A stretch of DNA of 33,325 nt, taken from sequence record SRR2962707_3777. One strand, given 5' to 3'. The notes beneath the pieces were generated by a model that ran no database searches, was not told where the DNA came from, and worked only from the letters and a program-made list of their open reading frames with translations. Below are positions 1 through 33,325 of this stretch, in pieces (position 1 is the first letter of the stretch; each line of letters opens with the position of its first letter). The position numbers were made by a program, and so were the translations under genes.

Positions 1-1825
1 CACCGCCTTCCAGATCATCTGGCGGCTGTGGAAGTCCAAGCAAAAGAAACGCATCCTGTTCCTGGCCGACCGCAACATCCTAGTCGACCAGACCAAGAAT
101 AACGACTTCAAGCCTTTCGGCCAGGCCATGACCAAGGTCACCAACCGGACGGTAGACAAATCCTACGAGATTTACCTATCGCTGTACCAAGCCGTCACCG
201 GCAGTGAAGACGAACAGAACATCTACAAGCAGTTTTCCCCGGATTTCTTCGACCTCGTGGTTATCGACGAGTGTCACCGGGGCAGCGCCTCTGTGGACTC
301 CGCTTGGCGCCAGATTCTGGAATACTTCTCGGCGGCCACCCACATCGGTCTGACCGCTACTCCCAAGGAAACCAGGGAAGTCTCCAACATCGACTACTTC
401 GGCGAGCCGGTTTACACCTACTCCCTGAAGCAAGGCATCGAAGACGGCTTTCTCGCCCCCTACAAAGTCGTGCGCATCGACCTAGACCGCGACCTGCAAG
501 GCTGGCGCCCCAGCAAGGGCCAGACCGACAAACACGGTGAGCTGATCGAAGACCGCATCTACAACCAGAAAGACTTCGACCGGCAGTTGGTTCTGGAAAA
601 GCGCACCGAAGTAGTGGCTCGGAAAGTGACCGAATTTCTCGAGCAGACCGACCCTTATCAGAAAAGCATCGTCTTCTGCGAAGACATCGACCACGCCGAA
701 CGCATGCGCCAGGCCTTGGTAAACCTGAATCCCGAGCGGGTGAAGGAGAACCGCAAGTACGTCATGCGCATTACCGGTGACGAACAGGAAGGCAAAGCCG
801 AGCTGGACAACTTCATCAACCCGGAAGAGCGTTATCCCGTCATCGCCACCACCAGCAAGCTGATGACCACCGGCGTAGACGCCCAAACCTGCAAACTCAT
901 CGTGCTGGACCAGCGCATCCAGTCCATGACCGAGTTCAAGCAAATCATCGGCCGTGGCACCCGCATCAACGACGACTACAACAAACACTGGTTCACCATT
1001 CTCGACTTCAAGAAAGCCACCGAGCTGTTCGCAGACCCGGCGTTCGACGGCGACCCAGTGAAGGTCTATGAGCCCAAGGCCGGCGAATCAGTCGTACCAG
1101 ACGACGAACAGGAAACGCTGGAACCCGATGCCACTGAACTGCCGTTAAGTGAGGAAGCCGAAGGTTACGAAATCGAGCCCGGCGAAACCTGGCACCGCGA
1201 CGACAGCCAACCCGCCTGGCCGTCCGACGACCAGGAAAAGACCAAGCGTGTGAAGTACGTGGTAGGCGATGTGGAAGTCAGCGTGATTGCCGAACGTGTC
1301 CAATACCTGGGCCCAGACGGCAAGCTCATCACCGAAAGCCTGAAGGACTTCACCCGCAAGAAAGTGAAAGAGCAGTACGCCACCCTCACCGACTTCCTCA
1401 AAGGCTGGAACGAAGCTGAGCGCAAACAGGCCATCATCGAAGAACTTGCCGAGCAAGGTGTGATGTGGGACGACCTCATCAAGGACGTCCGCAAGAAACT
1501 GGGGGCTGAGCCCGACCCCTTCGATGTCATCTGCCACATCGTCTACGACCAGCCGCCCCTGAGCCGCAAAGAACGGGCCGAGCAGGTGCGCAAACAGAAT
1601 TACTTCAGCAAATACGAGGGCGCCAGCAAACAGGTTCTAGACGCCCTGCTCGACAAGTACACCGACGACGGCATTGAGCCCATCGAAGATGTTAAAATCC
1701 TGACCCTCGCGCCGTTCAGCCAGATTGGCTCACTGATGGAACTGGTGGATGCCTTTGGCGGCAAGCCTGGCTACACCGAAGCCGTGCGAGATCTGGAAGA
1801 CGAGCTTTACCGGCAAACACCCTGA
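1..1825 (+). CDS. hsdR: Type I restriction enzyme R subunit, EcoAI/EcoEI-like (5' truncated by window)
   Basis: Frame is open from base 2 ([30 protein letters not shown]), so the ATG at 128 is internal. Contains SF2 helicase motifs DECHRGS, GLTATP, TTGVD and QIIGRGTR, an EcoEI-type C-terminal domain, and lies directly upstream of hsdM/hsdS. Confidence 0.96.
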
Positions 1826-1873
1826 TCTGATTTCCGTTTATCGCCATTCCGTTTACTCAGGAACTGAACACCT

Positions 1874-3370
1874 ATGTCTATCAGCACCACCATCAAATCC
1901 ATTCAGGACATCATGCGCAAAGACGTTGGCGTAGACGGCGATGCCCAGCGCATCGGCCAGTTGGTCTGGATGCTGTTCCTGAAAATCTTCGACGACCGGG
2001 AACAGGAATGGGAACTGATTTACGACGACTACAAATCCCCGATTCCGGAACACCTGCGCTGGCGCAACTGGGCCGCCGACCCCGAAGGCATGACCGGTGA
2101 CGAACTCAAAGACTTCATCGACAACACCCTGTTCCCCGGCCTGCAAAACCTGCAACCGGCCGGTGATGACTACCGGGGCGTGGTTATCCGCAACGTATTC
2201 GAGGATGCCTACAACTACATGAAGTCCGGCCAGCTCATGCGCCAGGTCATCAACAAGCTGCAGGACGGCATCAACTTCAACAAGTCCGCCGAGCGCCATG
2301 AGCTAGGCGATATGTACGAGCAAATCCTCAAAGACCTGCAAAGCGCCGGCAACGCCGGTGAGTTCTACACCCCGCGGGCGGTAACCGAATTCATGGTCAA
2401 CCGGGTAGACCCGAAGCTGGACGAGAAAGTGATGGACCCGGCCTGTGGCACCGGCGGCTTCCTCACCTGCACCATCGAGCACAAACGCAAACACTACGTC
2501 AGCACCCCGCAGGACGAACAAACCCTGCAAAAGAGCATTCACGGCGTTGAGAAAAAGCCCCTGCCGCACCTGCTGGCCACCACCAATATGGTGCTGCACG
2601 GTATCGAAGTGCCGGATCAGATCAAGCATGACAACACCCTGGCCCGCCCGCTCATCAGCTGGGGCCCGAAAGAACGGGTGGACGTTATCGTAGCCAACCC
2701 GCCCTTCGGCGGCATGGAAGAGGACGGCATTGAAACCAACTTCCCCAGCGCCTTCCGCACCCGGGAAACCGCCGACCTGTTCATGACCCTGTTCATCCAC
2801 CTGCTACGGGACGGTGGCCGCGCTGCGGTGGTACTGCCAGACGGCTTCCTGTTCGGTGAGGGCATGAAAACCCGCCTCAAGGAAAAGTTGCTGGACGAGT
2901 GCAACCTGCACACCATCGTGCGCCTGCCCAACGGCGTGTTTAATCCCTACACCGGCATCAAGACCAACCTGCTGTTCTTCACCAAGGGCAAGCCCACCGA
3001 AACCGTGTGGTACTACGAACACCCCTACCCGGAAGGCTACAAGAACTACAGCAAAACCAGGCCCATGAAGTTCTCCGAGTTCCAGACCGAAATCGACTGG
3101 TGGGGCTCCGAGGCCGACGGCTTCGCGAGCCGCGAGAAAACCGAGCAGGCCTGGAAGGTGTCCATCGACGACATCAAGGCCCGCAACTACAACCTGGACA
3201 TCAAGAACCCTCACGAAGGCGAACAGGTCAGCCACGACCCGGACGAATTGCTGGCCAAGTACGAACAGCAGCAGGCCGAAATCCAGGAAATCCGCCACCA
3301 ACTGCGGGACATCCTGGCCGATGCGCTCTCCCACAACACCGATGAGAACACCGACGGAGGTGCGGCGTGA
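1874..3370 (+). CDS. hsdM: Type I restriction-modification methyltransferase subunit M (N6-adenine)
   Basis: Motif I DPACGTGGFL, motif IV NPPFGG, GEFYTPR, and an EcoAI-like N-terminus (IKSIQDIMRKDVGVDGDAQR). Confidence 0.97.
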   Translation: MSISTTIKSIQDIMRKDVGVDGDAQRIGQLVWMLFLKIFDDREQEWELIYDDYKSPIPEHLRWRNWAADPEGMTGDELKDFIDNTLFPGLQNLQPAGDDYRGVVIRNVFEDAYNYMKSGQLMRQVINKLQDGINFNKSAERHELGDMYEQILKDLQSAGNAGEFYTPRAVTEFMVNRVDPKLDEKVMDPACGTGGFLTCTIEHKRKHYVSTPQDEQTLQKSIHGVEKKPLPHLLATTNMVLHGIEVPDQIKHDNTLARPLISWGPKERVDVIVANPPFGGMEEDGIETNFPSAFRTRETADLFMTLFIHLLRDGGRAAVVLPDGFLFGEGMKTRLKEKLLDECNLHTIVRLPNGVFNPYTGIKTNLLFFTKGKPTETVWYYEHPYPEGYKNYSKTRPMKFSEFQTEIDWWGSEADGFASREKTEQAWKVSIDDIKARNYNLDIKNPHEGEQVSHDPDELLAKYEQQQAEIQEIRHQLRDILADALSHNTDENTDGGAA

Positions 3371-5013
3371 GTGCGCGGGAGCTGATTACCGACCATCTGG
3401 ATTTGTGGACTGGGGCGGTCACGAAGAAGTCCAGCAGTGGCCGGGGGAGCAATGGCAAGGTTGAGTTAACTGGGGTTAAGAAGCTGCGGGAGTTGATTCT
3501 GGAGCTTGCTGTACGAGGGAAGCTAGTAGACCAGAGCCAAGAGGACGAACCTTCGAGTGAGCTCCTGAAAAAAATCGTTGCTGAAAAGGATAAGCGAATC
3601 GAAAGAGGGGAAATCAAAAAACCGAAAAAACTCCCTGCCATAAATGATGCGGAGCTGCCGTTTCAAATACCCGCCACATGGCAGTTCATCCGGTTGGGAG
3701 ACGCAGTGGACATCATTCGGGGCATCACCTTCCCAGCAAGTGAAAAGTCGAAGTCTCCTGCCGCCGGGCGGCTGGCATGTTTACGCACAACGAACGTTCA
3801 GGACACCATCGAGATCCATGACCTGCTTTACATAAAGGAGTCGTTTGTCACTAAGAACTCCCAATACATCCAGAAGCACGACATCGTCATGTCCATGGCC
3901 AACAGTAGAGAACTTGTTGGGAAAGTGGCCTTTGTTGAAGAACAACCCGATGAGCCGATGACGTTCGGTGGTTTTCTAGGAGTTTTGCGGCCGACCCTCA
4001 TTCATCCAAAGTTCTTGATGGCTGTTCTGCGGTCACCTCACTCACGAAAAACCTTGATTGGTAATGCCAGCCAAACAACGAACATAGCCAACATTTCCAT
4101 AGGTAAGCTGAACCCCTTGGTAATAGGCTTGCCACCACTAGAAGAACAACACCGCATCGTCCAAAAAGTCGATGAACTCATGGCCCTCTGCGACCGGCTG
4201 GAACAGCAAACCAGCGACCAGCTCGAAGCCCACGAAAACCTCGTGGACACCCTTCTCGGCACCCTCACCCAACCCGAAAACGCCACCGAACTGGCCGACA
4301 ACTGGGCCCGCCTCGCTGCTCACTTTGACACCCTGTTCACCACCGAACAGAGCATAGACAAGCTCAAGCAGACCATCCTACAACTGGCAACGGCTGGCAA
4401 GCTGGTGCCCTTTCAGGGCGCCCCCGTTCCACTAAAAAATTTTCTTTCTTTCGGCCCAAGAAATGGCTTTTCACCAAAAGAGAGTAACTATGAAACGGGT
4501 TGCAAGGTATTGAAGCTCGGGGCAACGACAAAGGGATGGTTAGACCTGTTAGAGAGCAAGAATGTGGACATCGGTAACTCGGTACCACCGCACCTTTGGC
4601 TAAAAAAAGGGGATATTCTGATTCAGCGAGGGAATGCCGCCAATCATGTAGGCTGCAGCGTGCTCCTTGATTCGGATTACCCAAACTACATCTACCCAGA
4701 CCTAATGATGAAGGTCAGAGTAAAGGAGGAAGTGGCGATCCCAAGCTTCGTCGCCTTATACCTCGCTGCGCCTGGGGCTCGGCAATTCATGTGGGAGCGT
4801 ATGACCGGGACATCGGGCACTATGCCGAAAATCAGCAAAAAAGTTGTCGAGGAGATCCCAGTATCCTTACCCGATATCGAAACCCAGAAAGCTGTTGTAC
4901 AAAAAGTCGACGAACTCATAACCGTCTGCGACCAACTCAAGGAACGCCTGAACCAGGCCAGCGAAACCCGCTGCCAGCTAGCCGAAGCCGTGGTTGAAAA
5001 CGCCCTTAACTAA
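3367..5013 (+). CDS. hsdS: Type I restriction-modification specificity subunit S (Type IB-like)
   Basis: GTG start overlaps the hsdM stop (GTGA). N-terminus KKLRELILELAVRGKLV..DEPSSELL is typical of EcoAI-type S subunits. Two variable TRDs are each followed by a LPPLEEQHRIVQKVDELM-type helix. Confidence 0.95.
   Translation: MSARELITDHLDLWTGAVTKKSSSGRGSNGKVELTGVKKLRELILELAVRGKLVDQSQEDEPSSELLKKIVAEKDKRIERGEIKKPKKLPAINDAELPFQIPATWQFIRLGDAVDIIRGITFPASEKSKSPAAGRLACLRTTNVQDTIEIHDLLYIKESFVTKNSQYIQKHDIVMSMANSRELVGKVAFVEEQPDEPMTFGGFLGVLRPTLIHPKFLMAVLRSPHSRKTLIGNASQTTNIANISIGKLNPLVIGLPPLEEQHRIVQKVDELMALCDRLEQQTSDQLEAHENLVDTLLGTLTQPENATELADNWARLAAHFDTLFTTEQSIDKLKQTILQLATAGKLVPFQGAPVPLKNFLSFGPRNGFSPKESNYETGCKVLKLGATTKGWLDLLESKNVDIGNSVPPHLWLKKGDILIQRGNAANHVGCSVLLDSDYPNYIYPDLMMKVRVKEEVAIPSFVALYLAAPGARQFMWERMTGTSGTMPKISKKVVEEIPVSLPDIETQKAVVQKVDELITVCDQLKERLNQASETRCQLAEAVVENALN
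4159..4933 (+). repeat. 37-bp imperfect direct repeat pair inside hsdS (4159-4195 and 4897-4933)
   Basis: GTCCAAAAAGTCGATGAACTCATGGCCCTCTGCGACC vs GTACAAAAAGTCGACGAACTCATAACCGTCTGCGACC, 32/37 identical by hand count. They encode the conserved helix after each TRD. Confidence 0.85.
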
Positions 5014-5034
5014 CCGGAAAAGGATGACCGCGCA

Positions 5035-6051
5035 GTGTACGAAAAACCGTGGCTTAGCTACCGCGAGCAACTCGATAAATTAAAGAACCGGGGACTTGCG
5101 GTTACCGATGAGCCGAAGGCACTGGAGTATCTGGAGCGCATTGGCTACTACCGGTTGAGCGGATACTGGCACCCGTTTCGTGAACGCTCCGGGTTGTTTT
5201 GCCCAATCGGTAAGGGTATCCCCCGAGGGAAGAAAACAAAGGAAACCAGTGCCGTTCTGGACAGCTTCAAGCCGGGCTCGTCTTTCGAGGCGGCCGTGCG
5301 CCTGTACGTATTCGACAAAAAGCTTCGCCTCCTTGCACTGGATGCGCTCGAGCGCATCGAAGTGGCCTTGCGGGTCGATATATCGCACACGCTGGGAAAG
5401 CATGACCCATTCGCCTACCTGAATCCGGACATTCTATTCGAGGGGTTCGCCAAGGAGGCAGACGCTAAAACAGGCCTGCCCAGACACTTGGATTGGATGA
5501 GGAAGCAGGCCACACAAATCGCCCGCTCCAAGGAAGACTTCATCAGGCACAATAAAACCAAGTATGGCCACCCTCTGCCTATCTGGATTGCCTGCGAGGT
5601 ATGGGACTTCAACACGCTGTCAGAGCTCTATGATGGCATGCGCCCGGAAGACCAAGACATCATCGCGGAGAAATATGGGATTCAGAATGGCCGTACTCTG
5701 GCCTCCTGGCTACGGAGCCTGAACTACTTACGCAACGTGTGCGCCCATCACAGCCGCTTATGGAACCGTAACGTGGTAGACCAGCCACAAAAACCGCCGA
5801 AGGGCGTTGTGCCGGACTTCGACAATGCCTGGACGCGTGGCAACGAGCATATTCTTGCCCGGCCTTTTCTGTTGCTGTGTATTTGCCAGAAGCTATTGAG
5901 CTCTATCAATCCAACGTCCAGTTGGTGGCATCGGCTCTCGGATTTACTGGCAGAATTCCCCGAAAACGAATCACTTGGGATTGGCTGGGGCGCGTTTGGC
6001 GTGTCGGATGAATGGAGAGGCTGGGAGTGTTTCCCGAAAAGCAGGCAATAA
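5035..6051 (+). CDS. AbiF/AbiD-like (Abi_2 family) abortive infection protein, HEPN ribonuclease
   Basis: Family-typical KPWLSYREQLDKLKNRGL, GYYRLSGYW, LYVFDKKLR..LERIEVALR and LPIWIACE segments, plus HEPN RxxxxH motif LRNVCAHHSRLWNR. GTG start with AAGGA upstream. Confidence 0.9.
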   Translation: MYEKPWLSYREQLDKLKNRGLAVTDEPKALEYLERIGYYRLSGYWHPFRERSGLFCPIGKGIPRGKKTKETSAVLDSFKPGSSFEAAVRLYVFDKKLRLLALDALERIEVALRVDISHTLGKHDPFAYLNPDILFEGFAKEADAKTGLPRHLDWMRKQATQIARSKEDFIRHNKTKYGHPLPIWIACEVWDFNTLSELYDGMRPEDQDIIAEKYGIQNGRTLASWLRSLNYLRNVCAHHSRLWNRNVVDQPQKPPKGVVPDFDNAWTRGNEHILARPFLLLCICQKLLSSINPTSSWWHRLSDLLAEFPENESLGIGWGAFGVSDEWRGWECFPKSRQ

Positions 6052-6258
6052 AAAACCCCGCAGCAGCTTCACTGCAGAGCAGATCCACCGATTGGGGCCG
6101 TGTTGCGACAAATAATAGACACGAGTGGTGCATTACTCAAGTGTGGCTTACCACAAATTACAAAAACCCCCGCGTAAGCTCCTATCGGAGCCAAGAGGCA
6201 GGGGTCGTGTTAGCCGGAAGGTTAAAGCCATAGCAGCTTGGCATGCAAGCAGTAATCC
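6051..6258 (+). ncRNA. Candidate AbiF-associated structured RNA, two clear tandem units plus a degenerate third
   Basis: Unit 1 (6051-6104) and unit 2 (6162-6211) both read AAAAACCCC(C)GC...AGCT-hairpin-AGC...GGGG(C/T)CGTGTT. Region 6232-6258 repeats unit 1's inner hairpin. It starts at the abiF-like stop codon. Confidence 0.65.
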
Positions 6259-6276
6259 TGGAAAACTGGAGAACCC

Positions 6277-7287
6277 ATGAAAAATGGCTGGATGATTCGC
6301 GCCGGAAACGGCGGTCGGTACTTTGACGACTTCAAAGACAACGACTGCGTGGCCATTGGTTGGAACAGCCTGGGCGACCTTCGTAACTACAACAGTCCTG
6401 AGGCGCTGAAGGAGGCCTACATACAGCACTTCGGCAACGCGAAGCCAGGGCGCACGGCCAACGCCATTGCCATGATTCGCAAGTTCCGGGACGACATCAA
6501 TCAGGGCGACACCCTCATCACCTACAGCCAGGAGCACCGGGAATACCTGGTTGGTGAAGACCTGGGGCAGTATGAGTTCCGCCCGGAATCCGAACAGGTA
6601 GGCGAATTCCAGCACATTCGGAAAGTAAAGTGGCTGGGCCGCGTATCCCGTGACCAGTTCAGCCAGGCCACCAGGAACAGTCTCGGTTCCGTTCTGACGG
6701 TATTCTCGCTGTCGGATTCTGTCATCAACGAAGTTCAGGACCGGTTGGCCGGCAAACCGGCGATACAGCCAACCACGGCTGATGAGACTCAAACAGCGGA
6801 AGCCGAGTTCGAGATTCTGAGAGAGGAAGTTGTCTCCCGCGGTCACGAGCTCATCAAAGACAAAATACAAGGCTTGGACCCGGAGGAAATGGAAGAGCTC
6901 ACCGCAGCCCTGCTCCGCGCCATGGGCTACCAGACCCGGGTTTCAGCCAGAGGGCCAGACCGTGGTGTAGATGTTCTGGCCTCCCCCGATGGCCTGGGGC
7001 TTACTCAACCCCGCATCAAGGCTGAAGTGAAGCACCGAAGCGGCAGTATGGGCTCTAACCCCATCCGTAGCTTCATCGGCGCCCTTCGAGAGGGAGACCA
7101 AGGCTTGTTCATCAGCACCGGCGGTTTTACCCGAGAAGCCCGTTACGAGGCCGAACGGGCCACCATTCCGGTGACACTCATCGACATCGATCTCTTGGCC
7201 GACCTGGTTGTGGCGAACTATGAGAGGTTTGATATTGAGGGCCAGCGACTACTGCCGTTGGTGAAGGTATACTGGCCAGCGGAGTAA
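6277..7287 (+). CDS. Mrr-family (type IV) restriction endonuclease with N-terminal putative modified-base sensing domain
   Basis: C-terminal Mrr_cat signature LLRAMGY...GPDRGVDVLA...KAEVKH...GLFISTGGFTREA...LIDIDLLADL. N-terminal WMIRAG..CVAIGW domain. GGAGA RBS upstream. Confidence 0.88.
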   Translation: MKNGWMIRAGNGGRYFDDFKDNDCVAIGWNSLGDLRNYNSPEALKEAYIQHFGNAKPGRTANAIAMIRKFRDDINQGDTLITYSQEHREYLVGEDLGQYEFRPESEQVGEFQHIRKVKWLGRVSRDQFSQATRNSLGSVLTVFSLSDSVINEVQDRLAGKPAIQPTTADETQTAEAEFEILREEVVSRGHELIKDKIQGLDPEEMEELTAALLRAMGYQTRVSARGPDRGVDVLASPDGLGLTQPRIKAEVKHRSGSMGSNPIRSFIGALREGDQGLFISTGGFTREARYEAERATIPVTLIDIDLLADLVVANYERFDIEGQRLLPLVKVYWPAE

Positions 7288-7429
7288 CCCCCCATTACTG
7301 TGTGAATCACGTGGTTCCAATACACGCACAACCCAAGAATCAACAAACACGGGTAATGTGACAGGTTATAAGGTCACTAGATTACGACCTCTCGGCTGCC
7401 TAATCGCTCTATGAGCAACTACCCGAAAG

Positions 7430-7447
7430 AACCGACTTCGTTCGGTT
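7430..7447 (-). terminator. Short hairpin at the 3' end of the serine hydrolase gene, possible terminator
   Basis: AACCGA-CTTCGT-TCGGTT inverted repeat, followed on the minus strand only by CTTT (weak U-tract). Confidence 0.3.
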
Positions 7448-8783
7448 AAGGCCGTCCCGTTGATTCCGCACCGCGCTCCTGACTCTTCAGATAATCCGCC
7501 ACAGCCCGGTAAGCCGGCAGTGAAGTCGGATCATTCGCCTCATTGCCGGCAACCGGGTTGGAGGCAAAGCGGACGATGACCATATCGGCAGCAGGATCTA
7601 TCCAGATCGTTTGGCCATGCACACCGCGCGCCGCGAACGCCCCGTGGTCGTCGTGGCTGACCCACCACATGCCACGATAGCTCCAGCCATCGAGAAGTTC
7701 ATATCCGGCTTTGGCAAACACCGCCCGGTCGCCACCATTGCGAATACTGGCAATCGCCTGGGCCGGGATAATCTGCTCGCCGGCCCACTTACCCTCGTTC
7801 AGCACGAGTAAACCGATTCGCGCCATATCACGCAACGTGGCGTTGAATCCGCCGCCAGCAAATGGAGTACCTATGGAATCGACCGTATAGAAAGCTTCAC
7901 GCTCTGCCCCGATCTTTGACCAGATACGCTCGGAAAAGTAGTCGGCAACCGAAACCCCGGTCGTTCTTGCGATCAGCCAGCCCACCACATCTGAATTAAT
8001 GGTTTTGTAGCCGAACGCTTCACCGTGCTCTCCGTCTTTTCTGACCGTTTTCAGGTAATCGAAGTAGCTTCGAGGCCCTTCACGTTGTTCGCTCACCAGA
8101 TACGGACTCCCGGCCCTGGCATAGGTCCAGACTTCGGCATCAGGATCAGAATAGTCTTCCGAGTAGTCCAGCGCGGTGGTCATATCTAGAACCTGGCGAA
8201 CCGTTGCATCACCGAATGCACTGCGTCCCAGTTCGGGAATGATGTCTCCCACCAAAGCGGTTTCATCCAGCTTGCCTTCGGCCACCAGCACCTCGCCGAG
8301 AAGCCCCGTGAGGCTCTTGGTGACGGACATTGCGCCGTGCAGAGTGCGCTCATCAAGGCAGCCATCGTAACGCTCATAAACCACCCTGCCCTGGTGCAGA
8401 ACCAGGATGCCGTCGGTGTAATTCGCGTCAAAGGCATCGCGCCAGGTTATTGAGGCCTTACCTCCCAGGGGCAAGAATTCGACCCCCTCTATGCCGGCAT
8501 CCATGTCTACAGGAAGCTCACTGACACCTTCACTGCCATTACGAACCGCAGTCGTTGGCATCAGCTCCCGAAAATGACAGACCGTCCAGCGCAGCTTGGG
8601 GAAGGCAAAATAGTCCGGATCCGTGAAGCGAATCATTTTGTCGGGCGCCGGAGGAAAACCCTGCATCAGTCCGAGAGCGTCTGGAGTGGAGTCCGGCGCA
8701 GACAGCGGTGTCGCTTCCTGGGCCACAGCAGTCCCGCCAAGCACCAGAGACAGCGCAAAGCCGAGATGTACAGCTGAGTTCAT
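7446..8783 (-). CDS. Secreted serine hydrolase, beta-lactamase/6-aminohexanoate-dimer hydrolase (NylB)-like family
   Basis: SxxK motif MSVTKS, FGYKTINSD, GGFNATLRDMARIG and ARGVHGQ. Start taken at ATG 8783 (AAGGA RBS), giving a signal peptide ending AVA-QE. Confidence 0.85.
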   Translation of the reverse strand: MNSAVHLGFALSLVLGGTAVAQEATPLSAPDSTPDALGLMQGFPPAPDKMIRFTDPDYFAFPKLRWTVCHFRELMPTTAVRNGSEGVSELPVDMDAGIEGVEFLPLGGKASITWRDAFDANYTDGILVLHQGRVVYERYDGCLDERTLHGAMSVTKSLTGLLGEVLVAEGKLDETALVGDIIPELGRSAFGDATVRQVLDMTTALDYSEDYSDPDAEVWTYARAGSPYLVSEQREGPRSYFDYLKTVRKDGEHGEAFGYKTINSDVVGWLIARTTGVSVADYFSERIWSKIGAEREAFYTVDSIGTPFAGGGFNATLRDMARIGLLVLNEGKWAGEQIIPAQAIASIRNGGDRAVFAKAGYELLDGWSYRGMWWVSHDDHGAFAARGVHGQTIWIDPAADMVIVRFASNPVAGNEANDPTSLPAYRAVADYLKSQERGAESTGRP

Positions 8784-8797
8784 TGTCTTTTCCTTAT

Positions 8798-10378
8798 TCA
8801 AAGCAGCCACTCAATTGGCAGTATCGACAACAGGAAAATCCCCGTGCGTTGCAAAAACCCTGTATTGGGTTCCTGCTCATGGCGGATGACATCGCCATCA
8901 ACGTGCTCTATCCAATAAAGCTCACCGTTCTCGGTTAGTCGAACTTCGTAAGCCCGCAACGGGATGCTTTCTTCAAAGGCCTCGTGGATCTTTTCTGAAA
9001 GCGCCGGGCTCTCAATCACAAAGCTCAGCTCGGTGTTCAGGTTGATCGAGCGGGGATCGAAATTGAAGGAGCCAACGAACAGTCTCTCGCCGTCAACGGC
9101 AAAGGTCTTTGCATGCAGGCTGGAGCCCGAACTACCGAAGGGCCCGGCACTCTGGTTCCGTTCAACATCAGGCGAGAGCCGCCGCATCTCATACAGATGG
9201 ATACCGGCCTTAAGCAGAGCCTTGCGACGTTTGGCATAACCCGCATGAACAGCGGCTACGTCGGTGGCATCAAGCGAATTGGTCAGTATGCTTACCTCAA
9301 TACCTTTGTTCGCCAAAGCCGAAAACGCATCAACACCCGCCCGGGTTGGCACGAAGTATGGGGAAATCAATGCGACCCGGGATTCGGGTTCTCCAAGAAT
9401 CTCGCCAAGCTTATACGCCAGCAGATCTTCCCTTTCAGATTTCCCAAGCCCTTTGGCGGGGCTATCACTGACCATTCGGGTTCTGGCCCAGTCGAACTCC
9501 AGTACCCCAGACAACAACTGACGCACAAAATCAGATTCGGAAACTGCCTTCACATAGTCTGTCGCCGCCTGGTCGTTCTCAAGCTTCAGCGCACGACGCT
9601 CCAGCTCGCGCAAATCCGCATCGGAAGCGGCGGGCAACAGCTGTTCAACGGGATACGCGGAGGCACTGGCCCAATAGCGATCAAAATCACTCGATACCTC
9701 AGGCACCACCGGGCCAATGGCCAGCACGTCCAGATCCGCAAAAAGAACGCCGGCGGTGGCACCAAAATACTCATCGCCGATATTCCGGCCACCGACAATG
9801 GTGGCCTGGTTATCCGCTGTGAATGACTTGTTGTGCATGCGCCGGTTAGCCCGCGAGAAGTCCGTCAGGTACCCCAACCATTTGGGATTACGGATCACAA
9901 ACGGGTTAAAGAGTCGTACTTCAATAGAAGCATGACTTGCCAAGGCAGCGAGTTCGGCGTCTAACCCGGAGGTGCCGTTATCATCCAGCAGCAACCGGAC
10001 CCGCACTCCCCGCTCAGCCGCCGTATGCAGTTCTTCCAACAGCAGTGTTCCGGTTATATCGCCATGCCAGATGTAATACTGAACGTCCAGAGTTCGATCG
10101 GCGGCGCGCGCCAGCAGAACGCGGGCAGCAAAGGCATCCCGAGGGTTTGCCAAGGTATGGATGCCACTATTACCAGGATAGCTCTCCAACTGCGGCGCAA
10201 TGGCCTGTCCGAGCCGGGTATCGGCGGCCTCATCCAGGTCCAGGGCGCTGGACTCCGATCGGTCAGCGATTGGCAATGCGCAGGCCGACAACAAGACCGA
10301 TAAAAAGAAGACCATCAGCAACGTTAACGTCCGTTGCTTTGGATTCGCGAAACCAAAATCCGGAATAAATTGTCTCAA
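8798..10378 (-). CDS. Phospholipase D family lipoprotein (cardiolipin synthase ClsC/YmdC-like)
   Basis: Two HKD motifs (RMHNKSFTAD, SLHAKTFAVD), DVQYYIWHGD, C-terminal LPIEWLL and lipobox LLSAC. Start uncertain: TTG 10378 or ATG 10315. Confidence 0.88.
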   Translation of the reverse strand: MRQFIPDFGFANPKQRTLTLLMVFFLSVLLSACALPIADRSESSALDLDEAADTRLGQAIAPQLESYPGNSGIHTLANPRDAFAARVLLARAADRTLDVQYYIWHGDITGTLLLEELHTAAERGVRVRLLLDDNGTSGLDAELAALASHASIEVRLFNPFVIRNPKWLGYLTDFSRANRRMHNKSFTADNQATIVGGRNIGDEYFGATAGVLFADLDVLAIGPVVPEVSSDFDRYWASASAYPVEQLLPAASDADLRELERRALKLENDQAATDYVKAVSESDFVRQLLSGVLEFDWARTRMVSDSPAKGLGKSEREDLLAYKLGEILGEPESRVALISPYFVPTRAGVDAFSALANKGIEVSILTNSLDATDVAAVHAGYAKRRKALLKAGIHLYEMRRLSPDVERNQSAGPFGSSGSSLHAKTFAVDGERLFVGSFNFDPRSINLNTELSFVIESPALSEKIHEAFEESIPLRAYEVRLTENGELYWIEHVDGDVIRHEQEPNTGFLQRTGIFLLSILPIEWLL

Positions 10379-10589
10379 CGTGCCTGCCCCAATAGCGCCC
10401 CAACTCGCATGAAAACAGATTTGCCCAGGTAATGACCATAGGCGTTGATATCCAATGGTCAGACTACCATGTCGCTGGCGTCCGCCCTCTGCCCTATTAA
10501 CAATCGGGCGATTATTCAGCCGGTCCTGGCGCAAACACCATCCTTAGCCATTCTCACAATTAAATTTACAAATCTTTTTCAAACTCAAC

Positions 10590-10616
10590 TAAAAATTCAG
10601 GAGAAAATGCCGTATA
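10590..10616 (+). promoter_or_regulatory. Putative sigma28 (FliA) promoter for the chemoreceptor
   Basis: TAAA-N15-GCCGTATA against consensus TAAA-N15-GCCGATAA, about 60 nt upstream of an MCP gene. Confidence 0.55.
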
Positions 10617-10673
10617 CCGTTTCAACAGGCCATTAAATGACTCGCAGGGAGGCGGTTACCAAAGGAAAAATCG

Positions 10674-12242
10674 ATGCGTGCTTTTTGGGGAAACCTTGCG
10701 GTGGGAAAGAAGCTGGCTTCCAGCTTTGCGATTCTGGTGCTGCTCATCCTGATCGTCGCGGTCGTCAGCATCACCTCACTCAACGACTACAACCATCGCG
10801 TATCGATATTAAAACAGGCCAACCAAGCTGAAATCTCGTTGCTGGAGGCTGAGCGGGAGGAGAAGAACTATCGGATACACGAAACCCCCAAATCCATTGA
10901 TCGAGCCGCCGACTACCTGGTGCAAACCAAAGCCGCTCTGGCCACATTGATGACACTGATCCAAAACGAAAGCGACCGGCAACTGGTCGAACAGATACGC
11001 GCCGATATCGAAGATTATCAGTCTCTCCTGAGCACCTATACGGCAAGCATATCCGCAGGCACTGCTGATACGTCGTCTATCGAAGAACAACTATTCAAAG
11101 CCGCTCACAACGCCATTGACAAGACCGAGGAACTGAAAGAACGCGAGCGGATTCTGATGGAAGAGCGATATGACCTGACGGTTATCGAAATCATCGCTAT
11201 AACCGCACTGGCCATGTTTGTGGCGGCGATCGTGGCATGGACCCTCACTCGCTCAATAACACGCCCGATTAATGAAACCCTGAGTATTGCCAACAAGGTT
11301 GCATCGGGCGACCTCACCGTGGATAGCCGAAGTAGTCGCGGTGACGAGTTTGGCCAGCTGTTGGCAGCGTTTGGCATCATGGTCACCAACCTCCGGGGAC
11401 TGATTCAGGAAATCAATCAGGGTGCGGCCAGCATCGCTTCGGCGTCAGAGGAACTCTCTGCGGTCACCCACCAGACAAATATGGGAGTCGCCGAGCAGAA
11501 GTCGCAAACAGATCAGGTCGCCACAGCGCTGAATCAGATGGTCGCGACGGTCACTGAAGTTGCTCGAAGTGCCGAAGCCGCCTTTCAGTCCGCAAATCAC
11601 TGCAGCGACAAGACAGAAAGTGGAACAGCGGCTACCAACGAGACCCTCAGCTTCGTATCCGAGCTGAACTCGCAAAGCACCTCGGTCATGCAGCAACTCA
11701 ATACCCTGAAAGCCGAAACCGACAATATCGGCACGGTGCTGGACGTTATCAAAGCAGTTGCTGAGCAGACCAACCTTCTGGCGCTGAATGCTGCGATCGA
11801 GGCTGCCCGGGCCGGAGACCAGGGGCGCGGCTTTGCCGTAGTGGCGGATGAAGTAAGATCGCTTGCCAAGCGAACCCAAACGTCTGCAGTGGAAATCGAG
11901 TCCTTGATCGGCAACCTTCTCGCCAGCGCCGAAGCGGCCGTATCAGACATGGGGCGCGGGCACCAATTAGCCAAGCAAACACTGGAACGGGCAGAACTGG
12001 GAGGCACAGCCATTCAGGCCATTGCGGAAGCTGTTGAAGAGATTCGCCGTTACAACAGCCAGATCGCTACCGCCGCTGATCAACAGATTTCGGTTGCCGA
12101 AGACATGAACAAGAATATGACTCAGATCCGGGATATTGGAGACCAGTCTGCGGCCTCCACGGAGCAGGTATCGGCGGCCAGCGAGGAGCTGGCAAGACTA
12201 GCCGAAGGGCTTCACACGCAAATCGCGCAATTCCGGTACTGA
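10674..12242 (+). CDS. Methyl-accepting chemotaxis protein
   Basis: Two TM helices around a helical periplasmic domain, a HAMP domain, and signalling hairpin [40 protein letters not shown]. Confidence 0.96.
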
Positions 12243-12338
12243 TCAACCCAGCGGGCCTTCCGATCATGAACGACAACAACTTGAAGCGGGCAGCGAGGTT
12301 CGAGGTATCGATTAGGAGCTCGCTGACGCCAGAGACTG

Positions 12339-12515
12339 TTAGCCGACCCGGGCCTGCAGAGGGGACATCTTCCGCTCCACCTCCCCACGTTCCTCCTGGG
12401 CTCTTTTCAAGCGGGAATAGTTGGTTGGGGTCGGTTCCCGGTCATAGCGTGTCTGCGCCTGATGCGCCAGATCGCACTTCTCCAGCCACTGTTCAATAAG
12501 CTCTACTGTGCTCAT
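12339..12515 (-). CDS. Small hypothetical protein, 58 aa (not in ORF track)
   Basis: Hand translation MSTVELIEQWLEKCDLAHQAQTRYDREPTPTNYSRLKRAQEERGEVERKMSPLQARVG*. A perfect GGAGGT SD lies 5 nt before the ATG. Confidence 0.7.
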   Translation of the reverse strand: MSTVELIEQWLEKCDLAHQAQTRYDREPTPTNYSRLKRAQEERGEVERKMSPLQARVG

Positions 12516-12520
12516 GGTCC

Positions 12521-12569
12521 ACCTCCGTTTTCGTTAGGTATGCGTTCACCATAAACGACCAACGGAGGT
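12521..12569 (-). promoter_or_regulatory. SD-sequestering 5' leader hairpin
   Basis: Perfect 9-bp inverted repeat ACCTCCGTT (12521-12529) / AACGGAGGT (12561-12569), extended by TCGTT/AACGA and GGT/ACC. It covers the SD of the 58-aa ORF. Confidence 0.6.
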
Positions 12570-12671
12570 AGAATCCCGAAAGCTTTATGCTTGAATTATG
12601 GCAAATAATGCTCGGGTATCAGAGTGCCAAGTGAGCCAGATAACACAAGCTTCTGCAGGAATTGTTCAGAT

Positions 12672-12920
12672 TTACTGACGATCCCGAAGCACCTTCCAGT
12701 CCAGAACATTTCCCTCGGAATCAAACTGAACATAGCCGGAATAGCCGTCGGATTCATGCCAGGTCTTAACGTAACCAACCACCTGGCCATCTTCGGCAAC
12801 CATTTCAAAGGAGGTGTTCTTCTCGTGGGTAATGTGGTGATCATCACTGTCAGGAGCGACTTCTTGAAGTTTCAGGTTCGGGTTTCCGGGAAGTGCGATA
12901 TCGAGCAGATGTGAGTTCAT
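12672..12920 (-). CDS. Hypothetical acidic protein, 82 aa
   Basis: ATG at 12920 with GAGGT RBS; protein-like composition (MNSHLLDIALPGNP...LDWKVLRDRQ). No family recognised. Confidence 0.65.
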   Translation of the reverse strand: MNSHLLDIALPGNPNLKLQEVAPDSDDHHITHEKNTSFEMVAEDGQVVGYVKTWHESDGYSGYVQFDSEGNVLDWKVLRDRQ

Positions 12921-13117
12921 GGCAAAACCTCTTCGGGCATTCAGGCAGGGGACCGGTTTCGATCCGTCACGGCCAGTGTAGGCGGGATTTGTGTCGCTGC
13001 GTTGACACACCTCAAGACCGTTTCCGTGTTCAGCAGACTGTCACAATCCACGTCTTTGAACCCTGGACCGGCTGGCTGCTATGTTAGTTCCGAAAACAGG
13101 AACCGGAGGCTACCCCA

Positions 13118-13762
13118 ATGGACTACGTCAGCCCGATCAGCAGCGCCATAATGGCGGTTGTCTGGATCGTCTACTTTCAGCTCTTTTTCCTGCAATACAA
13201 ACGAAATAACCGCCCCTATCTGGTCATCCACCACGCCCAGAACGAGAACCCGGATGCACTGTGTTTGCTGGTGAACATGGGGCAGGAAACGGTGCATATT
13301 CAGTGTGTACAGGTTGTGGTGCATGCCCGGGCTGGGCAAGAGAAAACCCTGACGGTTACGCAATACGAGAGCGTCGCACCGGATGACTCCAACGTACAGC
13401 ATGCTCTGCGGCAGGGTCCGGTGCCTTCCGGTGGCTACCTGGTTCTGGGCTCGTTCCGGAATGTGATTCTCGGCAAGAACAGCGAGGACGAAGATAGCGA
13501 CTATCTTTTCGAGGACATTACAGGATTTGAACTTCGGGCAGCCGTGATTCACGGCCCCAGCACCTACCCCGTAGGTGTGCGCCGGAGCTTCACTTTGCGC
13601 CACGATGGCAGACCAAAAATATTCCCGCACAACATTCACAGCGAGCAGCTAAACCGGCGCAAAGACCGCAACGAGGTGCGCCGCTGGCTTGAGGAAGAGC
13701 TTCAGCCCAAATGCAAAGGTCGTTCGGAATCGGACAGCTCCGACCAATCCACCAGCGAATAG
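13118..13762 (+). CDS. Hypothetical membrane-anchored protein
   Basis: GGAGG RBS, N-terminal hydrophobic helix followed by KRNNRP, 214-aa ORF. No family recognised. Confidence 0.75.
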   Translation: MDYVSPISSAIMAVVWIVYFQLFFLQYKRNNRPYLVIHHAQNENPDALCLLVNMGQETVHIQCVQVVVHARAGQEKTLTVTQYESVAPDDSNVQHALRQGPVPSGGYLVLGSFRNVILGKNSEDEDSDYLFEDITGFELRAAVIHGPSTYPVGVRRSFTLRHDGRPKIFPHNIHSEQLNRRKDRNEVRRWLEEELQPKCKGRSESDSSDQSTSE

Positions 13763-13789
13763 GACGGGGAAGATGAGTCCCCTGCCGAG

Positions 13790-14458
13790 TTAGCGGTCTC
13801 CCGAGGTGAGCCGAGACAGAAAAGCGTCCAGGTCTCTCACCTCTTCAAGGCACAGGCTATGTTCCATTCCATAGCTTTGAAACTCCGGCTCGTACCCGAG
13901 ATCCTGAAGTTTCCGAAGTGCCGCCTGGCCAAGTGATTCGGCCACGATAGGGTCGAAGCGACCATGGCCGATAAATATCGGTAACTTGCGGTTGGCTTCG
14001 CTCAGCTCAATGGTATCAGCCGTAGCGAAGTAAGTAGACAACGCAAACAGGCCGCCAAGACGCTCCGGATAGCTGAGGGCCAGCTCATAAGCCACCGCAC
14101 CGCCCTGGGAGAAACCACCCAGAATGATGTTTTCACTGGCAACACCGCGCTCCCGCTCGGCCCGGATCAGCTCTGCAACCATGGCTGCGGACGCGCGAAG
14201 CTGTTCGGCATCAACCTTACGATCGACGTCCATGGCAAGAATGTCGTACCAGGCCGGCATCACCATCCCGCCATTGATGGTAACTGGCAGCTCCGGTGCA
14301 TGGGGAAAGATGAAACGGACGGGCTGCTCCCGCGAGAACCGGAACTCCGGAACCACCGGCTCGAAGTCATGACCGCTGGCGCCAAGACCGTGCAGCCAGA
14401 TGATGCTGGTTTGCGGGTTGTCACCGGTGTCGATTTGCAAAGTATTCAGAGTGCCCAT
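13790..14458 (-). CDS. Carboxylesterase / phospholipase (alpha/beta hydrolase, family VI-like)
   Basis: WLHGLGA, FIFPHAP, MPAWYDI, nucleophile GFSQGG, HGRFDP and catalytic His in MEHS. Confidence 0.93.
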   Translation of the reverse strand: MGTLNTLQIDTGDNPQTSIIWLHGLGASGHDFEPVVPEFRFSREQPVRFIFPHAPELPVTINGGMVMPAWYDILAMDVDRKVDAEQLRASAAMVAELIRAERERGVASENIILGGFSQGGAVAYELALSYPERLGGLFALSTYFATADTIELSEANRKLPIFIGHGRFDPIVAESLGQAALRKLQDLGYEPEFQSYGMEHSLCLEEVRDLDAFLSRLTSGDR

Positions 14459-14608
14459 CCGTTCTCCGTTATGTCAGTAACAGGTTGTCATCCGCCTATA
14501 GATTCGATAATTTTCCAGTCCTTGCCACGCTCGGCCTGATGGATACAGCGAGCGCACAGCCTGCCGATTTGAATTCGGCAGCCCACTATAAAGGAACATG
14601 GACGTACA

Positions 14609-16291
14609 ATGACAACCATTGGTATCGACCTTGGCACCACCAACAGTGCCTGCGGCGTCTGGACGAAAGACGGCGTAAAACTAATTCCCAATCGCCTTGG
14701 CGAAATCCTGACACCCTCCGTGGTCAGCCTTGACACCAACAACGAATTGCTTGTCGGCCGGGGCGCCAGGCAACGTCTGATCAATCACAGCGATCGTACC
14801 GTGGCCACGTTCAAACGGCTGATGGGTACGGACCATACCGTTTTTCTTGGCCGCATGGGGTTCAACGCGACGGAACTGTCTTCGCTGGTTCTAAGGTCTC
14901 TTAAAGAAGACGCGGAGGCCTTTCTCGGAGAACCGGTATCCAGCGCCGTCATCAGCGTTCCCGCCTACTTCAGCGACAATCAGCGCCAGGCGACACGGCA
15001 AGCGGCAGAGCTTGCCGGCCTGAAGGTGGAGCGACTGATTAACGAGCCCACAGCCGCCGCGATTGCCTATGGTCTGCATGAAAAGCAGGAAGGTATGTTC
15101 CTGATTCTGGATTTTGGTGGCGGCACCTTCGACGTCTCCCTGCTCGAATATTTTGACGGTGTTATGGAAGTTCATGCCAGCGCCGGTGATAACCACTTGG
15201 GTGGCGAGGATTTTGTCGACGTCATGGTGGCGGATGTGCTGGCGCGCAACGGCCTGTCCCAGGAAGCTATTCCACCCCTTGATCTGCAGAACCTGTATCT
15301 CCAGATGGAGGGTGCGAAACGCAAGCTGGGGCCGGGCCAAACGCTCACACTGACGGTTGGGAAGAAAACGGTGGAATTCGAGGTAACCCAGGACTGGTTT
15401 ATCGAAATCTGCACCCCACTTTTGCTACGCGCCAAGGCACCTATCGAAAGAACACTGCGTGATGCAAAGATACCCGTAGCCAGCATAGACGATGTCATCC
15501 TGGTGGGCGGGTCAACCCGACTGGCTCCTTTCCGCGCCATGGTCGGGCGTATGTTCGGTAGACTGCCCTCCTGCCATATTGATCCGGATACTGTGGTTGC
15601 CATGGGCGCCACCATCCAAGCCGGACTGGTAATGCGGGACGAAGCCCTGGACGATATCGTGCTGACCGACGTCTGCCCGTTCACATTGGGTACGGCTGCC
15701 TTCAATGAACCCTATGTCGATGAACTCAGCTACTTTCCGATCATTGAACGCAACTGCGTGGTTCCAATCAGTATCGTTCGAAGACTCTATACGGCAAGCC
15801 ACAACCAGTCGGTGGTGGGTGTTAAGGTCTACCAGGGCGAAAGCCCGAACATAAACAAGAACATATTCCTGGGTGAGATAAAGGTCCGGGTACCAAAAGG
15901 CCCCAAAGGCGTTGAAGCTGTGGATGTGCGTTACAGCTACGATGCCAACGGCATTCTGGAAGTGGATGTTACAGTGGTCTCCACCGGAATGAACAAACAA
16001 CTGGTTATAGAACGTGCCCCGGGAGCTCTCAGTGACGCTGAAAAAGAGGCCGCCAGAGCTAAACTCGCCGGGCTCAAGTTCCATCCCCGGGACGGTGAAG
16101 ATAACCGGATGCTCGTGGCAAGGGCGGAACGCCTCTACGAATCGAGTCTGGACCACCGGCGAGAGTTTGTTGGCAAATTGCTTGATCGCTTTCATTACGC
16201 TCTGGACCGGCAGCTTCCTCATGAGATAGAGGAAGCACAGACCTATATGAAAGACATGCTGGATCAGCTGGAAAGCGAGCACTGGTTCTGA
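14609..16291 (+). CDS. hscC: Hsp70-family chaperone HscC (Hsc62)-like
   Basis: IGIDLGTTNS, ISVPAYF, LINEPTAAA, DFGGGTFDVS and LVGGSTR. 560-aa length and LTDVCPFTLG / LKFHPRD segments match HscC rather than DnaK. Confidence 0.88.
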   Translation: MTTIGIDLGTTNSACGVWTKDGVKLIPNRLGEILTPSVVSLDTNNELLVGRGARQRLINHSDRTVATFKRLMGTDHTVFLGRMGFNATELSSLVLRSLKEDAEAFLGEPVSSAVISVPAYFSDNQRQATRQAAELAGLKVERLINEPTAAAIAYGLHEKQEGMFLILDFGGGTFDVSLLEYFDGVMEVHASAGDNHLGGEDFVDVMVADVLARNGLSQEAIPPLDLQNLYLQMEGAKRKLGPGQTLTLTVGKKTVEFEVTQDWFIEICTPLLLRAKAPIERTLRDAKIPVASIDDVILVGGSTRLAPFRAMVGRMFGRLPSCHIDPDTVVAMGATIQAGLVMRDEALDDIVLTDVCPFTLGTAAFNEPYVDELSYFPIIERNCVVPISIVRRLYTASHNQSVVGVKVYQGESPNINKNIFLGEIKVRVPKGPKGVEAVDVRYSYDANGILEVDVTVVSTGMNKQLVIERAPGALSDAEKEAARAKLAGLKFHPRDGEDNRMLVARAERLYESSLDHRREFVGKLLDRFHYALDRQLPHEIEEAQTYMKDMLDQLESEHWF

Positions 16292-17238
16292 TGTGGCCCT
16301 GGTCTGAGCTCGGGCTGGAATCTACCGACGATGTCCGGACCATCAAGAAAGCCTATGCCAGGCTTCTGAAACAGACCCGACCCGACGAACACCCTCAAGC
16401 CTTCCAGCGCCTGCATCAGGCCTACAAAGAGGCTCTGGCCAGCGCACAACCAAAAAACCAGCACCCGGCTCCCAAGTTTGGTAAGCCGGCGCCGTCAGAG
16501 CCGATACTGACGCCAGAAGAACCCTCTGCGGCATCAAAACTGTTTCAACCGCTGAATGACTCTGGCAACACGCCACCGCCAAACGCTGACCCATTCCCGG
16601 GTCAGCCTGCGGGACAGCAACCACTTCAGGTCAATGAGCCTCCTCCAGACAACAAGCCTTTTTTCGACAACACGGACAACAAGACCGAGTCCCTCGAAAA
16701 CACAAAGCTCACACTTGAAACCGAACCGCCGCCACAGACGGATATTGATCCGGCCAAACCCGTTCCCCGCGAAAAAATCTTTCGGTTTATCCGGGGCGGA
16801 CGTAGCACCGCGGCACCACCACCGATTGAAGATACTCCAGTGGCGAGCTACCGAATGCGGGCTTTGGCGTTTGCACTGGATACGATTGCCATAGCAGTTG
16901 CTCTGGCCATTGGCCAATTCCTGTTAACCGCCATTACGGGTAAAGCGGGCCTGCCTCTATGGATTTTAGCGCCGGCAACATACCCACTGGCGGCTCTGCT
17001 CTTCGAGAGTTCACGCTGGCAGGCCACTCCCGGGAAGAAACTGTTCGGGCTCAAAGTGGTCAATCGCGAACTGATGCCGCTATCAAAACGCCACAGCCTG
17101 GGGCGCATTTTTACGTTCGTTGTGACCACCGCGTTGCTCTGGAAAGGCATCTGGCTGGTCAATGCGTTTCTGCGCGGCCGGCTGCTGCATGATCGGCTTA
17201 GCAAAAGCTACGTTGTACATGTGAGCAACCTTCCCTGA
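16291..17238 (+). CDS. J-domain (DjlB/DjlC-like) protein fused to a C-terminal RDD-family membrane domain
   Basis: N-terminal WSELGL..IKKAYARLLKQTRPDEHPQAFQRLHQAYKEAL, Pro-rich linker, then RALAFALD...QATPGKKLFGLKVV...LLHDRLSKSYVV. Start overlaps the hscC stop (TGATG). Confidence 0.85.
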   Translation: MWPWSELGLESTDDVRTIKKAYARLLKQTRPDEHPQAFQRLHQAYKEALASAQPKNQHPAPKFGKPAPSEPILTPEEPSAASKLFQPLNDSGNTPPPNADPFPGQPAGQQPLQVNEPPPDNKPFFDNTDNKTESLENTKLTLETEPPPQTDIDPAKPVPREKIFRFIRGGRSTAAPPPIEDTPVASYRMRALAFALDTIAIAVALAIGQFLLTAITGKAGLPLWILAPATYPLAALLFESSRWQATPGKKLFGLKVVNRELMPLSKRHSLGRIFTFVVTTALLWKGIWLVNAFLRGRLLHDRLSKSYVVHVSNLP

Positions 17239-17250
17239 AGGCTGAACAAA

Positions 17251-18018
17251 CTAGCGAAGTGTTCGTTTCCGGCCGAGACCAAGATCGGCCTGAATCATCT
17301 GCCACATTTTCCGGTATTCCTCAGCTGCGGAACTGCGAGGCGCCAACCGTTCCAGGGGCTGCCCCTCCTCCCCCATTCGTTCCACCACACTGGCATAGGG
17401 AACGGCGACCGGCATCGGATTCGCCAGCAGCTCCGTTCCCCTTGCCAACACATCCCGATGCAGATTCTTGCGCCTATCCACCATTGAAAAGAACGGACGC
17501 AACTTCTTAACACCGAGTTTTTTATCCTTCACAAACTCTTTCAACTGATCCCAGCTATTCAGGGACAACCAGGTGGGTACCACCGGTACATACACCATGT
17601 CAGCCACATCCAGCACCTGCTCGGTAAGTCGGGATAACGTGGGCGGGCAATCCAGAATTACCAGGCTGGTGTCTTCCGACAAAGGCGCCAGCAGGTCTTT
17701 CAGCGCACTGCCACCGTGCTCCTGTTCAAGCTTGATGTCGAAATTTCGAAAGCTGGAATGGGCGGGGATAAAATCCAGGTTGGGATAAACGTCTTCGTGA
17801 ATAAAGCGGGCAATGGGCGATTTCCCCTCCAGCAGTTTGGAGAGTTTCCGGCCCTTCACGGGCTCCGCTCCGGCAAGGTAGAAACTGGATGCCCCCTGTG
17901 GGTCCAGATCCCAGAGCAAGGTCCTCAGATTGTCCCGGCTGGCCAGATAAGCGGTGTTGACCGCAGCGGCGGTCTTTCCAACCCCGCCCTTGGGGCTGTA
18001 AAAGGCGATGATTCTCAT
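17251..18018 (-). CDS. ParA/Soj-family ATPase (orphan)
   Basis: Deviant Walker A KGGVGKT, DLDPQG and LDCPP motifs. No adjacent parB. Confidence 0.92.
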   Translation of the reverse strand: MRIIAFYSPKGGVGKTAAAVNTAYLASRDNLRTLLWDLDPQGASSFYLAGAEPVKGRKLSKLLEGKSPIARFIHEDVYPNLDFIPAHSSFRNFDIKLEQEHGGSALKDLLAPLSEDTSLVILDCPPTLSRLTEQVLDVADMVYVPVVPTWLSLNSWDQLKEFVKDKKLGVKKLRPFFSMVDRRKNLHRDVLARGTELLANPMPVAVPYASVVERMGEEGQPLERLAPRSSAAEEYRKMWQMIQADLGLGRKRTLR

Positions 18019-18151
18019 CCTGTGCGGCTCCTGCCGTGTTCCATGTCAGTAAACACTACAGGATAACAGCGACCCAGCGGCCATTCATGAAGCTTTTATG
18101 ACAACCGGCCAGCGGCGATTGGCAAGAACTGTCCGGGATAGGAGGGCACGA

Positions 18152-18195
18152 AAGGCTTTCGTAAAACCACTTTCACGCGGCTTTGCGAAAGCCCT
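18152..18195 (-). promoter_or_regulatory. Long stem-loop overlapping the stop codon of the ArfA-like gene (candidate RNase III site)
   Basis: Minus strand GGCUUUCGCAAAGCCGC-GUGAAA-GUGGUUUUACGAAAGCC gives 16 of 17 pairs. Two G-U pairs form only on the minus strand, and the UGA stop lies in the loop. Confidence 0.7.
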
Positions 18196-18328
18196 CCGAC
18201 CGAACCGTCTTGTCCCGGCTGCGCTTGTATTTGGTTTTGTCCTCAACCACACGCATCTGGTATTTTGGTGTTCTCAATTCCCGTTGCACAGCACTATGCT
18301 GCGTGGCTTTCGCCCGTTTTCTGGCCAT
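18173..18328 (-). CDS. Small basic protein, alternative ribosome rescue factor ArfA-like, 51 aa (not in ORF track)
   Basis: Hand translation MARKRAKATQHSAVQRELRTPKYQMRVVEDKTKYKRSRDKTVRSEGFRKAA*. GAGGAG RBS. L-x-x-P-x-Y/F-x-x-R-V...Y-x-R pattern resembles ArfA, with 3' hairpin and C-terminal Ala-Ala. Extended -10-like TGTTATACT at 18376-18368. Confidence 0.7.
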   Translation of the reverse strand: MARKRAKATQHSAVQRELRTPKYQMRVVEDKTKYKRSRDKTVRSEGFRKAA

Positions 18329-18403
18329 CTCACAGTCTCCTCTTCTGGCCGGTGTTTTGTGGCGGTTAGTATAACATCTTCGGATTCAGCAAGAGCGTAA
18401 GCA

Positions 18404-19024
18404 ATGACACTCACTGTCTGGCTGACCTTTCTGGTCGCAGCTGTTTTTATCAGTATTTCGCCTGGTGCCGGCGCGGTGAATTCCATGAGCAGCGGGCTTC
18501 GCTACGGGGTGCGTAAATCTCTGCCCACCATTGCCGGTCAGCAATTCGGTTACGGCGCACAGATCGTGCTGGTAGGCGCCGGGCTGGGCGCAATCGTCGC
18601 CTCCTCCAATACTGCTTTGGCAGTGATCAAATGGATTGGCGTGGTTTACCTTATCTGGCTCGGCATCCAGAAATGGAGGGAGCCACCTATTGAAGCATCC
18701 CGGGCGGACCTCTCCGGATTCAGTCCAAGACAGCAGTTCTGGAACGGAGCTCTGGTAAACCTCACCAACCCGAAGGCCACCATCTTCCTGATTGCCCTGT
18801 TCCCCCAGTTTCTGGTGGCGGGCGCGCCCCATGGTCCTCAGTTGGCAACCATGGGGGCTACGCTGATCTTTGTCGATATCCTGGTGATGGTAGGCTATGC
18901 CATTCTCGCCAGCCAGCTGTTCCGGTTCATGACCACCCCTGCGCGCCAGCGGCAAATGAACCGGGTTTTTGGTGGCCTGTTCGTGACCGCAGCGGTGGCC
19001 CTGGCCAGTTTCAAGAGAGCCTGA
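18404..19024 (+). CDS. rhtB: Homoserine/homoserine lactone efflux protein (RhtB/LysE family)
   Basis: SISPGAGAVNSMSSGLRYG, KWIGVVYLIWLGIQKWR and LVNLTNPKATIFLIALFPQF closely resemble RhtB. Confidence 0.88.
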   Translation: MTLTVWLTFLVAAVFISISPGAGAVNSMSSGLRYGVRKSLPTIAGQQFGYGAQIVLVGAGLGAIVASSNTALAVIKWIGVVYLIWLGIQKWREPPIEASRADLSGFSPRQQFWNGALVNLTNPKATIFLIALFPQFLVAGAPHGPQLATMGATLIFVDILVMVGYAILASQLFRFMTTPARQRQMNRVFGGLFVTAAVALASFKRA

Positions 19025-19114
19025 ATTGCCACTGGCTGATAGGTAGTTCTGTGTAATTGTGCGGCCATTGCGATTGCCGTCAAATACTCCGACATCAACC
19101 TGGGAGCCAACAAC

Positions 19115-20080
19115 GTGCTGATTGCATCTCTCGCCATTCTTGCCGGCCTTGCCCTTCTGGTCTGGAGTGCCGACCGGTTTGTTGAAGGATCGGCCGCTAC
19201 GGCTGGCCATTTTGGAATGCCACCTTTACTGATTGGCATGGTGGTGGTTGGCTTTGGTACCTCGGCACCGGAGATGGTGGTTTCCGCGCTGGCGGCCTCT
19301 CAGGGCAACCCCGGCCTGGCGCTGGGTAATGCCTATGGTTCCAACATCACCAACATCGGCCTGATTCTCGGTATCACCGCCGTGATTGCCCCCATTGCCG
19401 TACACTCTCAGGTGATGCGCAAGGAATTGCCGATTCTGGCCCTGGTTACCCTGGCGGCGGCCTGGCTGCTGTTTGACGGCGAACTCAGCCGGCTGGATGC
19501 GACCGGCCTGCTGGTGCTGTTTGCGCTGGTGCTGGGCTGGAGTATCTGGTCTGGCATGAGAAAAACTGATGATGTCTTCGCCACCGAAATGGATGCCGAG
19601 CTTGCCACTCATCCCATGCCCATTCGCAACGCGATGCTCTGGCTGGTCGTGGGGCTGGTTCTGCTGATTATCAGCTCCCGTATTCTGGTCTGGGGCGCAG
19701 TCGATCTTGCCACCCGCTTTGGCGTCAGTGACCTCGTGATCGGCCTGACCATTGTGGCTATTGGCACATCTCTGCCGGAACTGGCCTCTTCTATCATTGC
19801 GGCCCGCAAGGGCGAGCATGATCTGGCTTTGGGTAATATTCTGGGCTCCAACCTGTTCAACACCCTGGCCGTGGTCGGTATTGCCGGCTCCATTGCCCCC
19901 ATGGCGGTGGCCAATGAAGTCTTGATCAGGGATATTCCAGTGATGGTGGGCCTGACCCTCGCCCTGTTTGTGCTAGGCTATGGATTTCGCGGGCCCGGGC
20001 GTATCAATCGTGTGGAAGGTGTTGGGCTGCTGGCCATCTTCGTGGGCTATACGGCCTACCTGCTAAGCACCACCTTTTAA
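19115..20080 (+). CDS. Calcium/sodium antiporter (YrbG/CaCA family)
   Basis: Two alpha repeats, GTSAPE...GNAYGSN and GTSLPE...GNILGSN, with about 10 TM helices. GTG start with GGGAG RBS. Confidence 0.93.
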   Translation: MLIASLAILAGLALLVWSADRFVEGSAATAGHFGMPPLLIGMVVVGFGTSAPEMVVSALAASQGNPGLALGNAYGSNITNIGLILGITAVIAPIAVHSQVMRKELPILALVTLAAAWLLFDGELSRLDATGLLVLFALVLGWSIWSGMRKTDDVFATEMDAELATHPMPIRNAMLWLVVGLVLLIISSRILVWGAVDLATRFGVSDLVIGLTIVAIGTSLPELASSIIAARKGEHDLALGNILGSNLFNTLAVVGIAGSIAPMAVANEVLIRDIPVMVGLTLALFVLGYGFRGPGRINRVEGVGLLAIFVGYTAYLLSTTF

Positions 20081-20931
20081 GAGAGCAGTCCCGGGGTCAG
20101 CAACCATTCACTGACTCCCGGATACTGCTCCAGATCCAGGACATACTCCTGACCACGTGCCGCGCACTTTAAGCGGCAGTATTCCCCGGAATCCTCCAGG
20201 CGCCAGCGTTCCGGATTGTGATGATAACTGAGGGGTGACTTACCAGGTTGGGGCATGAAGCCAGCCGGTAAGCGCCAGTCCGTGACCATTGAGGCTCCGG
20301 GTGCGGTCAGCCGGTGCTGATCTGACAAAGCCTCCACGGCTCCGGCGGCTGGCAAATCCTCACGCAAGCCTGGAATCTGAAGCCTGTCGCCGCTGACATA
20401 GAGACTGTTCTGTGCTGATCGCTCGCCATGCAGGTGCGGATGATAGCGCGCCCAATCCGGTACCGGCGACGCGTCGCCCAGAGGCCAGACGTCGGCCACC
20501 TGCAACCAGCCCCAGACAGCATGAAACGGTCGGCTACCGGGCACAAAGCGCCATCGTCTCCGATAACGTTCCACCGGCCGGAACAGCGCAAAAAAGAGAA
20601 AAAGATCACCAGGCCCAATGTCATGATTGGCCAGGTGCGCCTGGGCCGAACTGTGCTGGCCAAGCACCGGGCGCCAGCCTGGCAGCCGGGGATAGGCACT
20701 TTCGATAACATCGGGATCCAGATGCGCACCACGTCTGGAAAACGCCTGCTGCCCGGTAAGCTGCGACACCAGCGAACCAATGCTTTCTCCGTGGCGCCGG
20801 ACCTGGCTATAGCGAATGGGCGACTGGTCGTCCGGAATGGGCAGTGCCAGGCAACTGCCGTCCGGGAAGACCGGATTGGGACAGCCACCAGCGGAACTGT
20901 CGAAGCCTTTTCTGCTGAGGATCAGTTTCAT
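20077..20931 (-). CDS. Nucleotide modification associated domain 3 (Nmad3)-like protein
   Basis: N-terminus MKLILSRKGFDSSAGGCPNPVFPDG..LPIP, AHLDPD, GDLFLFF..FR and C-terminal RGQEYV match my recollection of the Nmad3 family. Confidence 0.78.
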   Translation of the reverse strand: MKLILSRKGFDSSAGGCPNPVFPDGSCLALPIPDDQSPIRYSQVRRHGESIGSLVSQLTGQQAFSRRGAHLDPDVIESAYPRLPGWRPVLGQHSSAQAHLANHDIGPGDLFLFFALFRPVERYRRRWRFVPGSRPFHAVWGWLQVADVWPLGDASPVPDWARYHPHLHGERSAQNSLYVSGDRLQIPGLREDLPAAGAVEALSDQHRLTAPGASMVTDWRLPAGFMPQPGKSPLSYHHNPERWRLEDSGEYCRLKCAARGQEYVLDLEQYPGVSEWLLTPGLLS

Positions 20932-20963
20932 AGCCGAGCATTATTGACCAAAGCGGCGCAAAC

Positions 20964-20997
20964 AAAAAAGGCCCGTCGGCGTTTGCCGGCAGGCCTT
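20964..20997 (-). terminator. Rho-independent terminator of the receptor/binding-protein operon
   Basis: Minus strand AAGGCCTGCCGGC-AAAC-GCCGACGGGCC-TTTTTTGTTT, about 20 nt after the stop at 21018. Confidence 0.8.
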
Positions 20998-21017
20998 AAG
21001 GTTCTGCTGCGCGAGAG

Positions 21018-21884
21018 TTACCGCACCGCGTTCACCACTTCATCCACTTGCAGCCGTACGCTCTGCAAGCCGCCACCGGACAGGTACCAGAGGCCTGGGT
21101 TAAGCACCACAACTTCGGTAGACACACCAGCCTCGGCCAACGAAGCTTTCAACGTCTCCGGCGCCAGCGGTTCATCTCCGATCGCGGCACTGCGATCAAC
21201 CACCAGCAGGTTATCCGGCGCCATTTGCGCCAGAACATCGGCTGTTACCGGATAGAAGGTACGCTCGCCACGCACGACGGGCTGCACACTGTCTGGCACA
21301 GCCGCAGGTGTCAACGCCAGTAGCTCGTAGACCAATGCTTCCTGCCGAAGTGAAAAGTTCCCGTTATTATGGGTCACCACGGTAACGGTACCTGCGTCGG
21401 CCAAGGTCGCCTTTTGCGCCTCAACGTGCTGCCAGAGCGCGTCCAACTCTACCCCAGCCACCTCTTCAAGGCCGTAGTAGCCAGCCAGGCTGAGCACCCG
21501 GTCATTCACCGCGGCCTGAAGATCATTCCCCTCCAGCGTGACATCACGTACTGGAGCCACCTTCGCAAAGGACGTAAGGGCTTCCGCGCCCTGGCGCCCG
21601 GTCATCAGTACCAATCCTGGTTTCAGGTCAGTGGCCAATGCCAAATCGGGGGTCTTCAGACCGCCTGCGTCCGGCAGCCTTGCACCCAGGTCCGCCAGAT
21701 AATCCGGCAGGCTCTGGTGTGGAATGGCCACAACCTTTTCTTCCAGACCCAGCTCCAGCAAGGTGTCCAGTGCACCGTGATCGTAGCTGATCACCGTGGG
21801 GCCGGTTACTTCCGTCGTGGTCGCGCACCCGGTCAGGGTTATGCCGGCCAGAGCAAAAGCCATAATTCGTTTCATTGAAGTCAT
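21018..21884 (-). CDS. Siderophore ABC transporter substrate-binding lipoprotein (CeuE/FatB-like)
   Basis: Lipobox LTGC, GALDTLLELG, GGLKTPDL, LLVVDRSAAIG and LWYLSGGGLQS are typical of catechol-siderophore binding proteins. Confidence 0.88.
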   Translation of the reverse strand: MTSMKRIMAFALAGITLTGCATTTEVTGPTVISYDHGALDTLLELGLEEKVVAIPHQSLPDYLADLGARLPDAGGLKTPDLALATDLKPGLVLMTGRQGAEALTSFAKVAPVRDVTLEGNDLQAAVNDRVLSLAGYYGLEEVAGVELDALWQHVEAQKATLADAGTVTVVTHNNGNFSLRQEALVYELLALTPAAVPDSVQPVVRGERTFYPVTADVLAQMAPDNLLVVDRSAAIGDEPLAPETLKASLAEAGVSTEVVVLNPGLWYLSGGGLQSVRLQVDEVVNAVR

Positions 21885-21895
21885 GGTTACTATCC

Positions 21896-23926
21896 TCAGA
21901 AGTCGACCGCCAGGCCAAGGTTCAGGCGACGGCCATCCAGCACCACGCCATAGTCATCATTGGTGATTTCTTTATCAGCCAGGTTGTACAGACCCGCGGT
22001 CACCCGGGCAGAATCGGTCAGTTGGTAAAGCAGGCCAGCATCCATCAGCGTGTAACCCGGCGTGCCATCTGACATGCTACGGCGGCCAAGGTAATCGCTG
22101 GTTTCGCCACGGTAGTTGGCCTGGAACCAAAGATTCAGGCGGTTATTCGCTTGCCAGTCCAGGTTGGCGTTAGCCATGTGCTCAGGAATTTTGTTCAGCG
22201 GTTCGCCTTTGTACTCCCCGGTCTTCTGTTCAGAGTCGGTGTAGGTGTAGCTGGAATTCAGAGTGACCGAGTCGGTGAGCCGGTAATCCAGCGTCAGTTC
22301 GACGCCTCGCATTTCGGCTTCGTCGATGTTGGCCCGGGTACTCAGGAACAGGTAGTCGTTGCCCTGAAAGCTGCAGGTCCAGGTGGCCGGGTCATCGCGA
22401 TCCCCATTGGGAGACTCACAAAGCCGGTCTTCGGCAATCTTGTCTTTGAAATCGGTCTGGAACAGCATCACGCTGGCGTTCAGCCCCATGGCCCGGCTAT
22501 CAAACACCATTCCCGCCTCGTAGCTGATACTAGATTCCGGATCCAGTTCCGGGTTGCCGATGATCAATGCCCGTGGATGCGGCGCAGGTGAGCCACCGCC
22601 ACCAGTGCCACGGCCGAAGCCTTCGGTCACATCGGCCAGACCCGGCTGACGATATCCCGTAGACACCCCACCCTTGAGGGTCAGCTCTGGCGTCAGATCG
22701 TAAAGTGCGTAAACCCTTGGTGAAAACTCACCGCCAAACAGCTCGTCGTCGTTGTAACGCAGCCCTGTGGTCACCGACAACTGCTCGGTCAGCCCCCACT
22801 CCACTTCCGAGTACACCGCAGCGATCCAGCGATCAACACTGCGGACGGCGCCTGGAATATTGGATGTCAGCAAACCGTTGGTTTCGTCGGTCAGCTTTTC
22901 CTTCTTGTACTGGCCACCCACCGTCAGCACATGGTCGCCCCAGAACCGTGTAGCCTGGGTATCCAGCATCGATACTTTCTCTTTCTTGGTCTGATCCTGT
23001 ACCCGCTCGGACAGGTCATGCTGGATAAAGCTCCGGGTCAACCAATCGCCATAGTTGCCGGCGTGAGACAGCACGTATACATCTTTGTCATAGATGTAGT
23101 TTGAGCCGGTTTCATCCTCTGCCACACTCTTGCCGGGTGTGCTGGTCTCTTCCAGACGGGAGCTGTCGTAACTCAGGGCAAATTCGTTGCGACTATCCGG
23201 AGTCAGAATCAGCTTGGCACCACCCTGCTTGCGCTTGCTTTCCGGGGTACTGCGTGCGGAGTCATCGGCACCGGCAAAATCGCTCTCATCATCCCCTCCC
23301 CAGGCAGCATTCACTTCCGCACTGAGCAGGTCCTCCACCAATGCGCCGCCGGCAAACAGGCTGGTCTGCCGGCTGTCGTTGCTGACATCGTTCAGAGATT
23401 TGGTGTACTCGGATGAGATAGTGCCCGCCCACTCACCACGGTTTTTGCGGGTGATGATGTTGATGACGCCGCCCATGGCTTCAGAACCGTACAGCGACGA
23501 CATCGGGCCACGGATGACTTCAACCCGCTCGATCATGGAGATGGGCGGCAGAGCAATCTGCTTGCCACCGTCCTGGCCGTTGGTGTTTACCGAACGCCCC
23601 GCTGAGACCGGCCGACCGTCGACCAGATAAAGCGTGTAACTGTCGTCCATCCCCCGAATGCTGATGTCCTGCGCACCACCGCCACCGGTTACGTACACTC
23701 CCGGGATGTTATTCACCGCATCGACAATACTCTTGTAGGACTTCTTCGCCAGCTCCTCGCCAGAGATCACCGAAATACTGGCCGGCGCATCCGAGATGTT
23801 CTGCTCAAAGCCAGCGGCAGTCACCACAATTTCACCCAGCTCAACGGGCTCGGCCTGGGCCAGACTTGCGGTGCTGGCACTGGCCAGGGCAACCGCTGAC
23901 GCCAGCAAAGGAAAACGACGGCGCAT
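21896..23926 (-). CDS. TonB-dependent siderophore receptor (IrgA/CirA-like)
   Basis: TonB box EIVVTAAGFEQ, plug motif IERVEVIRGPMSSLYGSEAMGGVINIIT and C-terminal Phe. ATG 23926 with AAGGAG RBS and signal peptide. Confidence 0.95.
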   Translation of the reverse strand: MRRRFPLLASAVALASASTASLAQAEPVELGEIVVTAAGFEQNISDAPASISVISGEELAKKSYKSIVDAVNNIPGVYVTGGGGAQDISIRGMDDSYTLYLVDGRPVSAGRSVNTNGQDGGKQIALPPISMIERVEVIRGPMSSLYGSEAMGGVINIITRKNRGEWAGTISSEYTKSLNDVSNDSRQTSLFAGGALVEDLLSAEVNAAWGGDDESDFAGADDSARSTPESKRKQGGAKLILTPDSRNEFALSYDSSRLEETSTPGKSVAEDETGSNYIYDKDVYVLSHAGNYGDWLTRSFIQHDLSERVQDQTKKEKVSMLDTQATRFWGDHVLTVGGQYKKEKLTDETNGLLTSNIPGAVRSVDRWIAAVYSEVEWGLTEQLSVTTGLRYNDDELFGGEFSPRVYALYDLTPELTLKGGVSTGYRQPGLADVTEGFGRGTGGGGSPAPHPRALIIGNPELDPESSISYEAGMVFDSRAMGLNASVMLFQTDFKDKIAEDRLCESPNGDRDDPATWTCSFQGNDYLFLSTRANIDEAEMRGVELTLDYRLTDSVTLNSSYTYTDSEQKTGEYKGEPLNKIPEHMANANLDWQANNRLNLWFQANYRGETSDYLGRRSMSDGTPGYTLMDAGLLYQLTDSARVTAGLYNLADKEITNDDYGVVLDGRRLNLGLAVDF

Positions 23927-23971
23927 GAATAACTCCTTGTGTTGTGCAACGTTCACGATGCATCAGTTTTC

Positions 23972-23990
23972 GCATTTGCGAATCATTATC
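23972..23990. promoter_or_regulatory. Putative Fur box upstream of the TonB receptor
   Basis: GCATTTGCGAATCATTATC matches 13/19 of GATAATGATAATCATTATC. Confidence 0.7.
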
Positions 23991-24021
23991 AGTGGCGTGA
24001 ACATTAACACAGCGAAAGGGT

Positions 24022-24975
24022 TCAGGTGTTGGAATGATGCGTTCCGCTTTTCGGAACAGCCTGTGTGGCAGTACCACCGCCCCCAGTCCATTCCTCCGGG
24101 ATACAGCTTCGTAGATGAGCAATAAAGGCCCGCACCCGACGGGGAAGAACACCATGAGGATAAAGCAAGGTCACTGGCAGGTCGGGTCCATACCACTCCG
24201 GTAGACAGGACTGAAAACTGCCGGGATGAGCCGTCAGCCGACGTTCCACCAGCCAGACCGGCATCAAGCCCAGGCCGCGGCCCGCGGCAATGGCGTCACC
24301 CTGCACATTGAACTGGTCCACGGTAAACCGACGGTCCGGTAGCGATAGCGGAAAATTGCCCTGGCGGGAGTGGTGCAATATCACCCCGGTGTCTGCCATA
24401 CCCAGCAGATCCACCCAGGGATGATGGGCAAGCTCTCCCGGTGCAGCCGGCTTGCCGTGCTGCCGGAAATAGGCCGGGCTACCGAAAATACCCTGCTTGA
24501 GTACACCGAGCACCTCCTGGCGCAGCGCTGTCTCACCGGTCTCGCCCAGCCAGATACACACACCGTCCTCGACCGCTTCCGGCAGGTTCCTCTGGGTGTG
24601 AATCGCAACACGAAGGTCGTCATGGTCAGCCATAAAGGACTCAACCACCCCGGAAAACCAGCCACGCACAAAAGATTCGTGACAACGCAACTCCAGCTTG
24701 CCGGTTACCTCGGCTTTGAGTTCGTCCAGTGCCTCCCGCCCCTGCACCACCAACTCGAGAATGTCGTTGCAATAGCGGTAGAACACACGCCCGGCATCGT
24801 TCGGCACGATCTTCCGGGATTGTCTCAGCAACAGTGGCTGCCCCACATTCTCCTCCAGTTGTCGAATCCGGCGGCTGAGAGTGGACTTGGGTAGTCCCAG
24901 ATCCCGGGTACTGGCGGTCAGGCTGCCGGTGCGCACTACCGACACGAAAGCTTCCAGCTCCTGCAAGTCATACAT
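24022..24975 (-). CDS. LysR-family transcriptional regulator (IrgB-like)
   Basis: N-terminal HTH LEAFVSVVRTGSLTA..LGLPKSTLSRRIRQLE, LysR substrate-binding C-terminus, adjacent to an IrgA-like receptor. Confidence 0.92.
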   Translation of the reverse strand: MYDLQELEAFVSVVRTGSLTASTRDLGLPKSTLSRRIRQLEENVGQPLLLRQSRKIVPNDAGRVFYRYCNDILELVVQGREALDELKAEVTGKLELRCHESFVRGWFSGVVESFMADHDDLRVAIHTQRNLPEAVEDGVCIWLGETGETALRQEVLGVLKQGIFGSPAYFRQHGKPAAPGELAHHPWVDLLGMADTGVILHHSRQGNFPLSLPDRRFTVDQFNVQGDAIAAGRGLGLMPVWLVERRLTAHPGSFQSCLPEWYGPDLPVTLLYPHGVLPRRVRAFIAHLRSCIPEEWTGGGGTATQAVPKSGTHHSNT

Positions 24976-24981
24976 GATTTG

Positions 24982-24998
24982 GTTCCAATATTTGCAAC
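24982..24998. promoter_or_regulatory. Candidate LysR recognition site
   Basis: Imperfect dyad GTTCCAA-TAT-TTGCAAC containing T-N11-A immediately upstream of the LysR start. GTTCCAAT recurs 22 nt downstream. Confidence 0.45.
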
Positions 24999-25032
24999 TG
25001 ACCGTTCCAATTTATCACTTTAAAACCTTAAC

Positions 25033-25051
25033 GAGAACCATTATCATTATT
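25033..25051. promoter_or_regulatory. Putative Fur box in the divergent LysR / ABC operon promoter
   Basis: GAGAACCATTATCATTATT matches 14/19 of the Fur consensus. Confidence 0.75.
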
Positions 25052-25104
25052 TTCCATTAAAATTTGCAAGCTATCTAACACCCCGCTGCCGGAGCGCACT
25101 GACC

Positions 25105-26064
25105 ATGACATGCCGCACTCTCACCCCCAGACAGACGCTTCTCCGATCCATTGCCGTACTGGCACTCTCCGCCATGGGCGCGGGTACCAGTCTCGCGGAT
25201 ACCCGGTCTGTGGAAACGGCCTATGGCCCGGTAACGGTCAACGGCCAGCCAGAGCGAGTAGTCACACTGTACGAGGGGGCCCTGGACACGACACTGGCTG
25301 TCGATGCCAACCCAGTGGGTGCCGTAATTACCCGTGGCGGCAGCGACGTTGCCGATTACATCAAGTCCCGGGCAGGCGATATCGCTATTGTGGGCGCACC
25401 GGCCGAAACCAATATTGAAGCGGTTATCTCCGTCCGGCCCGATCTGATTCTGGCAGCACCGCGCACCAATGAGCAGCAATACCAGTTGCTGTCGCGGATC
25501 GCGCCGGTGATCGTGTCAGATGTTCCCATGTTCCAGCCGGACAGCTGGGAACGGGAAACCCGCCTGTTCGCCAAAGCCCTGGGGAAGGAAGAGGCCGCTG
25601 AGCAGGTGATTGCTAAAGTCGAATCCCGCATTGGCGAAGTGGCCGCCCTTGTGGAGGCTCGCATCCCGGAAGCCCAGCGAGATGCCACCCTGGTTCGCTG
25701 GATGCCCCAGGGGCCACTGGTGATGGCGGAAGGTCTGTTCTCGGCCTCGATTCTTCAGGCAGTAGGCTTCCGGATAGATGACAATGATCTGGTTAAAGAA
25801 GGTCGCCCCCATAGCGAACCACTGAGCCTGGAGAACCTGTCCAGCATGGACCAAAGCTGGGTATTCCTGGCGACACTGAATGAAGATGGCGACAAAGCAC
25901 TGGAGGCAGCCCGCCAATCCGCGGCTTTTGCCCACCTGGATGCAGTTGAACACGACCGGGTGATCACCGTCAGCGGGCAACTCTGGACCAGCGCTACCGG
26001 ACCTCTTGCGGTACTGGCCATTCTTGATGACATCGAAGCCGCGCTCACTGCCATTCAGCCCTGA
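25105..26064 (+). CDS. Iron-siderophore ABC transporter periplasmic binding protein
   Basis: Signal peptide, GPVTVNGQPERVVTL, NIEAVISVRPDLIL and YQLLSRIAPV. Confidence 0.92.
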   Translation: MTCRTLTPRQTLLRSIAVLALSAMGAGTSLADTRSVETAYGPVTVNGQPERVVTLYEGALDTTLAVDANPVGAVITRGGSDVADYIKSRAGDIAIVGAPAETNIEAVISVRPDLILAAPRTNEQQYQLLSRIAPVIVSDVPMFQPDSWERETRLFAKALGKEEAAEQVIAKVESRIGEVAALVEARIPEAQRDATLVRWMPQGPLVMAEGLFSASILQAVGFRIDDNDLVKEGRPHSEPLSLENLSSMDQSWVFLATLNEDGDKALEAARQSAAFAHLDAVEHDRVITVSGQLWTSATGPLAVLAILDDIEAALTAIQP

Positions 26065-26072
26065 AGCGCCCA

Positions 26073-27098
26073 ATGTTGAACGCTCTATCCCCGACTAGCG
26101 TGGTTGCGTCTCGCGCTTTTTTCCCGCCGCTTCTGGCTGCGGGATTTTTATTGTTGCTGGTGGTACTGGCCAGCCTGCTCTATGGCGCCGGTCCGGTGTC
26201 TGCCAGCAATGCCATGGCGGCGCTGATGGCCAATGGCACAGAGGAAGCCTGGTTCGTGGTCACCGAGCTTCGGCTGCCCCGCACCATCATTGCCCTGATC
26301 ACCGGCCTCGCACTGGGCCTGGCCGGTGCCCTGCTCCAGTCCATGACCCGCAACCCACTGGCCGAGCCGGGCTTGCTGGGCGTCAGTGCTGGCAGTGGCT
26401 TTGCAGTAGCCCTGGCCATCCTCTTGGGCGCCACCACAGCTACTCTCACCACCCTGGCCGCCCAGCTTGGAGCGCTCGCCGGCTGTGCCCTGGTGATTGC
26501 CGCTACCAGGGTGCAGGGCCTGGGCAATGATCCTGTGCGCCTGGTATTGGCCGGGGCCACCATGACCGGTCTGCTGCTGGCACTGACCTCCATGTTGATG
26601 CTGATGGACCAGCGGGCCGCCGATGAGATTCGCTTCTGGATTACCGGCAGCGTGGCCGGCAAACCCTTGTCCATGCTTTGGGCAACGCTTCCTTCCATCA
26701 CTCTCGCCCTGGTTCTGATTGCTATCGTGGCACGACCACTGGCAGCCATGGCCCTGGGCGAAAAAGCGGCCGTTGGACTGGGACACCACCCGGGGCGAAT
26801 CCGCTTCCTGATCACTTTCACGGTTGCTCTGCTGGTGGGCTCGGCAACGGCCCTGGCCGGGCCGCTGATCTTTGTCGGACTGGTGGTGCCGTTTATTGCC
26901 CGGGCCTTTTCCGGCCCCGATATCCGCAAGACCCTCTTGCTGTGTGTGCCTGTTGGCCCTGCCGTGGTACTGGGTGCCGACGTGCTTTCCCGGTTGATTG
27001 CCGCGCCCGCCGAAATGCCTCTGGGGGTGGTTACCGCGCTGATTGGCGCTCCGGTGCTGCTGGCCATTGTCCGGGCCGGCCGGATGCCTTCGCTATGA
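26073..27098 (+). CDS. Iron-siderophore ABC permease (FecCD family, FepD-like)
   Basis: LRLPRT, QSMTRNPLAEPGLLGV, FVGLVVP and GVVTALIGAP. Confidence 0.93.
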   Translation: MLNALSPTSVVASRAFFPPLLAAGFLLLLVVLASLLYGAGPVSASNAMAALMANGTEEAWFVVTELRLPRTIIALITGLALGLAGALLQSMTRNPLAEPGLLGVSAGSGFAVALAILLGATTATLTTLAAQLGALAGCALVIAATRVQGLGNDPVRLVLAGATMTGLLLALTSMLMLMDQRAADEIRFWITGSVAGKPLSMLWATLPSITLALVLIAIVARPLAAMALGEKAAVGLGHHPGRIRFLITFTVALLVGSATALAGPLIFVGLVVPFIARAFSGPDIRKTLLLCVPVGPAVVLGADVLSRLIAAPAEMPLGVVTALIGAPVLLAIVRAGRMPSL

Positions 27099-28102
27099 CC
27101 GCAGGATTCGCCATGCCGGATAAACGCAACACGCTGGTTAATACCGCCCTGCTCGGGCTGTTAGTCCTGGCAACCATCATCTCGCTGGCCACCGGTACCG
27201 TGCAGGTTTCACTGTTCGATACCCTCAGGGCATTAGCCGGCCACGCAGACCCGATGACCGATTTCGTAATCAACGAGCTTCGTCTGAGCCGGGTAATCGC
27301 GGGACTACTGAGTGGCGCGGCGCTGGCCATGGCCGGCTGCCTGATGCAGACCCTGGCCCGTAACCGTCTGGCGACACCGGGCATTATCGGCATCGATAAC
27401 GCGGCTACCGCCTTTGCCGTCGCGTCGGTGGTGGGTGTGGGACTATCGTTGGCGCCATCAGCCATGGCACTGGCCGGAGCGGCAGCCGCCACGGCGATCG
27501 CCTTCGGTCTGGCGGGCGCCAATGGTACCCGCGGCTATCGCTTTATCGTCGCCGGCATCGGTATTGGAGCCATCGCGGGCGCAGTCACCCAGGTAATGCT
27601 CAGTCGGGTGGCGATTGATGCCGCCAATGCGGCCTATCCCTGGACGGTGGGCAGTCTGAATGCCCGTTCCGGCCAGAGTGTGCTGGTGCTCGGACTGGGC
27701 CTTGCGGCTGGCTACCTGATTCTGATGAGCCTCAGCCGGGCCCTCAACACCTTGCAGTTCACGGATGCGGTGGCCATTGCCCTGGGCACACGACTGAAAG
27801 CCACCCGCATAATCGGCCTGGGTTTGGCGGTGATGCTCACGGGCCTGGCAGTATCGGTCTGCGGGCCGGTTGGCCTGATTGCCCTGCTGGCGCCGGAGCT
27901 TGCCCGGGCACTGTGCCGCCCGGGCAAGGTTCCGCTCACGGCTGCGGCCCTGGCGGGCGCCAGCTTCATGCTGGTTGCCGACCTGTTAGGCCGCACGCTG
28001 TTTGCGCCGCTGGAAATTCCGGTGGGCATCATTACCGCCATCGTCGGCAGCCCTTACCTACTCTGGATACTGCTGAGACCTTCGCCACGGAGCCTGACAT
28101 GA
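27095..28102 (+). CDS. Iron-siderophore ABC permease (FecCD family, FepG-like)
   Basis: QTLARNRLATPGIIGI and EIPVGIITAIVGSPY. Start at the ATGA overlap 27095 (alternative ATG 27113). Confidence 0.92.
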   Translation: MTAGFAMPDKRNTLVNTALLGLLVLATIISLATGTVQVSLFDTLRALAGHADPMTDFVINELRLSRVIAGLLSGAALAMAGCLMQTLARNRLATPGIIGIDNAATAFAVASVVGVGLSLAPSAMALAGAAAATAIAFGLAGANGTRGYRFIVAGIGIGAIAGAVTQVMLSRVAIDAANAAYPWTVGSLNARSGQSVLVLGLGLAAGYLILMSLSRALNTLQFTDAVAIALGTRLKATRIIGLGLAVMLTGLAVSVCGPVGLIALLAPELARALCRPGKVPLTAAALAGASFMLVADLLGRTLFAPLEIPVGIITAIVGSPYLLWILLRPSPRSLT

Positions 28103-28896
28103 GCCAACCCCAAACCGCGACCCTTGCCGCCGACGACATCACCCTGGCGCACCGTCAGTTTGTTGTAGCGGAGAATCTGAGCCTTCATCTGCCAACGGCC
28201 CAGGTCACCGCCATCGTGGGCCCCAACGGCTGCGGAAAATCCACCTTGCTGAATGGCCTGGCCCGGATTCATACGCCCAAGGGCGGCTCGGTGCTTCTGG
28301 ACGGCAAGGATATCCATCGCCTGCCGTCCAAAGAGGTCGCCCGGAAACTGGCCCTGCTACCCCAGGACAATACCGCCCCGGAAGGCCTCACCGTTGCCGA
28401 CCTGGTGCGCTTCGGCCGTCAGCCTCATCAGGGCTGGATGGCACAGTGGTCGAAAGAAGACCAACGGGCCTTCGATCAGGCGATACAGGCCGCCGATGTT
28501 GCCGGACTGGCTGACCGTGCACTGGACACCCTCTCTGGCGGGCAACGACAGCGGGCCTGGATTGCCATGGCGGTGGCCCAGCAAACGCCGCTGTTACTGC
28601 TGGACGAACCTACATCGGCCCTGGATCTGGGCCACCAGATTGAAGTGTTTGAGTTGATCCGGGCACTGAGCGGACAAGGCAAGACCATCGCCATGGTGGT
28701 GCACGACCTGGCCAGTGCCTGTCGCTATGCGGACCATATGGTGGCCATGAAAAACGGAACCATTATTGAGGAGGGCGCTCCGGCGGAGATTGTCTCACCG
28801 GGGCTGGTGCAGGAACTCTACGGCGTCAGCTGCGATCTGATTCACGACCCGGCCACCGGTAGCCCGTTACTGGTCAATGTGCGCCGCAATCCCTGA
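28099..28896 (+). CDS. Iron-siderophore ABC transporter ATP-binding protein (FepC-like)
   Basis: Walker A GPNGCGKST, signature LSGGQRQR and Walker B LLLDEPT. ATGA overlap with the permease stop. Confidence 0.95.
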   Translation: MSQPQTATLAADDITLAHRQFVVAENLSLHLPTAQVTAIVGPNGCGKSTLLNGLARIHTPKGGSVLLDGKDIHRLPSKEVARKLALLPQDNTAPEGLTVADLVRFGRQPHQGWMAQWSKEDQRAFDQAIQAADVAGLADRALDTLSGGQRQRAWIAMAVAQQTPLLLLDEPTSALDLGHQIEVFELIRALSGQGKTIAMVVHDLASACRYADHMVAMKNGTIIEEGAPAEIVSPGLVQELYGVSCDLIHDPATGSPLLVNVRRNP

Positions 28897-28902
28897 GCTC
28901 GC

Positions 28903-30105
28903 TCAGGCCAGGGTTTCGGCCCTGGCCTTTTCCCGGGCAATCGCGGCTGGAGCTCCGGCCGCCAGCACCACCGCGCCAGTCGAGCAGACCAGCATGCTCA
29001 GCACAATAGGCAGCAGTGCATCACCTCCTAAAGCCGATGACAGCGCACTGATCCCTCCAGCCAGGGTGAATTGAGAGGCGCCCAGCATAGCGGCGGCGGT
29101 TCCGCCCAGATGCGGGAAGAACTCCAGCGCATTGGCCATGTTGTTAGGCACGATCCCGCCCTGACAGCCAATGGCGCCAATGATGAACAACGCCACCGCC
29201 CAGAACGGCCCGTCCAGAATGACCACGGTAACCAACCCGACCAGCATCAGGAACTGCAGCATAACCTGTACCCGCAACAGGATGACTGATGGGACGCGCC
29301 GCAACAGCGGCCGGTTGACCAGATTCAGCACCGCCATCAATCCGATATTGGCCGCGAACAGCATGGAGAAACTGGCGTTGGACAGGCCGAACCACTCCTG
29401 GTAGATAAACGACGAATGGGTAATGAACAGCAGCATGGTGCTGAAGCACATCACCTGAATCCCGATAAAGCGCATGGTTGTGCCGTGGCGAAGCACCAGC
29501 ATGTAGTTGGTTACCAGAGTTTTCACCGGCGTCGAGGCCTGGGGCCTGGGTTTCAACCTGGGAAACAGGGCGATTTGCAGCACGACCGCCAGCAAGAGCG
29601 CGTAGCCGGCCAGAAATACGAAAATCCAGTGCCAATCGCCGAGCGCAAGCATCAACGCTCCCAGTGAAGGTGCCGCGGCCGGGGCAATAAACATGATCAG
29701 ACCAATCAGGCCGAACAGGCGCGCCGCTTCCTGCCCGCCCACCTGGTCGCGGACAATCGCAGGCACCGAGACCGCACAGAAGGCACCGCCGATGCCCTGA
29801 ACAATTCGCCAGCCCACCAACTCCGCCAGGGTATCGGCTCCGGCAATCATCATCGCAGCAATGGCGAAAATGGTCAGCCCGACAAACAGTATCAGCTTGC
29901 GACCATAGCGATCCGACAAAGGCCCGCCCACCAGTTGGGCGAGACCAAGGGTGGCGACATAGGCACTCAGCGTCAGGCCCACATCCGCATGGGGAATCCC
30001 AAAACCCTCAGCAATATCGGGGAACGCGGGCAAATACGCATCCAGAGCCAGAGGCCCCAGGGCGACGGTCATACCAAGTAATAACGCGAGCTGAAAATGA
30101 GACAA
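28903..30105 (-). CDS. Bcr/CflA-family multidrug efflux MFS transporter
   Basis: LALDAYLPAFP, GPLSDRYGRK and about 12 TM helices. TTG start with GGAGG RBS. Confidence 0.92.
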   Translation of the reverse strand: MSHFQLALLLGMTVALGPLALDAYLPAFPDIAEGFGIPHADVGLTLSAYVATLGLAQLVGGPLSDRYGRKLILFVGLTIFAIAAMMIAGADTLAELVGWRIVQGIGGAFCAVSVPAIVRDQVGGQEAARLFGLIGLIMFIAPAAAPSLGALMLALGDWHWIFVFLAGYALLLAVVLQIALFPRLKPRPQASTPVKTLVTNYMLVLRHGTTMRFIGIQVMCFSTMLLFITHSSFIYQEWFGLSNASFSMLFAANIGLMAVLNLVNRPLLRRVPSVILLRVQVMLQFLMLVGLVTVVILDGPFWAVALFIIGAIGCQGGIVPNNMANALEFFPHLGGTAAAMLGASQFTLAGGISALSSALGGDALLPIVLSMLVCSTGAVVLAAGAPAAIAREKARAETLA

Positions 30106-30188
30106 GTGCTACCTCCGCTGACTAGATAGATAGCTAACAATATTCAAGAAAGGACCGCAATGCGCGGTTTCCGAAGCCAGCGCGGAAA

Positions 30189-30626
30189 TCAGTTCTGGTC
30201 GAGCATGCACTCCCGGCTATAGAGCTGGCTGAGTTTGCGTCGTTTCTGGCGCAGGCCATTGCCTCGATCATTGCTGTAACCAGCTCGCAACTGGCCCTGA
30301 ATCCGGTCCAACTGCTTCCGATATTTCTCGCACTGTTGCGCCTGCTTTTTTGCCTCTCTGGCCTGGGCATAGCGATCCTTGCTGCCGGGAGCCAGCAAGC
30401 GTTCCACTTCAGCCCGGCTTTGCCGCACCCGGTCGGCCTGGCGGATATTTTCGCCCATGGGGACGGTCACTGGTGGTTTCACCGAAACACTGGAATGTCG
30501 CACCTGCCTGGGTGGCGTATCGGAAAAGTGTATGGACCCGTTGGCATCGGTCCAGCGGTAGATTTCAGCAGTGGCGGGCGCTGCCGCGGTAACGAAAAGC
30601 AGGCTCAGGGCCAGTTTCCTTGGCAT
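30189..30626 (-). CDS. DUF4124 domain secreted protein
   Basis: Signal peptide followed by AEIYRWTDANGSIHFSDTPP and a C-terminal coiled coil with two Cys. Start taken at ATG 30626. Confidence 0.85.
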   Translation of the reverse strand: MPRKLALSLLFVTAAAPATAEIYRWTDANGSIHFSDTPPRQVRHSSVSVKPPVTVPMGENIRQADRVRQSRAEVERLLAPGSKDRYAQAREAKKQAQQCEKYRKQLDRIQGQLRAGYSNDRGNGLRQKRRKLSQLYSRECMLDQN

Positions 30627-30732
30627 GGGTTCACATCCTGTGAATAGTCTGAGGGAGAGCCCCGCCACCATCACAGCAGCGGGACAGGCGCTGGTAACTA
30701 TACCGAAAGCCAGCGCCACTTTCAGGAACGGA

Positions 30733-31941
30733 TCAGCGGTCCAGCAATTCGATCCAGTGGTTCACCGGTACGTCTGCTTTGCTCTCCAGGTGCAACTGGC
30801 AGCCAATGTTGGCCGTGACAATCCGTACCGGGTTATCCACCGTCAGCGCCTTGAGCTTGTTATCCAGCAGCTTCTGGCTCATCTCCGGCTGGGTAATGGA
30901 ATAGGTACCCGCCGAGCCACAGCACAGGTGCTTGTCTTTGGTGGCCGCCAGGTCGATACCCGCCTTGGTGAGCACCTGCTCCACCACCCCATTCTGTTTC
31001 ATGGCATGCTGCAGGGTACACGGACAGTGGAACGCCACCTTGCCCGCCTGGGCACTGGCCTTCAGGGGCTCCAGGTCTTCCTTCAGCAGGAACGCCCCAA
31101 GATCAGTGCACAGCTCGCTGACCTTCCTTGCCTTATTGGCGTACACCGGGTCATCTTTCAGCAGATGGCCGTAATCCTGGACCATGGCACCACAACCTGA
31201 CGCGGTCATGATGATGGCCTCGGCTCCGGCTTCAATGGCGGGCCACCAGGCATCGATGTTGCGGCGCATCTGTTCCAGACCACGCTCATGTTCGGAAAGA
31301 TGGTAGTTCACCGCGCCACAACATCCGGCCTGGGGGGCTTCCACCATGGTCACACCGAGCTTGTCCAGCACCCGGGCCGCAGCCGCGTTGGTATTGGGCG
31401 CAGCTGACGGCTGAACACAGCCGGCCAGAGCCAGAACCACACGGCTGTGGCTCGACGAGGGCCAGGGGCTTGCGTGTCGGCGGGGGGGCACCTTGGTGCG
31501 CAGCTTCTCCGGCAGTACCGGACGGAAGGCCTGGCCCAGACGCAGCATCAACCCGAACAGCCGGCGGTCCGGCAGGAAGCGGGTCAGCGCCCAGCGCAGC
31601 CATTTTTCCTGCGGCTTACGCGGCAGCTCTTTTTCCATCAAACCACGACTGATGTCTACCAGGCGGCCATATTTCACGCCGGAGGGACAGGTGGTTTCAC
31701 AGCTTCGACACGTCAGGCAGCGGTCGAGATGTTCACGGGTTTTCTCGGTGACTTCGCCGCCTTCCAGGAACATCTTCATCAGATAGATGCGGCCACGGGG
31801 CCCGTCCCGCTCGTCGTTCAGTTCCTGGTAGGTTGGGCAGGTTGCGGTGCAGAAACCGCAATGCACACAGGCCCTGAGGATCTCCTCCGCTTCCTGACCT
31901 TCGGGATCATTGGCAAATTGTTGAACCAGATTCGTTTGCAT
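30733..31941 (-). CDS. glcF: Glycolate oxidase iron-sulfur subunit
   Basis: CVHCGFCTATCP and CLTCRSCETTCP 4Fe-4S motifs, two CCG domains, downstream of glcE. Confidence 0.96.
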   Translation of the reverse strand: MQTNLVQQFANDPEGQEAEEILRACVHCGFCTATCPTYQELNDERDGPRGRIYLMKMFLEGGEVTEKTREHLDRCLTCRSCETTCPSGVKYGRLVDISRGLMEKELPRKPQEKWLRWALTRFLPDRRLFGLMLRLGQAFRPVLPEKLRTKVPPRRHASPWPSSSHSRVVLALAGCVQPSAAPNTNAAAARVLDKLGVTMVEAPQAGCCGAVNYHLSEHERGLEQMRRNIDAWWPAIEAGAEAIIMTASGCGAMVQDYGHLLKDDPVYANKARKVSELCTDLGAFLLKEDLEPLKASAQAGKVAFHCPCTLQHAMKQNGVVEQVLTKAGIDLAATKDKHLCCGSAGTYSITQPEMSQKLLDNKLKALTVDNPVRIVTANIGCQLHLESKADVPVNHWIELLDR

Positions 31942-31943
31942 AA

Positions 31944-33011
31944 TTACAACCAGCTATAGAGACGGCCGGGATTGAAAATGCCGTCGGGATCGAACGAGTG
32001 TTTCACGCGGCGCTGGATGGTTTTCAACGCCTCGGGTTGGCTTTGCATCACTTCGGCAGTGCGATCACCACCCCGGAACAGGCTGACCTGACCACCGGCA
32101 GCACGAGCCAGTGGCTCCAGATCGCTGAGTGAGGCCTGGCCGCGATACCATCGCTGGGAGCCAACCCAGTCGATCATCCAGGGGCCGTCCAGCTTCGGCG
32201 TTCTGGCGGTGGAATCCAGGGAGAACCGCCAGAGAGGAGTTTCCGGATCGTCAAAGAAGCCGTGCTGCATGTCCTGAACCTCTCGCCAGAACTGGTCACC
32301 CTCAGCCATAACCTCGCCACCCCACTTCTCGGCGGTCGCCTCAACCGCTGATTTTGCACCGGCCAGGCGCAGGTACACCTTGCCATCTACCCAGCAGGCA
32401 CCGGTGATGGGTTTGGGCTCACCGGCACGGCGGTTCATGTATTCCACCACCTCGTCCATGGCCATCTCCCGCACCAGGGTAACGGTGGCCGCCGGCTTCG
32501 GCATGACTTTCAGACTGATTTCGGTGATCACCCCGAGCGTTCCCATGGCGCCGGCCTGCAGACGGGAAACGTCGTATCCCGCCACGTTTTTCATCACCTG
32601 GCCACCAAAACGCAGGTGTTCGCCCTTGCCGTTCAGCAGGCGAATACCCAGCACCTGATCCCTCACCGATCCCGCCCAGGGTCTGGCCGGGCCGGACAGG
32701 TTGCAGGCCATTGTGCCGCCGATGGTGGATGCGTCGCCAAAATGCGGCGGCTCAAAGTGCAGACACTGGCCCTGCTCCGCCAGCACCGCTTCAATTTCTT
32801 TCAGGGTGGTACCGGCACGTACCGTCAGCACCAGCTCTACCGGATGGTATTCCACCACACCAGTGTGCTCGGCCAGGCTCAGAGTGCTGGCATCAGCATC
32901 GCTCTGGCGCCCCATAAAGGACTTGCTGCCGCCGCCGACAATGTTAAGTTTCTGCCCGTTACTGCGGGCCTGGAGCACCTGCTCCTGTATCGTTTGGATC
33001 TGATCAGCCAT
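31944..33011 (-). CDS. glcE: Glycolate oxidase FAD-binding subunit
   Basis: LHFEPPHFG, GGQVMKNVAGYDVSRL and C-terminal FDPDGIFNPGRL. Confidence 0.96.
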   Translation of the reverse strand: MADQIQTIQEQVLQARSNGQKLNIVGGGSKSFMGRQSDADASTLSLAEHTGVVEYHPVELVLTVRAGTTLKEIEAVLAEQGQCLHFEPPHFGDASTIGGTMACNLSGPARPWAGSVRDQVLGIRLLNGKGEHLRFGGQVMKNVAGYDVSRLQAGAMGTLGVITEISLKVMPKPAATVTLVREMAMDEVVEYMNRRAGEPKPITGACWVDGKVYLRLAGAKSAVEATAEKWGGEVMAEGDQFWREVQDMQHGFFDDPETPLWRFSLDSTARTPKLDGPWMIDWVGSQRWYRGQASLSDLEPLARAAGGQVSLFRGGDRTAEVMQSQPEALKTIQRRVKHSFDPDGIFNPGRLYSWL

Positions 33012-33325
33012 GGGCAGTGTCCGCCTCTTCGTGCTTGTGTTGCTTGTGCTCGATGGAGCGGTATTCCTGACAGAATTTCAGGGTGGGCACCCCTTTGCCC
33101 GGGTTCAGAATTCCGGTGGGGTCGAAGGCCGCTTTCACATCGTGGAACTGCTGCAGCTCGTCATCATTGAACTGCACCGCCATCTGGCGAATTTTCTCCA
33201 CGCCCACGCCATGCTCACCGGTGATGCAGCCACCCACCTCAACACAGAGCTCCAGGATCTTGCTGCCGAACGCCTCGGTGCGCTCAAACTCGCCTGGCAC
33301 GTTGGCATCAAACAGGATCAGCGGG
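33004..33325 (-). CDS. glcD: Glycolate oxidase subunit GlcD, C-terminal part (5' truncated by window)
   Basis: PLILFDANVPGE...GGCITGEHGVGVEK...FDPTGILNPGK, overlapping the glcE start. Confidence 0.93.
   Translation of the reverse strand, partial: PLILFDANVPGEFERTEAFGSKILELCVEVGGCITGEHGVGVEKIRQMAVQFNDDELQQFHDVKAAFDPTGILNPGKGVPTLKFCQEYRSIEHKQHKHEEADTAHG

Follow-up and report, generated by a model that had tools for sequence, protein, structure and literature searches.

The window analysed here, that is, the whole stretch of 33,325 nucleotides of sequence record SRR2962707_3777, carries an Abi_2-family gene (abi) within a type I restriction-modification (R-M) operon, on the same strand as the hsdR, hsdM and hsdS genes upstream of it (Table 1). 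The gene starts with GTG, 21 nt downstream of the hsdS stop codon, ends with TAA at 6049-6051, and is the only Abi_2 gene within the window. Its product was matched by PF07751 with 194 bits (E 3.7e-57; cut-off 25.6 bits), by the PADLOC AbiD model (7.4e-61), and by PDB entry 8vz6_A, which is PbAbiF (E 1.7e-31, residues 2-49 and 77-313). In addition, its RNVCAH motif aligns with RNSCCH of 8vz6_A and fits the R-(N/H/D)-x-x-x-H requirement of HEPN catalytic sites. By all three sequence criteria the product is an Abi_2/AbiD-F HEPN protein, and the assignment to the AbiF-like HEPN proteins made in an earlier note on this DNA was borne out by the Pfam match, the PbAbiF match and the motif. The next gene encodes an Mrr-like restriction endonuclease (Pfam Mrr_cat, 3.8e-24; PADLOC PDC-S02, 2e-91).

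Table 1. Genes and predicted RNA elements around abi, in window coordinates
Feature	Coordinates	Strand	Basis
hsdR, C-terminal part	2-1825	+	Pfam EcoEI_R_C/ResIII
hsdM	1874-3370	+	Pfam N6_Mtase/HsdM_N
hsdS	3367-5013	+	Pfam Methylase_S
abi, 338 aa, Abi_2 / AbiD-F family HEPN protein	5035-6051	+	Pfam PF07751
HEPN catalytic motif R-N-V-C-A-H, residues 233-238	5731-5748	+	translation
Unit 1, predicted class A small-RNA gene, ~55 nt	6050-6104	-	model R1, RNAalifold, pair counts, strand test
Unit 1 promoter, predicted	6112-6140	-	promoter scan and comparison of upstream sequences
Unit 2, predicted orphan class C small-RNA gene, ~50 nt	6162-6211	-	model R2, alignment A2, pair counts
Unit 2 promoter-like site, weaker	6219-6248	-	read from sequence
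mrr-like restriction endonuclease gene, PADLOC candidate PDC-S02	6277-7287	+	Pfam, PADLOC

Between abi and mrr, two structured units had been placed at 6051-6104 and 6162-6211, with 57 nt between them, and these positions proved right, as did the start of unit 1 at the stop codon and the CCCC/GGGG outer stem present in both. To judge from their sequences and from those of their relatives, each unit is a small-RNA gene in its own right, located on the minus strand, with predicted promoter, start and end. The GGGGYCGTGTT end common to both is real, but its CGTGTT is not a tail as had been proposed, since on the minus strand it corresponds to the 5' leader, AACACG. In unit 1 the predicted start is A6104 (5'-AACACGGCCCC...), helix P1 pairs 6094-6097 with 6056-6059, and the U-tract, the complement of 6050-6055, overlaps the abi stop codon. 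The inner hairpin of unit 1 had been read as GCTT/GAGC, which is wrong, the helices backed by covariation being 6064-6066/6088-6090 (P2) and 6072-6075/6079-6082 (P3). In unit 2 (5'-AACACGACCCC...) the proposed GCTCC/GGAGC hairpin stands (6178-6182 with 6187-6191), P1 pairs 6198-6204 with 6167-6173, and the U-tract is the complement of 6162-6166.

The predicted promoter of unit 1 consists of a -35 box, TTGAGT (6135-6140), a 17-nt spacer and a -10 box, TATTAT (6112-6117), which lies 7 nt ahead of the AACACG start. For unit 2, a promoter-like site that the promoter scan did not call could be read by eye (-35 TTGCAT, 6243-6248; 18-nt spacer; -10 TAACCT, 6219-6224); in other Marinobacter copies TAATCT or CATAAT stands at this place. 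Two further candidates for the role of these sequences were tried and set aside: an integron attC-like site, for which no match was seen by eye to the core-site consensus, and base pairing between the RNA leader and the region around the abi start, where only 4 nt match by eye.

The window by itself does not single out the units. In fact, GGGGYCGTGTT with at most one mismatch occurs twice in it, against 1.79 matches expected, which is not beyond chance, and the 241-nt region folds no better than its shuffles (z -1.15 on the plus strand and -0.94 on the minus strand). The units are taken as real because they are conserved in other genomes, with covariation and with a fixed place at the abi stop codon. 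In the class A alignment (A1; model R1), 98.3% of the cells pair and 4 pairs are changed on both sides; in the class B/C alignment (A2; model R2), the figures are 99.4% and 7 pairs. None of 500 shuffles reached the observed covariation score, and sliding the register lowered the paired share to 25-52%. The check on the regions downstream of homologues that the earlier note had asked for thus supports the fold. As counter-evidence, the minimum-energy fold of the Marinobacter unit 1 is not the consensus but a different, terminator-like hairpin of 10 bp, with a z of only -0.86. Unit 2 on the minus strand reaches -26.8 kcal/mol with a z of -5.29.

The plus strand, implied for the units in the earlier note, is wrong, since G-U pairs, U-tract and promoter signal all favour the minus strand. 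In the strand test, the minus-strand reading had 31 G-U pairs with 5 mismatched cells, and the plus-strand reading 2 G-U pairs with 34 mismatched cells. RNAalifold energies were -12.18 kcal/mol (minus) and -6.69 kcal/mol (plus), P2 being lost on the latter, and folding of unit 1 as a single sequence gave -18.6 and -11.8 kcal/mol, respectively. A U-tract exists on the minus strand only. Moreover, of the 55 distinct upstream sequences, 42 have the pattern TTGnnn-N16-18-TAnnnT at one set distance (shuffled mean 0.2), compared with none of the 54 sequences on the other strand. Information in those 55 sequences peaks only at TTG and TA..AT, conservation being confined to the promoter hexamers, and the RNA itself begins with a conserved unpaired leader, AAYAYGR.

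The loci used for comparison were collected by means of peptide words from the window protein and are relatives, not an unbiased sample; within this set, 60 of 63 full-length abi relatives (41-96% identity) have an intact, convergent RNA of this family at the 3' end of the gene (26 of class A, 30 out of 31 of class B and 4 of class C). Conservation beside homologues, on which the earlier note had let its proposal depend, was therefore found. When model R1 was run on a 151-genome sample of the family, it matched 6 genomes, once each and in 6/6 cases abutting the 3' end of abi, which shows that the element is not a dispersed repeat; a REP/MITE or plain terminator was rejected on the same ground, i.e. 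one copy per genome, always at abi. Each of the three RNA classes, A, B and C, goes with a protein clade of its own (supports 94, 100 and 99 in a quick version of the tree of the 63 relatives). The nearest genome to the window (G001) has neither the locus nor the repeat pattern.

Three distant loci depart from the convergent layout, with the RNA upstream and on the sense strand of abi (L059, 33.1 bits; L106, 22.2 bits; L105, a weak 12.4 bits). These RNAs share the AAYAYGR leader, P1, a CCUCU loop, a U-rich end and a promoter of their own. This argues for action in trans, and the partnership would survive a change of place and orientation. An intact abi gene with no intact RNA nearby was met in 2 of 63 cases, namely L055, with a truncated copy, and L058, with none. 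Both of these loci come from metagenome bins.

The two units of the window had been described as diverged copies of one tandem unit, which they are not. Unit 1 is of class A (83.4 bits with R1), while unit 2 scored 17.8 bits on R1 vs 55.8 bits on R2 and is of class C, a class that elsewhere abuts a different abi clade from that of class A. The closest proteins (76-96% identical) are encoded in nine loci, L001-L007, L013 and L019; all nine have unit 1, three also have unit 2 (L001, L002 and L013), and six have unit 1 alone. A unit-2-type RNA also stands alone beside mrr in other Marinobacter. In locus L102 the order is a clade-C abi, a class C RNA and then an Mrr 85% identical to that of the window; RNA and mrr occur without abi in L072/L085 and L090, and in all of these loci an Mrr 85-97% identical adjoins a unit-2-type RNA. 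From these neighbourhoods, unit 2 is read as the leftover partner RNA of a lost clade-C sister toxin, retained beside mrr. As far as sequence can tell, such toxin-less RNA genes are common in Marinobacter. Among the 22 R2 matches, at least 10 lack a toxin gene, with promoter, fold and terminator kept, and the fold and promoter of orphans persist amid unrelated neighbours, e.g. HipA and DUF3800 genes.

The search with the Rfam abiF model (RF03085) that had been suggested left the units unmatched at E<=10 on both strands of 4500-7500 and of 6030-6270, although the positive control, phage phiC2, scored 37.6 and 19.5 bits (gathering score 37 bits). No match at E<=1 was found in L058, L059, L105 or L106 either, and a whole-genome search of five genomes, which gave none, was set aside because its built-in controls were equally silent. 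Homology with the characterised AbiF RNA is thus not supported; furthermore, no Rfam family matched unit 1 or unit 2. The sole feature common to the unit RNAs and the Rfam abiF RNA is a hairpin with C/U-rich unpaired residues (GCCUCU).

According to the accessible portions of the reports on AbiF systems, a non-coding RNA neutralises AbiF by direct binding (PMC12737573; PMC12373285; PMC13064643) and lies upstream of the toxin gene, on the same strand, being co-transcribed with it by read-through (PMC12373285; PMC13064643). The locus was compared with two of these systems, PbAbiF-AbiFr (PDB 8VZ6) and AbiFCd-RCd22 of the C. difficile prophage phi027/phiC2. The proteins are homologous, with an Abi_2 domain and an Rx4H HEPN motif, and PbAbiF has been solved together with its RNA. 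As in those systems, the gene is tightly linked to a short, G-C-closed hairpin RNA in which C/U-rich unpaired residues are conserved. This RNA has its own sigma-70/SigA-type promoter and Rho-independent terminator, both predicted here, as do the RNAs of those systems as far as those same portions go. Two RNA motifs in one locus are likewise described for RCd22 in what is accessible of PMC12373285. The RNA of the window differs in lying downstream and convergent, with its terminator on the toxin stop codon; the upstream position is not available, only 21 nt separating hsdS and abi. It also differs in its helices, P1, P2 and P3 behind a 5' leader instead of the 6-bp plus 3-bp hairpin of 37 nt in Rfam abiF.

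With the type III toxin-antitoxin systems (ToxIN, AbiQ/antiQ, TenpIN and CptIN) the locus shares a protein RNase toxin, presumably kept in check by a structured RNA that is encoded in cis, a setting among defence genes, and the expected trigger, i.e. loss of a labile RNA. The close linkage of a structured RNA to an RNase toxin gene, typical of type III, holds in the 60 relatives and six R1 matches given above. Nevertheless, type III antitoxins consist of direct repeats arranged in tandem ahead of the toxin, which cuts them into units, whereas here single primary transcripts are predicted between promoter and terminator, with no repeat array, and no tandem direct repeats were found upstream of abi. 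The toxin fold, moreover, is HEPN and not that of ToxN/AbiQ.

Taken as a whole, we consider it probable that the locus holds two minus-strand RNA genes, unit 1 being the partner or antitoxin of Abi and unit 2 a class C orphan. Each would be read from its own sigma-70-type promoter, starting at about AACACG and ending where the CCCC/GGGG stem and the U-tract make up an intrinsic terminator, which would give primary transcripts of about 50-55 nt. Unit 1 RNA would be the cognate partner of the HEPN protein encoded at 5035-6051. By analogy with PbAbiF/AbiFr and AbiFCd/RCd22, it most likely serves as a type III-like antitoxin that works in trans; once folded, it would bind the HEPN dimer and block the RNase site. 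Loss of this short-lived RNA, e.g. on phage shut-off of host transcription, would then free the toxin. As for unit 2, its toxin gene probably once lay between unit 2 and the upstream genes; a class A cassette, composed of abi and unit 1, would have taken its place, so that unit 2 stayed behind beside mrr as an orphan RNA gene. For an AbiD/F-type HEPN protein with a tightly linked, conserved, structured RNA, the antitoxin role is the best reading. Unit 1 is very likely the partner (antitoxin) RNA of the toxin, in a layout undescribed for the AbiF family. Of the multi-copy RNA antitoxin originally proposed, the linked structured RNA and its probable role are retained, while the shared strand and the single multi-copy unit are not.

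Other explanations were weighed against this one. Control in cis, with the RNA acting as a type I-like antisense through pairing with read-through mRNA, or through polymerase collision, would tune the expression of abi or of mrr/hsdR with no protein binding, and is considered unlikely. The RNA genes do sit inside a co-directional operon, and in many class B loci the next gene runs in the same direction; read-through is likely, since the plus strand has no U-tract, and the convergent position makes complementarity to any read-through mRNA perfect by construction. Nevertheless, the upstream-sense RNAs of L059, L106 and L105 have no antisense target in their loci, covariation keeps the fold and not the sequence, and orphans keep fold and promoter even beside HipA and DUF3800 genes.

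That the HEPN protein instead needs the RNA as a cofactor or sensor (an activator, a specificity subunit or a guide-like partner) and is not inhibited by it is given a similarly low probability. Any stable ribonucleoprotein would be compatible with the tight linkage, with the agreement of RNA class and protein clade and with the conserved unpaired AAYAYGR leader, and in the accessible part of PMC12737573 AbiF, together with its RNA, is proposed as the ancestor of Cas13. However, orphan RNAs are frequent and toxins with no RNA rare (at least 10/22 against 2/63), an asymmetry that suits an antidote better than a cofactor. In the variable part, a closed hairpin, the two sides covary and leave no free guide segment, and the characterised relatives are inhibited by their RNA, as far as the accessible text of PMC12373285 and PMC13064643 goes.

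It is very improbable that the units have no RNA function and amount to no more than terminators, REP-like palindromes or scars left by recombination where cassettes meet. On the minus strand they do resemble terminators, and they stand at borders where synteny between genomes breaks; yet no minus-strand gene feeds into them, a promoter lying about 50 nt upstream instead, the R1 matches are single and always at abi, and the conserved unpaired nucleotides and covarying internal helices exceed the needs of a terminator.

Finally, we give almost no credit to a plus-strand array in the abi 3' UTR, whether a multi-copy antitoxin or a proto-CRISPR array processed by the HEPN protein. In its favour, the stop codon is followed at once by two units that have similar ends and a distance of 57 nt between them, and L020, L041 and L048 also hold two or three. 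However, the plus strand turns the 31 G-U pairs into mismatches, loses P2 and lacks the promoter signal, the two units differ in class, each class going with a protein clade of its own, and unit 1 mostly occurs alone in the closest loci, as unit 2 does elsewhere. The repeat-spacer-repeat proto-array fails on its spacer as well: the 6105-6161 interval, which the earlier note had asked to be compared between strains, hardly differs in the four other loci with both units (L001, L002, L013 and L062) and contains the -10 and -35 boxes of unit 1, i.e. it is a conserved promoter. With CRISPR-Cas13 the locus shares a HEPN RNase that has a hairpin RNA next to it, and the supposed resemblance to the direct-repeat stems of Cas13 comes down to a G-C stem of 4 bp; the units are not repeats of identical sequence, and the RNAs run opposite to the gene, have terminators of their own and are accompanied by no cas1/cas2 genes.

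Beyond the window, the antitoxin reading can be extended, tentatively and with more doubt than confidence in the whole, to a distinct RNA-antitoxin family. In Gamma- and Betaproteobacteria, AbiF-type toxins, as a rule encoded within type I R-M operons, may have a partner RNA of their own, in three co-evolving classes absent from Rfam. The RNA gene may have shifted from a place upstream, on the sense strand, to a convergent one on the toxin stop codon, which would uncouple antitoxin transcription from that of the toxin. Selection, in turn, may preserve orphans such as unit 2 because they confer standing immunity to AbiF toxins of another class that arrive on mobile DNA (anti-addiction). Unit 2 and at least 10 other copies resemble other orphan antitoxins left after toxin loss in that promoter, fold and terminator are kept, and differ from them in that the orphan is here an RNA gene.

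In the literature found, AbiF RNAs are described only as upstream and co-transcribed, in Bacillota and Bacteroidota, as far as the accessible parts of these sources go, and no description of a downstream or convergent AbiF RNA was found, although Zilberzwige-Tal et al. (Cell 2025) may cover it. On the evidence of this locus and its relatives, a large proteobacterial branch carries a different AbiF-linked RNA family, of which about 80 elements were found here, and its RNA would be an autonomous gene, able to occupy either side and either strand of the toxin gene. For annotation, the gain is a missing component, and alignments A1 and A2 can serve as the basis of covariance models for it. A word of caution also follows, namely that pairs of hairpins behind a HEPN gene are not to be equated with nascent CRISPR arrays. 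The match of RNA class and protein clade would constitute a natural experiment on RNA-protein specificity, and the orphan RNA genes would provide a test of the persistence of antitoxin RNAs as protection.

The genes around the two units are collected in the table. The gene that precedes them encodes an Abi_2 protein (PF07751, E 3.7e-57 in Pfam; AbiD, 7.4e-61 in PADLOC) with the HEPN motif RNVCAH, which also matches the protein of the solved AbiF-RNA complex (8vz6_A) at E 1.7e-31, and on these profile and motif matches it is firmly assigned as an AbiF-family HEPN gene; no second Abi_2 gene was found in the window. The downstream Mrr-like gene has its PADLOC match in PDC-S02, a candidate system (2e-91). 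Since the stretch 4900-7400 is absent from G001, the nearest genome compared, the abi-mrr part varies between strains. Past this island (7446-12242), the minus strand carries one gene of the beta-lactamase family (serine hydrolase) and one for a two-domain PLD protein; a methyl-accepting chemotaxis gene follows.

Features of the abi locus in the window
Feature	Position	Strand	Remark
hsdR	to 1825	+	type I restriction-modification operon
hsdM	1874-3370	+	type I restriction-modification operon
hsdS	3367-5013	+	type I restriction-modification operon
abi ORF	5035-6051	+	338 aa; begins 21 nt past hsdS
Unit 1	6051-6104	-	class A RNA
Unit 1 predicted -10, TATTAT	6112-6117	-	also from generic promoter scan
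Unit 1 predicted -35, TTGAGT	6135-6140	-	also from generic promoter scan
Unit 2	6162-6211	-	class C RNA
Mrr-type endonuclease gene	6277-7287	+	downstream of abi ORF

Within the window taken alone, the evidence for the units is weak: their shared 11-mer, allowing up to one mismatch, occurs twice against 1.79 occurrences expected, and the fold of the 241-nt region is not distinguished from those of shuffled sequences. Both units lie where the earlier note had put them, and reading the minus strand unifies all elements as TTGnnn, a 16-18 nt spacer, TAnnnT, about 7 nt, the leader AAYAYGR, an irregular hairpin with a G-C closing stem and a U-tract. Over 55 distinct 50-nt upstream sequences (57 elements found with an anchor expression, which misses those with C at leader position 7, less 2 false hits), peaks of information content are confined to -36..-34 (TTG), -13/-12 (TA) and -9/-8 (AT); the full promoter pattern is correctly positioned in 42 of the 55, compared with 0/54 on the opposite strand and a mean of 0.2 (maximum 3) in 500 shuffles. 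Class A helix cells comprise 261 Watson-Crick, 31 G-U and 5 mismatched on the minus strand, against 261, 2 and 34 on the plus strand. The RNAalifold energies are -12.18 kcal/mol for the minus strand, where all three helices form, and -6.69 for the plus strand, where P2 is lost. Single folds follow suit (unit 1, -18.6 versus -11.8 kcal/mol; unit 2, -26.8 versus -20.5). Promoter, pairing and folding thus turn the earlier plus-strand reading round: the conserved CGTGTT, taken there for a tail, is the 5' leader of the RNA, the stop-codon A-run corresponds to the terminator U-tract, and the 57-nt interval, regarded as an array spacer, holds the predicted promoter of unit 1. As judged from sequence, two minus-strand promoter-hairpin-terminator units are established.

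A scan for relatives of the Abi protein yielded 69 loci; they range from Marinobacter, Halomonas, Marinomonas, Neptuniibacter, Vibrio, Shewanella and Thiohalobacter over many Burkholderiales to isolated Acidobacteriota and other bins. The conservation beside homologues that the earlier note had asked for is found, an element like unit 1 beginning at or just past the abi stop codon in all inspected loci of at least 53% identity; it is kept even where the abi ORF stops earlier, so that conservation acts at the nucleotide level. In relatives of 44-48% identity the same site holds a differently spelled element, AAAACCGRCGCGTACAC...GTGCAGAGGCGYCGGYCRTATT. Elements were classed as A (like unit 1), B (Burkholderiales type) and C (unit 2 type). 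In 151 sampled genomes of the family, the class A model R1 matched six, once each and always at the 3' end of abi (in one case frameshifted, in another truncated), which rules out a dispersed repeat or a plain terminator.

The class A alignment (32 rows, 30 distinct) has 98.3% of its cells paired, with 4 pairs and 22 cells double-changed, and the class B plus C alignment (39 rows, 36 distinct) has 99.4% paired, with 7 of 10 pairs and 35 cells double-changed. Neither covariation score was reached by any of 500 shuffles, a control that sequence relatedness can inflate; slid registers, which preserve relatedness, gave 37-52% and 25-47% paired, respectively. Class A consists of P1 (CCCC/GGGG), P2 (CGG/CUG, one pair of which is seen as G-U 18 times, A-U 9 and G-C 3) and P3, a variable hairpin. 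In Marinobacter the minimum-energy fold of unit 1 (6050-6104, minus strand) is a 10-bp hairpin immediately 5' of the U-tract, competing with the covariation-supported P1/P2/P3, and these modelled folds suggest two alternative conformations.

RNA class follows protein clade. In a maximum-likelihood tree built by a quick search from 63 full-length proteins (leaving out duplicate loci and matches below 290 aa or with stops), a branch with support 94 has all 26 class A rows on the same side, the 4 class C rows have support 99, and class B forms a 31-row clade with support 100; 2 rows of this clade were missed by the sequence expression and placed by matches to the class B/C model, R2. An intact convergent RNA accompanies 60 of the 63 proteins; L055 has a truncated copy, L059 an upstream copy, and at the L058 abi locus the RNA was looked for and none found. 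In L055 (a Halothiobacillus bin, ~3940-3978), which has a full-length abi of 45% identity, the 3' half of the RNA is missing and with it the 3' strand of P1; either the toxin there may have no intact RNA, or the assembly may be at fault.

The units had also been considered diverged copies of one tandem unit, a view contradicted by the scores of unit 2, 17.8 bits with the model of class A against 55.8 with that of B/C; this unit aligns over its full length with class B, with a common GCCUCU...hairpin...UACGCG. Across the 151 sampled genomes R2 found 22 matches, spread over 20 of them. Four (L098, L100, L102, L103) are class C RNAs adjoining a third abi clade, whose proteins share 43-46% identity with that of the window (L100 is a confirmed Abi_2), two (L082, L083) are class B RNAs adjoining their own abi, and four (L089, L091, L093, L099) are unit 2 next to unit 1 and abi. 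Seven (L085, L088, L090, L092, L094, L095, L096) are without abi inside 1.5 kb, one (L097) lies next to a 77-aa abi remnant, three (L086, L087, L101) adjoin a HipA gene and one (L084) is at a contig end. The order in L102 is clade-C abi, class C RNA and an Mrr gene 85% identical to that of the window, while L072/L085 and L090 carry RNA and mrr without abi; the window order (abi A, RNA A, RNA C, mrr) is accordingly best explained if a clade-C abi was replaced and its RNA gene stayed. The weak -10 box of unit 2 (TAACCT) makes its expression uncertain. By comparative sequence analysis, the linkage of RNA to abi, the covariation, the class-clade match and the orphan-toxin imbalance are established.

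Other arrangements were also observed. In L086 the orphan class B RNA gene (1501-1546) adjoins a HipA-family kinase toxin gene (ORF 1548-2777, minus strand; HipA_C 6.6e-51) at its stop codon, as the RNA elsewhere adjoins abi, and L087 and L101 share this arrangement; the Pfam check covers L086, and L087 is assigned from its matching flank. In M. halophilus (L072 1715-2907) a DUF3800 gene and a 169-aa ORF without Pfam match precede the orphan RNA and mrr. Both units are kept in M. persicus (L013/L077), where abi is frameshifted, and in M. fuscus (L062/L081), where only the last 110 abi codons are left and mismatches in unit 1 P1 and the unit 2 hairpin resemble early decay. In Marinomonas (L020, and also L015, L018 and L027 downstream of abi), a cassette of abi and its RNA is found at the 3' end of a presumably polA-like gene whose last codons (...GDNWDEAH) are duplicated on both sides. 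L020 carries three class A copies (2141-2199, 2603-2664, 3995-4053), two of them orphans, one with a near-duplicate promoter. These cassettes look like recurrent insertion and erosion at a single hot spot.

The Rfam abiF model, RF03085, which the earlier note had proposed to search with, matched nothing in the window, L058, L059, L105 or L106, although it picked up both motifs of the control phage phiC2 (37.6 and 19.5 bits). Its consensus (CCCGCC-A-AGC-CUCUCA...GCU-CAAAUC-GGCGGG) has no more in common with classes B/C than a hairpin closed by G-C pairs and an unpaired GCCUCU, a likeness that is a lead and not homology. When L104 (415-502) is set against A2, the class B/C alignment, GCCUCU lies unpaired beside the basal stem in the Rfam consensus and in the class B/C RNAs alike; it may be a shared HEPN-site contact, or chance.

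In L059 (Acidobacteriaceae, 41% identity), R2 matches the plus strand immediately upstream of abi, with a promoter-like site ahead and a U-tract finishing a few bases 5' of the start codon. Two gut phage-like contigs, L105 and L106, with Abi_2 genes of 37-41% identity, share this layout; the L106 RNA reads TTGAAT-N17-TATATC-N7-AACAUGGCCGCCCCCUCUG... (22.2 bits, E 6e-4), and the L105 match is weaker (12.4 bits). This is the canonical AbiF layout, with the RNA upstream of the toxin gene, as described for RCd22 in PMC12373285 and summarised in the reviews PMC13064643 and PMC12737573. That one RNA family partners abi both from an upstream sense position and from a convergent one downstream favours an RNA that would act in trans, by recognising the Abi protein, over a cis element. 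The proto-CRISPR array of the earlier note is very unlikely, the units belonging to different RNA classes and the interval being the unit 1 promoter. In the AbiF RNA literature searched, including PMC12373285, only upstream RNAs were found, and a Cell 2025 paper with its supplements may already describe the present branch. For the trans-acting RNA antitoxin, unit 1 would be made as a primary transcript of ~55 nt which, by analogy with the characterised partner RNAs AbiFr and RCd22, would bind the Abi dimer and block its RNase, the toxin being freed once replenishment of the RNA ceased.
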